A DNA stretch of 64,000 nucleotides from the IMG/VR virus record IMGVR_UViG_3300042114_000045, positions 1-64,000 of that record; one strand, 5' to 3'. This document shows, piece after piece, positions 1 to 64,000 of this stretch. A program made the translations under genes and the position numbers. Under the pieces are notes generated by a model, which saw only the letters and a list, made by a program, of their open reading frames with translations, did not search any database and had not been told where the DNA came from. This DNA comes from a virus. How positions within the stretch are numbered: the stretch's first letter is position 1; each line of letters opens with the position of its first letter.

Positions 1-41
1 TCTTCAATAAATTTCTCGTATTTTACTTCACATATACCCAT
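1..41 (-). CDS. 5' end of a gene running off the window (MGICEVKYEKLLK...), probably another ejected/internal virion protein
   Basis: ATG at 41 with an AAAGG Shine-Dalgarno just after the stop of the preceding gene; frame stays open to the window edge. Confidence 0.6.
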   Translation of the reverse strand, partial: MGICEVKYEKFIE

Positions 42-51
42 TTAATTACCT

Positions 52-1776
52 TTAACATTCAAGACTACTAATGTCATCTTGTGTTTGTTTTTCTACAGTA
101 TTATATCCTATACTTGCTGTATCATCGTTTATGTCAAACATACCTTTAGCTAATGGTTCTTCATCCATATAGTTCATTGTATACTCAGCAGACTCAAACA
201 ACACTCTTCGTACTTCTTGTATCGATGAACCAGTCACGTACCCATTAACAGCTTCAGTAATAACTTTCTCGGAATACATACTTTTTTTACCTGTTAATTC
301 TTTTACCTTGCTAACAAAAGTATTATATATATCTTCTGATAAACCATAATGAATACTGTTATATAGTTTTTCACTATCAGTATTTTTTACAATAAATGAA
401 CCAACTCTAGCATCTTTATGAACTTCAGTTGAATTAGCGTTATAATTACCATCAACGTCTACCGAACCTTTATCGATATAGTTAGTTTTGCTAAAACTTT
501 TCATACCGATATAATATGTTTTAACAAACTCTTTCCAGTTTATCCTATTGGTACTTTTATTAACCACTTTTAGCTTCTTATCTAATAATATACTTGGTAT
601 ACTGCTTTGTTTACTGTTAATATAATCAGCTAACATTGAAGCTTCTGTTGGTGAATTACCATACTGTTTTTGTACGAATACTGCATTATCAAGTTCACCA
701 CTATTTAGTTTTTGTCTAATAAGTGATAACTTACTTTCTACAGCTTTGTTAATTTTATAACCTTCTGGTATACCTTTTTTCAACCAATAAATAAACTGTT
801 TGTTCATTTTTAACTTCTCTTTATCATCTTTTGTAAACGATGCAAATGGGTTACTATAAACAGAACCTTTACCTATTCTAACAATAGTATCTTGTGTACC
901 CAGATTCAACGGTGTTAACTCTTTACCTTCAACAGCTACATCAGACTTGATTGCAATAGCAGATTCTTTATCACCAAACGTAGCATTATAAGCATCCTTA
1001 ATAGCGTTAATTGCATTTATAGCTTCCTTCTCATTATATTTACCGTGTGGTGCAAATACAATTTTACCGTTACCGTCTTTGGTAGGTTTGCTAAAGTCAC
1101 TAATATCCCTTGTACCAATACCAGCAAAGTTTTGAGTTAGCGTTGGAGCAGCGTCTAACTTATCCCATACACTCTTGTCTGTATCTACGTTCTCGTAGTT
1201 CTTTTTATACCATTGATTATCACGTGGTGAAAACACAAATATTGGTTTACTAGCTATCGTAGCCATTGCTACTGCGTATCCAGTACCACCATTAACAAAT
1301 TCACCATCCAATTCAGCTACCGCGTACACCGCATCAGAATTTGATACCTGTACCCAGTTTCTAGCAAGTAATCCAATTGTATACGAGTTAGTAGCGAATT
1401 TCTTATCTCCGTTAAGAAGTTTATGTGCACGTTTAGCCATTCTTACACCAACGGAATATTCGTCATCAGTTATTTCAGTATTGCCTTCTGAAGGTTTTGA
1501 TTTGTCAGAGTTACTTTTATAATAATGGTTTGATGTAACCCCAAAGGCTTTACCTATATCTCCCCAATATGTATCAGCTCCTAAAGCTCCACCGCTATGG
1601 TTTACAAACTTACCAGGAGTAGTAGTCTTCCTATTTCCATCAGCAGGTATAGCACTTGTAAATCTAGTAGTGTATTCACCAATACTATTAAGTATCGCTT
1701 TATCTTTATCTGTCATACTCTCCATAGCTACTAAGCTATCGAGAGATTTAATAAATTCTTCAATTATACAAGCCAC
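52..1776 (-). CDS. Putative ejected virion protein with a SLOG-like domain plus a DUF4326-like domain
   Basis: Motifs HSGGALGAD, GGTGYAV, FAGIGTR (SLOG-like) and IGKGSVYSNPF (DUF4326-like). Likely start is GTG at 1776 (AAGGA SD; TAGTG overlap with the vRNAP stop), giving MACII... Confidence 0.6.
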   Translation of the reverse strand: MACIIEEFIKSLDSLVAMESMTDKDKAILNSIGEYTTRFTSAIPADGNRKTTTPGKFVNHSGGALGADTYWGDIGKAFGVTSNHYYKSNSDKSKPSEGNTEITDDEYSVGVRMAKRAHKLLNGDKKFATNSYTIGLLARNWVQVSNSDAVYAVAELDGEFVNGGTGYAVAMATIASKPIFVFSPRDNQWYKKNYENVDTDKSVWDKLDAAPTLTQNFAGIGTRDISDFSKPTKDGNGKIVFAPHGKYNEKEAINAINAIKDAYNATFGDKESAIAIKSDVAVEGKELTPLNLGTQDTIVRIGKGSVYSNPFASFTKDDKEKLKMNKQFIYWLKKGIPEGYKINKAVESKLSLIRQKLNSGELDNAVFVQKQYGNSPTEASMLADYINSKQSSIPSILLDKKLKVVNKSTNRINWKEFVKTYYIGMKSFSKTNYIDKGSVDVDGNYNANSTEVHKDARVGSFIVKNTDSEKLYNSIHYGLSEDIYNTFVSKVKELTGKKSMYSEKVITEAVNGYVTGSSIQEVRRVLFESAEYTMNYMDEEPLAKGMFDINDDTASIGYNTVEKQTQDDISSLEC

Positions 1777-4700
1777 TAACAATCCTTAAATGAGTTTACT
1801 ACGTTTGTTCTTATCTGTTTAAAGTTTTTTAACACAAACTTTTTAATATTATCTGATAGATCACTATCTTCAATATACGTATTTAATTCAGTAATTATAT
1901 CATAGTTATCTTTAGTATCTGCTTTTTTAGCTGTACCTACTTCAACAGCTCTATCTAATTTCTCTAACGCTTTTTCTATGATAGACACTTCATTTTCAAC
2001 GTTATCTGTAGCAAATACACCAAATCTTCCTTCAGGTAATGTTCCTGTCCAATTTTCGTCGGTATTGGAGTTATACCCAGTCATATCATCAGATATATAG
2101 TATTGTTTCATAACTATAGGAGTTCTAGCTAGTTGTCTTCTATCATCGTGCGTATTTCTCAATATCTGTAATACATCACTTGGTTTTACAATAGTTTTAT
2201 CATTACCTATAATTCTATTGAAGTTATTACTAACCATTTCAGCCAAATATGAATCAGCATCGATAGTACTAAATACATCAGGATTTCTACCGATAGTATT
2301 CAATAGTCTACCAACTGCTTCACCCAAACTACTATGATTCATATTTAACTCATAAAATGATTTATTCATTTGGTTGATTTGTTTATTATTCAACTCACTG
2401 TTTACACCAAGTACCAACGCATCAAATATATTTAATGTTTTAGTAGTGTGAGCATCAACCATTGTACTACCATCTAAACTATGCTTATCAGTAACTCCAA
2501 TAGCTCCAACGTTAGAAATAACCTCTTTTATTATTCTGTTAATGTTAGATATATTAGCTCTACTTTTATTAGATTGAAATTGGTTACCACCTATAACGAC
2601 TTGAATCGTATCTTCGGTATTTTCATTTTGTGTTTTGTAATAGTCTTGTAACCCACCTAATGAATTAGTTGCTGCGTAATAACTACCTTCGTCAATCATC
2701 TCTTTCAATATATCCGTAAGTTTATCGTCTGTAACACCACCTAGTTTTGAACTATTGTTGAATGCTACTAATTTATCTTCTAATATTTTCTTAAACGCAA
2801 CAAAGTTTAGTTCCTCAACTACTTTGTGTGCTATTCTAAACTTGTTAATATCATTAAAACTATCGTCGAATGCTTCTTCTAATTGATTACCAATAGCAAT
2901 AGTAACAGCTGAACCTACGATTTCTAGTTGCCCTTCTGATAGAAAGTATTTAGTTGAACCTTTGCTAGCAGGGACAAGTTTTAACTTATCTGTTTTTTGA
3001 TCATACTCATATGCTACTAAGTTTCTCTCGTTAAGTAATACGAATGCTTTATTTATAACTTCTTTATGACTATCATTAGTAGAATTAACACTACCTAATA
3101 GCTCTTTTAATTTATCAATCTTACCAGTCATTATTGCTTCTTTTGCTAGGTTGTATCCTGCAACTTGTTTTATATTTCTTACACTTGATCCGTAGATAAA
3201 CACCATTACTAAAGGTTTTAGAAACGTTCTCCATTTACCACCAATAATACTCTCAACTAAAACAGACATATCAGTAGCTTCGTTGCTTGCACTTAAAGCA
3301 TCAATAAAAGCTTCTTTAGGAGTTTCGTATATATCTTGTTTCCCACTATCTTTAAACTTACCATGAGACATATCTGAAGTTGCATTTTCTCCAACATACA
3401 TACCGGCTTTTTCATATAAGTAACTTGAAGTCCTACTTAATCCCATCTGTAATAACGTAGATGCCATACCATTTGTTATACCGTCAGCCTCTAACGCTAA
3501 GTTTGTAGTAAACTCTTCACCAACAGTCATAGCATATACCGCTTCTAGTGCTTGATGGATATGCATTATATTTTTTGCTGTACCTTCAATATGACTATCA
3601 CTTTGATTATCTACAGCATTTCTAAGATCGTATAGAGATACTGGTTTTACTTCACCTGTTACTTTATCAACCATCAATGCTTTTAAATAGTCACCTAATT
3701 CAGTTGCAACTTTTCCGTTCTCATCGATAGTAAATTTAACGTACTTCTCTAAATCTTTAATTACTTTCTCATCTAACTTTTTATCTGGTCCGAGCTCTAA
3801 AGCTTGAGCGATAGCTAGTTGCATATGTAGTAAATCACCTTCTGTCATATTAGAAGGATTAATAGTGTAGTTCATATCGTCAAGACTAACTATAAATCTT
3901 GATAGCTTACTGTTCTGAGGATTAATCCAAGAGTTATCAATCATACTTCTATTACTTACAGTATAATCCCATTTTAAAAAGAAATCTTTATCTTTAACTA
4001 AAGAGTACGTATCTAGCATTCTATCAATATCTAATGCATCAGCTGTATATGCAGCTTTAGTTTTTTCAAACTCTAAAGGGTGTACACTACTTAACATTGT
4101 AGTTCTACCACCAAGTAAAATCTGTTTAAATTCATACTTAACAGCATTATCAATAGCTTCTAGTAACGCATCTTCTCTGTCCTCTTTTGAGTCAAAGTTT
4201 TTGTCAGCTAATGATGTAGCAGCTTTTTTTGTCGCAATTTTAAGTACATCTTCATACTGTTTTTTGAAGTCACTACTAAATTTCCAAACCATCTTACCTT
4301 GTGCATTTAAGTAGTCTACAGCTTTTTTAGCGATACCGACCATACTATTTCTAGTAGTTGAATCATCTTTTCTATCTTTTATAGGACTAGTATCTATAGT
4401 AGCTTCTTTATCTTCAGCGGCAAACTCAAATACACCACCCATATTTGATATAGCACCATCTGAAACTTCGTAGTTTGTAATAGTACCGACACCAAAGCTT
4501 AGTATTTTAGTTACACGAGAGTTTCTTGCACCATCAGCACTCTCATTAGTTATAGCACCTGTACTAGAGTCACGTACTAATACTTCTCTAACAATACCAT
4601 TATTGTTTGCACTTCTTGTTGCAGTTAACGCGTTGTAGATAACCAGTTCACCTAATGCAAGTTGTGTATCAAGAACATACTGACCTGTAACATCTCCAAA

Positions 4701-7700
4701 GGTTATCTCTAACTGATTTAATAGCTCTCTACCAGCGTCTAGTACATATGTACTTGTAGGAACGTATTTACCTTCTCTTATATCACTAACAATTTTATCA
4801 ACCTCATATGTATCAGGAAACTCACCAATAGTATTGACGAAAGCACCTTCTACGTATTCCCTAATATCATTATCACTTTTATATCTAATTTCTTGCATAC
4901 TTTTTAATGTAAGTATTGTAGCCATGTTAAGAGCAGATTTAACAATATCTCTAGTCTCACTATTTGTTAGTAAGTCATTGAAAGAACTACCACCAACCAT
5001 TGTAGCTAACCCATTAGCTATTTCAGTACCTTTTTGGTTAGTAATATTAATATCAGCTCTATTATCCGTAAATTTTTTAAACTGTTTTATAGCTCTTCTA
5101 ACTTTTACAACACCAGCTTTACCTGAGTCTTTAATAACATTCGGCATTAACGGCATTAAATTATTAACTGCATTTTTTAGTGAAACATTCTCGTTAACTT
5201 TATTAGTCTTATCGACAGCTAATTGGTTAAGAATTTTACTCATCTTACTAGCAATTTGTTCTGGTCTACTACTGATATCAGAGTCAACTATACCTGGTAT
5301 AGTATTACTTATAGCTATTCTATTTGGAAACTTTTCAGCATAAATTGCTTTTTTCAATTCCTTAACTTCGTCTTTAAAGTTACGTATTTGAATAGCAGTT
5401 CTATTACTAGTACGTACTTTATTTTCTCTCAATGTAGCGTTAGCTGCATGCAAAGCTCTTTCTTGCTGTCTAATATCTCGTAATACTTCGTCGTAGTTGT
5501 AGATGTAACTTCTTATTCTGTTAATCGTATTTCTAGTTCTTGTAATAACACCTTTGTATGCAGTATAGCTTCTTCTAATAGCACCTAAAGCACCTTTGAA
5601 TAATTCTCTAACAATCTGTTTTGCACCTGTTGATGAGTTAAGTAATGCTTCTAATTCATCAAACTTACCGAAAGCTTTAACTAGAGTAGCTTCTGATTTT
5701 TTAATATCGTTTCTTGCTTCTTTAATTTTATTTGTAATAGCAACTTTCTTAGACTTAAGTTCACTTAGTGCTTTATTGTTATTTCTAACACTAGCAGCAA
5801 TCTTTTTATTAATCGTAATAGCTGCACTAAGATCTTTCTGTAAGTCATTTAAGTTATACTCAACAGCACTAAGATTTTCTTCAAGTATCAATAATTTACT
5901 AGTAGCATCTTCAATGTTATCACTAATAGTACCTGCGTTATTATCTACAAGTACCTCAGATACATCAGTACCAAATGAAGATAAATCTATATTTGTATCA
6001 GTACCCTCTTCTACAGCTACGTCATTGTAGAAACTATCTGGTGGTGTGTTATCATCCACAGTAGGTACTTCTTCAGTACCAGTATTATCTACGTTATTTT
6101 GATACGAATACCCTTCATCATCATAAGTATACTCACCATTTTTTATATCACTATAATCTGCGTCATTGATCCCAGCTTGAACTGGAGCAGCTATAGTACT
6201 TTGTTTTGTAATGATGTCCCCATTAGCATCTAATTCATAATCCTCGTAAGATTCATCAACTTGATCTTCATAAAAATTATCGTTAGAGTTACTAGTTGAC
6301 TTTCTTACTATATCACTAGGGTTAATACTTTTAACAAACGATGTACCATCAGCTTTTGTAACTTCAACATCTACGTTGCCAATTACACTAACAGATGGTC
6401 CAACTAACGTACCTGTAGCTTCTTTATCACCGTATGAGTATACAACTCTCGAACCAATACCAAATCTATTAACAGCAGCCATAGAATTTTCATTTGTATA
6501 AGCTCTTTTAATTTCATTGTCAACGAAAACTTTCTCACCAGCACCAGCAACTGCAGTAATTAAATCTGCACCAGTTAAGCTAAGTAAGTGTTTATAATCG
6601 TTAATTGAAGCATCTAATGACTCTAACGCTTTTGTTAATTTAGTTCTAGTCTCATCTGTAAGGTTAGTACTAGTTAACGAAGTAGAAGCAATATTTTTTA
6701 ATTCAACTGTTTCATCTAGTCTTTTTTCAGCTAGCCTTTTAATAGAAGACGTTGATCTAAGAGTTCTTGATATAACATTACCTTTTTCATCTTTTACTTT
6801 ATCTACTGCATTAAGTAAATTGATACCTCTTGATTCAGCAAAGTTAATAAATTTATTAAGAGCAGATGCATTTGAATCTTTCATACTTGGTATATTATCA
6901 GATTTTGATATAGCTTCCATATCTATAGCGTGGTCTTTGATACCTTTGTACCAAGTTTTACCTAGTGCGTATCCGTACTGTGCCTCTAATTCAACGTCTT
7001 CAATAGTTTTTTTCTTAGGAGGTTTACCACCATTACCACCGATTTCATTGTTACCTAATACAGTCTCCATAGCATTACCTAATTTGTCTAATGGTTCACT
7101 ACCGAATGATTGCATAGTTGCAATAAGTTTTGCTAAACCAGCTAACTCATTGTCTGGTATCTTATCAGTATCAATATTAATACCGTGTTTCTCTTTTAAG
7201 TTAATAAATTTCTCTCTTAATTTATCAGAGAACATATCAGTTACTTCTTTTTCAACAAATTTATTACCTTTGAAAGCAGACATAAGAGTTTGAATAATAT
7301 GGTTTGATTCACCTTCAGAAGCTCTTTGATTTCCATTAGTACTAGAATCTTTACCATGTATCCATTCACCAAGTTTTTTAGCAACTTGACCAGCTATAAC
7401 TTCTTTACCTTCAGTAGTAGCCACTCCGTACATTTTTGAAACCATATCAGTTGTATCTTGTACAGCTTTAACGTTATTACCGTGCACAGCTGCAACATTA
7501 TTTATACCAGCTTTTATGTCTTCAGCAGTAGATGGCTTATCTTGTAAACTTTTGTAAGCTTTTAATGTACTATCAGCAGCACCTCTAATAGCAGCATCAA
7601 TAACAGTACCTTTGTGCTCCTCTGGGATATTTTCTGCGCCTACTGTTTTTACCATATTCATAATAGAATTTCTACCAGAACTTAATTCTGGGTCAACTCT

Positions 7701-9521
7701 ATTGAATATATAATCAGCATATTCTTTCTTTAGCTTACTACCTTCTTCATTATGTGCAATTAATTCGTCACCAGTTTTTACTAAACCAGCCTTGTAGTTA
7801 TCATTAATTTTTGTAGAAAATTCAGATGCAACATCATCAATAAACGAAGTATCTCTTTTACTATCTAGTATATCATAAGGAGTTCCAGCCATAGCCATAG
7901 CAGCACCTGCGTGATGACCTAACACACCTTGTACAGCTAAGTCCAATCTTTCATTAGCATTAAATAACTTACTCTCATTCTTAGTACCGTACTCTTTACC
8001 TACGTTTTCAGCAGCACCTTGTATAATCTCTTCGATTCCTTCGATAGCACCACTTTTACCGATATGATGTAGTCTATTTTTTACTACTTCCCAAGTTCCT
8101 TTATCTAATGCTTTAGCTAGTTCAGCTACTTCTTTTTTAGTCTCATATAAACCAGCATTACCGCCAGTAAATCTATTTACAACTCCATATACAACAGAGG
8201 CAGCAGTAGCGATAGCGTAGTCTTTAAACCCTAGCGGTTTACCATCAGCAGCTTCTTTTCTCTCGTCAAGTATGTTATTCATTTCATTAGCTATGATTAC
8301 ACCAGTACCAACGTATTTACTAGCCCCACCAATTATGTCACCAATACTAGTTGCTAGTACTTCAGGAGATTGCATAATACCTTTTGCAGTAACTGCAATT
8401 TTATCTAGTACACTAGTATCATTAGAGTTCCACACGTTTTTAAACGCTTGAGAGTAGTTTGACACACGTCTATCATTATAACCATAAGTAGTCATATCTT
8501 TATACTTATCAAAGTATTTGAAGTCTCCGTCTTCTGTAAAGTACTTTCGTAGCTCTGGTGCTTTATCCAAACTATGTTTGAACGTATTTGTAACTTCTGC
8601 ATCTGACATACCAGTAGCCATTGCTACTTTCTTTCCTAAGAACATTCCCGCATCGGCTACAACATCTGCAGCACTGAATAGAGTTTTACCTACTGAACCT
8701 GCGGCTCCGTGTGCAAGATTAGTAAGGTAATTACTATCTTCAATATTTGCACCACGTAATTTAAACTTAGATTCCATCTCATCAGCTGCATTTGGATTAG
8801 CCCATAAACCAACTTTATTATCTCTTGCTTCTTTTCCTACATTAAGTAAGTCACTTTTAAACTCGGTATATGGTACAGCATAACCTTTACTAATCATGTA
8901 TTTAGCATACTCATCGTTTTTAATTAAAGGTCTACCGAATTTATCGTTAGTGCTGTATGAGCCTTCTTTATCTAACGACACATTAGTTGCTGCAGATTGA
9001 CTATCATTAAATGAGGTTACTGACGCACCGGTATTAGTAAGGATATTTGGTCCAGTATCATTAACAGACGTTAAATACCCTTCCATAGTAGCAATTTTTC
9101 CACCAGAAACGTTAGCAGCATCTTTATCGCTATACCCAAGACCGTTTGCAGCAGTATCGGAAGCAGCTTTTATTGCATTATCAAAGTCTTTTATTTTCGT
9201 AGCATCAGTAGTTTTAGCTCTTAAAGCTAATAGTTTTTGTACCCTACCTTCAGCAAGTTGTTTCATTTTATCGGATGAAGTAGCTACTAAAGTGCTTTTC
9301 GCTACTTCAGGAGTATCCATACCAAGAATCCTATATCCTTGGCTATGAATCTTACCAGTAGAATCTTTATGTATTCTGTAAGGTGAGTCACCATCATGAA
9401 CTACGTATTCTGCGTTTTCAGGTACTGGTTCAATACCCATAGTTTTATTAGTTAGCTTTATGTAATTATCGAGTTGTGCGCCTTTAGTAGCATTGCCACC
9501 TGCAAATTGTGTACTTGTCAT
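1776..9521 (-). CDS. Virion-encapsidated RNA polymerase (N4 gp50-like vRNAP) with an N-terminal SNase/thermonuclease domain
   Basis: 2581 aa; motif A LEADGITNG, motif B RTFLKPLVMVFIYG, motif C IFDAL; nearly Cys-free like N4 vRNAP; N-terminal DGD..RILGMDTPE..DKFGR..ARDNKVGLW. Confidence 0.9.
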   Translation of the reverse strand: MTSTQFAGGNATKGAQLDNYIKLTNKTMGIEPVPENAEYVVHDGDSPYRIHKDSTGKIHSQGYRILGMDTPEVAKSTLVATSSDKMKQLAEGRVQKLLALRAKTTDATKIKDFDNAIKAASDTAANGLGYSDKDAANVSGGKIATMEGYLTSVNDTGPNILTNTGASVTSFNDSQSAATNVSLDKEGSYSTNDKFGRPLIKNDEYAKYMISKGYAVPYTEFKSDLLNVGKEARDNKVGLWANPNAADEMESKFKLRGANIEDSNYLTNLAHGAAGSVGKTLFSAADVVADAGMFLGKKVAMATGMSDAEVTNTFKHSLDKAPELRKYFTEDGDFKYFDKYKDMTTYGYNDRRVSNYSQAFKNVWNSNDTSVLDKIAVTAKGIMQSPEVLATSIGDIIGGASKYVGTGVIIANEMNNILDERKEAADGKPLGFKDYAIATAASVVYGVVNRFTGGNAGLYETKKEVAELAKALDKGTWEVVKNRLHHIGKSGAIEGIEEIIQGAAENVGKEYGTKNESKLFNANERLDLAVQGVLGHHAGAAMAMAGTPYDILDSKRDTSFIDDVASEFSTKINDNYKAGLVKTGDELIAHNEEGSKLKKEYADYIFNRVDPELSSGRNSIMNMVKTVGAENIPEEHKGTVIDAAIRGAADSTLKAYKSLQDKPSTAEDIKAGINNVAAVHGNNVKAVQDTTDMVSKMYGVATTEGKEVIAGQVAKKLGEWIHGKDSSTNGNQRASEGESNHIIQTLMSAFKGNKFVEKEVTDMFSDKLREKFINLKEKHGINIDTDKIPDNELAGLAKLIATMQSFGSEPLDKLGNAMETVLGNNEIGGNGGKPPKKKTIEDVELEAQYGYALGKTWYKGIKDHAIDMEAISKSDNIPSMKDSNASALNKFINFAESRGINLLNAVDKVKDEKGNVISRTLRSTSSIKRLAEKRLDETVELKNIASTSLTSTNLTDETRTKLTKALESLDASINDYKHLLSLTGADLITAVAGAGEKVFVDNEIKRAYTNENSMAAVNRFGIGSRVVYSYGDKEATGTLVGPSVSVIGNVDVEVTKADGTSFVKSINPSDIVRKSTSNSNDNFYEDQVDESYEDYELDANGDIITKQSTIAAPVQAGINDADYSDIKNGEYTYDDEGYSYQNNVDNTGTEEVPTVDDNTPPDSFYNDVAVEEGTDTNIDLSSFGTDVSEVLVDNNAGTISDNIEDATSKLLILEENLSAVEYNLNDLQKDLSAAITINKKIAASVRNNNKALSELKSKKVAITNKIKEARNDIKKSEATLVKAFGKFDELEALLNSSTGAKQIVRELFKGALGAIRRSYTAYKGVITRTRNTINRIRSYIYNYDEVLRDIRQQERALHAANATLRENKVRTSNRTAIQIRNFKDEVKELKKAIYAEKFPNRIAISNTIPGIVDSDISSRPEQIASKMSKILNQLAVDKTNKVNENVSLKNAVNNLMPLMPNVIKDSGKAGVVKVRRAIKQFKKFTDNRADINITNQKGTEIANGLATMVGGSSFNDLLTNSETRDIVKSALNMATILTLKSMQEIRYKSDNDIREYVEGAFVNTIGEFPDTYEVDKIVSDIREGKYVPTSTYVLDAGRELLNQLEITFGDVTGQYVLDTQLALGELVIYNALTATRSANNNGIVREVLVRDSSTGAITNESADGARNSRVTKILSFGVGTITNYEVSDGAISNMGGVFEFAAEDKEATIDTSPIKDRKDDSTTRNSMVGIAKKAVDYLNAQGKMVWKFSSDFKKQYEDVLKIATKKAATSLADKNFDSKEDREDALLEAIDNAVKYEFKQILLGGRTTMLSSVHPLEFEKTKAAYTADALDIDRMLDTYSLVKDKDFFLKWDYTVSNRSMIDNSWINPQNSKLSRFIVSLDDMNYTINPSNMTEGDLLHMQLAIAQALELGPDKKLDEKVIKDLEKYVKFTIDENGKVATELGDYLKALMVDKVTGEVKPVSLYDLRNAVDNQSDSHIEGTAKNIMHIHQALEAVYAMTVGEEFTTNLALEADGITNGMASTLLQMGLSRTSSYLYEKAGMYVGENATSDMSHGKFKDSGKQDIYETPKEAFIDALSASNEATDMSVLVESIIGGKWRTFLKPLVMVFIYGSSVRNIKQVAGYNLAKEAIMTGKIDKLKELLGSVNSTNDSHKEVINKAFVLLNERNLVAYEYDQKTDKLKLVPASKGSTKYFLSEGQLEIVGSAVTIAIGNQLEEAFDDSFNDINKFRIAHKVVEELNFVAFKKILEDKLVAFNNSSKLGGVTDDKLTDILKEMIDEGSYYAATNSLGGLQDYYKTQNENTEDTIQVVIGGNQFQSNKSRANISNINRIIKEVISNVGAIGVTDKHSLDGSTMVDAHTTKTLNIFDALVLGVNSELNNKQINQMNKSFYELNMNHSSLGEAVGRLLNTIGRNPDVFSTIDADSYLAEMVSNNFNRIIGNDKTIVKPSDVLQILRNTHDDRRQLARTPIVMKQYYISDDMTGYNSNTDENWTGTLPEGRFGVFATDNVENEVSIIEKALEKLDRAVEVGTAKKADTKDNYDIITELNTYIEDSDLSDNIKKFVLKNFKQIRTNVVNSFKDC

Positions 9522-9546
9522 ATGTATACCTTAATATATTTATTAA

Positions 9547-9555
9547 ATTATACCA
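9547..9555 (-). promoter_or_regulatory. Extended -10 promoter (TGGTATAAT) for vRNAP
   Basis: TGnTATAAT 25 nt upstream of the vRNAP start, in an AT-rich gap. Confidence 0.55.
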
Positions 9556-9587
9556 TATGATAGATTATTATTAGGTTAAACAGCTAC

Positions 9588-10802
9588 TTATTTTACGTAG
9601 TTGTTTAAGTAAGATTTGAATGTGTCTAAGTTTACCCTATTTGCGTTATTCATTAAACCTTTTTTATTATTTAGGGAAGACGTTAAAAGAGACTCATACA
9701 CTTTGTACATTGGTGCACCATTTTTCATTGCTTCATCAGCAATAGCTTTTATTTGTGTAACTGATGCATCATCACTACTGTTGAATACACTTTGTTCACC
9801 AGCAATTTTTTCAAGTAATAATGGAAAATTTTTGAATGCATCTTTGTCTCTGTCAATTTGTTTATCGTATATTCTATTTACAGAGGTTTCACCACCAACA
9901 AAATTACCTTTACTATCAATAAGAGAACTTACATCAGCACCGTTAGCTTTTAAATATTCAAACTTAGCTTTTTTGTCTAGTTCTTTTATTGCTTGTTCTG
10001 GGCTGTATTTTTCACCTTTTGCTACCGCAAGATTTTCTTTTAACATTTGATATTGTAGACCTGCATTTCTTGTACTTGCATTTGAACTAGCTATACTGGC
10101 TTTAGTTGCTAATTTATCAAGTTTAAACTTTTCATTATTTAGTACTTCTTTGAAATCATTTTGAAGATCTTCTTTTTTCTTATTAGAGAAATCGAATACA
10201 CTATTTTTTACTTTAACATCCGTACCAGCCGACGCTAAACCAGTAGCAAGAACATACTCAGGATCTGCATCTGCTTTTAAGTTTTTTGGGTCTTTATAGA
10301 AATTAGCTATATATTTTGGATCATTCAGAAACTTTGGGTCAGGTTCTTTAAAGTTAGTTTTATAATTAGTAATAGCATCACCAGCTCTTCTTTGTGTTTC
10401 AGTACTAACCTCTTTAACTACTGTTGGATCGAATAGACCAGCCATTAATGGATTGCTTAATAATTCTTTTCTTTTACTGTCAGCATCTACGGCAGATCCT
10501 AACTTATCAGAAGAGTATAGCGTGTTGAGAACATAGTTACTTGCTGTTTTTGTAGCAAGCTCTCTATTCTCTTTCATTGTATCTCTTGCTAAGCTATACA
10601 TTGCCATACCAGTTCTAGTATTATCATTAGCTATACTAGCCTGTGTAGTAGCATTAGCTCTATTATTAGCTTCTTCTTGTAACCTCATATTCTTTTGTTG
10701 AAATACTAGGTTAGTCATATCTTTAATTGAGTCTCTTAATTCACCAACACCATTTGAAACTCCAGGTATTGCTACCTGTTTTACACCGAAATCTCCTGCC
10801 AT
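9588..10802 (-). CDS. Putative internal/ejection virion protein (N4 gp51 position)
   Basis: 404-aa Cys-free helical ORF directly upstream of vRNAP; synteny. Confidence 0.5.
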   Translation of the reverse strand: MAGDFGVKQVAIPGVSNGVGELRDSIKDMTNLVFQQKNMRLQEEANNRANATTQASIANDNTRTGMAMYSLARDTMKENRELATKTASNYVLNTLYSSDKLGSAVDADSKRKELLSNPLMAGLFDPTVVKEVSTETQRRAGDAITNYKTNFKEPDPKFLNDPKYIANFYKDPKNLKADADPEYVLATGLASAGTDVKVKNSVFDFSNKKKEDLQNDFKEVLNNEKFKLDKLATKASIASSNASTRNAGLQYQMLKENLAVAKGEKYSPEQAIKELDKKAKFEYLKANGADVSSLIDSKGNFVGGETSVNRIYDKQIDRDKDAFKNFPLLLEKIAGEQSVFNSSDDASVTQIKAIADEAMKNGAPMYKVYESLLTSSLNNKKGLMNNANRVNLDTFKSYLNNYVK

Positions 10803-10811
10803 ACTAGTCCT

Positions 10812-11396
10812 TTATTGTACTTTATAAGCATCCATATATGCTTGTGTGTTATCCATATCTTTTTGAACAGCTTGTCTGTTTAATGCAGAACTTTTAAGAT
10901 TATCTTTTAGTTGTGTATGACTATCACCGTAAGCTAGTATACCTACTCCTGCGTTAAGAGCTGATAGACCAGTTGTTATACCAGCACCATACTTATCCAT
11001 AAATCCCATATTATTTTTAGTAGCTGCACCAGAAGCAGATAAATCTAGTTGATCTAAGTTTGATATTGTACCATCTGCACCGAATACTGGTTTCCACGGT
11101 TTTGTATCTAAACCAATATAGTTACCAGAATTACCTTTCATCATATCAGAAAAAACACTACTAGACAAACTATTCTTTTGTGCAGCAGTACTGAGTGCAG
11201 CAATCTCAGCATTGGTATTTTTACCACTATATAGCTGTTTTATTCGCTCATTAATATCTAATTGACCAGTAGTAGAACTGCTAGTAGATAAGTTAGGCAT
11301 TGCCTCTAAATTAATTTCAGCAAGTCCATTAGTGCCTGATTTTCCATTTGACAACAATGGAATAGCTAGCACATTCTTTATTTTAGTATTTTTCAT
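10812..11396 (-). CDS. Putative ejection protein (N4 gp52 position)
   Basis: Gly/Ala-rich hydrophobic segment GAGITTGLSALNAGVGILAYG followed by coiled coil; synteny. Confidence 0.5.
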   Translation of the reverse strand: MKNTKIKNVLAIPLLSNGKSGTNGLAEINLEAMPNLSTSSSTTGQLDINERIKQLYSGKNTNAEIAALSTAAQKNSLSSSVFSDMMKGNSGNYIGLDTKPWKPVFGADGTISNLDQLDLSASGAATKNNMGFMDKYGAGITTGLSALNAGVGILAYGDSHTQLKDNLKSSALNRQAVQKDMDNTQAYMDAYKVQ

Positions 11397-11463
11397 GTAT
11401 ACCCTTTTTACTTATATTATTCTACTATTATACAATACACAATCTTATGTACACCTGAACTTA

Positions 11464-13527
11464 CTATCCCCTGAAACCAGGTTTATTGCCAAATGAACTG
11501 AACTTAGCATAGGTATCAACTACGTATTTATCAGGTCTTGCGTAAGCACCTCTAACAGTCTGATCATAAACACCTGAAAAGTTATACCTCATATTACTTG
11601 CGTACTCTGGTGCACTATCTTTTAACTGTTTTTTTAATCTGCGGCTTTCCTCATTTTCATCATCTATTCTACCTTGTAGCTTTATTCTGTCCTCACTACT
11701 CAGTAGATTTACTGTATGATTTACTATACTTAAACTTTCTTGTATTTCTACCATAGTAAGCGAAGGTTTATTAGCTAGTACTGCTTTAAATTTATCTATA
11801 TCAGTACCATTGGCTATGGCAGCTTCGTTGGCTGCAGCATTACTGATAGTTTGAGCTGCTGTAAATATTGCTAAAGCAACTAAAGCATATTGAGCATACC
11901 TTGCTTGAGCACCTTTTATTATACCCATCTGCATACCAAGACTAAGTACTGTAGAAGCTACAAACGCATAACCTACTGCTGCACTAACTTCAAATGCTGC
12001 AGGCCCCATCCACCAAGCCATAATACAAGTAATTATTATTGAGATAACTTGGTCGTATGGGCATGGATTTCCTGACTCAGTTTTTACAGTCATACCCATA
12101 AACATCAGTTCCATTTTAACTGCTGGAGGTAGTGCTAACCACCAACTATTCCTTATCTTATACACAAAATACTCGGTACGAGCACTTGATGTTGTATGAC
12201 CATCATCATCTGTTGTTTCATATATAGTTATTTGTTTACAGCTATCACTTGCGTAAAGGTCAGGAGCTGGAAGATGTTGAATTTTACTCCATACCCTACC
12301 TATGTCATCACCATTCATACCTACTTGTGTATACCACATTCGTATATCATAAAACTCTTCATTAGTTAAAACAGCACCAGATTGAGCTTTTGCTCTAGCA
12401 GCAATGACCCTATCAATTTCGGTGTAGTCTGCTACTTTTGGATCACCTGATTCCTCTAATTGTGCTATACTATTTACTAGAGTTGTTGGTGTTCTAACGA
12501 ATACGTAGTTGAAGAAATTATCTATATCAGCATCATTTATCTGTAACTTATCCTGATCTGTTACATTAGCTATGGGTTTTCCGTACTTGTAGGCAGCGAT
12601 ATCAAGTATATCAATCAACCCTCTTAACTTTCTTCTATTGCTTTTACTTGTTGGTATTTCAACAGATAACTTCACAGAATCAAGTGTACCACCATATTTC
12701 ACATCTTTAAATGCTTGGTCTAAACCAGCTGACTCCATTATTGCTTTTATCTCTTCGTACCAAGCTGGATAAAACTCGGTAAGCATTCTTTGGCAATTAG
12801 CTTTAACTTTTGCTAGTATACTAATAATTTGTGAAACTGTATAAAGTAAATGATCACCTTGTTTTTCATTTATTATAGCACCAGTATTCACCAGTACTTC
12901 AGGAACTGTATTTTTTACTGTATTGAGTAGTTCTAGATTTGTTACAATATACTGCATTAAGTTACTAATGTACAGTGGCAACTCCTCCCTATCAGATGAT
13001 ATTACTGTTGGTATTCCACTACCGTAATTTACCATAGGGTACGTAGACATATCTTTATAAGTAGGAATCATAATACCTGTTGGACTAACTGGCATATTGT
13101 TATAAAAACTATTCCCTGTATAATTACTAAGACCAAAATAGAATACGTTACTAGTAACATTATGTGCATACTTGCTTTGGTAGTAGTACACCTTTGAAGA
13201 GTCATTGTCAATCTTAGAACTAATTTTAATAAAATCAACGCTAACGGAGGTATTAGTTGCTTTGGTTTTATCTACCAACTCAAGATCCGAGTACGCTACA
13301 ATAGAAGGTGTAGGAACAACACTATTAACAACACCTATTCTAAACATAAATGTATCAGTATCCTTATCAGCAATGTTGTTTTCAAGAAACGTTACTGTTT
13401 GGTCAACATAATTTACTATCTTAACAAGGTCATCTTTATCGAATGCAGACGCGTCTGAATCCCAAACTAACTTTAATTTAGTTGAGGAGTTAGTATTATT
13501 TGTTGCACTACATCCCATAGTATTCAT
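11464..13527 (-). CDS. Virion structural protein with C-terminal transmembrane segments (N4 gp53-like position)
   Basis: 687 aa; several hydrophobic helices near the C-terminus; synteny. Confidence 0.5.
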   Translation of the reverse strand: MNTMGCSATNNTNSSTKLKLVWDSDASAFDKDDLVKIVNYVDQTVTFLENNIADKDTDTFMFRIGVVNSVVPTPSIVAYSDLELVDKTKATNTSVSVDFIKISSKIDNDSSKVYYYQSKYAHNVTSNVFYFGLSNYTGNSFYNNMPVSPTGIMIPTYKDMSTYPMVNYGSGIPTVISSDREELPLYISNLMQYIVTNLELLNTVKNTVPEVLVNTGAIINEKQGDHLLYTVSQIISILAKVKANCQRMLTEFYPAWYEEIKAIMESAGLDQAFKDVKYGGTLDSVKLSVEIPTSKSNRRKLRGLIDILDIAAYKYGKPIANVTDQDKLQINDADIDNFFNYVFVRTPTTLVNSIAQLEESGDPKVADYTEIDRVIAARAKAQSGAVLTNEEFYDIRMWYTQVGMNGDDIGRVWSKIQHLPAPDLYASDSCKQITIYETTDDDGHTTSSARTEYFVYKIRNSWWLALPPAVKMELMFMGMTVKTESGNPCPYDQVISIIITCIMAWWMGPAAFEVSAAVGYAFVASTVLSLGMQMGIIKGAQARYAQYALVALAIFTAAQTISNAAANEAAIANGTDIDKFKAVLANKPSLTMVEIQESLSIVNHTVNLLSSEDRIKLQGRIDDENEESRRLKKQLKDSAPEYASNMRYNFSGVYDQTVRGAYARPDKYVVDTYAKFSSFGNKPGFRG

Positions 13528-14257
13528 CCTTCCAAGTATTATAGTGTTTATCAGTAATATTGAGTAAGTACTTATGTTTTATATACTCTAGCATGTCAAA
13601 GTAAGTATACATAAAAGTATACAATTTTTCCTTATCATTTTTTTCTTCGTTATTAACAATATCTACGAGTTTGATTATGAACGTTTTAAACAGGTACTCA
13701 TACACTTCTTTACTATTATCATCACTATTAATCAGTGTGAGCATGTCTTTACCGATTATAAGGTAACTTTTATACATTCTACCTAACTCTTCGTTAGTTC
13801 TAGTGTAGTTACTAGAGTAACCTTCTAATATTGATAAATATAAGTTATTTTCTTCAGCAGCTTCAATAGTAGCTGTACATATAATTGATATACCTTTAAA
13901 TACATTTACTACGTCATCTAGAGCTGTAATAAAAGCACACCCAATACTACCTAACCCTAGAGCATTTGTCACATCATATATAACTCTTTTTATTTCTCTG
14001 TACAACTTAGCGATCAAACACGTTGGCGTACTACCATCATAAATATCTTTTATGAATTGTGATAGTTCTATCCCGTCCATTAACCCATCTGGAGTTACTA
14101 CTGCATACTTATCCCAGAACCCAATGTCATTATCCGCATTGCCAAATACATTAACGTAGCTTCCACTATGTAACTGCGTGGATTTTAAAGCAGTTAGTAA
14201 GTTCTCGCTAGGAGACTTACCAAATGAATAAGATATTGGTGAAAATGATGAAATCAT
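13508..14257 (-). CDS. Hypothetical protein with a possible degenerate CFI-box-CTERM-like C-terminal domain
   Basis: IICTAT...L..L..Y......G.....Y....K pattern; overlaps the next gene in the operon. Confidence 0.4.
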   Translation of the reverse strand: MISSFSPISYSFGKSPSENLLTALKSTQLHSGSYVNVFGNADNDIGFWDKYAVVTPDGLMDGIELSQFIKDIYDGSTPTCLIAKLYREIKRVIYDVTNALGLGSIGCAFITALDDVVNVFKGISIICTATIEAAEENNLYLSILEGYSSNYTRTNEELGRMYKSYLIIGKDMLTLINSDDNSKEVYEYLFKTFIIKLVDIVNNEEKNDKEKLYTFMYTYFDMLEYIKHKYLLNITDKHYNTWKDEYYGM

Positions 14258-14260
14258 ATA

Positions 14261-15220
14261 CTAGATAGCACTTCTATTTAAGTCAGCTATTATGCTACCT
14301 GTACTAGTGGAAGCATTTTTTATACCATTTACTAAAGCCTCTCTAAATGATAGTTCACCAGCGGTTTCAGCAATTTTCGCATTTGACAATAACGCTGCTC
14401 TCTCGTCAGCAGTTTTAAGTAAATCTTTTAGGTTAACTATATCATAACCTTTAATTTGTTGGTCAACAATACCAGGGCTAGTTGTATTAACTGGATCTGA
14501 TTCAAGTGTACCTGATTGAATAAATATTTCTCCATCTACTTTTGGAGTAACTGTAACAGTAGTACCGTAGACTTGTTGTGCAGCAGGTAAAGGATTTGCT
14601 CCATTATACGTTGCGATAGCAGCAGCATTTTTAAGGAAATTACCAGCAGAATTAACTCTATAGTAGTAAGTATCACCTGTCAATGTATCAGTAACTGGAG
14701 AATACTTATCTGTACCAAAAGAATACGACACAGTACTTTTAACACCCCAGTTTTTAACTAATTCAGCTCTTGTTTTTAGTTGATTTAGCTTAGCAACTTC
14801 AATACTAACTATAGCTAATTCAACAGATTTTTGTTTTTCAGCAACTGTTGCTGTTGTAAGAGCAATCTCTTCAATAGTTTTTTGGCTATTAAGATCAATA
14901 GCGTATACTTCAGCTTCAGTTTTAACCCTATTTAATTCAGCAGTTTCATTAAATTTTAATAGGTCTAATGCTACACCAAGGGCTTTATCATTTATCTGTG
15001 TGTACACTTGTTTTAGAAAATCAGCATAAGCTGTTGTCTTTTGTACTACGTCCATCTCAGCATTATCTATTGAGCTTAGATAAGTTTCAAACTTATCAAG
15101 TACTGTTTGAAAAGGAGAGGTTGAGTTATTTATTAGATTATCTAGGATAGCATTTGTTACATCATAGAATTCTCTTGTGTTAATAGATCTATCACCTATT
15201 ACTTGTCTAGTTACTGCCAT
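14261..15220 (-). CDS. Tail structural protein (N4 gp54-like paralog)
   Basis: Helical N-terminus resembling 23663..24169; C-terminal QQIKGY motif. Confidence 0.45.
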   Translation of the reverse strand: MAVTRQVIGDRSINTREFYDVTNAILDNLINNSTSPFQTVLDKFETYLSSIDNAEMDVVQKTTAYADFLKQVYTQINDKALGVALDLLKFNETAELNRVKTEAEVYAIDLNSQKTIEEIALTTATVAEKQKSVELAIVSIEVAKLNQLKTRAELVKNWGVKSTVSYSFGTDKYSPVTDTLTGDTYYYRVNSAGNFLKNAAAIATYNGANPLPAAQQVYGTTVTVTPKVDGEIFIQSGTLESDPVNTTSPGIVDQQIKGYDIVNLKDLLKTADERAALLSNAKIAETAGELSFREALVNGIKNASTSTGSIIADLNRSAI

Positions 15221-15233
15221 ATTATTTACCTTT

Positions 15234-16076
15234 TTATTGTTTATCTACAACAAAACTACCGTAGAAGCCACCAAATCCATAGGATACAACACAACCAGTT
15301 CCTTGTTCGTTTGTATCTTCTATAAACATAAGCATATCTACTAACGAAGACATACCTTGTGTATTACCGTGTAATCCTGTATATGATAATATCTTACCAT
15401 AATGTTCTTTAATATTATCTTTAAATCCGTTATAATAGGTAATAATACTATCTGCCGGAGTAAAAACTTTTTTAAGTGAATCAAATATAGGGTATGAGTA
15501 AACACCGTATGAGTACGTAGTTTTAATATCTTTTATTTCTGTACCCTCACCTTCTTTAGAGAATACACATATAATGTACCCTTCACCAAGTACGGTAGGT
15601 AATCTATACTCTTTTAGCATATCTATGTTACTTTGTTGTAACTTATCTTCAGCTATAACTACGACGTGTTTGCATTTACCGCTGTCTAGTAATTGTTGTG
15701 CTTTATCGAGCGCCCATACACCACTAGACCAACCAGTAGCTATAATATCAACATAACTAATATTGTTATTAATGCTAAGCACGCTAACATATTTGTTAAC
15801 CATATAACTCATATTAGACAGAACGTACTTTTGTGGTGTACTATCAGTCTCAACAGTATACCTTAACTCACTTGTATGGTGTGCTTCACCACCAACGTAT
15901 ATTACACCCACGTCTCCGTCAAGTACTATACTATCTAGAAATTCTCTGCAGTAAGGACTACTAATATTACCAGTTGTAATATGCTCGTTATATTGAACAG
16001 GGGTATATAACCTAAATAGGTTATTATCTACGTCATAGTTGCTTGATAGCATATGCTTATATTTACTTAAAATCAT
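15234..16076 (-). CDS. Degenerate beta-ketoacyl-ACP synthase (FabF/FabB, thiolase fold)-like protein
   Basis: ATGWSSGVWALDKAQQLLDSGKCKHVVVIAED (cf. TACSS..A...L..G.C), LGEG, HGNTQG (cf. GHTLG), SYGFGG (cf. SFGFGG). Confidence 0.75.
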   Translation of the reverse strand: MILSKYKHMLSSNYDVDNNLFRLYTPVQYNEHITTGNISSPYCREFLDSIVLDGDVGVIYVGGEAHHTSELRYTVETDSTPQKYVLSNMSYMVNKYVSVLSINNNISYVDIIATGWSSGVWALDKAQQLLDSGKCKHVVVIAEDKLQQSNIDMLKEYRLPTVLGEGYIICVFSKEGEGTEIKDIKTTYSYGVYSYPIFDSLKKVFTPADSIITYYNGFKDNIKEHYGKILSYTGLHGNTQGMSSLVDMLMFIEDTNEQGTGCVVSYGFGGFYGSFVVDKQ

Positions 16077-16085
16077 TTGTTTCCT

Positions 16086-17207
16086 TTATATATACTTATC
16101 GGCTTTTGTAGTATAGATTGGGTATTGTAGAAATCCAATCTCTTTCTCAGAAGATGTAGTAGCATATCCTGGTAATGAAGGAGCAGATACTTTCCATCCA
16201 AGTATGCTATTAAATATCGCACCAAAAAACGATGCTTCTTTTCTTTCTGATTTAAACATAGTCTCTGTTTTATGTATAACATATCTACTTTCAATAGTTT
16301 TTTCGCCGGTAGGCCTAAATAACGCGTAGTAACTTCTTGATATACCTAATCCTTCAGCGTATGCGCTTTTTGAATCTCTTTTAACATATGTACTTGTTGT
16401 ACTGCACGTGTTAACCCTTTTCATGTACACTAGGTATAGATACTTAGATGTAGAATATACACCACTATTACTAGTAGGTGTGTATGATGTTATTGTAGCT
16501 GTACTTGAAGTAACTGGATATAATGCATCAATAGTTGATATACTACCACCAATATGAATTTTACCTACGTTATTACTACCAAAACCAAAAAACTTACTTG
16601 TAGTACCGCCATTAGTAGCTTCTAAGATATCTTGTATATTACTTCGTTGTTGGCTGGCAGACATATTTTGTATAGCTTCAGTAACTGTGTTAAATGATAT
16701 ATTCCCAGAAGTATCAGACGTGCTTGCAGTATTAGCTAACGGTAGTCTAGCATTTTGCGGAACTATTAAAGTACATTCTCCGTGTATATCAAGTATTGGT
16801 CTATTAGAATCAAACGTTAACTTATTTAGTGAATTCTTTATAGTTATACCAAATGATGCAGAACTACTGCTATAAATACTTACTTCAGTAAACACAACTA
16901 CGGTTGGTCTATCACCTACGTATCCTAGGGTGATAACTAAAGTACCATCATTTGTATCAATAGCTTGACCTAGAACAGCACCATAAGACTGAGCAGTGTT
17001 AAACCTCAAAAAACATAAATACACAACATCTGTATGTACTATTGGTACTCTAAATACCTCAGTCTTTAATGTATCACTTGTGAAATTAATAGTTATATTA
17101 TTATTTGTACCATTGATGGTAGTAAAATGAACTAGTGTTGAATAATCAGAAGCACCGTTCATTAATAAATGTCCATGCTTATTTAACGCAAACATTCCAT
17201 ATTGCAT
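16086..17207 (-). CDS. Tail tip-associated protein
   Basis: Repeated YGM/FGI.I.N......FDS motif typical of tail-tip accessory proteins. Confidence 0.5.
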   Translation of the reverse strand: MQYGMFALNKHGHLLMNGASDYSTLVHFTTINGTNNNITINFTSDTLKTEVFRVPIVHTDVVYLCFLRFNTAQSYGAVLGQAIDTNDGTLVITLGYVGDRPTVVVFTEVSIYSSSSASFGITIKNSLNKLTFDSNRPILDIHGECTLIVPQNARLPLANTASTSDTSGNISFNTVTEAIQNMSASQQRSNIQDILEATNGGTTSKFFGFGSNNVGKIHIGGSISTIDALYPVTSSTATITSYTPTSNSGVYSTSKYLYLVYMKRVNTCSTTSTYVKRDSKSAYAEGLGISRSYYALFRPTGEKTIESRYVIHKTETMFKSERKEASFFGAIFNSILGWKVSAPSLPGYATTSSEKEIGFLQYPIYTTKADKYI

Positions 17208-17210
17208 CTT

Positions 17211-20200
17211 CTACCTCCCTAATATTATTACAGTTGTGTCAGCAATGTTGTCAGCACTTTGTGCATACAATTCAATAGAAGGGTATACACCACCAGTAAC
17301 AAGTCTAGCTCTATAATAGTTATAGTTTTCTGACAAAATACTATTCGTGCTGCTAGGAATTGTTATTACACGGAGTTCTGTGTAAAGTGGTAAAACAGAC
17401 CTACTAGTTATACTATTTTGGGCTTGAAGTAACACACCATCCACTACGTTTTTAATTGGTCCAGTTGTAGTACTGTTGGTGTTAATGTCACCTTTTAGTA
17501 GAATACTATCAATCGGAACTACTTTTGTTATTGTACTACCAGTTACCTTAAAGTATCCAATTGCATTAAATAGTACAGTAGACGTGTCTAAAGTAACTTT
17601 TCCTGTGCTATCCTTTATTCTAATACCATATTCGTTATTTTGTTCAATAGGAGCACTATTAATATCAAACGTAGTTTTTATAGTCGGTATACTTCTATCA
17701 TCTATTCTACCAAACACATCTTGAAAGATACTAGTAATAGGTCCAACACTTGTTACATCAAATAATCTAGTAACTAATGCATTATCACTTTCCGTAGCTG
17801 TGTACCTTATACTATCTACGTATTGTTTATATTTTGAAGTAACCACATAATCAGAGATGACTTTATTTCGTTCTTTCACAGCCACTGCTGAGAACAACAT
17901 ATCGTTAAATTGAATACCTAAATGTCTTGTTAGTTTACTAGCAAGTAAATCGATATAGTTACTACAAGTACCAATATAAACATTATCAACCCAATGGTCA
18001 ATAAAACTAATAGTATCTTCAATTCTACTAATATTATCAATTTTTGAATACTTACTCTTATTCTGTAATACTGACTGTATACTAGTTTCAATTGTGTAAC
18101 CCAACATTCTAGCACCTGTACTACTATAGTTGTTATAGTCGTAATTGCCAGCAGTGTAACAATCCCGTATTTCACATAGCCATTGTAAACTATTAAGCAT
18201 AGTCATATTAGCACAATATTCAGCTATTTTACCTAACATCTCGATACTACCATTTGAGTACACTGTTGAGTGAACATTACATTCTATTCTAGCGCCGTAG
18301 TTAGTCCATTGCTTTGAGAAAGCATTATTTCTGTTATCAGCTGCATAACAACTGTGTAAATTATATATCATAGGTGCTAGTTCGCAATTTGTGGAAGGTA
18401 CACTTGTTATACCTAATGCCGCATCATAGGCTACTGAAGGTACATAACCTCTTGTGTACTTACCTGATACTTTACAAGCTATACCACACCATCCTGACTG
18501 CACTATATTAGTTTGCCCAAACTTAGATGCACAATGCCATACGTCACCTGCATCTTTATTTACTGCTGCATTGGTACTAGTATCATTATGCAACCATCCA
18601 TATAAGGCACTACTTTTATCAGCACTATAGTAGCAGTATTTCCATTCGTCATTATATTTTGTTACTCCGTAGACGTTAGGTGTTGTTGTATTATATAAAA
18701 TACCTCTTACAAACCATCCACTAGTACGACCACAAGTATGTTTGTATATTGAGTCTTGCATTGGTATATTAACGTTTAGATTACCAATAGTCTTTTTATA
18801 TTGTCCATAAGCATTATTAACTATACAAGTATCATCGCAAGTAATAGCTGCATATAATTTATATGCTGAATCAAACATCTCATGAATACTACTACCAGTA
18901 TCTGTTAAACCTGTGTTATAAGCTCGTATATCAAACGTGTCTTCTATATAAGTCATACAACTACTATAGGTGTCCATACTGGTTATTAGACAGTTTAAAG
19001 CATCAACTGTATCATTTCTTATAACATTAGTAAATGTAAGGTTATCAGTTCTATCATATAAATTACCAAGTATACCTACAGTAAAACTTTTATTAACAAC
19101 TTCGTATATAGCAGCACTTGTACAATATTCTGGATCTTGATACACCATACCACTATTGTAAATAGTAGCTAAGTCGTTACCTGTAACCCAACACTGCAAA
19201 AATGTAGTGTAGTAATTATAAGTAGTTACTTTATCTGATATCGTAGTAGTAGGTAGAACAGCTACGGAGTTAGCAACTGTATAAGTACTATCAACAGGGT
19301 AGGTAAATATAAAAGGATTAAACCCAGTGTATTTACTTGAACTTGTGTGCGTACTACTTGGTCTTTGTAAACCTGGACCATCAATGTTACCTAAATACCA
19401 CCCAGGTATTTTACTCTCAGGAACTCTTGCGTCTTTGTATGTCTCCATCATATAAAGGAACACACGCTCATCAGAACTCCAAGAGTTAAACATTCTAGGG
19501 TCTATAAAAGCTAGTTTCATTAACAAGGATACATGAGTTATATAAGGTCTACCAAGTATTGCACCATATAAGTTTTGTGTTGACTGAACACCTATCATCT
19601 GTGTAGGGTATTTATACCCATGAACTACGGAATCAGTATATAAGCTCATATTGCAAGACGATTGTGCTTTTGCATACGCAGTAGTACCATATACATCAAT
19701 AGCTATATTCTCAATTCCTTGGTACGGAAATACCTCTTTATTTGTACACGCAACAAGTCTATTACTTAATTCATTATATCGACTGGTATCAGTTATTGGG
19801 CTAAATAAACAGTAATAGTTATCTGCAATATTATTAGTGTATAAACATTGGATACCTGCGGCATTTTCAACTGTAGTATCTTTTGTTAGTGCAGCTATTG
19901 TATTAATATAAGATGGGTACTTAGCAATTAGGTTATACACCCTAGCTTTAAAGTACTCCAATGATGGTACCCTAAACGACGAATCAAAAAATGGATACAT
20001 TGTGTTACTTACATAGTCAATTAGCCTTAAACTATCTCTAAGAGCGTTTAGCTCAATGGTACTAAATCCAATCTTTTGTAACATAGCATTTAGTGTTATA
20101 TCAGTACCAACAACAGCATTAGTAAGTAACTGGACTTCATAATCTACGTTCGCCCATGACTGCAATAAACTTTTATATTTTTCAACAACTTCAACATTAA

Positions 20201-20762
20201 GTTTACTTGTTATATCATCTGTATTGTATGAAAATATATTTTGTATTATACTAACTGGTACAATATTCCATTCAGATACAGGCACAAACCTAACAGTATT
20301 AATAGGATCGATATCATCACATTCAATGATAAGTCTGTCTCTACCATATCTTTGCGCTAGTGAACTACCAGTTACTTCTCGTCTATACCTATAAGTATTA
20401 CCTGCTTGTATAATGTAGAATACATCTTTAATTAATGCGTCTCTCGTAGTTTTATCAAATACACTTTTATCCATTCCAAATAGATTTGCTCTGCTACCGA
20501 ATTGTGCATACATAGTATCAAGTAGTGCAGTTAATTTACTATTAAATAAATTAATATATACATTATCTGTACCTACTGGGGTTGTATTAACATACTCTAC
20601 AAATGTATCATATACACCTTTTATTTTTGCATATGGAAAATTATCGATGGTAATATTTGTTACTGCTGATAGCTTACTGTTTGGTTTTATACTTCCATCA
20701 AGATTAAATACTGTACTACTATAACCTAGTTTAATAGGCATTACACTATAAATTTTAGCCAT
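17211..20762 (-). CDS. Large Cys/Tyr-rich tail-associated protein
   Basis: 1183 aa; C-terminal YGIRIKDSTGKVTLDTS motif; in the tail operon. Confidence 0.5.
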   Translation of the reverse strand: MAKIYSVMPIKLGYSSTVFNLDGSIKPNSKLSAVTNITIDNFPYAKIKGVYDTFVEYVNTTPVGTDNVYINLFNSKLTALLDTMYAQFGSRANLFGMDKSVFDKTTRDALIKDVFYIIQAGNTYRYRREVTGSSLAQRYGRDRLIIECDDIDPINTVRFVPVSEWNIVPVSIIQNIFSYNTDDITSKLNVEVVEKYKSLLQSWANVDYEVQLLTNAVVGTDITLNAMLQKIGFSTIELNALRDSLRLIDYVSNTMYPFFDSSFRVPSLEYFKARVYNLIAKYPSYINTIAALTKDTTVENAAGIQCLYTNNIADNYYCLFSPITDTSRYNELSNRLVACTNKEVFPYQGIENIAIDVYGTTAYAKAQSSCNMSLYTDSVVHGYKYPTQMIGVQSTQNLYGAILGRPYITHVSLLMKLAFIDPRMFNSWSSDERVFLYMMETYKDARVPESKIPGWYLGNIDGPGLQRPSSTHTSSSKYTGFNPFIFTYPVDSTYTVANSVAVLPTTTISDKVTTYNYYTTFLQCWVTGNDLATIYNSGMVYQDPEYCTSAAIYEVVNKSFTVGILGNLYDRTDNLTFTNVIRNDTVDALNCLITSMDTYSSCMTYIEDTFDIRAYNTGLTDTGSSIHEMFDSAYKLYAAITCDDTCIVNNAYGQYKKTIGNLNVNIPMQDSIYKHTCGRTSGWFVRGILYNTTTPNVYGVTKYNDEWKYCYYSADKSSALYGWLHNDTSTNAAVNKDAGDVWHCASKFGQTNIVQSGWCGIACKVSGKYTRGYVPSVAYDAALGITSVPSTNCELAPMIYNLHSCYAADNRNNAFSKQWTNYGARIECNVHSTVYSNGSIEMLGKIAEYCANMTMLNSLQWLCEIRDCYTAGNYDYNNYSSTGARMLGYTIETSIQSVLQNKSKYSKIDNISRIEDTISFIDHWVDNVYIGTCSNYIDLLASKLTRHLGIQFNDMLFSAVAVKERNKVISDYVVTSKYKQYVDSIRYTATESDNALVTRLFDVTSVGPITSIFQDVFGRIDDRSIPTIKTTFDINSAPIEQNNEYGIRIKDSTGKVTLDTSTVLFNAIGYFKVTGSTITKVVPIDSILLKGDINTNSTTTGPIKNVVDGVLLQAQNSITSRSVLPLYTELRVITIPSSTNSILSENYNYYRARLVTGGVYPSIELYAQSADNIADTTVIILGR

Positions 20763-22849
20763 TAAAATAACTTCCCTATTCTTATTCTCTCAACACCGCT
20801 ACTAAGTATACTAATACCATCTTTATCAAGATACATACCACTAGCACCAGGTTTCCACGTACCATTTGTTTCCTTTAACGTACCACCAAACACAAGTTCA
20901 TTCGTAGATATTTTACCGCCAGATATAGTCGTAACATTAGACATATCAGAGTTTGCTTTAGCACCAGTGTTAGTTACACCACCACCTATGTCTATACTTT
21001 TTATTTTAATTGAACTACCACTGTTTACTAGTGAAAACTTAACATTCTTAATTCTTGTATTGACTGAACGCCATGCTCCAGTCATAGGTATATCTAAGGA
21101 TACCCATCTATTACATTGGTCTGTTGTCAGTGTAGTAACCTTACTTCCTGTAGCATTAGTAACAAATAAACCACTTGCTGCATCATAACACTCTGTTGTA
21201 TACTCAATATTTCCTTTAAATGAAGCTAAGTTAGAGCATACAATAAGTCTAATAGTAGGATTTTCAAATCCACATACGTTTACTTGACTAGCATTAATAT
21301 ACGATGTGCTATTACTAGCAGTTACTAAAGCATACTTACCGTCAATATCACCAGCTGAAGCTGTCATACCAGTAACGGTTGTGTCTACCTTTGTTATGTT
21401 ACCACTATACAACGACGGGTCAACACCTTCAAATGTTACGTTGTAACTAGTACCAAACGTAGGTGAAACTGTAAATGGACTTGTATCAGTATTAGTGAAA
21501 TCAACTACGCCATTAAATTTTATCTTATTTGGGTGCCCTTGAATACCATCTGAAACTACGGTGAATGCACTGCTAAACGCTGCATTATCAGTTGTACTCT
21601 CGCCATTAGTAAGAATAAAGCAGTTAGCAGCTATTTTAAACACACTACTACTATCGCTACCGTCATACATAGACCAACCTGTTATAGCTCCATTAGACCC
21701 TTTGATAAGTTTCTCAGAGTATGCTGCCCATCCAATTATACTTTTAGCACAACCACAAGTAGCATAATCAGTACTAACATTTGCTGCATCATCTGAAGCA
21801 CCAAGTATAGTTCCGTTAAATAATTTTATTTTATGTAACTTAGGATCAATTTCTCCGATACTTACTGGGTAAGTTGTAGTGGTATCTACCCATATATCAT
21901 ATTTCTTTAGGCTAGCAATACTAGGAGAAACAGAACAACTGATAACTTTTCTATTAGCTAAATACTTAGCGTCACTAGCAAGTTCACCAATAGGTACAAC
22001 AGCAGTGTTAATACAAGTATCAACATAGGTACACGCACCGTTATCTAACGGTAACCAACCAATAGCACTACCGGCAAATCTATATGTAGTATTGTTATTA
22101 AAACATAGTACACCAATAGGAGGATTGGCTTCACCATTTATAGTCCATAGAGGATGAGAACTACTCCATTCTCTTTGTACCCCAGCAAATATACCATCAA
22201 CAGATGACAAACTAGTTGAGAATCCACCAATACATGTACCTAAGCAATCTATCTTATCTACTAACAAATCTTGATTTGTAACTACTGAGTTGTAGCTACT
22301 AGTGTAATCAACTATATTACCTTCGACATTCTGTAACCTATCCATAGTGCTTTGAAATGCATTTGTTATACTGAGAGGATTACCATTAGTATCTGTTAAT
22401 GTGCTAATCCTTGCATTACTAAAATCAGTATTAAGAATGTAAGCTTCAGGTATTTTATCACCATCTACGTCTTTAGCGATGTAACTAGCATCCAACGTAG
22501 ATAATATCCTATTTGATAGAATACCATCAGGTGACATAATACAGTTATCAATATAAGCACAAGTATTAACGATAGCTACGTCTCTTCCTCTAAACTCGTC
22601 CAGTAGACAGTTTTGTAGTGTACTAATACTAACATAGTCGCATAATATGTGAGCTGGTATATCATAGTGTATATAAGCACTAGCTTGGTATGGAGTTATT
22701 GTAAATGCATCATTAGCACCAAGAGTAGTTTTACAAGCGATTGTACTGGCATCAATATTAGTATCAGTTATAACTATACTAGTTTGTGTGTCAGCATACC
22801 CCAACTCTAGTCTATCAGCAGTTAGTACTTCTAAGTAACCTACTGCCAT
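20762..22849 (-). CDS. Tail tip/central fibre protein (DUF1983, gpJ C-terminal-like)
   Basis: GAITGW......S.FKIAANCFIL (cf. F.V.ADRF), TTISGGKIST, C-terminal GVERIRIGKL. Confidence 0.6.
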   Translation of the reverse strand: MAVGYLEVLTADRLELGYADTQTSIVITDTNIDASTIACKTTLGANDAFTITPYQASAYIHYDIPAHILCDYVSISTLQNCLLDEFRGRDVAIVNTCAYIDNCIMSPDGILSNRILSTLDASYIAKDVDGDKIPEAYILNTDFSNARISTLTDTNGNPLSITNAFQSTMDRLQNVEGNIVDYTSSYNSVVTNQDLLVDKIDCLGTCIGGFSTSLSSVDGIFAGVQREWSSSHPLWTINGEANPPIGVLCFNNNTTYRFAGSAIGWLPLDNGACTYVDTCINTAVVPIGELASDAKYLANRKVISCSVSPSIASLKKYDIWVDTTTTYPVSIGEIDPKLHKIKLFNGTILGASDDAANVSTDYATCGCAKSIIGWAAYSEKLIKGSNGAITGWSMYDGSDSSSVFKIAANCFILTNGESTTDNAAFSSAFTVVSDGIQGHPNKIKFNGVVDFTNTDTSPFTVSPTFGTSYNVTFEGVDPSLYSGNITKVDTTVTGMTASAGDIDGKYALVTASNSTSYINASQVNVCGFENPTIRLIVCSNLASFKGNIEYTTECYDAASGLFVTNATGSKVTTLTTDQCNRWVSLDIPMTGAWRSVNTRIKNVKFSLVNSGSSIKIKSIDIGGGVTNTGAKANSDMSNVTTISGGKISTNELVFGGTLKETNGTWKPGASGMYLDKDGISILSSGVERIRIGKLF

Positions 22850-22850
22850 A

Positions 22851-23654
22851 TTACATCCTTACCGCTAGGTTTCCTCTTAGTATTCTCATCTCTCTACTAG
22901 AAGTATTGCTTGTTATTCCTCGTAAGGCATCTGTAAATTTTTCATATAAAGTTATTACATAGTAGTAGTTAAATACTGTATCGAAAGGATCAGAAGTATT
23001 ACCTGTTCGTATTTTCATTATGTCACTACTTTCAATATTAATAACACATTCACCATTAAACAGATCACTACCTTTATACTCTTCGTCAAATCGTTTTACA
23101 ATTACACCTAAACTAGGTTGTACTGCAGTCCAGTTAGCAGGTGTTGCACTAATATCAGCAATAGTTTTGTTACTACCAGAAGTATTTTTGAAAATAACAC
23201 CAGATGAACTATCAACTACTGTTTCTTCTGCGGCCACTTCTTGAACACCGTTAGTCGATGTTTTAACATATGTAGCAGCTGTAATAGCGTTACCATCACG
23301 TTTCCACACAGCTACATTATCATAGTCCGTGTCAATTACTACATCTACGGGTGCTGCAGTTATGTTCTTGTACGCTACCATTTCGTTAGTGTCATAAACT
23401 TTTTCTCCAATACCAACGGTACCTACTTCACCCTTAAGATACTTACAATCATGTCTCTTACCATTTTTGTGGAATATTTGTAGTACCCATCCCCAAGCTT
23501 CATCAAGGTATTCGGCTGGTTTTGTAACAGGAACTCCATTACCTATATAACCAGATAAGTTACGATTTAGTAAACCATCATCTTCTTTTATTTTAAGAAT
23601 TAATCGATAGTCACTACCTTTTTCTAGAATTATTTTTTTATCTGCTGCTGTCAT
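22851..23654 (-). CDS. Tail/baseplate adaptor-like protein
   Basis: N-terminal ILEKGSDY and C-terminal RILRGNLAV, BppU/fibre-adaptor-like ends. Confidence 0.45.
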   Translation of the reverse strand: MTAADKKIILEKGSDYRLILKIKEDDGLLNRNLSGYIGNGVPVTKPAEYLDEAWGWVLQIFHKNGKRHDCKYLKGEVGTVGIGEKVYDTNEMVAYKNITAAPVDVVIDTDYDNVAVWKRDGNAITAATYVKTSTNGVQEVAAEETVVDSSSGVIFKNTSGSNKTIADISATPANWTAVQPSLGVIVKRFDEEYKGSDLFNGECVINIESSDIMKIRTGNTSDPFDTVFNYYYVITLYEKFTDALRGITSNTSSREMRILRGNLAVRM

Positions 23655-23662
23655 ATTAATCC

Positions 23663-24169
23663 TTATTTACTTAGCATACTAGGAAGTTTGCTAAGTTTTA
23701 CTTTAGCTTCTTCTACAAGCATCTGTCTCTCAACAATACCTAGTCTATTAACATTAGGAGTACTCGTAGCTGTACCATTTATATAATCTACGGTTACGTC
23801 TACTGGGAAGTTACTTTCTAGTTGTAGTTTTTTTGATAAAACATCGATTTGTGTTGCTATCTTTTGTAGTAGTTTAATTTCATTATCTACGCGTATACCA
23901 TCAATTTGCGCTTCTACTAACTTTTCTTGTAGTGCATACTGTATACTTTGAGTTATTACTGTTTGTAAACTACCTAAGTAAACATCAGCGTATTTGTTAT
24001 CATCAATACGACCATTGTCATACTGTATAGAAGTAGCATCATTTATTACTTGTATAAGTTTATCTAGTATACCTGGAGTTTGTCCTGCGTCTAAAGTCCA
24101 TGCATATTGGTTATCTACTAGAGCTTTATGTCCGACACTTATATCTTCTATGGTGATATTTGTTGCCAT
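23663..24169 (-). CDS. Tail structural protein (N4 gp54-like)
   Basis: G.LDKL......GRI....YADVYLG.LQ.V pattern; synteny downstream of the capsid gene. Confidence 0.55.
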   Translation of the reverse strand: MATNITIEDISVGHKALVDNQYAWTLDAGQTPGILDKLIQVINDATSIQYDNGRIDDNKYADVYLGSLQTVITQSIQYALQEKLVEAQIDGIRVDNEIKLLQKIATQIDVLSKKLQLESNFPVDVTVDYINGTATSTPNVNRLGIVERQMLVEEAKVKLSKLPSMLSK

Positions 24170-24282
24170 TAATTATCCTTACTATCATATTTATATAGTA
24201 TAGTACAATAATATAGCTTAAGATTTGTTTTAAAGTGGGAAGTTGTATATTAAGGTAATTGGTAAGCTATGCAGCCAAAGGG

Positions 24283-24801
24283 CTACATACTACCAGCGTC
24301 AGAGACAGAGAATCTACTTCTCATGTGAACTTCACTTAAACCTGTTTGTGGGTTTAGTGTGTGTTGTGGAATCATAATTTCTTTAAGAACATCGAGATGC
24401 CCTTGTCTTACTTCAACAGGTAAGTTAAGAGGTAGTACCATAGTACCAAGGTCATAAAACTCATTAGAGCAGTTAACTGTAAATGAATTTGTTTTGTTAT
24501 TTGTTCTTTGATCATTATCAACGATATAAACAACTCTTGTTTTTCTTGCAGCAGCTTCTAACTGTGCAGCAACTTCTCTCATCGACATTACTCGTTTTTC
24601 AGCAGATATAATACCAGCTTTAACTACATCTAGACCTGAGTCTTCAGCAATTTCTGTTTTAACAGTGTGTACTATTCCAGTTTCTTGTGATTCATAAAAA
24701 GCATCAATTTTTTCCTTGAGTTTTAACTCTCCGATATTCTTACTATAAACTATACCTAGTTCATCAGCTTCTTTTTTTAGTTCTTCTATTTTGTCGTTCA
24801 T
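24283..24801 (-). CDS. N4 gp55-like protein
   Basis: LKKEADELGIVYSKNIG..KL N-terminal HeH-like motif; directly downstream of the capsid gene. Confidence 0.6.
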   Translation of the reverse strand: MNDKIEELKKEADELGIVYSKNIGELKLKEKIDAFYESQETGIVHTVKTEIAEDSGLDVVKAGIISAEKRVMSMREVAAQLEAAARKTRVVYIVDNDQRTNNKTNSFTVNCSNEFYDLGTMVLPLNLPVEVRQGHLDVLKEIMIPQHTLNPQTGLSEVHMRSRFSVSDAGSM

Positions 24802-24863
24802 TTCTAATTCCTTATTGGTTTTTTAGTTATTTTACTAATAGTAGTATTATAGGGTAAGTTGTA

Positions 24864-24889
24864 TTAAGAGAGGCTTAAGCCTCACTCAA
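24864..24889 (-). terminator. Hairpin downstream of the major capsid gene
   Basis: GAGGC-TTAA-GCCTC core with extendable stem; no clear U-tract. Confidence 0.3.
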
Positions 24890-24898
24890 CGTCTAGGC

Positions 24899-26128
24899 TT
24901 ATTTAGAAGCTAGTACGTCTACTCTTAATAGTTTTTCTTCTTCAAGGATAATTCCAGCGTACCAGAAGTTATAAGAGAAGAAACCTTGTGTTCCGTATGG
25001 GTTGATTAGCTCAACTTGCTCAGGAGATTTGCTGTTAAACTTGATTTTATCGTTACCTTTAAGACCAACAGTTGCGAATGCACCTTGAGTTGGGTAAAGG
25101 ATTGGGAATACGTCAAAGTATGTTCCAGCAACAGCACCTAAACCTCTAGCAGCTACAGCAGCAGCATTGTCAGCAAAAGTTGTAGCACTTAAAGAACCTG
25201 TGTATCCAGCTGTAACCTCAGCACCTTTACCGTAGTAAACAACAGCTTGTTCAGCTTCAACGAAAATAGTTTCGTGCATTGAACCAACTTCACCTTGTAC
25301 ATATGTACCAGCATCAGCATATTTGTGAACAGGTGTAAACACGTATTCTTTCTCATATCCTGTACCTCTTGTTAAGTTCTCAAGGTCAGCTTTAACATCA
25401 GCACCAATTACAGCATAGAATGCTTTAGCAACTGTTTTTGTATCAATTTTTGTTGAACCAGTAACCATTGAACTTGTTTTTTTAGCTCTGTTTCTAACAA
25501 GTTTTCTACTTGCAGCTCTGATAAGGTCGTAAGAAACTTTCCATGAAGCATCTGCAGCACCAAGAGCATCAACACCTGTACCTAACGTAGCCATACTTGA
25601 AGCAGCACCTGCATACATTTTAGTAGTTGTACTTAACAAATCCATTTGAATTAAGTCTTCGTATCTAACGTTAGCTAATTCACCTAGTTCTTCTCTATAT
25701 TTAACTTGGATAAAATCCTCTGAAAACATATCTACTTCATCAGTAAAGTCCATCATTTCACCATATCTAGCGAAGCTAGTATCGAATGTAACTTTTTGTA
25801 ATGATCTTTTGTTTTGTGCACCTGCACCTTCACTTAATCCAGCACTCGCTAAAGCAGCAGATACAGCATCAGCACTTCTTGCAGTCATAAAACCTTTTGC
25901 AGCAAAATCACCATCAGTAGCTAAGTTTCTATCATACATATGTAAGAACTTACTAATTTTAAATGTTTTACCCATATTCAATGGCATAGATTTTCTATCC
26001 GCGAATTGTCCATAAACTTCAACTCTGTTTGCTGCTTTAATACCAGCCCTGTCATAAAAATGCGTTATCGTATTAGCACCAGCTGTTGCTGTTGTTGTAC
26101 CATTACCGTATACGTTTGTTATTGCCAT
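24899..26128 (-). CDS. Major capsid protein (N4 gp56 family)
   Basis: QFAD...MP...GKT.K, YG....TDE, GEVG, F.TVGL, PYG..GF.S..FWY motifs; strongly biased codons. Confidence 0.9.
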   Translation of the reverse strand: MAITNVYGNGTTTATAGANTITHFYDRAGIKAANRVEVYGQFADRKSMPLNMGKTFKISKFLHMYDRNLATDGDFAAKGFMTARSADAVSAALASAGLSEGAGAQNKRSLQKVTFDTSFARYGEMMDFTDEVDMFSEDFIQVKYREELGELANVRYEDLIQMDLLSTTTKMYAGAASSMATLGTGVDALGAADASWKVSYDLIRAASRKLVRNRAKKTSSMVTGSTKIDTKTVAKAFYAVIGADVKADLENLTRGTGYEKEYVFTPVHKYADAGTYVQGEVGSMHETIFVEAEQAVVYYGKGAEVTAGYTGSLSATTFADNAAAVAARGLGAVAGTYFDVFPILYPTQGAFATVGLKGNDKIKFNSKSPEQVELINPYGTQGFFSYNFWYAGIILEEEKLLRVDVLASK

Positions 26129-26169
26129 GTGTTTTCCTTATTTGGTTATATCTTTCTCTAACGAGAAGG

Positions 26170-27324
26170 CTAGTATTTAGCCTGTAACTCGTTATACCAC
26201 GCATCGTAGCTTTCTTCTGAATCGTCTAGATAATCTACAATTGTCTTACCAGCTTTCGCTTTGGTAGGAACAGCAGCCTTTCTAGCTTCAGCAGCAGCTT
26301 TCGTTGCATTTCTACTTTCCGTTTGTTTCTTAACTTCTGCAATTCTGTCAACAACAGGAGCTACAGCAACTACTTTTGGTACTACTGGTGCAACCTGTGC
26401 TTTCTGTGCGTTAAGAGTAGCAAAGTTGTTAATCGCTTTATTGTTGTGGTACTTAGTACCAGCTTCTATAAAGTACTCTAAGTCACTTTTAATTCCATCA
26501 TCTAAAGCTTTTAACTTCTGTGCTTCTGCATACACAAACTTATAGTCACCGTTTTTAACATCAACATGTAGACTCTCAATAAGCTTAGGGTTTTTAAAGA
26601 ATTCTGTTCTAGAACGTTCATCCCATTTATTTGCTATGATATCAGCTGTTATACCGAAATCAGCATCTCCCTCAAACTTTGATACTACATCTTGAATAGC
26701 TATCTCCGTATCATCTCGACCATAATTCTTTGGCTGATAATTAATGTTATCTGTGTCTAATTCGAGGGCATCAACGCCAGTTCGTTTCATTACACTTGCA
26801 ATAGCATTCTTATCGCCCTTAAGTACATCTATGAAAAGATTAACATCGTCATGTGTTAAACCATTATCTTTCAGCGCGCTTATGGTTTTTCTCCAAGGAG
26901 AAATCTCTTGCATTTTCTTCGTATAATCCATTGCTTTTGGAGCTAGTTGTAACAACTCAGGTAGTTCAAAATCGAACTCTTGTCCATTTGCTTTAACTTT
27001 ATACTTTTGTACTTCTTGTACCTTTGGTTCTTCTATCGTTACTACTTCTTCTACTGGTTCAGCAATTTCCCCGTCAGGATCTACTGAGGCATCATCATTA
27101 ACAACTACAGGGTCATTTTGTGTACTATTATCATCGGAGTCCTCACCGGGTTGTTCCAATTCTTCTTCTTCTTCTTCGTACTCAATTTCTTCTTCTATCT
27201 CTTCTACTGGATCTTCATCCATGTCATTCTGTAATTCTGCCACACCTGAACTTAATTCTTCCTTAGCCGCATAAAAAGCTACTTCTAGCTCTTCATCTGT
27301 CATATCATATATACTTTTTGACAT
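26170..27324 (-). CDS. Capsid scaffold-like protein (N4 gp57 family)
   Basis: Acidic N-terminus, KANGQEF, MDYTKKMQ motif; immediately upstream of the capsid gene. Confidence 0.75.
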   Translation of the reverse strand: MSKSIYDMTDEELEVAFYAAKEELSSGVAELQNDMDEDPVEEIEEEIEYEEEEEELEQPGEDSDDNSTQNDPVVVNDDASVDPDGEIAEPVEEVVTIEEPKVQEVQKYKVKANGQEFDFELPELLQLAPKAMDYTKKMQEISPWRKTISALKDNGLTHDDVNLFIDVLKGDKNAIASVMKRTGVDALELDTDNINYQPKNYGRDDTEIAIQDVVSKFEGDADFGITADIIANKWDERSRTEFFKNPKLIESLHVDVKNGDYKFVYAEAQKLKALDDGIKSDLEYFIEAGTKYHNNKAINNFATLNAQKAQVAPVVPKVVAVAPVVDRIAEVKKQTESRNATKAAAEARKAAVPTKAKAGKTIVDYLDDSEESYDAWYNELQAKY

Positions 27325-27327
27325 ATA

Positions 27328-27648
27328 TTACTCCTGACCGAATTCCGCTTCATAAGCGTCGTCTTCAGCGATTGATCCTATATTCTTAATAGTAATAAAG
27401 TGGTCTTGTAAATGGCTGATAGCAATAAGTGCTTCCATAACATCAGGTCTTGCACCAGATCTTTTTATATCATCTCTAGCAAGTAAGCTAACTTTTCTAG
27501 CTGCAGCTTCTGTGAAATAACCAGTTAATATAAGTGTTTTAAAGTCTTCGTTTTGCTCTAATCTTTTCAACGCTTCAAACTGTCTTACCCAGTATGTTTG
27601 TTCTCTTGTTTCTAATTCTACTTCTTCGTTTTCCGTTTGGTTAGTCAT
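27328..27648 (-). CDS. N4 gp58-like protein
   Basis: AL.RL..N.DFK.LIL.GYF..EA.R motif; synteny. Confidence 0.65.
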   Translation of the reverse strand: MTNQTENEEVELETREQTYWVRQFEALKRLEQNEDFKTLILTGYFTEAAARKVSLLARDDIKRSGARPDVMEALIAISHLQDHFITIKNIGSIAEDDAYEAEFGQE

Positions 27649-27740
27649 ATTGACTCCTTAGTTTTATTGATTTAGTATCTTAATGACCTTAGTCTAAGTT
27701 TACTTATAGTAATAATACTACAAGTATGCTTAATAGTACT

Positions 27741-28100
27741 TTAACTCAACTCTTTCATTTTGTATAAAGTACTTCTGTACAACGCTTGAATTTCTTGAAA
27801 TATGTTACTAATGTATTCATCATCACATTTTTTACATAGATTCTCGAGCATTGTAAGCTGAGTAGTAATTCCAGCAATTGGATCATCTATATCACCTTTC
27901 ATATCTACGAACGGTATATTTAGTTTACCGTATTTTCCTTGCGTAGCTTCAGCCAATGCATCAGCCAAATCTACGATTTCGTCATAAAACTTGTTTAGAG
28001 CTTTATGCTTAGAATAACTACCTGTTTTTAAGTGTGCCATATGTGAGTACGTTCTACTCATAAATAGGACACCTATTATTTTTCCTATACTTTCACTCAT
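27741..28100 (-). CDS. Ferritin/Dps-like four-helix bundle protein (DUF5856-like)
   Basis: H..HL.T.SY..HKAL..FY......D.LAE..QG.YG; ATG at 28100 after GGAGG. Confidence 0.7.
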   Translation of the reverse strand: MSESIGKIIGVLFMSRTYSHMAHLKTGSYSKHKALNKFYDEIVDLADALAEATQGKYGKLNIPFVDMKGDIDDPIAGITTQLTMLENLCKKCDDEYISNIFQEIQALYRSTLYKMKELS

Positions 28101-28160
28101 ATTGACCCCTCCCAATTTCTACCTGCAACTCTGTCACTCTTTGCTTGCTCTCTTAATGTA

Positions 28161-28946
28161 TCAAGTAAAGGATTTTTTTTGCATTTCCTGCAGTTTAATA
28201 GTTTTTGATATACTTGGTTCTACAATATTTTTACTAATGTCACTAGCTAATGCTTTTCTTGGGTTGTTAGCTTTAGCTTCATTTATCATCATATCAATAG
28301 CTGCATCACTTTTAACATCTCTAGTAGGTGTTGAATCAACTGCAGTAACTACGTTCGTAGTTGCTTGTTTTGTAACTGGCGTTGAAGCTTTAAACCCACC
28401 GAATAGTTTACCGTTATCATTAGTTACAGATATACCTGCTTTCTTCATTGCAGCAAACGTCTGTGGTCCAAACTTACCATCTAATGTAGCGTTAGGGTCA
28501 TTCTCTTTAAACCCCATACGTTTTTGAATATCGTACACAGTGTCTTTACCTTTAAGCTCAGAGAGTGAGAATGAGTTATCAACTACTGGTTTACTATTAG
28601 ATGGTGTTGAAGGTACTGAAGCTGTTTGTTGTTTAAGTACTGGCTTACCATGAATTCTATTTTTAGCTTCATCACTACCTGCAAATACTGGCTTAAACTT
28701 TCCTTTACTAAGTACATCATTTGCCGTATGTCCATCAGTAAGCCATTTCATAGCTTCATATGTAGACGTAGCTGCAATAATTGGTAATGAAACTTTTTTA
28801 CTTACAGCTTTTATAGCACTTAGTCCTTCACCAGCTCCTTTTGATATTGCTCCAGCTGCCGGAGAATTCGCCATAGACCCAAAGTAGTTTATACCTGATT
28901 TTAGTGTGTTTCTACCAAAGGTACTTAATGCTTCACCATTCCACAT
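28161..28946 (-). CDS. Hypothetical protein with a peptidoglycan-binding-like motif
   Basis: V..IQK.MG......DGKFGPQT.AA. Confidence 0.5.
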   Translation of the reverse strand: MWNGEALSTFGRNTLKSGINYFGSMANSPAAGAISKGAGEGLSAIKAVSKKVSLPIIAATSTYEAMKWLTDGHTANDVLSKGKFKPVFAGSDEAKNRIHGKPVLKQQTASVPSTPSNSKPVVDNSFSLSELKGKDTVYDIQKRMGFKENDPNATLDGKFGPQTFAAMKKAGISVTNDNGKLFGGFKASTPVTKQATTNVVTAVDSTPTRDVKSDAAIDMMINEAKANNPRKALASDISKNIVEPSISKTIKLQEMQKKSFT

Positions 28947-28947
28947 A

Positions 28948-29229
28948 CTAAGCCTTTTTACCTAGGTTAAGTGTTTGTAATAGTTTACTTAAAGCTACTT
29001 GTTCACCAGTTTGTAAACCTTGTTGATGACCAGCTACCATACCTTGTTGTGCACCAATCTTAGCGGCATCAGCCAACTCAGCTTGTTTTACAGCATCAGC
29101 TTGTGCTTTATTATTTTGTGCAACAATACCATCTAAAGCTTTTGCTTTAGCAGCATTAATCTGTGCTTCATTATTAAATGTTTGTTTAAATTTATCGGCA
29201 TTTGCCATTGTTTCTATATATCCAGCCAT
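28948..29229 (-). CDS. Hypothetical Ala/Gln-rich protein
   Basis: ORF packed in the operon with an SD. Confidence 0.55.
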   Translation of the reverse strand: MAGYIETMANADKFKQTFNNEAQINAAKAKALDGIVAQNNKAQADAVKQAELADAAKIGAQQGMVAGHQQGLQTGEQVALSKLLQTLNLGKKA

Positions 29230-29230
29230 A

Positions 29231-29515
29231 TTACGCTCCCATCTTACTTAAACTTAAAGGTTGTACTTGTTGTTGTTGTGCAGTATCTGCAGCGACGTCA
29301 GTAGTTTGTCCTTGACCTTGAACTTCTTGTCCTTGACCTTGCTGAATCATCTGTACAGCATATTCAATTATTTCTTTTGGAACACCCATTTGAGCTAACT
29401 CATCAGGAGTATGCCCTTGTTGTAACATCTGTATAACTTGCATCAGAAGTTCTTTCATCTTTGCTTCGTCCATACCACCAGTTCCTGATGCACTTAATCC
29501 TTGTTGTTCTTCCAT
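29231..29515 (-). CDS. Hypothetical Gln-rich protein
   Basis: AAGGA SD; own promoter at about 29541-29562. Confidence 0.6.
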   Translation of the reverse strand: MEEQQGLSASGTGGMDEAKMKELLMQVIQMLQQGHTPDELAQMGVPKEIIEYAVQMIQQGQGQEVQGQGQTTDVAADTAQQQQVQPLSLSKMGA

Positions 29516-29569
29516 ACTAATTCCTTAATCTTTTATATTTATTATAGCAAACGCACTATTAATGACAAC

Positions 29570-31627
29570 TTAAGCCTTGTTGGCTTTTAGTTGTGCTTCT
29601 TTATTCTTCTGAATAAGCTCTGCTATCTTAACCTGCAGATCATGTGCTCGCATATCAGCAGCTTCTTGTGCTTTATGTCCAGCAAGTACTTCTTCGTGGT
29701 CATGATCTACGGCTTTCATCTCAATATTCTGTCTATGAGTTTGTTCAGCCCTTTGCATTTCTTCATGCATCTGTATACCTTGATCACTTTTAAGGAAATC
29801 AAGATCAAGTCTATCAGCTTCACTGCCAAGTTTTCTAGCTTTAGCAGCTTCAACTTCAGCTTTTTGTGTTTTAAGTTGCATATCAATTTTGTTTTCGTTA
29901 GCTCTAGCTTTTAAGTCTTCTATTGTAGCTTGTAAAACAGCATTCTCTAACGTAGCTTTTTGAAGTGCTAGTTGTTTCATTTGTTCAGCAGCAGGATCTG
30001 GTTGAGGTTGGTACGTTCTTAATTTCATTGCTTGTTCTGGCATTCTCATTAATTCCATTATCTGAGCCATTATTTCTTTTCTAATTGCAGGATCTTCGTT
30101 CGGACCTACGGTTTGCAATAGGAAACTTAACTCCTGACTCTTAGCCGCATTATCTTCAGCGGTACTAATCTCGATATCAATATCAATGTTACCAGTTAAG
30201 TCATCTTTTCTAATAGCTACGAATTCTTCGTTAGTAACCCTGATAACTTCTTCTTCACTTAGAAACTCAGCATTGTACGCCATCCATTTTCTCATTAAAG
30301 GTTTAATAGCATTTTCTGCTATGTTTCTAACTAAGTTCATTCTTCTCGTAGCTGTTGCGTCTAAGGCACCTCTAGCACCCGTAGCTGTTCCACCTAAACT
30401 GTTACCTGTAATACCACCACTGAAACTTTTAACACCAGTTAAACTCTCTATTTCATTGTTCATAAGACCAAGTACATCAAATGCACTATTAGGCAGTACA
30501 TTAAATTGTCCAAACCAGAAATCATTTGGTGTTCCATTAAATTCAAAGTTTTGTCCACCTACCCATTTCTTTCTATTAACCGCATCAAGAGCACCTTTTC
30601 TAACACCTACTTGTCCATTATTGCTTTGAGCCATATTATCAATAAGTCCTCTAATAATAGCCGTCTTAACTTTTTGACTGTCACCAATCATTTCAGCATT
30701 AGACTCACCATGCAATTGAAATGGTACACTACTAAATGGTGCAACAATAAATGGGGGTTTCTTATCAGGATAAGGATTACTTTGCAGTCTAATTATAGTA
30801 TCACCAACCCAAGCACATACAATAGCTTCAGCGATACCATCATTATTAACATCGTAGTTACCCCAATACTCATACACAACTATTTTCTTTCTTGGATCAT
30901 CTCTAAACCTAAATACAGTTGTATCTTGTGGTCTATAGGTTGTATCTCTTTTATCGAGTGATTGTGCAAGTTTATCAAGGTTCTTATATCTTCCATCTTG
31001 TCTAAGTGTACTCATATCAGTTTCATATCTATGAATAACGAATTGACTCTTATCTAAATCATCCATACAAGTAGGGTCTAGATAAATGTCTTCATTTCTA
31101 CATATCTTAGCAGTAGGTCTATTTCTTAAAATCTTTAGTTCAGTAGATTTCTCTGTAACTACGGTTTCTCTTCCATCAGGTCCCATAATAACTGTTTCAA
31201 CATCAACATCAATTTCTTGATCTTCATAATCCCAACCAGTTTGAATAATAGCGGTACCTTCAGTACTCATAATTTTAACTAACCTAGTAACAAAATTATA
31301 TCTATCAAACTGTCTACAGAATTGAGTATTAAGTAACAACTCACTTTGTCTAGCTGATTTAGCATCTTCAAATGTAACAGGTAAAGCTTTAACTATGTTA
31401 CTACTACTTACAAATGGATCAACTAGTGTAGCGTGTTGCCACTCTCTTTGTCTCTTTATATCTCGTGATACTATTGACGATTTACCTTTTACCTCATTAC
31501 CATATGGATCTCCGTTATCTTCACGTTTCCATGAAAGTATCTGTGAATCCCATTCTCTTTTTAGTATTTCAGCACTCTTTAAATCTGCTTTTAGTGTTGC
31601 CAATAACGTAGTTTTATCTATCTTCAT
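29570..31627 (-). CDS. Portal protein (N4 gp59 family)
   Basis: KG.S..V...I.RQ.EW, E.D...A.Q...LLN.QF, YEYWG.YD, NP.PD.K.PF, TG.KSFS.G motifs. Confidence 0.9.
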   Translation of the reverse strand: MKIDKTTLLATLKADLKSAEILKREWDSQILSWKREDNGDPYGNEVKGKSSIVSRDIKRQREWQHATLVDPFVSSSNIVKALPVTFEDAKSARQSELLLNTQFCRQFDRYNFVTRLVKIMSTEGTAIIQTGWDYEDQEIDVDVETVIMGPDGRETVVTEKSTELKILRNRPTAKICRNEDIYLDPTCMDDLDKSQFVIHRYETDMSTLRQDGRYKNLDKLAQSLDKRDTTYRPQDTTVFRFRDDPRKKIVVYEYWGNYDVNNDGIAEAIVCAWVGDTIIRLQSNPYPDKKPPFIVAPFSSVPFQLHGESNAEMIGDSQKVKTAIIRGLIDNMAQSNNGQVGVRKGALDAVNRKKWVGGQNFEFNGTPNDFWFGQFNVLPNSAFDVLGLMNNEIESLTGVKSFSGGITGNSLGGTATGARGALDATATRRMNLVRNIAENAIKPLMRKWMAYNAEFLSEEEVIRVTNEEFVAIRKDDLTGNIDIDIEISTAEDNAAKSQELSFLLQTVGPNEDPAIRKEIMAQIMELMRMPEQAMKLRTYQPQPDPAAEQMKQLALQKATLENAVLQATIEDLKARANENKIDMQLKTQKAEVEAAKARKLGSEADRLDLDFLKSDQGIQMHEEMQRAEQTHRQNIEMKAVDHDHEEVLAGHKAQEAADMRAHDLQVKIAELIQKNKEAQLKANKA

Positions 31628-31745
31628 TAATTATCCTGTTATATTTTCTATATTGATAGTATACAATACACTAACTTTATATACGCTTATTAGTACATGG
31701 CGTAAGCCACGTAACTATTTCTTTGGTTTTACTTTACAACCCATG

Positions 31746-32159
31746 CTATACTCCTAATTCAAAATGTGGGTAATCTTTCATCTTCCAATCACCACCATAG
31801 ACTATCTTAACACCTACGGTTTCAGCAGCTTTCTTTACTACTTTAGCCATCTCTAAAAACCTATTAATATTATTCCAATCAATAGGGAACGGTGCGATGT
31901 CTATAGCTTTAGAAGGGTTAAAATTATGGTTACTAACTTTTTTTGTACCATCTTTATCTGTTACAGTAGCACCAGTCTTTTTCCACTCTTTACCTACTAA
32001 AGTTCTACCTTTTTTGAATAGTTCAAATTGCTCTGCAGGAGTTCTATATCCAAATAGAATAGTAAAATCATAATGCTTTATAGCCTCGTTCATAACTTTC
32101 TGTATATCAGGATGACAAGTACGTAGTCTGTCTAAACTAACTTTACCAAAACTAGGCAT
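31746..32159 (-). CDS. Endolysin, M15C L-Ala-D-Glu peptidase family
   Basis: GYRT..EQ..L...GRT, S.H....AID, GGDW..DYPHFEL. Confidence 0.85.
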   Translation of the reverse strand: MPSFGKVSLDRLRTCHPDIQKVMNEAIKHYDFTILFGYRTPAEQFELFKKGRTLVGKEWKKTGATVTDKDGTKKVSNHNFNPSKAIDIAPFPIDWNNINRFLEMAKVVKKAAETVGVKIVYGGDWKMKDYPHFELGV

Positions 32160-32394
32160 GTGTAAGTCCTTGTATAATATTAGAAACTACTTCTTTACCT
32201 ACTTTACTACCATCAATATCTTCACCGAATCTATTACCATTACTTTCAGCAACATCTTTTAGTAAAGCAATAGCTAATTCATTATCAATTGATACCCCAC
32301 TAGTTTCAACTAATTTTCTCGTACCTTTTTTCAGTAACGCTTTAAACGTTTCGCTACTCATCACCATAAATAATATATTTACCAGTATACCCAT
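32152..32394 (-). CDS. Small lysis-cassette protein
   Basis: ATG at 32394 with AAGGA SD; hydrophobic N-terminus; overlaps the endolysin start. Confidence 0.5.
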   Translation of the reverse strand: MGILVNILFMVMSSETFKALLKKGTRKLVETSGVSIDNELAIALLKDVAESNGNRFGEDIDGSKVGKEVVSNIIQGLTHA

Positions 32395-32404
32395 TTTATA
32401 TCCT

Positions 32405-32530
32405 TTAACACGCATCTCTATACGTTAACAGAACAGTACGTAGATCATCTACTAACTTTATTGCATCTTCCCATCTATTAGCTACTATAGCTACGTAAAG
32501 GTCTTTGCATAAGTCCATACATTTATACAT
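32405..32530 (-). CDS. Small unannotated ORF (41 aa, MYKCMDLCKD...) in the lysis operon
   Basis: Fills the gap between neighbouring genes exactly; AGGA SD. Confidence 0.45.
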   Translation of the reverse strand: MYKCMDLCKDLYVAIVANRWEDAIKLVDDLRTVLLTYRDAC

Positions 32531-32531
32531 T

Positions 32532-32798
32532 CTATCCTACTAATTGTTGTAACGCTAACCCAATAGCACTCATTATAACACCAGTTATAATACCACTTAT
32601 TGCCCCACTAAACTTAGCACTATTCTCTGCAGTATGTGTAAGTTCTGACTTCAAAGTTGTAACATCAATAGTCATTGAAGCTAATTTTGTATCAAACTTT
32701 TGAACATCTTTCTCAACTTGGTCAAGTCTATACAAAATTAATCTACTATCACCATTGTCATGACTACTTCTTCTATCTGGACCTACGAATTCACTCAT
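32532..32798 (-). CDS. Putative holin-like protein
   Basis: Coiled coil followed by a C-terminal hydrophobic helix; upstream of the endolysin. Confidence 0.5.
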   Translation of the reverse strand: MSEFVGPDRRSSHDNGDSRLILYRLDQVEKDVQKFDTKLASMTIDVTTLKSELTHTAENSAKFSGAISGIITGVIMSAIGLALQQLVG

Positions 32799-32800
32799 GA

Positions 32801-33469
32801 TTACTCCTCTTTACCACTAAATTTGAATTTATTAAATATACCTGCTGTTATCATTGGACACTTAGCTCCAATACATTCATTAGCTATATATGCATTAATG
32901 TACTCAGTAAGGTCTCTACCACTACCAACTACTCCAATTAACTCACCCTCAAAAAACACAGGAGCTTTAAATACTTCAAGGTGCATCATTTCACCTTTAA
33001 CTTTTCCTTCTTCTAAAAATCTACCATCATCTTTTGTAAATGAGCCATCTTTAGTTTTATTAATAACTACTACGTCGCTATTATCACAAACTTCACCGAA
33101 TGTATGATTATCAGCACCAAATCTTTCTTTAGCAGCCAACGCCATTGTAACATCATTTTTACCAATAGGATCTCTATCAAATAGCAACCCATCTCTTATA
33201 GCTTTATTTGCATATAGATAATTACCTTCTAAGTCTTTCATCCATAACATATCAGGGAGAACTTCCATCATTGCTTCCATTATAGCTTCTTGTCTCTGAA
33301 CTTTGGATTCCCAAAAAGCTCTCTCCTGCTTCAACTCTTCCTTTATTGCTTTAGCAATACCGTGCAACTCTTCCATACTATTTATTAGCCTATCTAACGA
33401 GGGAGTTTCCGTACTAGCTACGCATTTACCCTTTAACCAATTATATGCATTATCTACTATTCCACTCAT
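32801..33469 (-). CDS. Stand-alone PAS-domain protein
   Basis: MMEVLPDMLWMKDLEGNYLYANKA...IGK.D...KAPVF..GELIGVVGSGRDLTE. Confidence 0.8.
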   Translation of the reverse strand: MSGIVDNAYNWLKGKCVASTETPSLDRLINSMEELHGIAKAIKEELKQERAFWESKVQRQEAIMEAMMEVLPDMLWMKDLEGNYLYANKAIRDGLLFDRDPIGKNDVTMALAAKERFGADNHTFGEVCDNSDVVVINKTKDGSFTKDDGRFLEEGKVKGEMMHLEVFKAPVFFEGELIGVVGSGRDLTEYINAYIANECIGAKCPMITAGIFNKFKFSGKEE

Positions 33470-33537
33470 TTGTGTCTCCGTTTTCTTTATAACTAAATTA
33501 TTACATAATGTAGCTTTAGTACGCCTTACACGGCGTA

Positions 33538-34968
33538 CTAACTATCTATAAGTGCACAACGAACAAACGCTGGACTTGAATGTAGTATAATATAGTAAAA
33601 GTCGATACCGTCCGGACTCGTTAGAATACAACTCTTGTCCCCAACTACTGCTGTACTATTAGGGTATAACCATTGGTACAATTTAGGTACTAAAGTGTTT
33701 CTATATGGTACACCTTCATAAATTCTCATAGTATTATCTTTTTGTATAAATAAACTTCCTTGTTTACCATTAAATCCTCTAGCAGCAACCGTAGTACCAG
33801 TAGTAAATGTTTCAGTGCTAGGATAATAAGTCTCAGTAGCCCAAGTATTCGCTACTAGATCATATATATAGACACTAGATGTTGCCCCACCTCTTAAACA
33901 CCAAAGCTTATCTGGACTATATGCAGGTAACCATTTTAAAGCTCCACCTAGGCCAACACCACCAGGTGCAGCTGCTATAGCAGGATTTCCACTATTAGCA
34001 CTAGTTGTTGCCCAAGCGTTAGCACCTATGTTATACCTATAAACAACAGTAGCATTACTACCAACCAAGTACATATTTCCATAGTACCCAGCAGTAGCAG
34101 CACTTGGAATACCAACTCTTAATGGAGCTACTGTTAATGATGTAGCAGAAGCAGCAGCCGCAGCCGTTAAAACTGCATACTTATCTACTTCAATTATTGA
34201 GTTAGCTGGTATACCTTTCTGTAGTGGATATATAGTCAATGTAGTTGCACTAGCAGCACTATCAGCACTTAAACAGAGTTCACAACCGTTATAGCACTGT
34301 AATATCGTACCAGCCTTCATAGCTTCAGTAGCACCAGTAACGGTTAAACTTGTAGTACCTCTAGCTGCAGCAGCAGTTATAGTAATATCATATTTACCAA
34401 ATCTTAATATTGTACCAGACACTAATGCTTCAGGCAGTGCAGTAACCGATACAGTTGTAGCTCCAGCAGCAGCCAAAGCACTTGTAGTTATAGTTCTTGT
34501 AACACCAGAATGATATGCAGTTTCATAATTATTTCTAGGTACACTAGGGTACATTAGATAACAATCAGTTGCAAATGTAGCTGGAATACCAGTTGTACCT
34601 AAGTTAGCAGCCCAAGTATTAGTAGCAACATTATATTTATAAAAATAACATATTGTAGCATTACCTACGAATAAATAAATAGAACCAAATACTTGTCCGC
34701 TAAATTGTCCACCAACTACTTTTGTATACATCATATTAGCAACTGTTCCTGTTTGTGTAGGAGGTGTTGCTAATTGTTGCCAGCAATCAAACCAAGTACA
34801 GTATCTCCAAAACTGTGCAGCAGTTGCAGAAGTTTGTATGTAGTAATATATGTATCTTTTATCATCATCTACGAAGTTTGATCCGGCTATACCGGTAGCA
34901 GGTGCAAAACTAAGTTGCTCCCACATCGGTCTATCGATCATCGGTCTATTATTATTAGTTATCGCCAT
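33538..34968 (-). CDS. Beta-propeller (Kelch-like) tail/receptor-binding protein
   Basis: Repeated Y.YN...N.W blades with an inserted AAAGATT.SV repeat region. Confidence 0.55.
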   Translation of the reverse strand: MAITNNNRPMIDRPMWEQLSFAPATGIAGSNFVDDDKRYIYYYIQTSATAAQFWRYCTWFDCWQQLATPPTQTGTVANMMYTKVVGGQFSGQVFGSIYLFVGNATICYFYKYNVATNTWAANLGTTGIPATFATDCYLMYPSVPRNNYETAYHSGVTRTITTSALAAAGATTVSVTALPEALVSGTILRFGKYDITITAAAARGTTSLTVTGATEAMKAGTILQCYNGCELCLSADSAASATTLTIYPLQKGIPANSIIEVDKYAVLTAAAAASATSLTVAPLRVGIPSAATAGYYGNMYLVGSNATVVYRYNIGANAWATTSANSGNPAIAAAPGGVGLGGALKWLPAYSPDKLWCLRGGATSSVYIYDLVANTWATETYYPSTETFTTGTTVAARGFNGKQGSLFIQKDNTMRIYEGVPYRNTLVPKLYQWLYPNSTAVVGDKSCILTSPDGIDFYYIILHSSPAFVRCALIDS

Positions 34969-35113
34969 AAACTATCCTTTTTATCATTTCATCCGTTACA
35001 TTAAACTCTTTATCTGCTAAATTTGTAATACCAAACTTAACCTCAACTATTCTATCCGCAGGTATAACCGCTTCTAATTCTTCATTACTTGTTTCTTTTA
35101 GTTCCGCAATCAT
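34955..35113 (-). CDS. Small unannotated ORF (52 aa)
   Basis: ATGA overlap with the previous stop, AAGGA SD, fills the operon gap. Confidence 0.5.
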   Translation of the reverse strand: MIAELKETSNEELEAVIPADRIVEVKFGITNLADKEFNVTDEMIKRIVYGDN

Positions 35114-35367
35114 ACAAAATTCCTTCTTACTGAGCTATAATACATATTAGCAGAATTACTAATAGCAGCACTAGCTTTACCTTGATCACCAAAACCAATA
35201 TTACCTGTACCAACAGTAGTTACAGTAGTTAACGACCCTGAAACACTCGTTGCTCCACTTATTCTTAAAGCAGATGTAGTGTCAAAACTAAATCTACCAA
35301 ATTTATTAATTAAGTTCTTTATACTATAGTCATTAGCTAAATCACCAAACATATTTGTTATAGTCAT
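35110..35367 (-). CDS. Small tail fibre-associated protein
   Basis: VSGSLTTVTTV beta repeat; operon context. Confidence 0.5.
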   Translation of the reverse strand: MTITNMFGDLANDYSIKNLINKFGRFSFDTTSALRISGATSVSGSLTTVTTVGTGNIGFGDQGKASAAISNSANMYYSSVRRNFV

Positions 35368-35370
35368 ATT

Positions 35371-36693
35371 TTATCCTTCTACCAAATTAAATGTAATTGT
35401 ACCATCAGTTCCCTTACATATCCATAAAGCCGAAGCTCCAACATCTATAGTAGGCGTAGCTTCTTGTATAAATACATTTTGTTCAGGTACGCTTATTACT
35501 ATATCTCCGCTACCTAGTAAACTATTACCATTAATTGTTTTAATATTCGTACCACTTACTAAAGTAGTTTGTTTTCCATCCCAACTACTTTTTTCTATAT
35601 CTGTTACAAACCTGTTATTAGAGTCTTGTGTTATAATACTAGCAGGATGGCTAACTGGGTGTGTGTATATAGTATCTGCGGCCCATTTCGTGTCACACTC
35701 AGATATTATAGCTATCACATCACCAGTTAGATCAATACCGTTACCGGCAGTATATGTAGTTCCTCCACCGCTAGGCGTAGCCCAACAAGCCTTACCTGCT
35801 GCATCTGACGTAAGGACTTTACCAACTCCCTGAGTTCCATCTACTATACAAACAGAACCTAAACAGTCAACAGAAAACTTTATGTTATAGTCATCAGTAG
35901 TTGTACCGTGTGCATTACTACCGTAACCTACAGCAAATATCTTACTAGAAGAACTTCCAATTTGTGTACACTGCCCTAGAACTAATGAACTAGCAGTGTA
36001 AGCACGAGTATTACAGCCAATAGTTGTAGAGTAATTACCAGCAGCACGAGTGTTATAACCCATAGCTATAGAGGTATCGCCAGCAGCACAAGTATTATAA
36101 CCCACCGCTAAAGAGTTACTACCAATAGCACAAGCATAATAACCAATTGCTGTAGAACTATGCCCAGCAGCATAGGTACTATGACCCATAGCCGTAGACC
36201 TACGACCTTCAGCAATAGTACTCTGACCCATAGCCATAGAGTAACATCCAGTAGCGCAAGTACTATAGCCCATAGCTATAGAGGTACATCCAGTAGCACC
36301 TGTAGTAGTTGAGACGCTAGGTGAATAACTCAAATCAATAGCGTTACATCCTATGTCACCATAGTTACCAGGATTCGCAGCACGATAACATGTTCCGTAT
36401 CCTGTCTTAGTATTTTCTGTTATTACACATATAGCGTTAGAACCAACAGTATCGGTAGACCACTTAGTATCACAAGCTGCAGTAACAGCAACTACATCAC
36501 CTGTTAAATCAATTGCATTTCCTGCTGTATATGTAGTTCCTCCTCCACCAGCAATGACTAAGTCTCCACTTCCAAGCAGACTAGTTCCATTAACAGTCTT
36601 AATATCAGTACCACTAACTAGTACATCCTGTTTACCTTTTAACTCAGTACCGACAGCTGTAGCCAGTGCAGATATACAACTATCCATACTCAT
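35371..36693 (-). CDS. Tail fibre with YadA-head-like 14-aa repeats, Cys-rich
   Basis: Tandem S.AMG..T.A.G.. repeats; two copies of KQ..LVSGT.IKT.NG.SLLGSGD. Confidence 0.75.
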   Translation of the reverse strand: MSMDSCISALATAVGTELKGKQDVLVSGTDIKTVNGTSLLGSGDLVIAGGGGTTYTAGNAIDLTGDVVAVTAACDTKWSTDTVGSNAICVITENTKTGYGTCYRAANPGNYGDIGCNAIDLSYSPSVSTTTGATGCTSIAMGYSTCATGCYSMAMGQSTIAEGRRSTAMGHSTYAAGHSSTAIGYYACAIGSNSLAVGYNTCAAGDTSIAMGYNTRAAGNYSTTIGCNTRAYTASSLVLGQCTQIGSSSSKIFAVGYGSNAHGTTTDDYNIKFSVDCLGSVCIVDGTQGVGKVLTSDAAGKACWATPSGGGTTYTAGNGIDLTGDVIAIISECDTKWAADTIYTHPVSHPASIITQDSNNRFVTDIEKSSWDGKQTTLVSGTNIKTINGNSLLGSGDIVISVPEQNVFIQEATPTIDVGASALWICKGTDGTITFNLVEG

Positions 36694-36702
36694 CTATAAT
36701 CC

Positions 36703-37857
36703 TTACACTAAAGCAGCGTTAAATACAGCTACATAATCAGTATTTGTAGCACCTATATCAGAAGAAGCCTGTGCACCAGTAATATCAGCAACAGCTAATG
36801 TAACAGCGCCAGTTCTACCTGCAACCGTAGTTACAGGAGCATTTGCCCAGCTTAAAGACCCAGCAGTTGCACCCGCCATTAAGAACTTACCATTATTAGT
36901 AGTACTTGTAGCTGGTACGTGTAAACTACCATCAGTAGATGGGTGTGTATAAACTGTATCTGTCCAAGGAATATTCACTACACCTTGCCCAGAAGCATTA
37001 GTTTGCAACCCATAAGTTCTACTAGCCGTAGTGGTAACTGCACTAGCAGCAACAGTCTGTACAGTATCACTATTAATCTTGATACCACCTAATATAGTAG
37101 TAGTACCAGCTGGTAGTGTATAAGCCGTAGCACCAGAAGCAATACCATCTAACTTAGTTTTATCTGTAGCACTCATAAATCCTGCAACACTAGTAGTAGC
37201 AGCACCATGCGCAGCACCAGTATCACCAACGTGTGTACTAGGAGCAGCATCAGTAATACCATAACCACTTAGTGTAGTTGGATTTGTACCTGCTGTTACT
37301 CTACCTTTTGCATCAACAGTAACGCTTTTATAAGTAGAAGCAGTTACACCACTATTAGCCAACGTAGCTGCACCAGTAACATTCCCAGAACCATCAAATG
37401 ATCCAGATGTATACGTTACATCACCAGTAATCGCAATAGTTCTACCAGTAGCTAACTTCGTAGCTGTTAATACATTCTTATCTGCATCGGCAGTGTTATC
37501 AACATTTCCTAAACCTACGTCACCTTTGACGAGAGTAACTACCCCAGTTTTACCTGCAACGCTATCAACAGCACCAGAAGCAATTTGTGTATAAACACTT
37601 CCACTCCATCTATAAGTTCTATTAGTATCTAACGTAACATATAATATACCTGCAACACCTGTACCAGGCAACGCTGCAAGATTAGCATATTCTACTACAT
37701 CATCTACGAAACTTGGTAATTGTGCACTCGGTATTTTACCACCACCATCTAGAGTTGCAACTCCATTTGCAGCACCTTTTTCACTACTCGAAATCTTACC
37801 TTTAACTGCTGTACCTATCGAGGTAAAAACACTTTGTAATCCACTATCTAAACTCAT
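36703..37857 (-). CDS. Tail fibre protein (Cys-free)
   Basis: KGAANGVATLD..GKIP..QLPS.VDDV, SVAGKTG.VTL, VTVDAKGRVT.G, MSA.DKTKLDGIA motifs. Confidence 0.8.
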   Translation of the reverse strand: MSLDSGLQSVFTSIGTAVKGKISSSEKGAANGVATLDGGGKIPSAQLPSFVDDVVEYANLAALPGTGVAGILYVTLDTNRTYRWSGSVYTQIASGAVDSVAGKTGVVTLVKGDVGLGNVDNTADADKNVLTATKLATGRTIAITGDVTYTSGSFDGSGNVTGAATLANSGVTASTYKSVTVDAKGRVTAGTNPTTLSGYGITDAAPSTHVGDTGAAHGAATTSVAGFMSATDKTKLDGIASGATAYTLPAGTTTILGGIKINSDTVQTVAASAVTTTASRTYGLQTNASGQGVVNIPWTDTVYTHPSTDGSLHVPATSTTNNGKFLMAGATAGSLSWANAPVTTVAGRTGAVTLAVADITGAQASSDIGATNTDYVAVFNAALV

Positions 37858-37867
37858 ATTATATCCT

Positions 37868-38179
37868 TTAATTTAATAACGCATTTAGAAATACGTTTGT
37901 ATAATTTACTTGCCCAACTACATTATCATATACTTGCGCCAACTCAGCTACATCATCAGCTGTTAAATCTTCATAAGTTAAAGGATCACCTTTAACTCCT
38001 TGTGTACCAGGAGGCCCCTGTAAACCAGTCTCTATCACAACCGTAGGTGTAACAGCTTCTTCTGAAACTACTACATTAACTACGTCTCCACTAGTAATAT
38101 CGACAGAATTGGCATCGGCAAGATTAGTTACCTCAACAGTACTGTAGGTATTATAGTTAACTGTTATATCATTAGCCAT
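37868..38179 (-). CDS. Small fibre-associated protein with short collagen-like GXY stretch
   Basis: GLQGPPGTQGVKGD..TYEDLT. Confidence 0.55.
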   Translation of the reverse strand: MANDITVNYNTYSTVEVTNLADANSVDITSGDVVNVVVSEEAVTPTVVIETGLQGPPGTQGVKGDPLTYEDLTADDVAELAQVYDNVVGQVNYTNVFLNALLN

Positions 38180-38180
38180 A

Positions 38181-38522
38181 TTATATCAACTTACCTTTTA
38201 CTAGTAGTTTAATTGCTTTAGAAGTCTGTTCAATACCAGATGCTGTTGTGTATTTAAAGTCTACAAAATATGAATCATCCACTAGAACTTCTGTGTCTTT
38301 AACCATTATACTAAATGTACCATTAACTAAACCATCAGTTGTTACACTTCTATTGATAGTTGGGGCGTTTGAGTTAATTTCGATAACAGCAGTATCATCA
38401 GAATTAAGTATGCTGACAGTAATAGTAAATGTGCTTAAATCAACAGGCGTAGAAGTGCCTGCTTGTTTGTAATTACATGTGAGTTGTAACGTGTCTCCAC
38501 GCTTTATAGCTATAGTATCCAT
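38181..38522 (-). CDS. Fibre adaptor/BppU-N-like Ig-fold protein
   Basis: IKRGDT.......PVDL....Y.D motif. Confidence 0.55.
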   Translation of the reverse strand: MDTIAIKRGDTLQLTCNYKQAGTSTPVDLSTFTITVSILNSDDTAVIEINSNAPTINRSVTTDGLVNGTFSIMVKDTEVLVDDSYFVDFKYTTASGIEQTSKAIKLLVKGKLI

Positions 38523-38579
38523 TATAATCCTTATTGTTTATTACAACTATATTATACAGATACTTAACTTATGTTATCC

Positions 38580-39440
38580 TTACACAGGCTCAGTTTCAAG
38601 GAAACCTTTTAAATCATTAATAGCTTTATCTGCTAGTTCTTTATTGACGTGAACTCCATTAGGCATAGATGTATTATAGTTAAATCTTCCATCATACTTC
38701 CAACCAAACTGCTCAGGAGTATTCATATCCCAAAAAACTATACCAGGTTTATTGATAGAAGCCATGTAATGTTGCATCATACTATCAATACCTACGAAGA
38801 AGTCAGCTTTACTAAACACGTACATCCATTGAATAACATTTAACTGTAGTTGTATAGCACCTTTTAGCTTTGGTTCATTTGGTAACCCGAATTGTACCAT
38901 TTTGTAATCAGAAAATTCCTTAGTTAAACCTTCGAATAGTGGATCTATCATACCCATATTTCTACCAGTTCTCATATGGTTTCTTTCATAAGCAGGTAAG
39001 TTATTTACATCTTTAATATCATAAGGACTTTGTCCACCACTAATTTGCATAACGTAGAACTTACCATCACCAAGTTGCTTGTCAATTGCAGCTTTCTCAT
39101 CTTCTGTAATTTTTGCATAGAGTACAGGTATTCTAGTTTCTAAATCTTTTTTTGGTAGTCCTAGCATATTAGCCCAAGCATCTACTACGTGAACATCACC
39201 TTTCCACATATTACCGATATATGGATCCCATGCATAAACATCATCAAAGTAACTATAGAACTTTCTCATATCTTTACCTTCAGCTGAATGATACACCATA
39301 CTAACACCTGGACAACCCATAAATATTTCTGGGTACGCAGATTCAATACATATGTTACCATCTCTTTCAACAAGCTCTTTAATTAAACCTGTAAACGCTA
39401 TATTCTTTCCTATTCCACCATCAATTTTATATAAATTCAT
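38580..39440 (-). CDS. Glycosyltransferase (GT-B fold, GT9/heptosyltransferase-like)
   Basis: GGIGK.I.F, YPEIF, FVGIDS..QH..A...KP.IV.W...P..FGW; has its own promoter. Confidence 0.75.
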   Translation of the reverse strand: MNLYKIDGGIGKNIAFTGLIKELVERDGNICIESAYPEIFMGCPGVSMVYHSAEGKDMRKFYSYFDDVYAWDPYIGNMWKGDVHVVDAWANMLGLPKKDLETRIPVLYAKITEDEKAAIDKQLGDGKFYVMQISGGQSPYDIKDVNNLPAYERNHMRTGRNMGMIDPLFEGLTKEFSDYKMVQFGLPNEPKLKGAIQLQLNVIQWMYVFSKADFFVGIDSMMQHYMASINKPGIVFWDMNTPEQFGWKYDGRFNYNTSMPNGVHVNKELADKAINDLKGFLETEPV

Positions 39441-39555
39441 GTATATCCTTTTATTTATTTATAAAGGAAGTATAACATAACCTTTGTTAAAAGTTTCTTA
39501 GGAAAAGTAATACTTGTACTAATTAATCTTACCAATAGTTCATACCAATACTTTA

Positions 39556-39807
39556 CTATTGGTCTTTAGTTCCGTTGTACTTCTCAGTAGCAACAGCATA
39601 TAAACTCTCATAAGGGCTAACACCATCTACAAAAGGAGCTTCTACACCGAATCCTTCTAACTGATACTTAGTACCATCTTTAGTTACGTTATACACTTCA
39701 AAGTGACCTCTCCAACCATCTTTAGCACTACCGTGAATATGCTCTATTTTAGCATACGCTTTCTTTACACTCATTCCCTTAAATTCATAGTCTATTCTTA
39801 TTGCCAT
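39556..39807 (-). CDS. Small tail fibre-associated (chaperone-like) protein
   Basis: G..V..AY.KI..I.G motif; follows a fibre gene. Confidence 0.45.
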   Translation of the reverse strand: MAIRIDYEFKGMSVKKAYAKIEHIHGSAKDGWRGHFEVYNVTKDGTKYQLEGFGVEAPFVDGVSPYESLYAVATEKYNGTKDQ

Positions 39808-39864
39808 GTTATATCCTTTTATTTTAATTTGTTATAAATACCAAGTACCTACTTAGCAATAGCT

Positions 39865-41769
39865 TTAAGTAGCGTATCCTTGTATCTCAACCGTCTCAAC
39901 TCGTACTTCCCAGTAGATAACTTCTGTACCACCACTAGCACACTCAACTTTCAAACCTCCAAGAGTTGTATCTGCACTTATAGCTAAACTACAAGGCAAA
40001 GTACCACCTAGTACAGTAACAGTGTTACCAACTATAGTAGTGGATGCAACATCAGCTCCTATAACCAAAATACCTTTAACCTCAAAAGCTTTAACATTAG
40101 CTTCGGTAGTATCTGATCCAGCCTGTTTAGCTAACACGGTTAGTCTATACGTCGCAGCAGAGCTGAAAACAGCTAAGGAAAATATATTTTTACTACCAAC
40201 GTTAATATTAGGACTTCCAGCATCAGCAGTAGCCACTACTGCAGTCGTACTGGTACTTCTAGCTCTTAACAACACAGTCGTAGTTTGCATAGGGGTAACA
40301 CAACTATTATGGTAGTTACCACTAGAATGAGATATACTTCCTATAGTACTAGCAGCAGTACTCCTACCAATAGCTGTAGAAGCATAACCGCTAGCGATAG
40401 TATTGATACCCATAGCCGTAGAATTACATCCAGTAGCACAAGTATTATAACCAATAGCTGTAGAGTAATTTCCAATAGCTGTAACGCATGTACCTAACGC
40501 AATTGAACCTTCAGCACAAGCGCAACTAACGTAACCTATAGCAATAGCACCAGCACCATTAGAGATAGTACCACCACCTCCAATAGCCAAACCATACATA
40601 CATGATACTGCGTTGGTACCGATTGCTATTGAGTAATCGCCTGCCGTAATGGATGAACCGAGTGCTATACTAGAAACCCCAGCTATTGTGGTGTTACCCA
40701 TAGCTATACCAAAATCACCAGTTCTAGTATGCGCCCCTGCTGTAAAAGAGTAACAACCTACAGCACCATAGTAACACGTTGCTGTAGAACTAAAACTTAA
40801 ATCTACTGACGAGGTACCAATAGTACCGTAGTTATTAGGATTAACTGCTCTATAGTAAGTACCATATCCTGAATTAATTACGCATAAGCCTGGAGTTCCA
40901 CCACTTGTAGGTATAGCCCAGCTAGCTAACCCATTAGTATCTGATACCAGTACCTTACCTGCTCCTTGAGTTCCGTCTATTATCTTAATCTGTTTAGTAC
41001 AAGTCATACCATTACAGTCTATGGAAAAATGAACATTATAGTCATCTGTTATATTATACTTACTATCAGTACCATATCCAACTGCAAATATCTTATTAGA
41101 TGTACATCCAATTTGTGTACCGCTACCAAACGCCGAGCTCTTACATCCCCTATTAATAACATCATATCCTGTACTAAACGACATATCACCAACAGAACAT
41201 GAGTTATACCCAATAGCTATAGAGCTAAACCCTATAGCCTTTGTACCACTACCAAAAGCAGAAGAATAATTACCAACTGCTGAAGTATAAGCACCAGTAG
41301 CAAACGATGCAATACCAGAACCGTAGTTTTGAATACCAATTGCTGTTGCGAAACATCCTGTCACTTGGTGTTGACACCCAATAGCAGTAGAATAGCAGTT
41401 ATTAACAAAATTGCAGAAACCTATGGCAGTAGAGTACGCACAAAGTGATCTATTGCACAAACCAAATGCTATGGAATAGTCGCCACTTGAAATTGAACAA
41501 ATACCGAAATTTACAGAACCTTTACCTGGAGTTGGGTATGAATTGTTATTTGTATCTAGTGTATGTATACTACTGCTATTTAATATAAAGGCGCTATCAG
41601 TATGTAAGTTACCTAGTACAATAGTTTTACTAGATTTTCCTGCTGAAGGCAGTAAATCCACAGTATTACAAGAAATTTGTTTACCAGATACTTCGTATAA
41701 ACAACTAGTTGTAGCTGCACTATACAATGAGTCATACCTACCAAAACTTTCCTCAATACCGTAATTCAT
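39865..41769 (-). CDS. Tail fibre with YadA-head-like repeats, Cys-rich
   Basis: Two blocks of S.AIG....A.G repeats; shares modules with 35371..36693. Confidence 0.75.
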   Translation of the reverse strand: MNYGIEESFGRYDSLYSAATTSCLYEVSGKQISCNTVDLLPSAGKSSKTIVLGNLHTDSAFILNSSSIHTLDTNNNSYPTPGKGSVNFGICSISSGDYSIAFGLCNRSLCAYSTAIGFCNFVNNCYSTAIGCQHQVTGCFATAIGIQNYGSGIASFATGAYTSAVGNYSSAFGSGTKAIGFSSIAIGYNSCSVGDMSFSTGYDVINRGCKSSAFGSGTQIGCTSNKIFAVGYGTDSKYNITDDYNVHFSIDCNGMTCTKQIKIIDGTQGAGKVLVSDTNGLASWAIPTSGGTPGLCVINSGYGTYYRAVNPNNYGTIGTSSVDLSFSSTATCYYGAVGCYSFTAGAHTRTGDFGIAMGNTTIAGVSSIALGSSITAGDYSIAIGTNAVSCMYGLAIGGGGTISNGAGAIAIGYVSCACAEGSIALGTCVTAIGNYSTAIGYNTCATGCNSTAMGINTIASGYASTAIGRSTAASTIGSISHSSGNYHNSCVTPMQTTTVLLRARSTSTTAVVATADAGSPNINVGSKNIFSLAVFSSAATYRLTVLAKQAGSDTTEANVKAFEVKGILVIGADVASTTIVGNTVTVLGGTLPCSLAISADTTLGGLKVECASGGTEVIYWEVRVETVEIQGYAT

Positions 41770-42149
41770 AGGTCACCACCTCTGGTAACGATACAATTGA
41801 TAGTCTGTGTAGTAGTAATTCCTACTTTAATCTTCCATCCAGATTTTAGAATTATACCTAAATTAGTAAACTGCTGTTTCCATGCTACGGCAGTTGTACT
41901 AGCAGTAATAGCAGTAGTTGCCATTTCTAGTATAAGTCTCGTGTAAGTACCATCATATATGAAAAGTGTTATCACACCAGCCACTGAGTTACCTGTAGCA
42001 CTAAACATTATGTCATCTACCCTAGTTCCATTTGCACCTGCAGTTATTAAGTCTACCAAAGTTCCTGTACCGTCTCTAGCCGTATTAGCCGTAGTTACTT
42101 GACACATTGCTGTACAAGGTGTTGCTGCGTATTGTGGTGCTGCTGCCAT
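41766..42149 (-). CDS. Tail-associated protein
   Basis: MA..PQY.ATP.......TAN..RDGTGT.....AGANG.R motif seen in phage fibre clusters. Confidence 0.55.
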   Translation of the reverse strand: MAAAPQYAATPCTAMCQVTTANTARDGTGTLVDLITAGANGTRVDDIMFSATGNSVAGVITLFIYDGTYTRLILEMATTAITASTTAVAWKQQFTNLGIILKSGWKIKVGITTTQTINCIVTRGGDL

Positions 42150-42150
42150 A

Positions 42151-42393
42151 TTATATTACCCCTCTTTGTATTTCAAATTTATGATTCACGGAACTTCCCA
42201 CACCACCTGAATTAGTTCCTGGTACCCAAGTACTAGTTGCTATATCCCAAACTAATATATTACCATCTGCAATACCAGTAGTATTAACGTCTCTTAAATC
42301 TGTTAGATTTTTATATAAAAAACTACAACCATCTGACCCAATAATATCAGATGAATTGCTAAGTTGTAATGTATCACAGACTTGTATAGCCAT
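42151..42393 (-). CDS. Small fibre protein
   Basis: L.DL.DV.......G..LVW......W.PG motif. Confidence 0.55.
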   Translation of the reverse strand: MAIQVCDTLQLSNSSDIIGSDGCSFLYKNLTDLRDVNTTGIADGNILVWDIATSTWVPGTNSGGVGSSVNHKFEIQRGVI

Positions 42394-42397
42394 CTAC

Positions 42398-43186
42398 TTA
42401 TCCGATAATAACAACAGTATATGAGTTTGCACCTAGTACAGCAGAAAACTCTAATGTAATTGTATTAGCATCTGTGTGATTTATATTACACATTACCTCA
42501 TCACCAGAAGCTGTGTACACTCTTGTATGTACGTAGTTAGATCCTAAATTATGTACAATAGGAAATGATGAAGCATTACCTGTAATTGTAGTTTGGTGTT
42601 TTTTAACAGACCATACAGAATTTTTTAGTTTTAATGGTGTAATAGCTCTAACGTCGTCAGTACCAGTGTTAACTTCTGATTGCGTTGCAACTTCTAAAAC
42701 CCCAGCAGTCTCTTCAGTAGCTGAAGGTGTAGTAGCCATAAACGCAGTCCATGTAACACTATCAGTATCAAGTACGAAGTTAGTATTTGTTTGTCTATAC
42801 GTATTACCTGTGTATGTACCTTCTTCAACAGTAACAATAGCTTGTTCAAGACTATTAACACTATTGGCATCAGTAGACCTAGTAGTCGTAATAGAATCCC
42901 CATTAAATACATATATACCATTACTTTTTGGGGTAGTTTGTCCCATTAATAAAAGTCTATCTCCAACAGATAATGTTATACCGTCTAATTGACTTCCTGG
43001 TGCTGCTAAGTTAACATTACTAGCTACAGCTACTCTTACAGCATCTTTCCATGAAATACCTCCTGCAATAATACTATCTAAATCTTGTAACCTTACAGGT
43101 TCAGTAGAACTGCCTGGAGCAGGTAGGTTAATAATTTTTGAGGTAGACCCCATGTCAAACGTTTGTCTTACTTGTATATTTGCCAT
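42398..43186 (-). CDS. Tail fibre protein
   Basis: WK.AVRVA....L......DG..L..GDR.LL..QT....NGIY, ATE..AG..E.ATQ.EV..GTDD, HNLG. Confidence 0.7.
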   Translation of the reverse strand: MANIQVRQTFDMGSTSKIINLPAPGSSTEPVRLQDLDSIIAGGISWKDAVRVAVASNVNLAAPGSQLDGITLSVGDRLLLMGQTTPKSNGIYVFNGDSITTTRSTDANSVNSLEQAIVTVEEGTYTGNTYRQTNTNFVLDTDSVTWTAFMATTPSATEETAGVLEVATQSEVNTGTDDVRAITPLKLKNSVWSVKKHQTTITGNASSFPIVHNLGSNYVHTRVYTASGDEVMCNINHTDANTITLEFSAVLGANSYTVVIIG

Positions 43187-43198
43187 ACTTTTCCTTTT

Positions 43199-46144
43199 TT
43201 ATTGGTACACTATATACCCTGATTCATAATTACTAAATTCTACCACAAACCTGTTTAAGTCAAGCTGAATTGTTGAGGTAAACATTTGTACACCACCAGT
43301 AGTATAAACAGAAACAGTTGGTATTCTACCTCTATTATGTACTACATTAACTACGTTGACGTTGCTAAACACTTCTGTTACAGGTTCATATATCGTAGGT
43401 TTATTGAGAATAATGGGACTATTATTAGTACCAGTATTACACCAATCAATTTCTATTCTTTTTGAACACCACTTATTAACAGTTGAGTCCCACATTAAAG
43501 TATCATCATTACATACACCGGTTACAACTACATCGGTTAAATCATTTAGTGTATTATAAGAACAAACATCAACTGAACTGCTTGTGTTATTAATACCATC
43601 ACATAATGTTATCACGTTATTACACGATGTAATACATGAGTTGTACATACCAGTCTTTAGTGTATTACATACACCGATAACGCATGAAACTAGATTACTA
43701 AGACATGTTGTGCATCCATTAATTGCAGCTACTTGAACTTCCAAACTAGACGCTGCATCAACAGCAGCGACACCGGCAGCAATTGCATTACTTATATCAA
43801 CTTCAGTATTTTGAACTAAACTAGTAAGACAACTATTAATATTGTCAATACAACTCTTAGAACTAATAACACACGACTGAAGACTTTGTACACAATCTCT
43901 GGCGGTAGTTATATATGCACAGGTAGTAGCAATACTGGTAGCAGCATTACCAACAGCGCAAGACATAGTAGTTATATCATTACACATAGTAGTAATACAA
44001 TCTGCAGCGTTTAAAGCATTAGTACCGTAGCTTTGTGAAACAGTAGCCCAGTGTAAAGCACTGTATCTATCATTAACACCATCATTACATATAATCTGGT
44101 TATACGGAGTCTCTGCCCATAAACAAGCAGTTCCAGCACCGTTAGTGTAGTCATCAATAAGTGTATTAACAAATGCTTGAATACAACTACATTCGGTTTC
44201 TGTAAATGCATCAATTTCTAAACACTTATTTATTGTAACATTATCCAATGTAGTACAGGCTGCTGCCATACAGTTGTCGATAGTTGTAACAATACCAGTA
44301 ACACATAATATTTTATCGTTAGCAGCAGTCACCATATTAGAACATATCGATCTACTTAGGTCATAATAACACTTAGCAGAGTAGTAGCCGCAAGTGTCCG
44401 TTCCAACACCACTTGCATACCAAGCTGCGCAGTCTCTATACCCTATTGTGGCGTTCTTTATAGTATTTACACATGCTATAGAATTTGTTATCTCAGGAAT
44501 ATATACATCCACTAACGAGTTATAAACTGTATTAACGCAAGAGAATTCACTTGACGCAGTTTGTAATAACCCTTCTGTACAAGTAATGTATGAATCTACG
44601 TTTACCATTGCTGCTATACCGTTAGTAAAATCAGTTTCTGTACCTACAAACCCACCATCAGTTGCATATTGAAAAGCACTCTTACCGTTATGAACGCAGA
44701 ATTGACCAGCAGTCACACCAGTAGATAGTAGTACACTATAGATGTCACAAGAGTCTGCACTCAGTTTTGGTTTACCTAAATATGTACTATTATAGCAAGC
44801 CTGTGCAATACCAATCCCGCGTAAATCACCTGTAGTATAACTACTACCGTCACTAAAATTCCATTTGTATCTTCCATCAGTACAGGCATCTGTACTAAGC
44901 ATACATATACCTTTACCGTGGCATAGTGTTGTTGTAAAAACAGAACCATTAGTTAAAAAGAATTTAACATCATCAACTTTGTTACCAAAAGTATCTAAAC
45001 ATCTGCACGTTTGTGTGATATTATTTACGCTAGCACCGTTAACCCCGTTAAATACTTCATAACAATGTGCGTATCCATTATCGAATGTCATTTTATAGCA
45101 AGTACCGTTCTGAGAGCTACTTAATACAGAAACACACTGTACTTTACCACCATCTAAAGGTCTATAAATATTAAAATCAAAACTAGGACAGTTACGACTA
45201 AAGTTTATTCTATACTTATCAAAACTTCCGCCAATACCACTGCATATTTGTTGGATACAAGTAATACCTGCACCTTGTGCTATATCGAAGCTAGTAACGC
45301 CACCATTATGTAAGCAGATATTATACCTATCAACACCAACAGGTACGCCAGATGTTGCTGGTACTATACAAGATATACCTGTACCATTTTGTACATTAAA
45401 TGTACTAGTTTGCCCATCACCCATAGTAATAGTATACGTATCTAAACTACCTAAACAACCAGTACCACCAGTTCTTAGTACTGATGCAATACCATTACCG
45501 TTTGTTACACATATATCATCACTTGTAGTACCATCTGTGTAACAAGTTCTATAGATTGAGGTACCACCTTCAGCAGTACTGATACTAACTGGAGCTAAAC
45601 AACTAACACCTCTACCAGTTGCACCTCTTAAACTATTAGTTTTAAAAGTACATCCGTCACTAAAGTGCCAAGTGTATGAATAGTCAGGATTTTCTGTACT
45701 GTCAACTAGACAAACGTGTCTACCGTTACACACGGTAAAAGGTAGTAGACAGTTACTTGTAGTGCATAGTGAATAAACATTTGATTCTACACCAAAACTA
45801 GTAGGAACTATACCACATATACTATCACCTTTGTCTCCACATAGGTTACTAGTTGTATAAGAAGTACCTTCACTGAAATTCCATGTATATGTACCGTCAT
45901 TATTATCAACGATACAAGACATTTTAACGTCAAGTCCATTATGAACAGTAAAACAAGCATTATTACCACTAGTTAGGTTAATTCTATATGTATCTACGGT
46001 ACCAATAGCCGGAGTTTCACCTGAAACCCGTACAATACCAGTAATACTATCACCTTTGATACCAGAAATACACGAAGTAGTACCGTCATCATAGTGAAAT
46101 ATAATACCAGTAGTATCCGTAGTTACATTACATACATTAGCCAT
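43199..46144 (-). CDS. Long Cys-rich tail fibre
   Basis: G.GI.S........DTY.I...DG....F.V.NG repeats, GKSA...A..GGF.GTE..F, coiled coil; about 65 Cys in 981 aa by hand count. Confidence 0.75.
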   Translation of the reverse strand: MANVCNVTTDTTGIIFHYDDGTTSCISGIKGDSITGIVRVSGETPAIGTVDTYRINLTSGNNACFTVHNGLDVKMSCIVDNNDGTYTWNFSEGTSYTTSNLCGDKGDSICGIVPTSFGVESNVYSLCTTSNCLLPFTVCNGRHVCLVDSTENPDYSYTWHFSDGCTFKTNSLRGATGRGVSCLAPVSISTAEGGTSIYRTCYTDGTTSDDICVTNGNGIASVLRTGGTGCLGSLDTYTITMGDGQTSTFNVQNGTGISCIVPATSGVPVGVDRYNICLHNGGVTSFDIAQGAGITCIQQICSGIGGSFDKYRINFSRNCPSFDFNIYRPLDGGKVQCVSVLSSSQNGTCYKMTFDNGYAHCYEVFNGVNGASVNNITQTCRCLDTFGNKVDDVKFFLTNGSVFTTTLCHGKGICMLSTDACTDGRYKWNFSDGSSYTTGDLRGIGIAQACYNSTYLGKPKLSADSCDIYSVLLSTGVTAGQFCVHNGKSAFQYATDGGFVGTETDFTNGIAAMVNVDSYITCTEGLLQTASSEFSCVNTVYNSLVDVYIPEITNSIACVNTIKNATIGYRDCAAWYASGVGTDTCGYYSAKCYYDLSRSICSNMVTAANDKILCVTGIVTTIDNCMAAACTTLDNVTINKCLEIDAFTETECSCIQAFVNTLIDDYTNGAGTACLWAETPYNQIICNDGVNDRYSALHWATVSQSYGTNALNAADCITTMCNDITTMSCAVGNAATSIATTCAYITTARDCVQSLQSCVISSKSCIDNINSCLTSLVQNTEVDISNAIAAGVAAVDAASSLEVQVAAINGCTTCLSNLVSCVIGVCNTLKTGMYNSCITSCNNVITLCDGINNTSSSVDVCSYNTLNDLTDVVVTGVCNDDTLMWDSTVNKWCSKRIEIDWCNTGTNNSPIILNKPTIYEPVTEVFSNVNVVNVVHNRGRIPTVSVYTTGGVQMFTSTIQLDLNRFVVEFSNYESGYIVYQ

Positions 46145-46153
46145 TCATAATCC

Positions 46154-46843
46154 TTATGATATTGTGTAAGAAAATGCACTGAATCCTTTTGGAAGAGTAC
46201 CAAATCCTTTTAAATCTACATCTCTTGTAGTATTATCGCCAGGTATTAAACCTTTTGCCTCTATTTCATCACAAGACATCTTAAATCTCATTAAATGTGT
46301 ATTATTTTCACCATCAATGTTACCGTCAACACTACCGTGAGCTCTGTAACCTACATAATGCATCAACGGTTCCATTAAAAATCTAGGAATTTCAACACTA
46401 TAAGACTCATCAGCGTCTAAAGGTATTTCAACTGGCATAGTACAGAATGTAACTACGAATTGTGTTACATCTTTTTGTACTTCTTTTACTTGCATTGTGT
46501 CATACGTCGGGAAATATGCAGTATATTTATCAGCGTAGTTATTAATAGAAACTTCATTTCCTAAATTATCAACAATCCTAATTATTCTACTAAATTCTCT
46601 CTTATTATAGGTAGCTTTAACTACTCCAGACAGTACATCAGCACTACCTTTGTTAAGTGTGTAGATAGTTTTACCTGGTACTAGATCAATAACTGCTTCT
46701 TGTACATTTAATACAAATCTATCATGTATGGCAACGATAGCCATATTTATAAAATCAATAATAACGTTATCAGGTTTATCTTTTGCCGATAATCCCTTTA
46801 ACTCTCCGTTTCTTGCTGTGTTTAATATACTACTTAGTTTCAT
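46154..46843 (-). CDS. Head-tail adaptor (N4 gp67-like)
   Basis: GEL.......I..IN.A...I..RF.L...E, EPL..YVGYRAH; follows the terminase gene. Confidence 0.65.
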   Translation of the reverse strand: MKLSSILNTARNGELKGLSAKDKPDNVIIDFINMAIVAIHDRFVLNVQEAVIDLVPGKTIYTLNKGSADVLSGVVKATYNKREFSRIIRIVDNLGNEVSINNYADKYTAYFPTYDTMQVKEVQKDVTQFVVTFCTMPVEIPLDADESYSVEIPRFLMEPLMHYVGYRAHGSVDGNIDGENNTHLMRFKMSCDEIEAKGLIPGDNTTRDVDLKGFGTLPKGFSAFSYTIS

Positions 46844-46882
46844 GTGTACCCCTCAATTATGGGATATTTTACTGTAAATCAC

Positions 46883-48565
46883 CTAAAATACAACTGAAGA
46901 CATCCTATTCTCTTCATCTCTATCAGGTGTTTGCCATTCATCACCCCACATAGTACCAATATGTACAACATTTGGATCTTCTATAACTTCTATACTAGGT
47001 CTATAAGCCTCAATCTCACTAAGCATTGATATAGTATCAGCAATATCATCGTGTTTAGACTTAAAACCTTTCTTAGAGACATTGCGTAGTTCCTCTTCTA
47101 GTTCATTCATATAAGCTTCTTCCTTCATTTCTTCAGGGAACCATATCTTTTTCTGTTTAAACAACGGTAATACCTGGTTGAATCTAGTTAATTTATCACC
47201 AATTGGTCTAATTCCAGGTGCATTACCATTACTCTTACCGACTGCTAAGTTAAAGAATATATTTCGTCTTATCATTTCTTGGTTAATCCAACTTATAAAC
47301 CCACCTTGTTGACCAGTAACCTCTATACCTACGCTCAATGGTTTGTACATACTTACCATTCTAAATAGATCATTTATATTTGTATCCATTAGTTGCTGTT
47401 TACATATACCATCAACCAACATCCAGTCACCATTATTAGTGTATGCCCATACAGATATAACACTAAAGTCAGCACCTTTCTTACTCGAGGTAGCAAAGTC
47501 CGTAGTTATATAATAATTGTACGCGTACTTGTTCTTAATTATATCAGATCTTTTATACCATACAACATCACTATCTTGAATCAATCTATCTTCCTCAGAC
47601 ATAATTCTTAGCATAAGCTCTTGGTAGAAGTTTTCTGGTTTATTAAGTGCAATAGCCTCATCATACTCAGCTTTAACATACTCGTATGTAAACCTATCTT
47701 CCCAACTACCTCTAAACTCTTCTCTAGGACAAGGAAACCTCTCACAAACAGGAAACACTGATACAGTCCAAGCACCACTCTCAACAGCTCTGTACAATGG
47801 ATCTCTTGCATTAAACGGTGTACCGATAAAAATCATCTTCTGTTTAGTAGGATGTAACGCTTTAGACACAGCCTTATAGATAGTATTTTCAATAGTTTCA
47901 ATAATGGTAGCAGATCTAGCAGCATCATCACTAATAAGGTCATCCAGAATAGCTACTGTAGGTCTTATACCCATCTCTTTAGCTCCCCTTACCCCAGTTT
48001 GTGCTCCATATCCTTTAACAACCGTTCTATGACCTTTTGTGTTCATAAACTCTAAACGAATATCAGTAAACTTTCTACCACCAGAAGTCTGATTTTCGTA
48101 TTCGTCTAAGTCAACAAATCCAGCACCATCTGTACCTACAGTTATTTTCTGGTTAGGAATTAGTTGCTTTAAAAACTCACTCTCTTGGTATCTATATTCA
48201 ACGTTTCTTCTTAAGTTTTTTACTCCATTTTCAATACTATCGGTTACATATAACATAAGACTAACTTTACCAAAACCTGGTAGATAACCAAATGCGGCAA
48301 CAAACAATATTAAGTACTCGGCAAACAACGTAGTTTTACCGATACCCCTATGACACATAATAGCACAACGTCTATCTTCATTAAATACTCTCTCCATCAT
48401 AACTAAGTGTACAGGTGGAGTTTCATTCTCTTCACTACCGCCATTTACAGCTTTGATAAAGTTTACAAACCTTAGTGCATCATCAATAGGCATATAGCCT
48501 TTAAACTCATAATCTACGTTGTTAAGGTATTCCTCAACCGTAGTTGCTTTACTTCTCTCTATCAT
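46883..48565 (-). CDS. terL: Terminase large subunit
   Basis: Walker A HRGIGKTT, GAQTGVRG, Walker B ILDDL, IGTP, nuclease motifs TTDFA and HDD..D. Confidence 0.93.
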   Translation of the reverse strand: MIERSKATTVEEYLNNVDYEFKGYMPIDDALRFVNFIKAVNGGSEENETPPVHLVMMERVFNEDRRCAIMCHRGIGKTTLFAEYLILFVAAFGYLPGFGKVSLMLYVTDSIENGVKNLRRNVEYRYQESEFLKQLIPNQKITVGTDGAGFVDLDEYENQTSGGRKFTDIRLEFMNTKGHRTVVKGYGAQTGVRGAKEMGIRPTVAILDDLISDDAARSATIIETIENTIYKAVSKALHPTKQKMIFIGTPFNARDPLYRAVESGAWTVSVFPVCERFPCPREEFRGSWEDRFTYEYVKAEYDEAIALNKPENFYQELMLRIMSEEDRLIQDSDVVWYKRSDIIKNKYAYNYYITTDFATSSKKGADFSVISVWAYTNNGDWMLVDGICKQQLMDTNINDLFRMVSMYKPLSVGIEVTGQQGGFISWINQEMIRRNIFFNLAVGKSNGNAPGIRPIGDKLTRFNQVLPLFKQKKIWFPEEMKEEAYMNELEEELRNVSKKGFKSKHDDIADTISMLSEIEAYRPSIEVIEDPNVVHIGTMWGDEWQTPDRDEENRMSSVVF

Positions 48566-49318
48566 CTATTTCTCCTCAATCTCAGCATCTTCATAATCAA
48601 CTGCAGTATGTACAATAGCTACGTTGGCTATCGCCTTAAGGTCTCCACCAGCGGCAATCTGGTCTTTCTGTGTAGACACTAGTTGATTAATCATAGCTTC
48701 ATACTTATCAATCATATTCTCTTGTTTAACACCAATATCAAGTTCAACTTTAATGTTCTCAGGTGGTTTAACGTGAGTCAATAACTTATCGGCAGCAGCA
48801 ATCCTATCCTTACTATACATTGCAGTATGCATCTCCGTAGCTAGTACACTTACAGCTTGGTATCTTGCACCTTGAAACATAAGATACAATGGCATATCAG
48901 CCATAATAAGTATATCTTTAACCATAGGAGTTTTTCTGTACCTACTAGCTGCAAATGTTAGTTCTTTATATCCAGATGAATCACTAGGTAACTCCATTCT
49001 TTCTCTAACAAAGTCTTCGTGACATCTAGCTTTTATATAAGCTTGTGTATAATTATCTTCAGTAGACTCCAAATAAGCACAAAATCTAAGAGCATTAATA
49101 TACTCTTGCATACTAGCACTATTCTTAGTCATAACATCTCTGTACGTAATCATCTGGTTAATAAATTCATCACCATTAAACTCTGGGTCACTATTAGCTC
49201 TATTGATTAATGCAACAGTGTTCTCATCAATTGTCTTAGCTTTACTAGGGAACTTTTCTTTAAGGAATTGTTCCGTCACTACATTTTTAGTTTTACAAAC
49301 TATACCTAACCCAGCCAT
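48566..49318 (-). CDS. Terminase small subunit (N4 gp69-like)
   Basis: Y.NA..F......G/Y..AY, AA..LL.H.KPPE motif; directly upstream of terL. Confidence 0.7.
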   Translation of the reverse strand: MAGLGIVCKTKNVVTEQFLKEKFPSKAKTIDENTVALINRANSDPEFNGDEFINQMITYRDVMTKNSASMQEYINALRFCAYLESTEDNYTQAYIKARCHEDFVRERMELPSDSSGYKELTFAASRYRKTPMVKDILIMADMPLYLMFQGARYQAVSVLATEMHTAMYSKDRIAAADKLLTHVKPPENIKVELDIGVKQENMIDKYEAMINQLVSTQKDQIAAGGDLKAIANVAIVHTAVDYEDAEIEEK

Positions 49319-49461
49319 TATTTTTTCCTATTATGTAATTCAATGAAGTCATCGCATAAATGTTCAATAGCATCACCTAGTGTTTTCACACCAAGTATTG
49401 CTTGAACCATACGTAGTTTTCTATGAATTCCGTCAAGAATCTTTATAGTTACTTTTAACAT
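49318..49461 (-). CDS. Small ribbon-helix-helix-like DNA-binding protein
   Basis: MLKVTIKILDGIHRKL......G.KTL.D.IE.L; GAGGAGG SD before the ATG at 49461. Confidence 0.5.
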   Translation of the reverse strand: MLKVTIKILDGIHRKLRMVQAILGVKTLGDAIEHLCDDFIELHNRKK

Positions 49462-49462
49462 A

Positions 49463-50608
49463 TCAACCTCCTCTTCTAACATTATAGGTAATTCTTGTAT
49501 CTTCACCATACTCTCTATCATACACAATACACTTCATAGTTCCTGCATTTCTACCAAATCCAGCATCAGCTGCCCAAGCATTTAAAGGTGCAATATTTCT
49601 ATGACTCTCAGCTTTACAAAGTCTACCATCATATATAGCATCTTTATGGATATGACCAAAATGGAAATACCTCTCTTTAGTAGTACTCCAGTTAGCTTCA
49701 TTATGCATCGCCATAACTTCTCCAGAATGGCCCATCTTTAATCCATCACCATGTGCAAAACCTAACAACGTTCTACCAAATTGGTAGTATTTTTGTTTAG
49801 CAGGAGATTCATCAACTATAACACCTTCATCATTTCTAAACCATGCAGACACAAATGCAGTAATAGCATACCCAGTAGTTATATCGTGGTTACCACTTAT
49901 ATTAATAAACCTAACAGTATTATGTTTTGTTAAAGCTTTCTCAATAAAGTATCTCATACATTCCATAGCAACTTTCATTACCTTTGGATATCTTCCATCA
50001 GTATCTAGTATATGCCCACTCTTAGGTGTCATATTTTTAAGGTCATCTATCTCAGTTAAATCTCCAAGATCAACAACAATACATTCTTCAGTAGATGGAG
50101 CTCTCTCAACTAACTCATCAATAGCAAGTTTTAATTGAGTCTCAGCTATAGACAAATCCCAATCACTGTCCCTAGTTTCAGGACCCCACATTAACGCACC
50201 AATATGTACATCATTTGATATATAAACAGGAAGTAAATCAGTTCGTGTATTTTGTACTCTTGGTAACTGTACATGTGAAGATCTTAAAGAACCAAGTAGT
50301 TCTAATATGGCAGTCTTAGCTGCATCAGCTTTACTATTACCAGTCTCTTTAACCCATTGTAGTTTAACATTACCTTCTCCATCAACCAATGTAGATGTTC
50401 CAGTAGTTATAGCCATAGTTGGTTTAACACCAGAATACAAACTTAGTATATCTTCTCTTGTCTTATACAAATACCAGTTGTTAATTCCATACTTCAGTCT
50501 AACATTTCTAGTAGCTCTTTTTCTTTCTCTGGGATCGGCAATCATCAGTGCCTCTGCTACTTCTTTTAATTCTTCTTTACTCCAGTTATCGTATAACGCC
50601 ATGAGCAT
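49463..50608 (-). CDS. Calcineurin-like metallophosphoesterase
   Basis: D.HIG, LGD, GNHD, HGD, GH.H motifs. Confidence 0.8.
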   Translation of the reverse strand: MLMALYDNWSKEELKEVAEALMIADPRERKRATRNVRLKYGINNWYLYKTREDILSLYSGVKPTMAITTGTSTLVDGEGNVKLQWVKETGNSKADAAKTAILELLGSLRSSHVQLPRVQNTRTDLLPVYISNDVHIGALMWGPETRDSDWDLSIAETQLKLAIDELVERAPSTEECIVVDLGDLTEIDDLKNMTPKSGHILDTDGRYPKVMKVAMECMRYFIEKALTKHNTVRFINISGNHDITTGYAITAFVSAWFRNDEGVIVDESPAKQKYYQFGRTLLGFAHGDGLKMGHSGEVMAMHNEANWSTTKERYFHFGHIHKDAIYDGRLCKAESHRNIAPLNAWAADAGFGRNAGTMKCIVYDREYGEDTRITYNVRRGG

Positions 50609-50629
50609 CCTTTATTAGTAATTTTACTA

Positions 50630-50651
50630 ATTATACTTAAAGTAGTCTTAA
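50630..50651 (-). promoter_or_regulatory. Late promoter for the phosphoesterase-terminase operon
   Basis: TTAAG-N11-TATAAT. Confidence 0.55.
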
Positions 50652-50658
50652 CTTTATC

Positions 50659-50680
50659 TTAAAGGTATATCTGCTATAAT
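50659..50680 (+). promoter_or_regulatory. Divergent plus-strand promoter
   Basis: TTAAAG-N7-TGCTATAAT, perfect extended -10. Confidence 0.55.
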
Positions 50681-50685
50681 ACACT

Positions 50686-50734
50686 ATAAGTACGGAATAG
50701 TCATACACGACATAATTAACTGTGCTTATCTTTT
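50686..50734 (+). ncRNA. Candidate ~50-nt hairpin small RNA
   Basis: Begins 5-6 nt after TATAAT; ATAAGTACGG pairs with CTGTGCTTAT (two G-U pairs), followed by CTTTT. Confidence 0.4.
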
Positions 50735-50801
50735 ATTAACTAACAATGATACTAAATCTGATTTTTTCATATTATCTATATTAAATACTGAAGAGTTTAA
50801 A

Positions 50802-50875
50802 TGGTTCGGATATAGAGAATCGAACTCTAACCTCAGCTTCCCAAAAGCCGTGTGCTACCATAACACTTTATCCAA
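50802..50875 (-). tRNA. tRNA-Pro(TGG)
   Basis: Cloverleaf, loop TT-TGG-GA, encoded CCA. Confidence 0.85.
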
Positions 50876-50878
50876 ATA

Positions 50879-50954
50879 TGGTGCTACCAACAGGGATCGA
50901 ACCTGTGACACTAGGATTTTCAATCCTATGCTCTACCATCTGAGCTACAATAGC
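50879..50954 (-). tRNA. tRNA-Phe(GAA)
   Basis: Loop TT-GAA-AA, CCA; three G-U pairs in the acceptor stem. Confidence 0.85.
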
Positions 50955-50955
50955 A

Positions 50956-51032
50956 TGGTGGAATATATCGGATTCGAACCGATCACCTCTAGCGTGCAAA
51001 GCTAGCGCTCTACCAAAATGAGCTAATACCCC
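50956..51032 (-). tRNA. tRNA-Ala(TGC)
   Basis: Loop TT-TGC-AC, G3-U70, CCA. Confidence 0.9.
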
Positions 51033-51042
51033 TTATAAAAAT

Positions 51043-51119
51043 TGGTTGTTCCATAAGGACTTGAACCTTAAACCTCTCGATTATCAACCGAACGCTCTGA
51101 CCAATTGAGCTATGGAACA
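51043..51119 (-). tRNA. tRNA-Ile(GAT)
   Basis: Loop TT-GAT-AA, CCA. Confidence 0.9.
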
Positions 51120-51121
51120 TT

Positions 51122-51197
51122 TGGCACTCCTAATCGGATTCGAACCGATATGAGCTCCTGGAAAGGGAGCCATCCTAAACCATTAGATGATAGGAGC
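51122..51197 (-). tRNA. tRNA-Glu(TTC)
   Basis: Loop CT-TTC-CA, G discriminator, Glu-type D arm, CCA. Confidence 0.8.
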
Positions 51198-51199
51198 AT

Positions 51200-51273
51200 T
51201 GGCTCTCTAGGTAGGTATCGAACCTACGACTTCCCTTTAACAGAGGGATGCTTGACCTTCAAGCTACTAGAGA
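51200..51273 (-). tRNA. tRNA-Asn(GTT)
   Basis: Loop CT-GTT-AA, CCA. Confidence 0.9.
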
Positions 51274-51274
51274 A

Positions 51275-51351
51275 TGGGGTAATCGACGAGACTCGAACTC
51301 GCAACATTCAGGATCACAACCTGACGCCTCTACCATTGGGCTACGACTAAC
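51275..51351 (-). tRNA. tRNA-His(GTG)
   Basis: Loop TT-GTG-AT, C discriminator, CCA. Confidence 0.85.
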
Positions 51352-51358
51352 ATAAATT

Positions 51359-51442
51359 TGGTGCGGAAGGAGAGACTCGAACTCTCACGCCTTTCAGCAC
51401 TGGTTTCTAAGACCAGATTGGCTACCATTACAACACTCCCGC
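51359..51442 (-). tRNA. tRNA-Leu(TAG)
   Basis: Loop CT-TAG-AA, long variable arm, CCA. Confidence 0.9.
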
Positions 51443-51443
51443 A

Positions 51444-51517
51444 TGGATCGAGGACCAGGGTTCGAACCTGGATTCGCAACTTCAAAGGCTGCTGTCCTAC
51501 CATTAGACGATCCTCGA
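51444..51517 (-). tRNA. tRNA-Gln(TTG)
   Basis: Loop CT-TTG-AA, CCA. Confidence 0.85.
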
Positions 51518-51520
51518 ATA

Positions 51521-51596
51521 TGGAGCTCAATATCAGAATCGAACTGATTATCTCCTGGTTACAAATCAGGCGCTTCGCCAGCAAAGCTTATCAAGC
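51521..51596 (-). tRNA. tRNA-Thr(TGT)
   Basis: Loop TT-TGT-AA, CCA. Confidence 0.85.
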
Positions 51597-51609
51597 ATAT
51601 TATATAAAT

Positions 51610-51641
51610 AAAAAAGGGCAGAACCTTTCGATCCTACCCTT
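51610..51641 (-). terminator. Intrinsic terminator (attenuator) between the leader peptide and the tRNA array
   Basis: AAGGGTAGGATC-GAAA-GGTTCTGCCC-TTTTTT, ending about 13 nt before tRNA-Thr. Confidence 0.8.
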
Positions 51642-51664
51642 CTAAAGATGAACTGTGTATAAAA

Positions 51665-51766
51665 CTATATACCAGTAACCTCAAAAGGGCACAGACACGT
51701 CTCGGCATTAAACGCCGGTAGCTGATGATTAATAATATTTACATTATGTAGTTGTGCTATTGCCAT
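51665..51766 (-). CDS. Leader peptide of the tRNA operon (MAIAQLHNVNIINHQLPAFNAETCLCPFEVTGI)
   Basis: AAGGA SD 6 nt before ATG; 33 codons; stop about 22 nt before the terminator; not in the ORF track. Confidence 0.7.
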   Translation of the reverse strand: MAIAQLHNVNIINHQLPAFNAETCLCPFEVTGI

Positions 51767-51797
51767 GTCTGTTCCTTATTTATTTTATATTTGAGTA

Positions 51798-51819
51798 ATT
51801 GTACTATTAATATGCTTTA
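51798..51819 (-). promoter_or_regulatory. Promoter of the leader-tRNA operon
   Basis: TAAAG-N11-TACAAT, the same class as the other late promoters. Confidence 0.55.
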
Positions 51820-51857
51820 ATATACCTTAAATCTGTGTAGTATACAATAGACTGTAA

Positions 51858-52928
51858 TTATACAAGTTCATTAGCAATTTTTCTTACTACATTCATGGCT
51901 AATACTTCACCACTATCAACTGCAGCTTCATACAATCTATATAAAGGTACAACTTTCATGCCATACATACCAACAGCGTTAGCCCACGCATAAGTACCAT
52001 CAACACAGTTATTAACATCAAAAGAATCTTGAATATGACATAGTACTCCGCTATCTTTATCAACAGCTTTTAAAATAATATCATCAACACTATTACATTT
52101 CCTTCTTCGTCTAAATTCTACAACAGCTTCTTTAATAATATTTTCCTCAAGCGTAGAGTAGTATGTACCATACACTATATGTTTAACCATAAACACCCTC
52201 TCTGTACTCTTTAAAGTCTTTCCTTTAACATACATTGGAATAATAGTGTAAACACTGTACACGTAGATATTACCTTTCTTATATAAGAACTTCTCACCAA
52301 ATCTTAATATACCAGACGTATTAGTAAGCTTACCTCTATTAATATAAGCTATTACACATTCCCTAGCATCTCTATAACTCTTCGGTGAATAGCCTATCCT
52401 AATTGAGTAAGCAACCATTGCAAGTTTACCAACACTACAAGTTACACCAACTATACCTATAGCTTCTAGTATATTTTCAAAAGACAACACTATATTATGC
52501 CGTGCTATACCTACGTCCCTAGTACTCCATATTCTATTTTCAATACGTCTAATACTATTATTACTAAAAGCTTTATAATCAATCAGTTGTTTACCAGTTG
52601 ATAAGCCATTATACCCTCTACCGTTATTACTTCTTTTACCAATAGAAGCTAGAGCTGATAGCCTAGTACCAGTATACCCATGTACTACTAGCAACCTAAA
52701 CAACGTAGTTCTTAACTCGGTAAACAATTTCTTACCTGCGTCTGTGTCATTAATACTTTCACCAACATATATACCACTAGTCATTCTATGAACATTAAAT
52801 ATATTTGGAGCTAATCCTAAAGCTGCGGCAATCTCTTCTAGTGTGTCAGCCTTTGTGTATAAATTAACGTATCTTAATACTTCATCACATAGTATACGTC
52901 TGTTGAGTACCTTTTTAACGATCCACAT
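51858..52928 (-). CDS. Hypothetical protein
   Basis: 356-aa ORF in an operon; C-terminal DS....NC..GT..W motif. Confidence 0.55.
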   Translation of the reverse strand: MWIVKKVLNRRILCDEVLRYVNLYTKADTLEEIAAALGLAPNIFNVHRMTSGIYVGESINDTDAGKKLFTELRTTLFRLLVVHGYTGTRLSALASIGKRSNNGRGYNGLSTGKQLIDYKAFSNNSIRRIENRIWSTRDVGIARHNIVLSFENILEAIGIVGVTCSVGKLAMVAYSIRIGYSPKSYRDARECVIAYINRGKLTNTSGILRFGEKFLYKKGNIYVYSVYTIIPMYVKGKTLKSTERVFMVKHIVYGTYYSTLEENIIKEAVVEFRRRRKCNSVDDIILKAVDKDSGVLCHIQDSFDVNNCVDGTYAWANAVGMYGMKVVPLYRLYEAAVDSGEVLAMNVVRKIANELV

Positions 52929-53325
52929 TAGTTACCAACTTTGCATCCTGTACACCATGTTTGATATACCTATTTTTACCGCTACTACTAACGTATTTTC
53001 TAACAACACCTTCCATATAAACCCTAACAAGTTTACCAGTTCCTATTAGCCCTAGCTTCTTTCTATCAGTACTACTCAGTAATACCCATACATGATCTAG
53101 ACCATCACCACGTATACTAACATTCTTTAACATAACAGTAGGATTTCTATAATCACCACCTCTTAACTCACCACTGAACTTAACCGTCATACCAACGTAA
53201 TGTTCTAAATGACTTCTATCAGCATCCTCAGTTATATTAACAGTCTTACTTTTTAGTTTATAGTGTGCATCCCTAACCGATTTTGGTGCACCTGCTAAGA
53301 TATGAGTGTTCCTATGTTTCTTCAT
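52915..53325 (-). CDS. Hypothetical protein (possible OB fold, DH.W motif)
   Basis: ATGA coupling; resembles 59311..59619. Confidence 0.55.
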   Translation of the reverse strand: MKKHRNTHILAGAPKSVRDAHYKLKSKTVNITEDADRSHLEHYVGMTVKFSGELRGGDYRNPTVMLKNVSIRGDGLDHVWVLLSSTDRKKLGLIGTGKLVRVYMEGVVRKYVSSSGKNRYIKHGVQDAKLVTNVDR

Positions 53326-53789
53326 ACAAGATTACCTCTTACACTTCTCATACCAGTCTCTTTATCATATACAATACTAAGATGTATGTTCTTATTCCGT
53401 AGTTCATTAATAGTCTTCCAATCACCTTTACCAAACAGATAAGGATTCAACATAAACGTACCAGTGTCTATTCTACTTATAATACCAGACTTTAATAGAT
53501 CTTGTAACCTATTATCTATAGTCTTAACACTAAATCCAGTAGCTTCAGATATTCGTCTCTTAAACACCGCAGTCAGACCTATCTCTTGTGTACCATATGT
53601 AACGTACTTCAACAACTCTTGTAACAAAGCACCAGCAGAAGCAGGTATATTATGCAGATAAGATATATCCTCTAGGTACAACTTAACATAATTAGGTTCT
53701 TCTCCTTTAAATCTTTTAACCACTGTGCTACTCTTAATCTCACCAGTAGTATAATCTATACTATCCGTAGTTTCTATTACTTTACCCAT
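53322..53789 (-). CDS. RepL-like winged-helix replication/regulatory protein
   Basis: ID..TGEI, EP.YVKLY, HTH, G.FMLNPYLFGKG.W. Confidence 0.65.
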   Translation of the reverse strand: MGKVIETTDSIDYTTGEIKSSTVVKRFKGEEPNYVKLYLEDISYLHNIPASAGALLQELLKYVTYGTQEIGLTAVFKRRISEATGFSVKTIDNRLQDLLKSGIISRIDTGTFMLNPYLFGKGDWKTINELRNKNIHLSIVYDKETGMRSVRGNLV

Positions 53790-53884
53790 CTATATTCCTT
53801 ATATTTATACAGTATTATAACATACCCTGACTTAAGGGAACCTTTTACTAAATGCTAATATAAACATACACTATTATCAGGGTA

Positions 53885-53948
53885 TTCCCTGTCACAGTTA
53901 ATAACCTTCCCTGTCACAGGGAATGTTGTACCCTACCACAGGGAATGT
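53885..53948. repeat. Cluster of TTCCCTGTCACAG(GGAA) direct/inverted repeats
   Basis: Copies at 53885-53897, 53907-53923 (palindrome TTCCCTGT-C-ACAGGGAA) and 53931-53948 (variant). Confidence 0.8.
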
Positions 53949-54257
53949 ACTAAATTCAGCAAACACCGACTGCATAGGGTCTAGAGGCTACTTTTTACAA
54001 ATCCTCACCTCTTATATATTATCCCTGGTAAGCAGACTAGAGTTTGTAGTTGTATTAGTTATTTACTTTAAGGTTATTGCGAACGCTGCTAAGATTCATT
54101 TAAGCCAGCTCATGTGCGGAAAATTTTATAATTTTTGTGAAGAGTCACTACCCTCCGTCCAGTCATACCATCGACTACCACCCCCCCCATTAAGTCGGTA
54201 AGAGACTCCTTTTCCCTCACTACCCCCAAAACAATTTTACTTCTTCTTAGCCTTGAC

Positions 54258-54270
54258 CTTTGAACCTGTA
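54258..54270 (+). promoter_or_regulatory. CTTTGAACCTGTA motif, copy 1 (candidate early promoter)
   Basis: Exact 13-mer repeated at 55364; lies upstream of the first early gene. Confidence 0.4.
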
Positions 54271-54312
54271 CGGAGCAGTAGCAATACTGTATCTTATCTC
54301 AAAGGACCAACA

Positions 54313-54669
54313 ATGGCAACAATACTAAACTTTACTAATGCAATCGCATCAACAAAAGACGACTCTATTAACATAGATGAGGCAACTCTTAGAACTACTA
54401 AAGTGTATGCTAAACTTATGTTAGCTAAAGGCGAAAAGTTCGAAGCGGTAACTTCTAGAGAGCAGTTCTTATTAAGTGAATCAGGTGACTATATCAGAGC
54501 AGAGCTATTCTTTATTAATAAGAATAACAATATGCTTATAGACCATCGGCTTTATCTTAATGTATCGATTGATGCTACTATTAAAGTTAATACTCAGAAC
54601 AAGTTCTACTATGTAGAGCTAATTCATCCTACTATCAGCCTAGCTGAAGATGAAGCAACTAGCTTCTAA
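54313..54669 (+). CDS. Early hypothetical protein
   Basis: AAAGGA SD before the ATG at 54313. Confidence 0.65.
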   Translation: MATILNFTNAIASTKDDSINIDEATLRTTKVYAKLMLAKGEKFEAVTSREQFLLSESGDYIRAELFFINKNNNMLIDHRLYLNVSIDATIKVNTQNKFYYVELIHPTISLAEDEATSF

Positions 54670-54758
54670 GTCGATAGAGTAACTACGGTCTCGTAGATGT
54701 ATTGGTCTAATCAGCCAAGAACCAATTAACCAACCCATTCTAAAATAAAGGACCTATT

Positions 54759-55088
54759 ATGAAATCTCAAACTCAATCAATCTTCCAATCTACTAAGCAA
54801 ATTGCAACTTCAACTGCAAGCTTTGTAACTAAAACCGTAGATGTTGCGGTAATTGCTATTGATACTGTATCTAACGAACTTATTACTATGAAGATTAACA
54901 ATTCTATTAATAATATTAGTGAAGTCGTAGATACTAAAAAGTCAGCGTTAAACGATATGTATACAGAACTTGATGTATTATCAGCAATTAAAGCTCCTAC
55001 TGAACGGCAAAAATCCGAGTTAGAGGACCTTAGATTAGCCATTAAGCTCATCAAAGATGTTGACATATCTGCAGTGGCGAGAAACTAA
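54759..55088 (+). CDS. Early hypothetical protein
   Basis: AAAGGA SD, 109 aa. Confidence 0.65.
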   Translation: MKSQTQSIFQSTKQIATSTASFVTKTVDVAVIAIDTVSNELITMKINNSINNISEVVDTKKSALNDMYTELDVLSAIKAPTERQKSELEDLRLAIKLIKDVDISAVARN

Positions 55089-55198
55089 GATGAGTAGCTT
55101 TATCTTAGTATTAGCTACGGCTATGGTGTTGATTGCCTACTCAGACCGTTTAGTCCCAGATTCGCTGGCTAGATGGGCATCCAAGTATCTCAAGCTAT

Positions 55199-55228
55199 GA
55201 TACCCTTCGGGGTATTATTTTTTTTTTT
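55199..55228 (+). terminator. Intrinsic terminator
   Basis: GATACCC-TTCG-GGGTATT followed by T11. Confidence 0.85.
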
Positions 55229-55363
55229 CTGTTCCTCACATCGTACCGCTGATTTCTTCTTTGCCTTCACCATTTGGAAAGTCATTGACAAGAGGAAGCT
55301 ATTTATTTCCAAGCTTCGTTCTTTTGGTTCACCGTTCTATCGAATTTCTTCTCAGACGATAGG

Positions 55364-55376
55364 CTTTGAACCTGTA
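55364..55376 (+). promoter_or_regulatory. CTTTGAACCTGTA motif, copy 2
   Basis: After the terminator, ahead of the second early unit. Confidence 0.4.
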
Positions 55377-55708
55377 AAGGACTTTTCTTTCTTTAATCAG
55401 CTGAACCGCGAGAGCAACGAGCGGGCTACAACGACTAGCAGACCTAGACGGGCTACAACGATTAACAGAATAAGGTTAGCAGATCAGAGTATTATCTACG
55501 GTAAGGGTAGAGGAATGCCATCTAGGAGAGCCGTAGAGAACGATTAGCAGTTGGGAGTAGGAAGACCAGGGTAAGGCAGAGAAGAGCATCGTATGGTAGG
55601 TCAGAATAGCTAGAATAGCGATGATATACTCATTCAACAACATCTCAACCAAACACAGAAACCAACAGGTAACCTACACCAACATACACTAAAACAAAGG
55701 AACAAACA

Positions 55709-55918
55709 ATGGAATTAGTATCAAATGTAATTAACTTATACACATTAAGTGTACACCTAATAGGAACATTACTATGTATGATTTTAATATTCTTTGCAAA
55801 CAAAGAAAAAGGAACAGACATACCATTATGGGGTGCATTACTACTATGGATGTTTGGGTGGATGATAATACTATTCATTCTATATACTACCCTTGATGAA
55901 AAATTTAGGAGTAAGTAA
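55709..55918 (+). CDS. Small membrane protein (2 TM)
   Basis: AAGGA SD; two hydrophobic helices. Confidence 0.6.
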   Translation: MELVSNVINLYTLSVHLIGTLLCMILIFFANKEKGTDIPLWGALLLWMFGWMIILFILYTTLDEKFRSK

Positions 55919-55919
55919 T

Positions 55920-56042
55920 ATGGCTAAACTAACAGTAAAGCCATCTAAAATCAAAGTAAGACAAGTATGGTCATTCAATCCAGTGACTAGAACAGTACCA
56001 AGTAAAAAACTATATAAAAGAAGCAAACAAGTATGGGTATAG
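55920..56042 (+). CDS. Small basic peptide (40 aa), possibly ArfA/BrfA-like
   Basis: AGGAG SD; MAKLTVKPSKIKVRQVWSFNPVTRTVPSKKLYKRSKQVWV; not in the ORF track. Confidence 0.6.
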   Translation: MAKLTVKPSKIKVRQVWSFNPVTRTVPSKKLYKRSKQVWV

Positions 56043-56152
56043 TAGAAGTAATCGTAATAACCATAATAATCTTCTCTGTAATAGTAAGAGATAGTAAACT
56101 AGAAACAAGTATAACCAATTGGTTAGAGAAAAAAACTAAAAATAAAGGATAA
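56033..56152 (+). CDS. Small single-TM protein (39 aa)
   Basis: Overlaps the previous stop, fills the gap; hydrophobic N-terminus. Confidence 0.45.
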   Translation: MGIVEVIVITIIIFSVIVRDSKLETSITNWLEKKTKNKG

Positions 56153-56155
56153 ACA

Positions 56156-56431
56156 ATGTTACAAGCATTAGATAAAGCATTAACTGAAATAGAAACATCA
56201 TTAGCGAAAGTTGGAGTAGTACGAACAAGAAAAGGCGAAGCACCTTCTAGATTAGCTACAAATGTAGAGATAGCAAAAGCTAGAAATGTATCAAATATTG
56301 CTGGTATACCATACAGAGAAGCACTAGCCGTGACAATCAAAAGAGCAGACAGAATGGCATCAGCAACAGAAACCGTAGGTTCAGTTAGAAGAGCTGAAAG
56401 CTATTACCATTTACCAATAGAAGAGAAATAA
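56156..56431 (+). CDS. Early hypothetical protein
   Basis: AAGGA SD. Confidence 0.65.
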   Translation: MLQALDKALTEIETSLAKVGVVRTRKGEAPSRLATNVEIAKARNVSNIAGIPYREALAVTIKRADRMASATETVGSVRRAESYYHLPIEEK

Positions 56432-56494
56432 GTCGCATTAGGCCTATCGTAAGATTATAAGCCCTAAGCTAACCACAAATAACAGGAGAAATTT

Positions 56495-56758
56495 ATGGCA
56501 AGAGAACAAGGAAGACTATCAAGAGTAGCAAATGCATTAGTGGATACACCAGTAGACATTGTAACAGACTTATTAGCAACTACGGGTAGTGTAACAAGAA
56601 TGGTTAGTATTGTAGCAGAAGAAGCACTAATTGGTTCACAGGGAGAACTATTAGATGCTAAGATAGCATATGCTAAGAAGCATTTTGATGTAGAGGCAAG
56701 CTTAGAAGAAATGAGCTTAACAATGGACCAAATCGAAAAACTATTAGGGAGAAAATAA
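56495..56758 (+). CDS. Early hypothetical protein
   Basis: AGGAG SD. Confidence 0.65.
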   Translation: MAREQGRLSRVANALVDTPVDIVTDLLATTGSVTRMVSIVAEEALIGSQGELLDAKIAYAKKHFDVEASLEEMSLTMDQIEKLLGRK

Positions 56759-56759
56759 T

Positions 56760-57365
56760 ATGCCAAAGAAAACAACAAACTCAGGAAAAGTAACAAAAAC
56801 AGTAGCTGTAAAAGCTAAAACTTCATTAGAGCAAGCAAGAGAAATAGTAGCTAGCAATAGAGTTGCAATTGGAAAACTAAAACAATTAGTTAACAACATT
56901 ACATCTACATTGGATTTAGATGAAGATAGAATGGCTAAGAGAATCGATGCCGCTATGAAATCAGAGTATGGTGCAGTAAATGGTATGATTAACTTAGTAG
57001 TGGCAATTAGTAATTGGCCAGTAGAAGCTGGAGATGGAGCAAATGTTGCACTTAATAGAAGAATACTTGAAGATAAATTCAATCTAGACTTACTATTAAT
57101 GGAAGATATTGGTTCGTTCAGAGGATATCATAGCTTTGCAACTGATACACTTGAAATCAAAGAGGGTAAAGAACCTGATTACCAAAACTACGCAGACTAT
57201 TGCAGAATCTTCTTAGAAGAACTTGGTGTAACTACTAACAGACCAACTATTGAACCAGTAGCTTGGAGAGGTAGAGAAGCCAAAGCAAGTAAAGATGCGA
57301 AAGATGAGCTAATCAAAATGGCAGATGCAATCGACAGATACAAGTTACAACTTGAAAACAAATAA
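56760..57365 (+). CDS. Early hypothetical protein
   Basis: 201-aa ORF, GGAG SD, upstream of the RNA polymerase. Confidence 0.65.
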   Translation: MPKKTTNSGKVTKTVAVKAKTSLEQAREIVASNRVAIGKLKQLVNNITSTLDLDEDRMAKRIDAAMKSEYGAVNGMINLVVAISNWPVEAGDGANVALNRRILEDKFNLDLLLMEDIGSFRGYHSFATDTLEIKEGKEPDYQNYADYCRIFLEELGVTTNRPTIEPVAWRGREAKASKDAKDELIKMADAIDRYKLQLENK

Positions 57366-57412
57366 TAATAGGCTAGTAAATCTAGCCTATTAAACTAACT
57401 AAAGGAAATAAA

Positions 57413-59266
57413 ATGATTAGAGAATATCTTAGTGAAAAACTAACAGCAGAGGTTAAAAGCCTATTGGACTTCGAATCAGAAACAACACAACATATGATAA
57501 AAGCAATGGAAAAAGGTGTACTATACGGTACAAACACTATAAGCTTACCTTACTTCAGTGAGATAAATCCAATACTAGTAAAAGATATAACATATATATT
57601 TACTAAACTTGGAATATCAACAGTAAGAGCTAATAGTAAATTTGCAGAGATGTCATTCAACACAGGATTACTTGACCAAACTAAACTACAAGAGTGGAGA
57701 AGAAGAGTAAAACTGGAAAAATTCACAATGAGATTAGATACTAAAGACTATGAAACAGATTTAGTTAAACGAAATGTGGTAATAACTACGGGAGGGTTAG
57801 ATAGACCAGGTATGATGGCAACAGCTAAGAATACATTCCAAATAGATGTACCTTATATGTTAAAATATAGAAGAGCTATTAAACAAAACCTTGTAAAGTC
57901 TATCAAAACTATGGTAGAGAAAAAGCAAATAACAACTGTGTTCTTCAAAGATGAAGCATCTTATCTTGAGATAGCAGAGCTATGTCTAGTAGAGTATGCA
58001 GATGGTAGTAAGATATACAACTCAGAGTACAATGTACAAGACCAAAGAGGTAGAGCTATTAAAGCTGTACTAAAACGAATTGGTAACTACATTAGTAGTA
58101 AAGACTTTAGAGCATTACTTAAAGTACCAAGAAGTGCAGGTGCAATAGCAGTTCATAAAGAGAACGATAATGCATTAAACGATATCTATTACTTCATAGC
58201 AGAGCTAACAGGTAATAAGTGTATTGGGTTAACAGAAGCTGATAAAATCAGAGCTGGTAAATTAGCATATACTAATAGAGTATTGCCAAGATTAGACCTT
58301 AAATCTACTGAAGGTAGAGATGAGTTACACGAGTTAATATGGCTAGAGAGAATCTACGATAAGCTAGATAGATTGAATAAAATAGGTGTAGTACTATGGG
58401 ATATACCATTAGAAATAGACCATTCAATGTCATTAGCACAAATAGTTGGTGCATTAACAAATGATAAAAGAGTACTTGAATCAACTTGTGTAATAGGAGA
58501 TAAATTATCAGACCCTTGGTTTATCAATGGGGTAAAGAGAATTACCGCTAAAACAGTTGGTACACCAGTATTCTACGGTTCATCTAAATCAGCAGTAGCC
58601 TTAGTGAAAGGTAAGAAATTACTTAGAACACAAAACCTACCAGAGACAGCTACGGAAAAAGAGATAGAAGAAGCAAAAAGGCTAGACAAGCTAGAACTAG
58701 CATTGTTGAAGAAAGAATTTGCAACAGGTAGATTCTCTATCCTTAAACAGTTCAAAGACTTACTAATCCAAAACTACGGTATTCATACACCAGTAGTACA
58801 TATTGATTTAGGTATAACAAACTTTGAGATACACACTAACAAATGGAAACCAGCAGGTACAACATTAGTATGTACAGAAGTATTTGATGGTAAGAAATGG
58901 GTTAGAGTATTTACACATAAAGTAAACTACATACCTGATTACGATAAAATGAAAACATTTTGGGCTACTTGTCTAGTACATCATCTAGACTCAGACTTAA
59001 TGGAACATAACCTAGTACACAATTCACAATATTGGGCACTAGATATACACGATGCGATTCTATGCTTACCAGGTCAAGCTAGAATATTCAGAGAATCAGC
59101 ATCAAGAAGACTTAAATACTATAACACAAATAGAAAACTAATACTTAATAGTTATATGATATCTATTGGTGCAATAACGGATAAGGCTTATAATCAATTG
59201 CTAAAACTATTAGCAAGTGTTGTTGAAGCTGAAGACTTAGAATTCAGTAGAAACTGTATGAAATAA
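57413..59266 (+). CDS. Single-subunit T7/N4-RNAPII-like DNA-dependent RNA polymerase
   Basis: DQRGR, motif A PLEIDHSMS, motif B RITAK.......YG, HHLDS, motif C IHDA. Confidence 0.85.
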   Translation: MIREYLSEKLTAEVKSLLDFESETTQHMIKAMEKGVLYGTNTISLPYFSEINPILVKDITYIFTKLGISTVRANSKFAEMSFNTGLLDQTKLQEWRRRVKLEKFTMRLDTKDYETDLVKRNVVITTGGLDRPGMMATAKNTFQIDVPYMLKYRRAIKQNLVKSIKTMVEKKQITTVFFKDEASYLEIAELCLVEYADGSKIYNSEYNVQDQRGRAIKAVLKRIGNYISSKDFRALLKVPRSAGAIAVHKENDNALNDIYYFIAELTGNKCIGLTEADKIRAGKLAYTNRVLPRLDLKSTEGRDELHELIWLERIYDKLDRLNKIGVVLWDIPLEIDHSMSLAQIVGALTNDKRVLESTCVIGDKLSDPWFINGVKRITAKTVGTPVFYGSSKSAVALVKGKKLLRTQNLPETATEKEIEEAKRLDKLELALLKKEFATGRFSILKQFKDLLIQNYGIHTPVVHIDLGITNFEIHTNKWKPAGTTLVCTEVFDGKKWVRVFTHKVNYIPDYDKMKTFWATCLVHHLDSDLMEHNLVHNSQYWALDIHDAILCLPGQARIFRESASRRLKYYNTNRKLILNSYMISIGAITDKAYNQLLKLLASVVEAEDLEFSRNCMK

Positions 59267-59310
59267 CGGAGAGGTATAAAAGCCTCTCTAACTTAACTAA
59301 AGGATAGCAG

Positions 59311-59619
59311 ATGGCTAACAGATACACAGCAACAGTCAGTACGGAGTACAGAGATACTCATACCAGCTCACCTAGAGTATGCATTAATAATGTAATGAAT
59401 CTTGAGACAGGAGAAGTATTCAGAGACGGACATACTTGGATACCATTAACAGATGAAATCAGAGGTATGGTACGAAGTAACCTAGAGTTTGCTAGAATAA
59501 CATTTATAGCAGATGTAAGAGAGTATAAAACTAGAGGACCAATTAAGGAATCATTATTCAATGTAAATGGGTTAACTAAAATAGGTAACTCAGTTAGAAA
59601 ACCAAGAAGAGCGAAGTAA
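59311..59619 (+). CDS. Hypothetical protein (possible OB fold)
   Basis: AAGGA SD; DGHTW and F.A.V.EY motifs. Confidence 0.6.
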   Translation: MANRYTATVSTEYRDTHTSSPRVCINNVMNLETGEVFRDGHTWIPLTDEIRGMVRSNLEFARITFIADVREYKTRGPIKESLFNVNGLTKIGNSVRKPRRAK

Positions 59620-59662
59620 TGGCTATACCGTAATGGTATGGCTAACTCTTTTTTTTTTTTTT
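59620..59662 (+). terminator. Intrinsic terminator ending the early unit
   Basis: TGGCTATACCG-TAA-TGGTATGGCTA followed by a long T run. Confidence 0.7.
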
Positions 59663-59783
59663 CTATCCTTTTTTTAAAGGAAATATGATATATATTTTTT
59701 AAAGGAAATACGATAAAACTGTTGTATTGTTCTACTTAACTGTTTGGATAATACTGAAATTTAAACTACTAAAGGAGTTAGAA

Positions 59784-60026
59784 ATGATACAAATTATAAT
59801 AAATGGAGAAACAACACCTATCGGTAAACCATTACCTGAAAAAATAGAAGCATTAACTGTTGTTAATATAGTTAATCATCTTCAACCACCGATTATAGTA
59901 CCAGCTGAACAAGCTATACTGATTGATAAATGGTTAAAAGAGATGATAGGAAAATGTGTATGTGAGTATGCGATGTACAACGGAACCTTTGTAACATTAG
60001 AAGAAATTAGGGAAACTATTAAGTAG
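59784..60026 (+). CDS. Hypothetical protein
   Basis: AAGGAG SD before the ATG at 59784. Confidence 0.6.
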   Translation: MIQIIINGETTPIGKPLPEKIEALTVVNIVNHLQPPIIVPAEQAILIDKWLKEMIGKCVCEYAMYNGTFVTLEEIRETIK

Positions 60027-60110
60027 TAATAGTAGTAAACTGTACATACACTACTCTTTTTAAAAATACCTAATTTTTACATACGTCAGTATACACCAAA
60101 ATGAGGTAAT

Positions 60111-60473
60111 ATGGAAATAGTGATAGTTCTTTTTTTCGTTGGTTGTGCCATTGCATTATACAATGAAAGTACTAAGTATAGCAAAGAAAAACCTGCACCC
60201 AAATTCGATAAAGGACTATATAGAATTGCTAGTATAGATTATAAGATGTATATTATGTCACCAGAATGGTACGCAAAAAAGATACAAAGATTAGTACTAG
60301 ACAACTATACCTGTCAACGATGTGGAAGTAAAGAATTCTTAGAGGTTCATCATAAAACCTACGAGAATTTAGGTAAAGAACAAATGGAAGATTTAGCTAC
60401 GGTGTGTAGAACTTGTCATCAAGCAATACACGATAAGTATGGAAGGAAAGGGAATTACTTTCCACTAAACTAA
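60111..60473 (+). CDS. HNH endonuclease with an N-terminal hydrophobic segment
   Basis: CQRCG...LEVHH.TY.......L..VC..CH..IH. Confidence 0.8.
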   Translation: MEIVIVLFFVGCAIALYNESTKYSKEKPAPKFDKGLYRIASIDYKMYIMSPEWYAKKIQRLVLDNYTCQRCGSKEFLEVHHKTYENLGKEQMEDLATVCRTCHQAIHDKYGRKGNYFPLN

Positions 60474-60493
60474 AATAAAAGGAAAAACAAAAC

Positions 60494-60748
60494 ATGAGAA
60501 AAGTATTATTAACAATAGCGGTATTAGCTACGATGGCTCAAGCTGGATGGATTACATCAGTGCAATCATACAATGATCCAGAGGTAAAAACAAAAAAGAA
60601 CTCTTTAGATACTTATGGTCAAAACCCAAGAATGTATCAATTCGATACTGATTTTATGCATTGTGTTATTGTGTACACAGAACAAGACTTAGGAGAAAAA
60701 AACGCTAAATCAACTGCTCCAGTTATGCAATGTATTACTAAAAAATAA
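60494..60748 (+). CDS. Small secreted protein (signal peptide)
   Basis: MRKVLLTIAVLATMAQA; two Cys. Confidence 0.6.
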   Translation: MRKVLLTIAVLATMAQAGWITSVQSYNDPEVKTKKNSLDTYGQNPRMYQFDTDFMHCVIVYTEQDLGEKNAKSTAPVMQCITKK

Positions 60749-60757
60749 GGAAAAATA

Positions 60758-61753
60758 ATGACATCATTTAGTGAAATAAGAAGTAGATGTAGTGATTTTG
60801 ATCAGCTAAACGACTATATGAGAGAGCTAGATTTACTAGATTACTTTTCAGCAGAAGACTTATTTACACACTTTGTTTATACAGGTATTACTGAACCTGA
60901 TGCATCATGCAGAACTATGTTATCTGATATATATTATAGTTTACCAGATGATGCTGAAGAACAATATCTAATACAAGGTTATCAATCTGCTATAAATAAA
61001 TTTAGAACTTTCGATGCAATGTGGGATACAATACTTGGATTAGATTTAAGTAATTTTGACTATGATGGTATTTCATATATATCAATATACTTTGAATTTG
61101 CAAATAGTGTAAAACTTGAAGCACCATTCCCTGATATGAAACGTCTATTTTTAGAGCATATTAAAAAAGAGTATGGTATTGAATTAGAAGAGGAGAACAA
61201 TGTGATTAACAGTCAAACAGGAAGATACGAAGTAGGTACACCAAAATTAGCTAGCGGTGGAATAATAGTAAATAACAACGGGAGAAAAACGATGAAACAA
61301 ACGATTATGGGATTAGGGGAACAAAATAAAGACAACGCACTTGCAGTAGCAAGAGTAACTGCTGGTAAAGCACTAAACAAAAAGTTAGTAAAACTTATTA
61401 AACCAAAACTACCATTTCCTATTAACGGTCTTGCAGACTCTGGATTTGCTCCAGTTATTATTGCTAACGCAGTTGCATTTGCAATTAAACAATACACAAC
61501 AAATGAAAGAGCAAACACTATAGCCGACTTAATGCTAGAAGCAGCAGCGTTTCAATTAGCAGGTTCATTCAATCTTGATGATATGCTTGAAGATTTGATT
61601 GATGGTATTGCATTACCAGGTGCTGTAGCTACGGTAGATTTGAATGCTATGTCTGTTACCGACTTAAAAACATTAGCTAAAACTAACAATATTGATATTG
61701 CTGGTTTAACTTCTAAAGCAGAAATTAGAGACGCTGTTAAAGCAGCTATCTAG
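60758..61753 (+). CDS. Hypothetical protein with a C-terminal Rho-N/HeH-like domain; possible internal start at 61292
   Basis: DLNAMSVTDLKTLAK...I.....KAEI; GGAG SD before the internal MKQ. Confidence 0.6.
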   Translation: MTSFSEIRSRCSDFDQLNDYMRELDLLDYFSAEDLFTHFVYTGITEPDASCRTMLSDIYYSLPDDAEEQYLIQGYQSAINKFRTFDAMWDTILGLDLSNFDYDGISYISIYFEFANSVKLEAPFPDMKRLFLEHIKKEYGIELEEENNVINSQTGRYEVGTPKLASGGIIVNNNGRKTMKQTIMGLGEQNKDNALAVARVTAGKALNKKLVKLIKPKLPFPINGLADSGFAPVIIANAVAFAIKQYTTNERANTIADLMLEAAAFQLAGSFNLDDMLEDLIDGIALPGAVATVDLNAMSVTDLKTLAKTNNIDIAGLTSKAEIRDAVKAAI

Positions 61754-61815
61754 TACAAACGAATAGGTGAACAATAGTTCAACAAAATAATCATGATGAA
61801 GATAAGGATTGTAAA

Positions 61816-62037
61816 ATGATAACAATGAACAGAATTAGCACAGCTAAAAAATCAAAGAATGGTACACCAGTTACCTCAAGACTTGGACAAACTACTTACA
61901 CTAAAACTGTAGTAGGTGGAAATGGTATGTACGTATTTGTATACGGAGAAGGTAAAAAGAAAAAATCTGAAACTAGACATATGTCTGAGTCTCAAGCTAA
62001 TACTTATAAAGCACAACTAGAAAAAGCAGGGTACTAG
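61816..62037 (+). CDS. Small basic hypothetical protein
   Basis: AAGGA SD. Confidence 0.6.
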   Translation: MITMNRISTAKKSKNGTPVTSRLGQTTYTKTVVGGNGMYVFVYGEGKKKKSETRHMSESQANTYKAQLEKAGY

Positions 62038-62039
62038 TC

Positions 62040-62600
62040 ATGGATATTATACTAGCATTTATTGCAGGTGCAGTGTGGTATGAGTTACTATTCCTGGTAG
62101 TTCTAGGGATAGTGTTTATAGTATCAATAGCTGAAGAAAGTTCTTTCTGGTTAATTGTAGTAACGGCTCTGTACCTACTGATATTTGGACATCCACTTGA
62201 ACTGCTAGAACAATACTGGTATTATGTACCTATGTATATCGTATTAGGATTACTATGGTCTGTGTTTAAACATTCTGTTGTAGCAAAAGAGATAACAGTA
62301 AGTGCGTTTAAAAGATTCTATACAGATAAAATTATACCAGAAGAAGGTACACATCAGTATAACAAAAACAAAGAATATCTTAGTAGGGAAATTAAGGATA
62401 AGCTTGAGTATAGATCAAGTGTTGATGCAAAACTATATTGGGTACTATTATTCCCAATATCTGTAACAGGTTACTTATTTGGAGATATGCTTAAAAATAT
62501 TATCAACAAACTAGGCGTAGTTTATACCAGTATTACTAATAAGATTATTCAATCTCAATTTGATACGATATATCCAACGAAACAAAAAACAACAGTTTAA
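62040..62600 (+). CDS. Membrane protein
   Basis: Multiple TM segments. Confidence 0.65.
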   Translation: MDIILAFIAGAVWYELLFLVVLGIVFIVSIAEESSFWLIVVTALYLLIFGHPLELLEQYWYYVPMYIVLGLLWSVFKHSVVAKEITVSAFKRFYTDKIIPEEGTHQYNKNKEYLSREIKDKLEYRSSVDAKLYWVLLFPISVTGYLFGDMLKNIINKLGVVYTSITNKIIQSQFDTIYPTKQKTTV

Positions 62601-62730
62601 AAACTACGGTTGTGGTATGCATACTCCTACTGATTAACTAGACTTGAAGATAAGTCTGACCGGTACCGATCCTATTAAGTTAGGTTTAATCAATGGCTCC
62701 TCAGCATTCTCTGAGGACTAGTATATGATA

Positions 62731-62811
62731 CTGCTATACAACCTCTGGAAGCGGAGGATCTTGGAGAGACTGGGATACTGGTTGATGTTCGATTCGTCGT
62801 ATAGTAGTACA
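62731..62811 (+). ncRNA. tRNA-like element (acceptor-like stem and T-arm, no CCA)
   Basis: CTGCTATA/TATAGTAG stem; TGATG-TTCGATT-CGTCG. Confidence 0.45.
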
Positions 62812-62924
62812 ATGTACTATCTTTAACTGCTCTGGAATTGATCACTGGAGTGTCATGGAGACTTATGAACGTTAAATACGTCATTGTTTATATACCGATG
62901 AAAGCTAAATCGGTATATCTTTTA

Positions 62925-62994
62925 TGTACATTTAGCTCAGTTGGTAGAGCGTCTCGCGAGGTGTCGTTGGTTCGAGTCCAACAATGTACAACCA
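62925..62994 (+). ncRNA. tRNA-like RNA lacking an anticodon loop
   Basis: Perfect acceptor TGTACAT/ATGTACA-A-CCA, canonical D and T arms; anticodon arm reduced to TCTC-GC-GAGG. Confidence 0.75.
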
Positions 62995-63240
62995 ACATAG
63001 GTTTATATATGCAAAGTCCCGTATGAGCTCTGGCAAAAGTATGAGTAGCTTATGATACTTCGGGTTCGCTGTAAATTCTAGATCGTCTAAAGAAACACAG
63101 TAGCATCCGTACGCTCTGGATGTGAAGCAGTGCTACAGTGCTTAATCTGTAGAAGACATCTCTATATTTTGTAATTGAATAGATGAATAGGTGTGATGGT
63201 AACGAGCACCTGTAAAATAAATATCGTGCCACCTTATATA

Positions 63241-63365
63241 TGATGGTCTGGCGAAATTGGGAAACGCTTGGGTATAGATACTCATTCTGTAGGTTCGACT
63301 CCTACTAGGAATTAATTACTCCGAATATGGTAAGTTTTCAGGTTCAACTCCTGAGTCCATCATCA
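63241..63365 (+). ncRNA. tRNA-like RNA with two T-arms
   Basis: TGATGG/CCATCA stem, D arm, GTAGG-TTCGACT-CCTAC and TCAGG-TTCAACT-CCTGA. Confidence 0.55.
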
Positions 63366-63371
63366 TTTTTA

Positions 63372-63450
63372 TATAGCTATAGTTTAACTGGGTAAAACCG
63401 TCGACATTATGGAGGCAAGATATAGGTTCAAATCCTATTAGTTATGTCCA
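63372..63450 (+). ncRNA. tRNA-like RNA with an irregular anticodon arm
   Basis: Acceptor, D arm GTTT..AAAC, T arm ATAGG-TTCAAAT-CCTAT, CCA; no canonical anticodon stem-loop. Confidence 0.6.
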
Positions 63451-63572
63451 GAAGATAGAAAGATGCATTAGGTTGTGTAGAGTCTGCGGAAGCCAGAGTG
63501 TCTGGTAGTCGAATGCATAGGCTGACTCATTGGATTAATTCCAGGCAAGTTCGATTCTTGTCATCTTCACCA
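63451..63572 (+). ncRNA. tRNA-like RNA with a large internal domain
   Basis: GAAGAT/ATCTTC-A-CCA, T arm GGCAAG-TTCGATT-CTTGTC, internal ATGCATT/AATGCAT stem. Confidence 0.6.
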
Positions 63573-63578
63573 ATATAC

Positions 63579-63664
63579 GCAAGGATATAGTCACTGACAC
63601 ATATTGAAAACATAGGGCGTACAGCTACGTTCCAGAGTAAGTTTGAATCTTACACCTTGCTCCA
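63579..63664 (+). ncRNA. tRNA-like RNA
   Basis: GCAAGG/CCTTGC-T-CCA, T arm GTAAG-TTTGAAT-CTTAC; no D or anticodon consensus. Confidence 0.55.
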
Positions 63665-63939
63665 AATCTAACTTAAAGGAATATAAATGAAGTATCTACT
63701 TATACTAGCTATTATACTAATCCTATCTGGTTGCACAGAAAAAAAGATAGTGCATGTAGACCCAACAACAATAAAGTACCCTCAAATGCCAGAGTTAAAG
63801 ATTGTATGTGATAAACGTGGATACGCTTACTACAAACAATATGTATATACTGAAACATATATATATACTCCGATACTTAGGAACTATGATTCAACATATC
63901 AATTACTATGCAAAGATCTATAATGACACCTTGCTCCAA
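63652..63939 (+). repeat. 14-bp direct repeat ACACCTTGCTCCAA flanking the lipoprotein gene
   Basis: Copies at 63652-63665 and 63926-63939. Confidence 0.8.
63687..63923 (+). CDS. Small lipoprotein
   Basis: Signal peptide with lipobox LSGC; AAGGA SD. Confidence 0.7.
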   Translation: MKYLLILAIILILSGCTEKKIVHVDPTTIKYPQMPELKIVCDKRGYAYYKQYVYTETYIYTPILRNYDSTYQLLCKDL

Positions 63940-64000
63940 TGTCTTTGTAGTATATCGTAATTATACCTATTTTGTCTCATAAACGAAATAGAGAACTTGG

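Follow-up and report, generated by a model that had tools for sequence, protein, structure and literature searches.

We analysed 64,000 nt of the viral record IMGVR_UViG_3300042114_000045 (positions 1-64,000; hereafter the window, whose numbering is used throughout). On the minus strand, a short open reading frame (ORF), an intrinsic terminator and ten closely packed tRNA genes follow one another (Table 1). ARAGORN returns the tRNAs in the order that a first-pass annotation of this DNA had claimed (Thr-UGU, Gln-UUG, Leu-UAG, His-GUG, Asn-GUU, Glu-UUC, Ile-GAU, Ala-UGC, Phe-GAA, Pro-UGG), and Rfam also calls them. The genes are separated by 1-10 nt, and an AT-rich gap of 15 nt lies between the terminator stem and tRNA-Thr. 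In strain contigs, tRNA-Ile and tRNA-Asn are precisely missing from some arrays. Genes encoding proteins of 155, 136 and 356 aa lie upstream of the leader ORF, and a 20.8-kb contig encodes a variant of the 356-aa protein. We found no leader at the other small tRNA clusters of the same genome (tmRNA/Ser and Met).

Table 1. Features of the leader and tRNA array, in window coordinates.
Feature	Position	Strand	Basis
Ten-tRNA array	50802-51596	minus	ARAGORN and Rfam
Intrinsic terminator: GAAA-looped stem of 14 pairs, followed by a T-run to 51610 and ATTT	51612-51643	minus	terminator scan
Antiterminator 3' arm, CUUUAGAAGGGUA	51635-51647	minus	folding
Leader ORF, 33 codons and TAG, MAIAQLHNVNIINHQLPAFNAETCLCPFEVTGI	51665-51766	minus	ORF reading and composition tests
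Antiterminator 5' arm, UGCCCUUUUGAGG, within leader codons 26-29	51679-51691	minus	folding
Start-codon helix, 5' strand; partner 51699-51691 (codons 23-25)	51764-51772	minus	present in folds
Shine-Dalgarno AAGGA, 6 nt ahead of leader ATG	51773-51777	minus	read from sequence

An Rfam search of positions 50500-52100, at E-values up to 1, found the leader region free of known regulatory families. Besides the tRNAs themselves, it matched Plastid-ycf2 look-alikes antisense to the tRNAs and, in the leader region, sbrA, a match that we attribute to chance (19.2 bits against a gathering score of 45). A T-box riboswitch was likewise discarded, having no covariance-model match in this search and no specifier structure.

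Reading the sequence recovers the 33-codon ORF and the peptide that the first-pass annotation had assigned to it, and the AAGGA before it is the usual ribosome-binding site of this phage. More long ORFs of the genome start behind AAGGA with a 6-nt spacing than behind any other arrangement (15 of 77), and an SD-like 4-mer precedes 62 of these 77 starts versus 175 of 2000 random places. The exact peptide has been gene-called on two JGI/IMG contigs in the protein collection. Its composition mirrors the array: leaving the initiator aside, 27 of 32 residues are among the ten amino acids served by the tRNAs, where 54% would be expected from their proteome frequency (0.538; binomial P = 2.9e-4). Within codons 2-21, the sensor part, 19 of 20 residues are in the set, and the peptide lacks K, S, D, R and Y. 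This roster-like composition, noticed at first pass, exceeds chance. The genome has 169 small ATG ORFs, of which the leader alone reaches its in-set fraction with all ten amino acids, and 0 of 6128 pooled control small ORFs from all loci equal either it or the leader of the relative L003, described below. Residues outside the set fall where an RNA arm constrains the codons. The run Q-L-H-N, which had been read as reproducing the tRNA gene order, lies within chance (281 of 20000 shuffles reach the match) and is not repeated in L003; we treat it as a coincidence.

The leader matches the array better by amino acid than by strict codon, with 22 of 32 codons read strictly and 25 of 32 by box; two of the four Ile codons are ATA, unread by tRNA-Ile(GAU). 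The L003 leader has 29 of 31 codons in boxes read by its own array, counting a tRNA-Ser(UGA) that ARAGORN finds at 90% thresholds. Leu codons are CUN in all five cases across the two leaders, against a genome in which 53% of Leu codons are UUR. Where hisL and pheL have long codon runs, the window leader carries only 2-4 codons per amino acid, and we therefore expect low sensitivity to mild shortage.

Close relatives proved scarce: megablast returned only a 45-nt tRNA match, tblastn with the upstream 356-aa protein no match, IMG/VR sequence patterns no close relative, and an exact 30-mer of the leader 0 matches. Patterns from the tRNA sequences were rejected as anchors, because isotype-matched tRNAs of the window and L003 agree at only 43-63 of 74-84 positions. 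Anchoring on the terminase instead located two relatives, L003 and L009, with arrays at the same place and different tRNA sets. The three leaders are non-homologous, and share position and architecture; that of L003 carries the same AAGGAAC followed by 6 nt. The first-pass annotation had proposed testing whether leader composition covaries with tRNA content in related phages, and had named arrays without a leader or without a match beyond chance as refuting; the test favours its reading, each leader being enriched for its own set only: 29 of 31 residues match in L003 (P = 3e-6) and 11 of 26 in L009 (P = 5.9e-3), whereas all six cross-matches to the sets of other loci are non-significant (P 0.13-0.65). 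The rosters comprise ten amino acids in the window and 11-12 or 4 in the relatives. The L003 leader gains D, W, Y and S and has no A or P, such that the ratio of discriminating residues (A, P, I to D, Y, W, S) is 10:0 in the window and 1:10 in L003 (Fisher 3.4e-5). When 98 tRNA sets from unrelated viral arrays are substituted, only 1, 0 and 1 of them fit the window, L003 and L009 leaders, respectively, as well as their own.

The strong intrinsic terminator predicted between leader and tRNAs was found by terminator scan, and its hairpin has a folding energy of -19.5 kcal/mol. The antiterminator 5' arm is a copy of the terminator 3' arm, and the antiterminator 3' arm shares 9 nt (51643-51635) with the terminator 5' arm, which makes the two structures mutually exclusive. 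The duplex between the antiterminator 5' arm and the terminator 5' arm reaches -13.8 kcal/mol, a value attained by 26 of 1000 shuffles. As the first-pass annotation had claimed, the antiterminator closes over the stop codon: pairing of 51691-51679 with 51647-51635, together with an inner hairpin, is the minimum free energy (MFE) fold of 51800-51597 (z -6.3; 0 of 200 shuffles as stable). Its hairpin (51692-51635) reaches -24.6 kcal/mol, gives the MFE for transcripts with 3' ends at 51635-51621, and is completed before the terminator. The start-codon helix is the sole 5' helix of the window leader and leaves the antiterminator arm free; it may limit re-initiation. No anti-antiterminator (1:2) or pause hairpin appears in the window folds.

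In all three loci a leader-linked hairpin competes with the terminator, and complementarity as good between leader and terminator arises in 0 of 1000 shuffles for L009 and 29 of 1000 for L003. The window and L009 terminators are canonical, with a hairpin and U-run. That of L003 is weak (-9.4 kcal/mol) and missed by the terminator scan; there a 21-pair hairpin directly after the stop codon is the dominant structure, a third hairpin (-13.9 kcal/mol) also competes, and a helix of SD/AUG with codons 14-17 is analogous to the start-codon helix of the window.

We modelled the ribosome as a mask, allowing either only the RNA 3' of it or both sides to pair. With RNA 3' of the ribosome, the probability of the window terminator is 0.05-0.67 for as long as the A site lies within codons 2-20; from codon 21 onward it is 0.68-0.96. 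The switch anticipated by the first-pass annotation thus appears near codon 21, although the equilibrium fold itself favours the terminator (probability 0.94 with the whole terminator present and no ribosome), as does the majority of masked states if pairing is allowed on both sides. Because the terminator wins at equilibrium, the switch in the window would have to be kinetic, which assumes co-transcriptional folding. Under both models the L009 terminator switches sharply: its probability stays at 0.00 through codon 14, is 0.00-0.02 at codon 15, and rises to 0.93-0.95 at codon 16 and beyond. The in-set run S-Q-Q-H-I of the L009 leader occupies codons 10-14. In L003, the terminator forms only with the ribosome at the last codons (0.67-0.77).

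We consider it likely that the leader and its switchable terminator form a trp/his-type attenuator that gauges decoding speed at the codons served by the array. This attenuation logic, put forward at first pass, is upheld by leaders matched to their own sets in two relatives and by leader-linked structures that compete with the terminator. The layout also speaks for it, as the terminator stands 15 nt ahead of tRNA-Thr and the gap holds nothing like a sigma-70 promoter. The tRNAs are probably made when ribosomes read array codons slowly. The anatomy, composition match, covariation and competing folds are established above; that the leader is translated, that translation is coupled to the polymerase, in what kinetic order the RNA folds and which way regulation runs are inferences. 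Transcription would enter from upstream, and a ribosome loading at AAGGA-N6-AUG would translate the 33 codons while the polymerase advances. A delay within codons 2-20, almost all of which specify amino acids of the array, would leave codons 26-29 free to pair with the half of the terminator that is made first; the resulting antiterminator would let the polymerase into the tRNA genes. A ribosome reaching about codon 21 or beyond in time would cover the arm, allowing the terminator to form and keeping the array off. Since the sole 5' helix leaves the antiterminator arm free, the predicted default without any translation is read-through, unlike trp. As the products are tRNAs that speed those same codons, the device would act as a negative-feedback gauge of decoding capacity.

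The specific trigger suggested at first pass, a host anticodon nuclease, is not supported: the present results do not separate it from a shortage of amino acids, a host pool poor in tRNAs, or simple feedback. We entertain more tentatively, as possible and on balance doubtful, a dedicated counter-defence role, in which the leader is a ten-input sensor of tRNA integrity: loss of any rostered tRNA, perhaps to a host anticodon nuclease or to host tRNA decay during infection, would stall the ribosome, open the terminator and supply replacements, with the array turned off on recovery. Leader and array would then co-evolve gene by gene, the leader being rewritten as tRNAs come and go, which the comparison of the window with L003 and L009 suggests.

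The best surviving alternative to attenuation, which we judge unlikely, is ordinary punctuation: the terminator would end an upstream unit made of the 155-, 136- and 356-aa genes and a meaningless small ORF whose composition is luck, and the tRNAs would come from leaky read-through or an unrecognised phage-polymerase promoter. The equilibrium fold of the window fits such a terminator, and so does the promoter evidence. The first-pass annotation had placed a TACAAT promoter before the leader; the promoter scan gave 7 promoter-like sites versus 5.8 expected, with TACAAT not among them, and a sigma-70 promoter for the leader is thereby unsupported. The phage is N4-like by its terminase, and may use promoters other than sigma-70; N4-type phages rely during part of their cycle on polymerases of their own. 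An unrecognised phage promoter may lie in the AT-rich 15 nt before tRNA-Thr, and poor ribosome coupling would be expected if a fast single-subunit polymerase transcribes the region. Against punctuation stand the shortness of that 15-nt gap, terminator complementarity above that of shuffles in all three loci, the absence of any equal among the 6128 control ORFs, and the independent occurrence of own-set leaders at the same position before different tRNA sets in two relatives.

Punctuation also draws on the fact that most viral tRNA blocks are without a leader. Among 98 viral tRNA blocks surveyed, 6 stand out for their leader match and there is no overall own-set excess (Wilcoxon P 0.74). The 166 terminase-anchored loci include two other arrays of at least 4 tRNAs (L168 and L082), both without such a leader: 23 of 98 tRNA sets fit the L168 candidate as well as its own, and the start of the L082 array is undefined. 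No leader was seen at L116 (a single tRNA-Pro), L041, L058 or L108. A roster leader is not universal among viral tRNA blocks. In favour of attenuation, the same layout of ORF, terminator and tRNAs recurs on unrelated viral contigs.

Improbable to a greater degree is a post-transcriptional role, in which ribosome position sets the processing or stability of the tRNA precursor through access of RNase III, E or P rather than termination. The weak terminator and dominant 21-pair hairpin of L003 would suit it, as would the 15 nt between structure and first tRNA in the window, but the window and L009 carry canonical hairpin-plus-U-run terminators and the competing helix overlaps exactly the terminator 5' arm, a signature of termination control. 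A functional micro-protein with a composition set by protein needs, despite its good ribosome-binding site and two gene calls, is hardly credible for three leaders that share position and architecture without shared sequence and track the neighbouring tRNA genes in composition; in the window leader, moreover, the non-set residues lie where the RNA arm constrains codons.

If the attenuator reading is correct, the phage would measure the decoding of precisely the codons its array serves and make tRNAs on demand. Regulation of phage tRNA genes is, to our knowledge, largely uncharacterised, and our literature searches yielded no description of leader-peptide attenuation of phage tRNA arrays. Why phages carry tRNAs has been debated for decades, with codon compensation set against counter-defence (PMC10264068); an attenuator would make this question testable, since one could ask what kind of shortage releases the terminator. 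Classical attenuation, so far a matter of enzymes, would reach the tRNAs themselves, whose output acts straight back on the step being sensed. A roster ORF, a terminator and a tRNA block together would offer an annotation signature, which also marks co-transcribed tRNAs, and synthetic biology would gain a small, naturally occurring device that reads translation state through many inputs.

The closest known designs are the attenuators of enterobacteria, such as trpL, hisL, pheL and leuL and the multivalent leaders of thr (Thr and Ile) and ilvGMEDA (Ile, Leu, Val). The phage locus resembles them in its short ORF rich in regulatory codons, in an intrinsic terminator ahead of the regulated genes, in an antiterminator that shares a terminator strand, and in a predicted decision by ribosome position; like thr and ilvGMEDA, a single leader reads more than one amino acid. 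Unlike them, it is phage-borne, its regulated products are tRNAs rather than biosynthetic enzymes, so that the output would feed back directly on the step that is sensed, and its leaders roster ten (or 11-12, or 4) amino acids with 2-4 codons each and no runs. It also shows no 1:2 anti-antiterminator, for which reason absent translation would give read-through rather than super-attenuation. T-box riboswitches, which detect uncharged tRNA by direct contact and regulate the genes of aminoacyl-tRNA synthetases and others related to them, similarly key a terminator/antiterminator choice to the state of specific tRNAs; the phage leader would instead sense many tRNAs at once through the translating ribosome. 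In M. tuberculosis, cleavage of tRNA-Cys by VapC4 is reportedly detected as stalling within short ORFs rich in Cys (Barth et al. 2021), a precedent for registering tRNase damage through small ORFs. Leader-peptide systems in general have been discussed elsewhere (PMC2965389).

As proposed here for the phage array, the accessory trn operon of Anabaena sp. PCC 7120, a 26-gene tRNA array, is switched on when translation is in trouble, being silent until translation is impaired (PMC8421152, PMC10272220). Its control is described at the promoter level, through direct repeats and the repressor TrcR, and the available text of that account nowhere mentions attenuation, a leader or a terminator (PMC8421152). 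Phage tRNAs can stand in for host tRNAs that anticodon nucleases or retron effectors have cut (PMC10264068, PMC11555353). The available text of PMC10264068 contains neither "promoter" nor "terminator" and describes no regulation of phage tRNA genes. Such replacement systems give a phage reason to sense tRNA shortage, as the leader described here would do.

The first-pass annotation placed an SD sequence, a 33-codon ORF, a terminator and ten tRNAs in succession on the minus strand, and ARAGORN, Rfam and a terminator scan confirm this anatomy. We think it likely that the arrangement is a trp/his-type attenuator, one that measures how readily the array's codons are decoded and so exerts feedback on tRNA supply. 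The tRNA genes, spaced 1-10 nt from their neighbours, run in the order Thr(UGU), Gln(UUG), Leu(UAG), His(GUG), Asn(GUU), Glu(UUC), Ile(GAU), Ala(UGC), Phe(GAA), Pro(UGG). The commonest form of ribosome-binding site in the genome is AAGGA with a 6-nt spacer, and an SD-like 4-mer precedes 62 of 77 long-ORF starts versus 175 of 2000 random places; the leader thus has the phage's usual ribosome-binding site. The TACAAT promoter that had been claimed is not among the promoter-like sites of our scan, which themselves number 7 versus 5.8 in shuffled sequence.

Features of the leader, its alternative hairpins and the tRNA array
Feature	Position	Strand	Description
Ribosome-binding site		minus	AAGGA, 6 nt, then leader ATG
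Leader ORF	51766-51665	minus	33 codons, encodes MAIAQLHNVNIINHQLPAFNAETCLCPFEVTGI
Antiterminator	51691-51679 with 51647-51635	minus	plus inner hairpin, stop codon in its loop; -24.6 kcal/mol
Terminator	51643-51610	minus	14-pair hairpin and T-run, ending 15 nt ahead of tRNA-Thr
tRNA array	50802-51596	minus	ten genes (ARAGORN and Rfam)
Gene run, in order		minus	155-, 136- and 356-aa ORFs, leader, tRNAs, DNA-repair-type exonuclease, 250-aa protein, large terminase

The array's ten amino acids account for 53.8% of residues in the genome's 82 long ORFs versus 27 of the 32 non-initiator residues of the leader (binomial P 2.9e-4), which lacks K, S, D, R and Y, together ~29% of the proteome. Among the genome's 169 ATG ORFs of 28-40 codons in six frames, the leader alone combines this in-set fraction with all ten amino acids, and of 6128 small ORFs gathered across this genome and the related loci none equals it. 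The claimed composition match therefore lies above chance. The supposed agreement of Q-L-H-N with gene order does not hold up, being given by 281 of 20000 shuffles and having no counterpart in L003, a terminase-anchored locus described below. By strict wobble the array reads 22 of 32 leader codons, or 25 of 32 on the assumption that U34 reads entire boxes (expected fractions 0.36 and 0.46; P ~2e-4). The leaders of the window and L003 use CUN for all five of their Leu codons, fitting tRNA-Leu(UAG), whereas 53% of Leu codons genome-wide are UUR. Two of the window leader's four Ile codons are ATA, unread by tRNA-Ile GAU, so its match to the array is no better by codon than by amino acid.

Searches by DNA and through the 356-aa protein found no close relative. 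We therefore turn to 166 terminase-anchored loci drawn from IMG/VR and from metagenomes, two collections with some contigs in common, all scanned for tRNAs, four of which carry arrays of four or more (L003, L009, L168 and L082). L003, whose terminase is 74% identical to that of the window phage, has tRNAs for Asn, Phe, Asp, Thr, Leu, Tyr, Trp, Glu, Gln, His and Ser, and a twelfth gene, tRNA-Ser(UGA) (3753-3836, plus strand), with a long variable arm inside the array's 126-nt "gap"; this gene, called by ARAGORN only at 90% thresholds and missed by Rfam, would read UCN codons of the L003 leader. That leader, MRTTTTSTSTQHLHDWFQDSYSYNETNNYFIL, lies upstream of the array behind the same AAGGAAC-N6-ATG as in the window; 29 of its 31 residues belong to its own array's set, all 11 amino acids including rare Trp are present, and Ala and Pro are absent. 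With Ser(UGA) counted, 29 of 31 codons fall in array-served boxes (P ~2e-7, at an expected fraction approximated as 0.50). In L009 (terminase 49% identical) an array of His, Gln, Ser and Ile follows a terminator and the leader MKSITALLNSQQHIEPSPSEGSVMAIA, with 11 of 26 residues in its own set.

The three leaders are mutually non-alignable, and tRNAs of one isotype, compared between the window and L003, are identical at only 43-63 positions. Each leader shows an excess of residues from its own set (P 2.9e-4 in the window, 3e-6 in L003, 5.9e-3 in L009) and not from the other loci's sets (P 0.13-0.65). Residues that discriminate the window set from the L003 set divide 10:0 in the window leader versus 1:10 in that of L003 (Fisher 3.4e-5), and 1, 0 and 1 of 98 unrelated viral tRNA sets fit the window, L003 and L009 leaders as well as their own. 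L168 is negative, its best upstream ORF being unremarkable (23 of 98 sets fit equally well), and L082 is undefined, its array continuing into uncalled tRNA-like sequence that obscures the array start. Two such tRNA-like sequences, missed by ARAGORN, lie at ~893-1100 (minus strand) upstream of the six called tRNAs of L082, one with a CAT anticodon loop by eye. In L003 and L009, leader composition tracks tRNA content, which was the key prediction; the comparison that the first-pass annotation had put forward as a possible refutation thus favours the attenuator reading.

A wider survey took 119 IMG/VR loci chosen by three T-loop motifs at tRNA spacing, with tRNAs cut into 459 blocks. Of these, 98 had no fewer than four tRNAs and four amino acids together with at least 120 nt of sequence upstream, and the best ATG ORF ahead of each was scored against the block's own set and all other sets. 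There was no overall own-set excess in these 98 (Wilcoxon P 0.74; own above the mean of others in 25). The own set beat every other set in six, with ~1 expected (P 5e-4), these six being not all independent lineages. In these unrelated viral contigs (L267, L262, L202, L188, L223 and L266) the small ORF fits its own block over ~97 other sets, a strong terminator separates ORF and tRNA in all six, and in L262 the leader end again copies the terminator 3' arm. The leaders of L202, L223 and L239 share an ending (…GMS) and resemble a single family in which the central residues vary with the tRNA set. On this comparative evidence, the leader device is real but not universal, occurring in a minority of phage lineages.

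Strain-variant contigs from other sequencing runs indicate how array content changes. Joints in X15 (51032>51122 and 51199>51275) and X9 (51198>51275) remove exactly tRNA-Ile (51033-51121) and tRNA-Asn (51200-51274); single tRNA genes are thus gained or lost between strains. Both listed leader substitutions, A2T (51763) and L6 CTA>TTA (51751, X7 only), stay in-set, the latter taking the codon beyond reach of tRNA-Leu(UAG); they are part of the differences (92 more), on contigs too short to link leader to array.

The region 51800-51597 folds far more stably than shuffles (z -6.3; 0/200), and its MFE structure includes the mutually exclusive antiterminator that had been claimed over the stop codon, which shares 51643-51635 with the terminator (-19.5 kcal/mol). 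The antiterminator is the fold of transcripts ending at 51635 to 51621. Once the full terminator is transcribed the two states lie ~3 kcal/mol apart in the terminator's favour, so that the modelled switch must be kinetic. Ribosome-masked folding, proposed earlier as a check, switches near codon 21 in a model that folds only RNA 3' of the ribosome: with the A site anywhere in codons 2-20 the terminator probability is 0.05-0.67, and with the A site at codon 21 or later it is 0.68-0.96. Full-length equilibrium favours the terminator. Residues in codons 2-21 are in-set at 19 of 20 positions; the in-set stretch thus coincides with stall positions that leave the antiterminator arm free, and the out-of-set C24, C26, V30 and G32 sit where the RNA arm dictates codons. 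An extra helix pairs the start codon region (51772-51764) with codons 23-25 and does not sequester the antiterminator, so read-through is the predicted default without translation.

L009 is structurally the cleanest case. Through codons 15-22 its leader complements the entire terminator (-44.6 versus -16.3 kcal/mol for the terminator alone), and 0 of 1000 shuffles give as good a duplex with the terminator arm. In both models terminator probability stays at 0.00 through codon 14, is still 0.00-0.02 with codon 15, and then jumps to 0.93-0.95 from codon 16; with both sides free to pair, it drops to 0.32 at the last sense codon and 0.00 at the stop. Codons 10-14, S-Q-Q-H-I, cover all four rostered amino acids. 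A near-consensus TTGACA-16-TATACT (11/12; 6137-6173, plus strand) ends 7 nt ahead of the leader ATG, and for this reason the mRNA from which the leader is translated may be leaderless; the ATG also overlaps the preceding ORF's stop (ATGA). The picture in L003 is less clear. A 21-pair hairpin (-21.6) directly after the stop codon overlaps a weak terminator (-9.4, U6) that the terminator scan did not call, and a third hairpin (-13.9) competes; the terminator forms only once the ribosome has reached the final codons (0.67-0.77; 0.22 at the stop).

The window covers the first 64 kb of a virus record (122,779 bp, 34% G+C, ~91% complete) whose terminase shares ~55% identity with its counterparts in N4-like podophages (481 records, every one <60%), pointing to a large, distant N4-like virus. 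Because of this likeness, a 2581-codon ORF (1776-9521, minus strand) may be a virion RNA polymerase. The three ORFs upstream of the leader have no family assigned. Outside the window, the phage genome has a tmRNA (G000 80012-80341, plus strand; ARAGORN tag ANNVNYRSAQFVRVAA; Rfam RF00023, 75 bits, above cut-off), directly followed by tRNA-Ser(UGA), an odd tRNA, one more tRNA match and tRNA-Ser(GCU). No leader ORF was found ahead of this genome's small Met and tmRNA/Ser clusters. Two further tRNA-model matches lie on the plus strand of the window (62926-62990 and 63372-63450), one only 65 nt long and seemingly without a normal anticodon arm, the other with a four-base anticodon (tatg) by ARAGORN.

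Candidate triggers for the attenuator are attack by a nuclease, decay of host tRNAs, a poor host tRNA pool and amino-acid shortage. Searches of openly accessible full texts turned up no description of tRNA genes under the control of a leader peptide and no paper combining "tRNA array" and "leader peptide". A survey of viral tRNA clusters leaves attenuators, leaders and terminators unmentioned (PMC6409571), and a paper on phage tRNAs in counter-defence does not take up how they are regulated (PMC10264068). In the nearest known case, the trn operon of Anabaena, control acts at the promoter (PMC8421152), in contrast to the leader-peptide attenuation proposed here. The switch we propose would be kinetic, as in classical attenuators, while the read-through predicted for the untranslated leader would set it apart from the default of trp.

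Follow-up and report, generated by a model that had tools for sequence, protein, structure and literature searches.

What are six tRNA-shaped elements, standing in a row without a proper anticodon arm, doing in a phage genome? The window analysed here (positions 1 to 64,000 of the 123-kb virus record IMGVR_UViG_3300042114_000045 in IMG/VR) contains a gene-free stretch of 1,086 nt (62601-63686) that harbors all six, on the + strand only, so that about 1.1 kb of non-coding DNA is retained within a densely coded genome. Seven strict T-arms (5-bp stem with a TTYRANY loop) were identified in this stretch, all on the + strand and each followed by a pairing acceptor strand, compared to a mean of 0.034 and a maximum of 2 in 1000 dinucleotide shuffles. 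All seven T-arm stems show 5/5 pairs while the acceptor stems show 6 or 7 of 7 pairs (scanner), and an acceptor-type stem closes directly onto a T-arm in each of the six elements (fold and scanner). Four elements end in NCCA: element 2 (62991-62994), element 4 (63447-63450), element 5 (63569-63572) and element 6 (63661-63664). In elements 2 and 4 this end follows an 8-bp rather than a 7-bp stem. The sequence-only reading, which had announced at least six tandem acceptor-stem/T-loop elements with four CCA ends, is therefore borne out. Elements 3 to 6 are separated by only 0-7 nt and this spacing, together with the encoded NCCA ends, resembles that of the true tRNA cluster of the phage. Acceptor stems and discriminator bases vary from one element to another.

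The array is preceded by a leader (62604..62729, + strand) including a 6-bp hairpin (62699-62716). Related contigs start matching at 62604, just past the stop codon (62600) of the upstream ORF, and exhibit two to three differences over 62604-62684. A similar hairpin also precedes an element 3-like module in another contig; a search for it as a repeated promoter motif found a single copy in the genome. Element 1 (62730-62811) folds into a cloverleaf of four arms: an acceptor-type stem of 9-10 bp, two hairpins with 4-nt loops and a T-arm at 62783-62799 (fold z -2.06, and scanner). Its tail is ACA instead of CCA. A terminator-like hairpin (62890..62923, + strand; 10-bp stem, 9-nt loop, then C and TTTT; sequence and fold) lies between elements 1 and 2. 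It was missed by the terminator consensus scan, which accepts loops up to 8 nt and gave, as did the sigma-70 scan, no signal above shuffle level. Element 2 (62925-62994) retains the body of a tRNA: the D-arm and the T-arm (62966-62982) are both canonical, the acceptor stem has 8 bp and is followed by ACCA, but the anticodon arm is shrunk to a 10-nt segment, TCTCGCGAGG. Element 3 (63240-63365; fold and scanner) has an acceptor stem of 7 bp containing a single mismatch. Its D-arm, which shows GGG in the loop, is followed by a 6-bp stem with a 4-nt loop and then by two T-arms (63289-63305 and 63338-63354) separated by a 32-nt spacer; its tail is ATCA. In element 4 (63372-63450; ARAGORN and Rfam) the acceptor stem has 8 bp and leads into TCCA; there is a D-arm as well as a T-arm at 63422-63438, but the anticodon region forms no proper stem. 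Element 5 (63451-63572; fold) combines a 6-bp acceptor stem and a bulged hairpin of about 68 nt, which carries GUCGAAUG at 63508-63515, with a short hairpin, a T-arm at 63545-63561 and a final ACCA. Element 6 (63579-63664; fold) has a 6-bp acceptor stem, a 29-nt unpaired stretch replacing the D-arm, a 7-bp stem with a 4-nt loop, a T-arm (63637-63653) and TCCA. The peculiarities singled out in the sequence-only reading, namely the trimmed anticodon arm of element 2, the two T-arms within 63241-63365, the large insert in 63451-63572 (the bulged hairpin, which replaces both the D- and the anticodon arm) and the missing D-arm in 63579-63664 (fold and scanner), were all recovered.

Metagenome depth peaks over elements 2 and 3. 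Two of the runs compared carry an RNA-Seq label but are flagged as probably DNA. Ten joints that go back in the sequence tie the end of a T-arm (62980-63439) to the start of the element 2 D-arm (62932-62933) via 15-35 other letters, and in the seven joints leaving from 62980-62982 the inserted letters are mostly hairpin-forming. The peaks were considered as a signal of the phage and are read instead as tRNA-like or YrlA-like RNAs of other organisms.

The anticodon position is occupied by a stem capped with a 4-nt loop in elements 1, 2, 3 and 6. The same form is observed in a tRNA-like sequence at genome positions 80434-80508, bringing the number of such elements in the genome to five. Element 5 has the long bulged hairpin at this position and element 4 no proper arm; none of the six displays a 7-nt anticodon loop. 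With default settings ARAGORN calls only element 4, as tRNA-??? with the 4-base anticodon tatg, and leaves element 2 uncalled. Loosened settings returned poor models overlapping each other, which were set aside. The threshold of the Rfam tRNA model (RF00005) is passed only by element 2 (55.6 bits) and element 4 (42.7 bits), with a weak partial match for element 3 (16.7 bits) and elements 1, 5 and 6 unlisted. In these alignments the anticodon loop of element 2 has 0 nt and the anticodon arm of element 4 is skipped entirely. The array elements lack the 5-bp anticodon stem and 7-nt loop that RF00005 requires of a working decoder, as the claim that no canonical anticodon arm is present had held. 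It is thus highly improbable that one or more of them are working tRNAs with unusual decoding. Element 4, drawn by ARAGORN with a 4-base anticodon and TCCA and scoring above the Rfam threshold, might act as a frameshift suppressor with an 8-nt anticodon loop, but the anticodon stem drawn contains two non-pairs among five positions, Rfam skips the arm, and the other five elements have neither a 7- nor an 8-nt loop at this position.

Sequences related to the array carry both conserved and replaced parts. A 691-nt related contig retains elements 1, 5 and 6, and one related contig has 167 other letters in place of elements 2 to 4. In element 1 of a related contig the acceptor strands are without change among the differences listed, the T-arm changes preserve pairing and the inner hairpins are remodelled. 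In element 5, one related contig has A-U in place of G-C at 63533:63541, and the encoded CCA is interrupted in relatives. Among the changes listed for element 6, four fall in the unpaired stretch and the one stem change converts G.U to A-U. Overall, six events among those listed preserve pairs (62783; 62796; 62772 with 62779; 63533 with 63541; 63561; 63617) and three break them (62773 with 62778; 63544; 63533 alone in a second contig), all stem-change counts being drawn from 40 of the 79 substitutions and 12 of the 27 indels.

Elements decaying without function, as pseudogenes of a former tRNA cluster, would be expected to accumulate stem mismatches and pairing-blind changes. Provisionally, this is not the pattern observed, all T-stems being paired and 6 of the 9 listed stem events keeping pairs. 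Heterogeneity of form, the missing CCA of elements 1 and 3, the simply disordered anticodon region of element 4, the swap of elements 2 to 4 and the interrupted CCA of element 5 in relatives all favor such decay, as does the absence, by DNA search, of a homologous array from 14 long related IMG/VR genomes, where generic tRNA similarity alone was seen. Set against this are the nearly complete acceptor stems, the 1.1 kb kept in a densely coded genome and the occurrence of the element 2 form in 50 viral loci (36 with perfect acceptor stems, see below). In addition, the capped stem shared by elements 1, 2, 3 and 6 and by the sequence at 80434-80508 supports design over decay. We therefore regard simple decay as unlikely. 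The proposal that selection has acted on structure, as opposed to decay, is supported: stems are intact, most listed changes keep pairs, the 4-nt-loop stem recurs, and a recurrent class of viral sequences, in which stem covariation is strong, includes element 2.

The element 3 unit (63241-63365, with the same boundaries) recurs with other flanks in a 235-nt metagenome contig (word depth 124). The 3' end of element 6 belongs to a 14-nt direct repeat (63652-63665 and 63926-63939, + strand; two exact copies compared to 0.02 expected by chance) that flanks a 78-aa lipoprotein-like ORF (63687-63923), for which lipoprotein-signal matches are weak and nothing else was found. Conserved hairpins occur between elements (fold). 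Credible non-canonical tRNA-like sequences were found in four of the seven related genomes examined. In Alteromonas phage PT15-A5 an anticodon-arm-deleted tRNA occupies the position where AD45-P1 has a tRNA-Met, and pieces of the AD45-P1 array, located at 51.8-53.3 kb of this cultured relative, are also present in unrelated Alteromonas phages. Direct searches gave no match for the array (DNA) or the 981-aa ORF (protein) in the phage collection, for the flanking proteins or exact patterns from elements 2, 5 and 3 in IMG/VR, or for the element 3 pattern in JGI metagenomes, where the pattern from the 78-aa ORF gave 375 matches including no relatives.

The repeated end of element 6, the discrete element 3 module, the shared AD45-P1 pieces and the inter-element hairpins would fit tRNA shapes whose main role is to signal RNase P/Z cutting or to cap transcript ends for neighbouring RNAs, and perhaps also to provide homology anchors for cassette exchange between phages. 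However, module exchange describes how the array evolves and not its function, and elements 3 to 6 adjoin so closely that there is no cargo to release. This role is quite unlikely.

A pattern scan of IMG/VR identified 50 tRNA-like genes without an anticodon arm. The class is defined by canonical D- and T-arms, an acceptor stem of 7 bp and no more than 20 nt from the D-stem to the T-arm GGTTC. This definition was applied to element 2 alone, the other five elements having different bodies. With 18 nt over this distance element 2 falls within the class, and it aligns with 32 of the viral sequences (alignment A3), where 98.9% of cells pair compared to 69.6% in shuffles. The acceptor stem is perfect (7/7 pairs) in 36 of the 50 genes. 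ARAGORN leaves 49 of them uncalled, while the Rfam tRNA model labels as tRNA the 14 such elements within the 18 loci scanned. Scores of the class range from 43 to 55 bits over 58-67 nt (element 2: 55.6 bits over 65 nt). Element 2 and the class are built alike, from a 7-bp acceptor stem and U8-A9 through a canonical D-arm and a short link to a canonical T-arm. Most members, however, have 8-9 nt between the D- and T-stems and no CCA, whereas element 2 has the 10-nt remnant of an anticodon stem and an encoded CCA; members occur singly, in contrast to the phage array. No name of its own for this class was found in the literature searched. These sequence patterns suggest a recurrent type of viral gene, tRNA-like but lacking the anticodon arm. 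Among 28 viral records of at least 30 kb with an element 2-type sequence, none encodes RtcB and two encode RlaP; no repair genes were found in the flanks, and no neighbour family is common to more than 3 of 33 loci. A phage repair module is therefore not a requirement of the class.

Since element 2-type sequences occur in viral records without repair genes of their own, a host target fits them better than a phage partner. The RNAs might then be decoys or sponges, their targets being host factors that bind tRNAs or attack them (anticodon nucleases, acceptor-end modifiers, tRNA sensors). The tRNA body would be kept for binding of the factor, and removal of the loop would prevent both cleavage at that site and decoding. 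Phages are known to supply tRNAs against tRNA-cleaving defences. The short cap replacing the anticodon loop in four of the six elements and in one elsewhere, the intact stems, the differing acceptor stems and discriminator bases, and the location of the array on the non-structural + arm are consistent with such decoys. However, the sequence itself singles out no target, no host, defence system or binding partner is known for the phage, and no published phage tRNA decoy without an anticodon loop was found in the literature searched. A decoy role is a serious rival reading, at a rather low probability. The broader proposition that phages widely encode loop-removed tRNA bodies as uncleavable look-alikes, which would occupy host anticodon nucleases or other enzymes recognising the tRNA body, with six or more stacked beside the repair enzymes of this phage, is a little more doubtful still.

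Outside the array, the genome carries genes for RtcB and RlaP, for a Ro60-like protein and a CCA-adding enzyme, for an RNA ligase and an ATP-dependent ligase, and for a tmRNA. The Ro60-like gene (genome 73676-75094), with three repeats upstream of it, specifies a DUF2828/DUF7788 protein. All ten top PDB matches to the structural model of this protein (pLDDT 83) are Ro60 or TROVE proteins, with Foldseek TM-scores to Ro60 of only 0.35-0.48; a PDB sequence search with this protein returned noise only, so that the likeness is visible by fold search alone. RlaP and RtcB are encoded at 86079-88316. The array had been described as lying apart from the true tRNAs. This is correct for the ten normal tRNAs (50802-51596, - strand; ARAGORN) but not for the + arm beyond the window, which also carries a tRNA-Met, two tRNA-Ser, the tmRNA and four further odd tRNA-like sequences.

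Because the genome encodes the Ro60-like protein, RtcB, RlaP, the CCA-adding enzyme and the RNA ligase, a role as partners in repair is no less likely than one as decoys. The elements are probably protein-binding tRNA mimics, neither working nor simply decayed tRNAs. We tentatively favor, at somewhat less than an even chance, an array of non-decoding tRNA mimics serving as partner RNAs in a conflict over tRNA damage and repair, in the manner of Y RNAs or b7a-tRNA. The six would be genes for tRNA-derived small RNAs that keep the parts recognised by proteins and RNase P (the acceptor/T-arm helix, and the D/T elbow in elements 2 to 4), the anticodon loop having been removed or replaced. They may be co-transcribed with the + strand arm, excised like tRNAs, and act as RNA ligands in this conflict, most likely as partner or scaffold RNAs of the five proteins just named, thereby influencing repair. 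A partner role of this kind has been proposed for YrlA Y RNAs and for the bacterial band-7-associated tRNA. Several observations count against the repair-partner reading. Distances of 10 kb and 22 kb separate the array from the Ro60-like gene and from RlaP and RtcB, respectively, while other candidate partner RNAs lie directly upstream of the Ro60-like gene. There is no Band_7 match in the genome, the YrlA match is low and the element 5 motif is at chance level (see below), and the TM-scores are low. Elements 2 to 4 are absent from one related contig and the element 5 CCA is interrupted in relatives, and the viral class to which element 2 belongs has no need for a phage repair module.

Cleavage of tRNA is a common bacterial means of stopping phages, and the known phage answers are replacement tRNAs and repair enzymes. 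A set of tRNA look-alikes unable to decode, combined with Ro60-like, RtcB, RlaP and CCA-adding proteins, would represent a third kind of answer. Were the broader proposition on uncleavable look-alikes true, the 50 viral loci would offer a first glimpse of a general RNA-based counter-defence. The array would also make testable the part proposed for tRNA-like RNAs in RtcB-type repair.

Among known systems, the b7a-tRNA (band-7-associated tRNA), reportedly predicted by Burroughs and Aravind in 2016, shares with the phage elements tRNA-like genes with canonical D- and T-arms, no anticodon arm, an occasional tandem arrangement and linkage to RtcB and RlaP. It was without experimental validation as of 2018, as stated in 10.1101/312249. 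Of 50 bacterial pattern matches, 12 have a tRNA-like sequence lacking the anticodon arm in an RtcB locus (up to 8 kb). The interval from it to RtcB contains Band_7 and RlaP in locus L236, and Band_7 in L242. In the Bacteroidota loci, unlike in the phage, the two 'acceptor' sides fold into separate hairpins, and the D- and T-arms are connected by a single-stranded linker. Moreover, those RNAs adjoin Band_7 directly upstream, whereas the phage genome is without Band_7.

YrlA (RF02553) is a mimic of tRNA to which Ro60 binds, and its gene lies beside that for RtcB (PMC4201824 and 10.1101/312249). In M. smegmatis it is cut by RNase P and receives CCA, and bacterial Y RNAs carry a GNCGAAN0-1G motif (both from PMC4201824). 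Like this Ro60/Rsr partner, often located beside RtcB, the array consists of tRNA mimics with T-arm, D-arm and acceptor-like stem but no anticodon loop, in a genome that also encodes a Ro60-like protein and RtcB. Element 5 carries a motif of the GNCGAAN0-1G type in a bulged helix, on the strand leading into the T-arm. This motif occurs once in the array (63508-63515) and 15 times genome-wide on that strand compared to 22 in shuffles, a chance level at which the single match is weak. The best match of the Rfam YrlA model (16.6 bits, E 3.8, compared to a gathering threshold of 69) spans the first T-arm of element 3 (63289-63305) and the D-arm of element 4. The topology also differs: YrlA ends in the Ro-binding stem and its acceptor is a closed hairpin, whereas the array elements have their ends at the acceptor stem, and it is the other stem that is closed. 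YrlA is in addition expected next to rsr, while the array is 10 kb from the predicted Ro60-like gene.

The AD45-P1 element (L091:1462-1531) shows a weak match to mascRNA (RF01684; 24.2 bits, E 0.57). The pair G3:U70, the identity rule for alanine, is absent from all six elements in the scanner output. mascRNA is a vertebrate RNA, and tmRNA has a coding part and is charged with alanine, unlike the array. Nevertheless, mascRNA, the tRNA-like domain of tmRNA and the phage elements have in common an acceptor/T-arm helix that provides a handle for processing or recognition, and an anticodon limb that is shortened or replaced.

Six tRNA-shaped elements (el1 to el6, 62730-63664) without a 7-nt anticodon loop lie in the 1,086 nt that separate the stop codon of ORF 62040-62600 from the ORF starting at 63687; all ORFs inside this interval are short and unsupported. 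Seven strict T-arms, defined as 5 paired positions around a TTYRANY loop, occur in this gene-free stretch, all on the + strand and each followed directly 3' by a strand pairing with an upstream 7-mer, against a mean of 0.034 and a maximum of 2 strict T-arms in 1000 dinucleotide shuffles. Genome-wide, 14 of 14 + strand strict T-arms lie inside tRNA or tRNA-like clusters. With default settings ARAGORN calls only el4 in the array ('tRNA-???', with a 4-base anticodon). Two elements, el2 (55.6 bits) and el4 (42.7 bits), pass the Rfam tRNA model, whose alignment leaves 0 nt in the el2 anticodon loop and skips the el4 anticodon arm.

All six elements are on the + strand. el1 (62730-62811) has a closing stem of 9-10 bp, two inner hairpins with 4-nt loops and a T-arm, and lacks CCA. 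el2 (62925-62994) exhibits textbook acceptor, D- and T-arms with an anticodon arm cut down to a 10-nt self-complementary segment. In el3 (63240-63365), the acceptor stem and D-arm are followed by a 6-bp stem capped by a 4-nt loop, two T-arms and an ATCA tail. The acceptor stem, D-arm and T-arm of el4 (63372-63450) surround a disordered middle. In el5 (63451-63572), a bulged hairpin of ~68 nt and a short hairpin are enclosed by the acceptor stem and T-arm. In el6 (63579-63664), the acceptor stem leads into 29 unpaired nt, then a 7-bp stem capped by a 4-nt loop, and finally a T-arm. NCCA 3' ends are found in el2, el4, el5 and el6, as in all true tRNAs of the phage; in el2 and el4 the bases flanking the stem pair with each other, giving 8 bp before NCCA. 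The spacing of el3 to el6 (0-7 nt) is similar to that of the true tRNA cluster; el1 and el2 are separated off by hairpin-bearing spacers, one hairpin being terminator-like (62890-62923). Fold energies of the single sequences do not stand out (z -0.4 to -2.1), and the case for the elements rests on motifs and comparison, not on fold energy. The array is predicted to comprise non-decoding tRNA mimics, which would be processed in the manner of tRNAs and work by binding proteins.

The virus record (122,779 bp, 91% complete, its first 64 kb forming the window) encodes a portal protein sharing 66% identity with its counterpart in Alteromonas phage AD45-P1 and 57-71% with those of 80 IMG/VR contigs. 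Terminase, portal protein and major head protein are carried by the - strand, and gene orientation and GC skew flip near 55 kb; this places the array in the early part of the non-structural, + strand arm. An HNH endonuclease ORF (60111-60473) and a DUF7566 protein (60758-61753) with a weak, below-threshold C-terminal SAP match are located 1-2.6 kb upstream. At 63652-63939, the 3'-terminal 14 nt of el6 recur as an exact copy behind an ORF for a 78-aa lipoprotein-like product; the arrangement looks like an insertion of the ORF at the tRNA-like 3' end, or a copying of the ORF together with it.

DNA, protein and pattern searches of the phage collection, IMG/VR and JGI metagenomes identified no close relative of the array. 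Array words are present in 20 public runs from 9 studies, five of which hold at least half of the sampled words, and contigs of four runs were aligned to the array stretch at 80% likeness. A 691-nt contig (run X8, record 15) keeps el1, with 38 differences and 14 gaps over 62643-920; 167 other letters then replace 62921-63450, followed by el5 and el6 with 19 differences and 2 gaps. A 235-nt contig (run X6, record 11; word depth 124) carries el3 with ends exactly as predicted (63241-63365), and its flanks on both sides are unrelated. From the two contigs it follows that the elements behave like separate units open to exchange.

Variants are described here for the rows listed, 40 of 79 for substitutions and 12 of 27 for indels. 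Among these, pair-preserving stem changes in el1 are 62783 (U.G to C-G), 62796 (U.G to U-A) and 62772 with 62779 (G.U to C-G); those further downstream are 63533 with 63541 (G-C to A-U, X8), 63561 (G.U to G-C) and 63617 (G.U to A-U). Pair-breaking changes among the same rows affect 62773 with 62778 (a loop-closing pair), 63544 (the outer, sixth T-stem pair) and 63533 alone (X6). The listed rows also include four changes in the unpaired stretch of el6, four insertions that remodel the first inner hairpin of el1, and 0 changes in the el1 acceptor strands. A TA insertion behind 63570 breaks up the el5 CCA in both variant contigs, which counts against conservation.

Seven related genomes were examined, whole or in large part. 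Credible non-canonical tRNA-likes are found in four: AD45-P1 (four), G004 (two), G003 and G011 (one each); none is credible in G001, G005 and G007. The AD45-P1 elements stand in a row, in unannotated gaps upstream of its sole annotated tRNA, and pieces of this array recur in unrelated Alteromonas phages. One (L091:1655-1800) folds well (z -3.46) and follows the el5 plan of acceptor stem, long hairpin, short hairpin, T-arm and ACCA. At the position of the AD45-P1 tRNA-Met, phage PT15-A5 (OP481051.1; L129 ~870-935) has a tRNA without an anticodon arm, with a 12-nt gap in its place and intact D- and T-arms. About 150 nt of well-conserved non-coding sequence precede this position in both phages. 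The patchy presence of the elements would fit neutral decay of former tRNAs, an explanation that we regard as improbable; it does not fit the intact stems or the repeated capped-stem form.

A normal tRNA has ~26 nt between D-arm and T-loop. Scanning IMG/VR for the el2 D-arm followed by a T-loop within 8-20 nt gave 51 loci. Among 50 scorable elements (41 distinct), 36 have 7/7 acceptor pairs and 42 at least 6. Rfam scores the 14 of them in the 18 loci scanned as tRNAs of 58-67 nt; ARAGORN makes no call for 49 of the 50, and a tRNA lies within 600 nt of 11. el2 was aligned with 32 of the 41 distinct sequences, leaving out seven with five or fewer acceptor pairs and two others (L133, L163). In this alignment 98.9% of cells pair vs 69.6% in shuffles, the acceptor pairing figures being inflated by row selection; the three variable T-stem pairs, which were not selected for, are 99.4% paired. 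The covariation score is 0.763 vs 0.147 in shuffles and ~0.12 with partners slid, and descent from different parent tRNAs could account for such covariation. That D-stem and T-stem are recurrently linked by 8-9 nt argues for a maintained form. In one IMG/VR contig, a tRNA-like lacking an anticodon arm has an abiF RNA motif (L144:1866-1968; Rfam 39.9 bits, threshold 37) 4 nt upstream.

RtcB is found in 0 and RlaP in 2 of the 28 viral records of at least 30 kb with an el2-type element. No repair genes lie in the flanks of these elements, and any one neighbour gene family is common to at most 3 of 33 loci. The array elements might be decoys, which would fit both the removal of the anticodon loop and the occurrence of the class in phages without repair genes; we consider this unlikely, if less so than decay.

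We tentatively favor, at somewhat less than an even chance, the mimics as partners of the phage's RNA repair system, because of the enzyme set of the genome and bacterial precedents. Beyond the window the genome encodes RlaP (86079-87086), RtcB (87096-88316), an ATP-dependent ligase, a CCA-adding-type enzyme (90427-91674) and an RNA ligase (91833-92918), together with TerC, TerD, TelA and PhoH-PIN proteins. For the structure model of a DUF2828/DUF7788 protein (73676-75094; 24-sequence alignment, pLDDT 83), the ten best PDB matches are Ro60 or TROVE proteins, the Thermus phage phiLo Ro60 among them (E 2e-6 to 5e-4, TM 0.35-0.48). The case for this partnership is weakened by distance (10 kb from array to Ro60-like gene, 22 kb to RlaP/RtcB) and by the viral records of the el2 class, which lack RtcB, mostly lack RlaP, and show neither repair genes in the flanks of the elements nor a widely shared neighbour family.

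The genome also carries a tmRNA and four further odd tRNA-likes. Two of ~122 nt (genome 73040-73162 and 80690-80810) have perfect 7-bp acceptor stems, D- and T-arms, no CCA, and a ~50-nt insert after the D-arm with the common motif CAC-W-GCAA-Y-AAAAC; the second may hide a 4-bp stem and 7-nt loop, read as a UAU anticodon. The first follows a tRNA-Met and precedes the Ro60-like gene. Directly upstream of this gene, three tandem stem-closed elements (73189-73650) are candidates for Y-like partner RNAs; the large internal loop of each bears CTAACAGCA and ACTTT(T)AATT motifs. At 80012-80587, the tmRNA (Rfam 75 bits) and a tRNA-Ser are followed by a tRNA-like with a 4-nt loop closing the anticodon stem and a TCCA end (80434-80508), and by a 32.5-bit tRNA with a CAU anticodon loop and a T-arm without the usual motif (80514-80587).

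Literature searches of main texts yielded no account of phage tRNA-likes lacking an anticodon loop, single or arrayed, and earlier listings are possible; tRNA-like candidates appear in a survey of viral structured RNAs, which nowhere uses the word 'anticodon' (PMC10690425). Jumbo phages combine RtcB, RlaP and CCA-adding enzymes, rarely with a TROVE protein (PMC7824862). Y-like RNAs encoded ahead of a phage Ro60 gene are bound by its product (PMC12135203), and in a Listeria phage the region upstream of an Rsr-like gene holds abundant non-coding RNAs (PMC12282133).

Among prokaryotes (one genome for each of 185,579 species) the el2-class pattern gave 65 loci. Of 50 scorable, 13 have perfect acceptor stems, several identical to viral ones, and another 12, all Bacteroidota, have RtcB in the same locus (up to 8 kb). 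The orders tRNA-like, Band_7, RlaP, RlaP, RtcB (L236) and tRNA-like, Band_7, RtcB (L242) match the band-7-associated tRNA system as described in 10.1101/312249. Unlike el2, the Bacteroidota RNAs carry their own hairpin on each acceptor side, and a tandem arrangement is possible. In two Bacteroidota contigs (L213, L218) a further D-arm begins (ATAGCTC) straight after the band-7-associated tRNA-like, which indicates that tandem arrays of such RNAs can also occur in bacterial RtcB loci.

[quoted passage not shown] Metagenome contigs that probably stem from other organisms (runs X6, X8, X9) carry an el2-like T-arm, then a short hairpin, then an el2-like D-arm, which is the order of YrlA.
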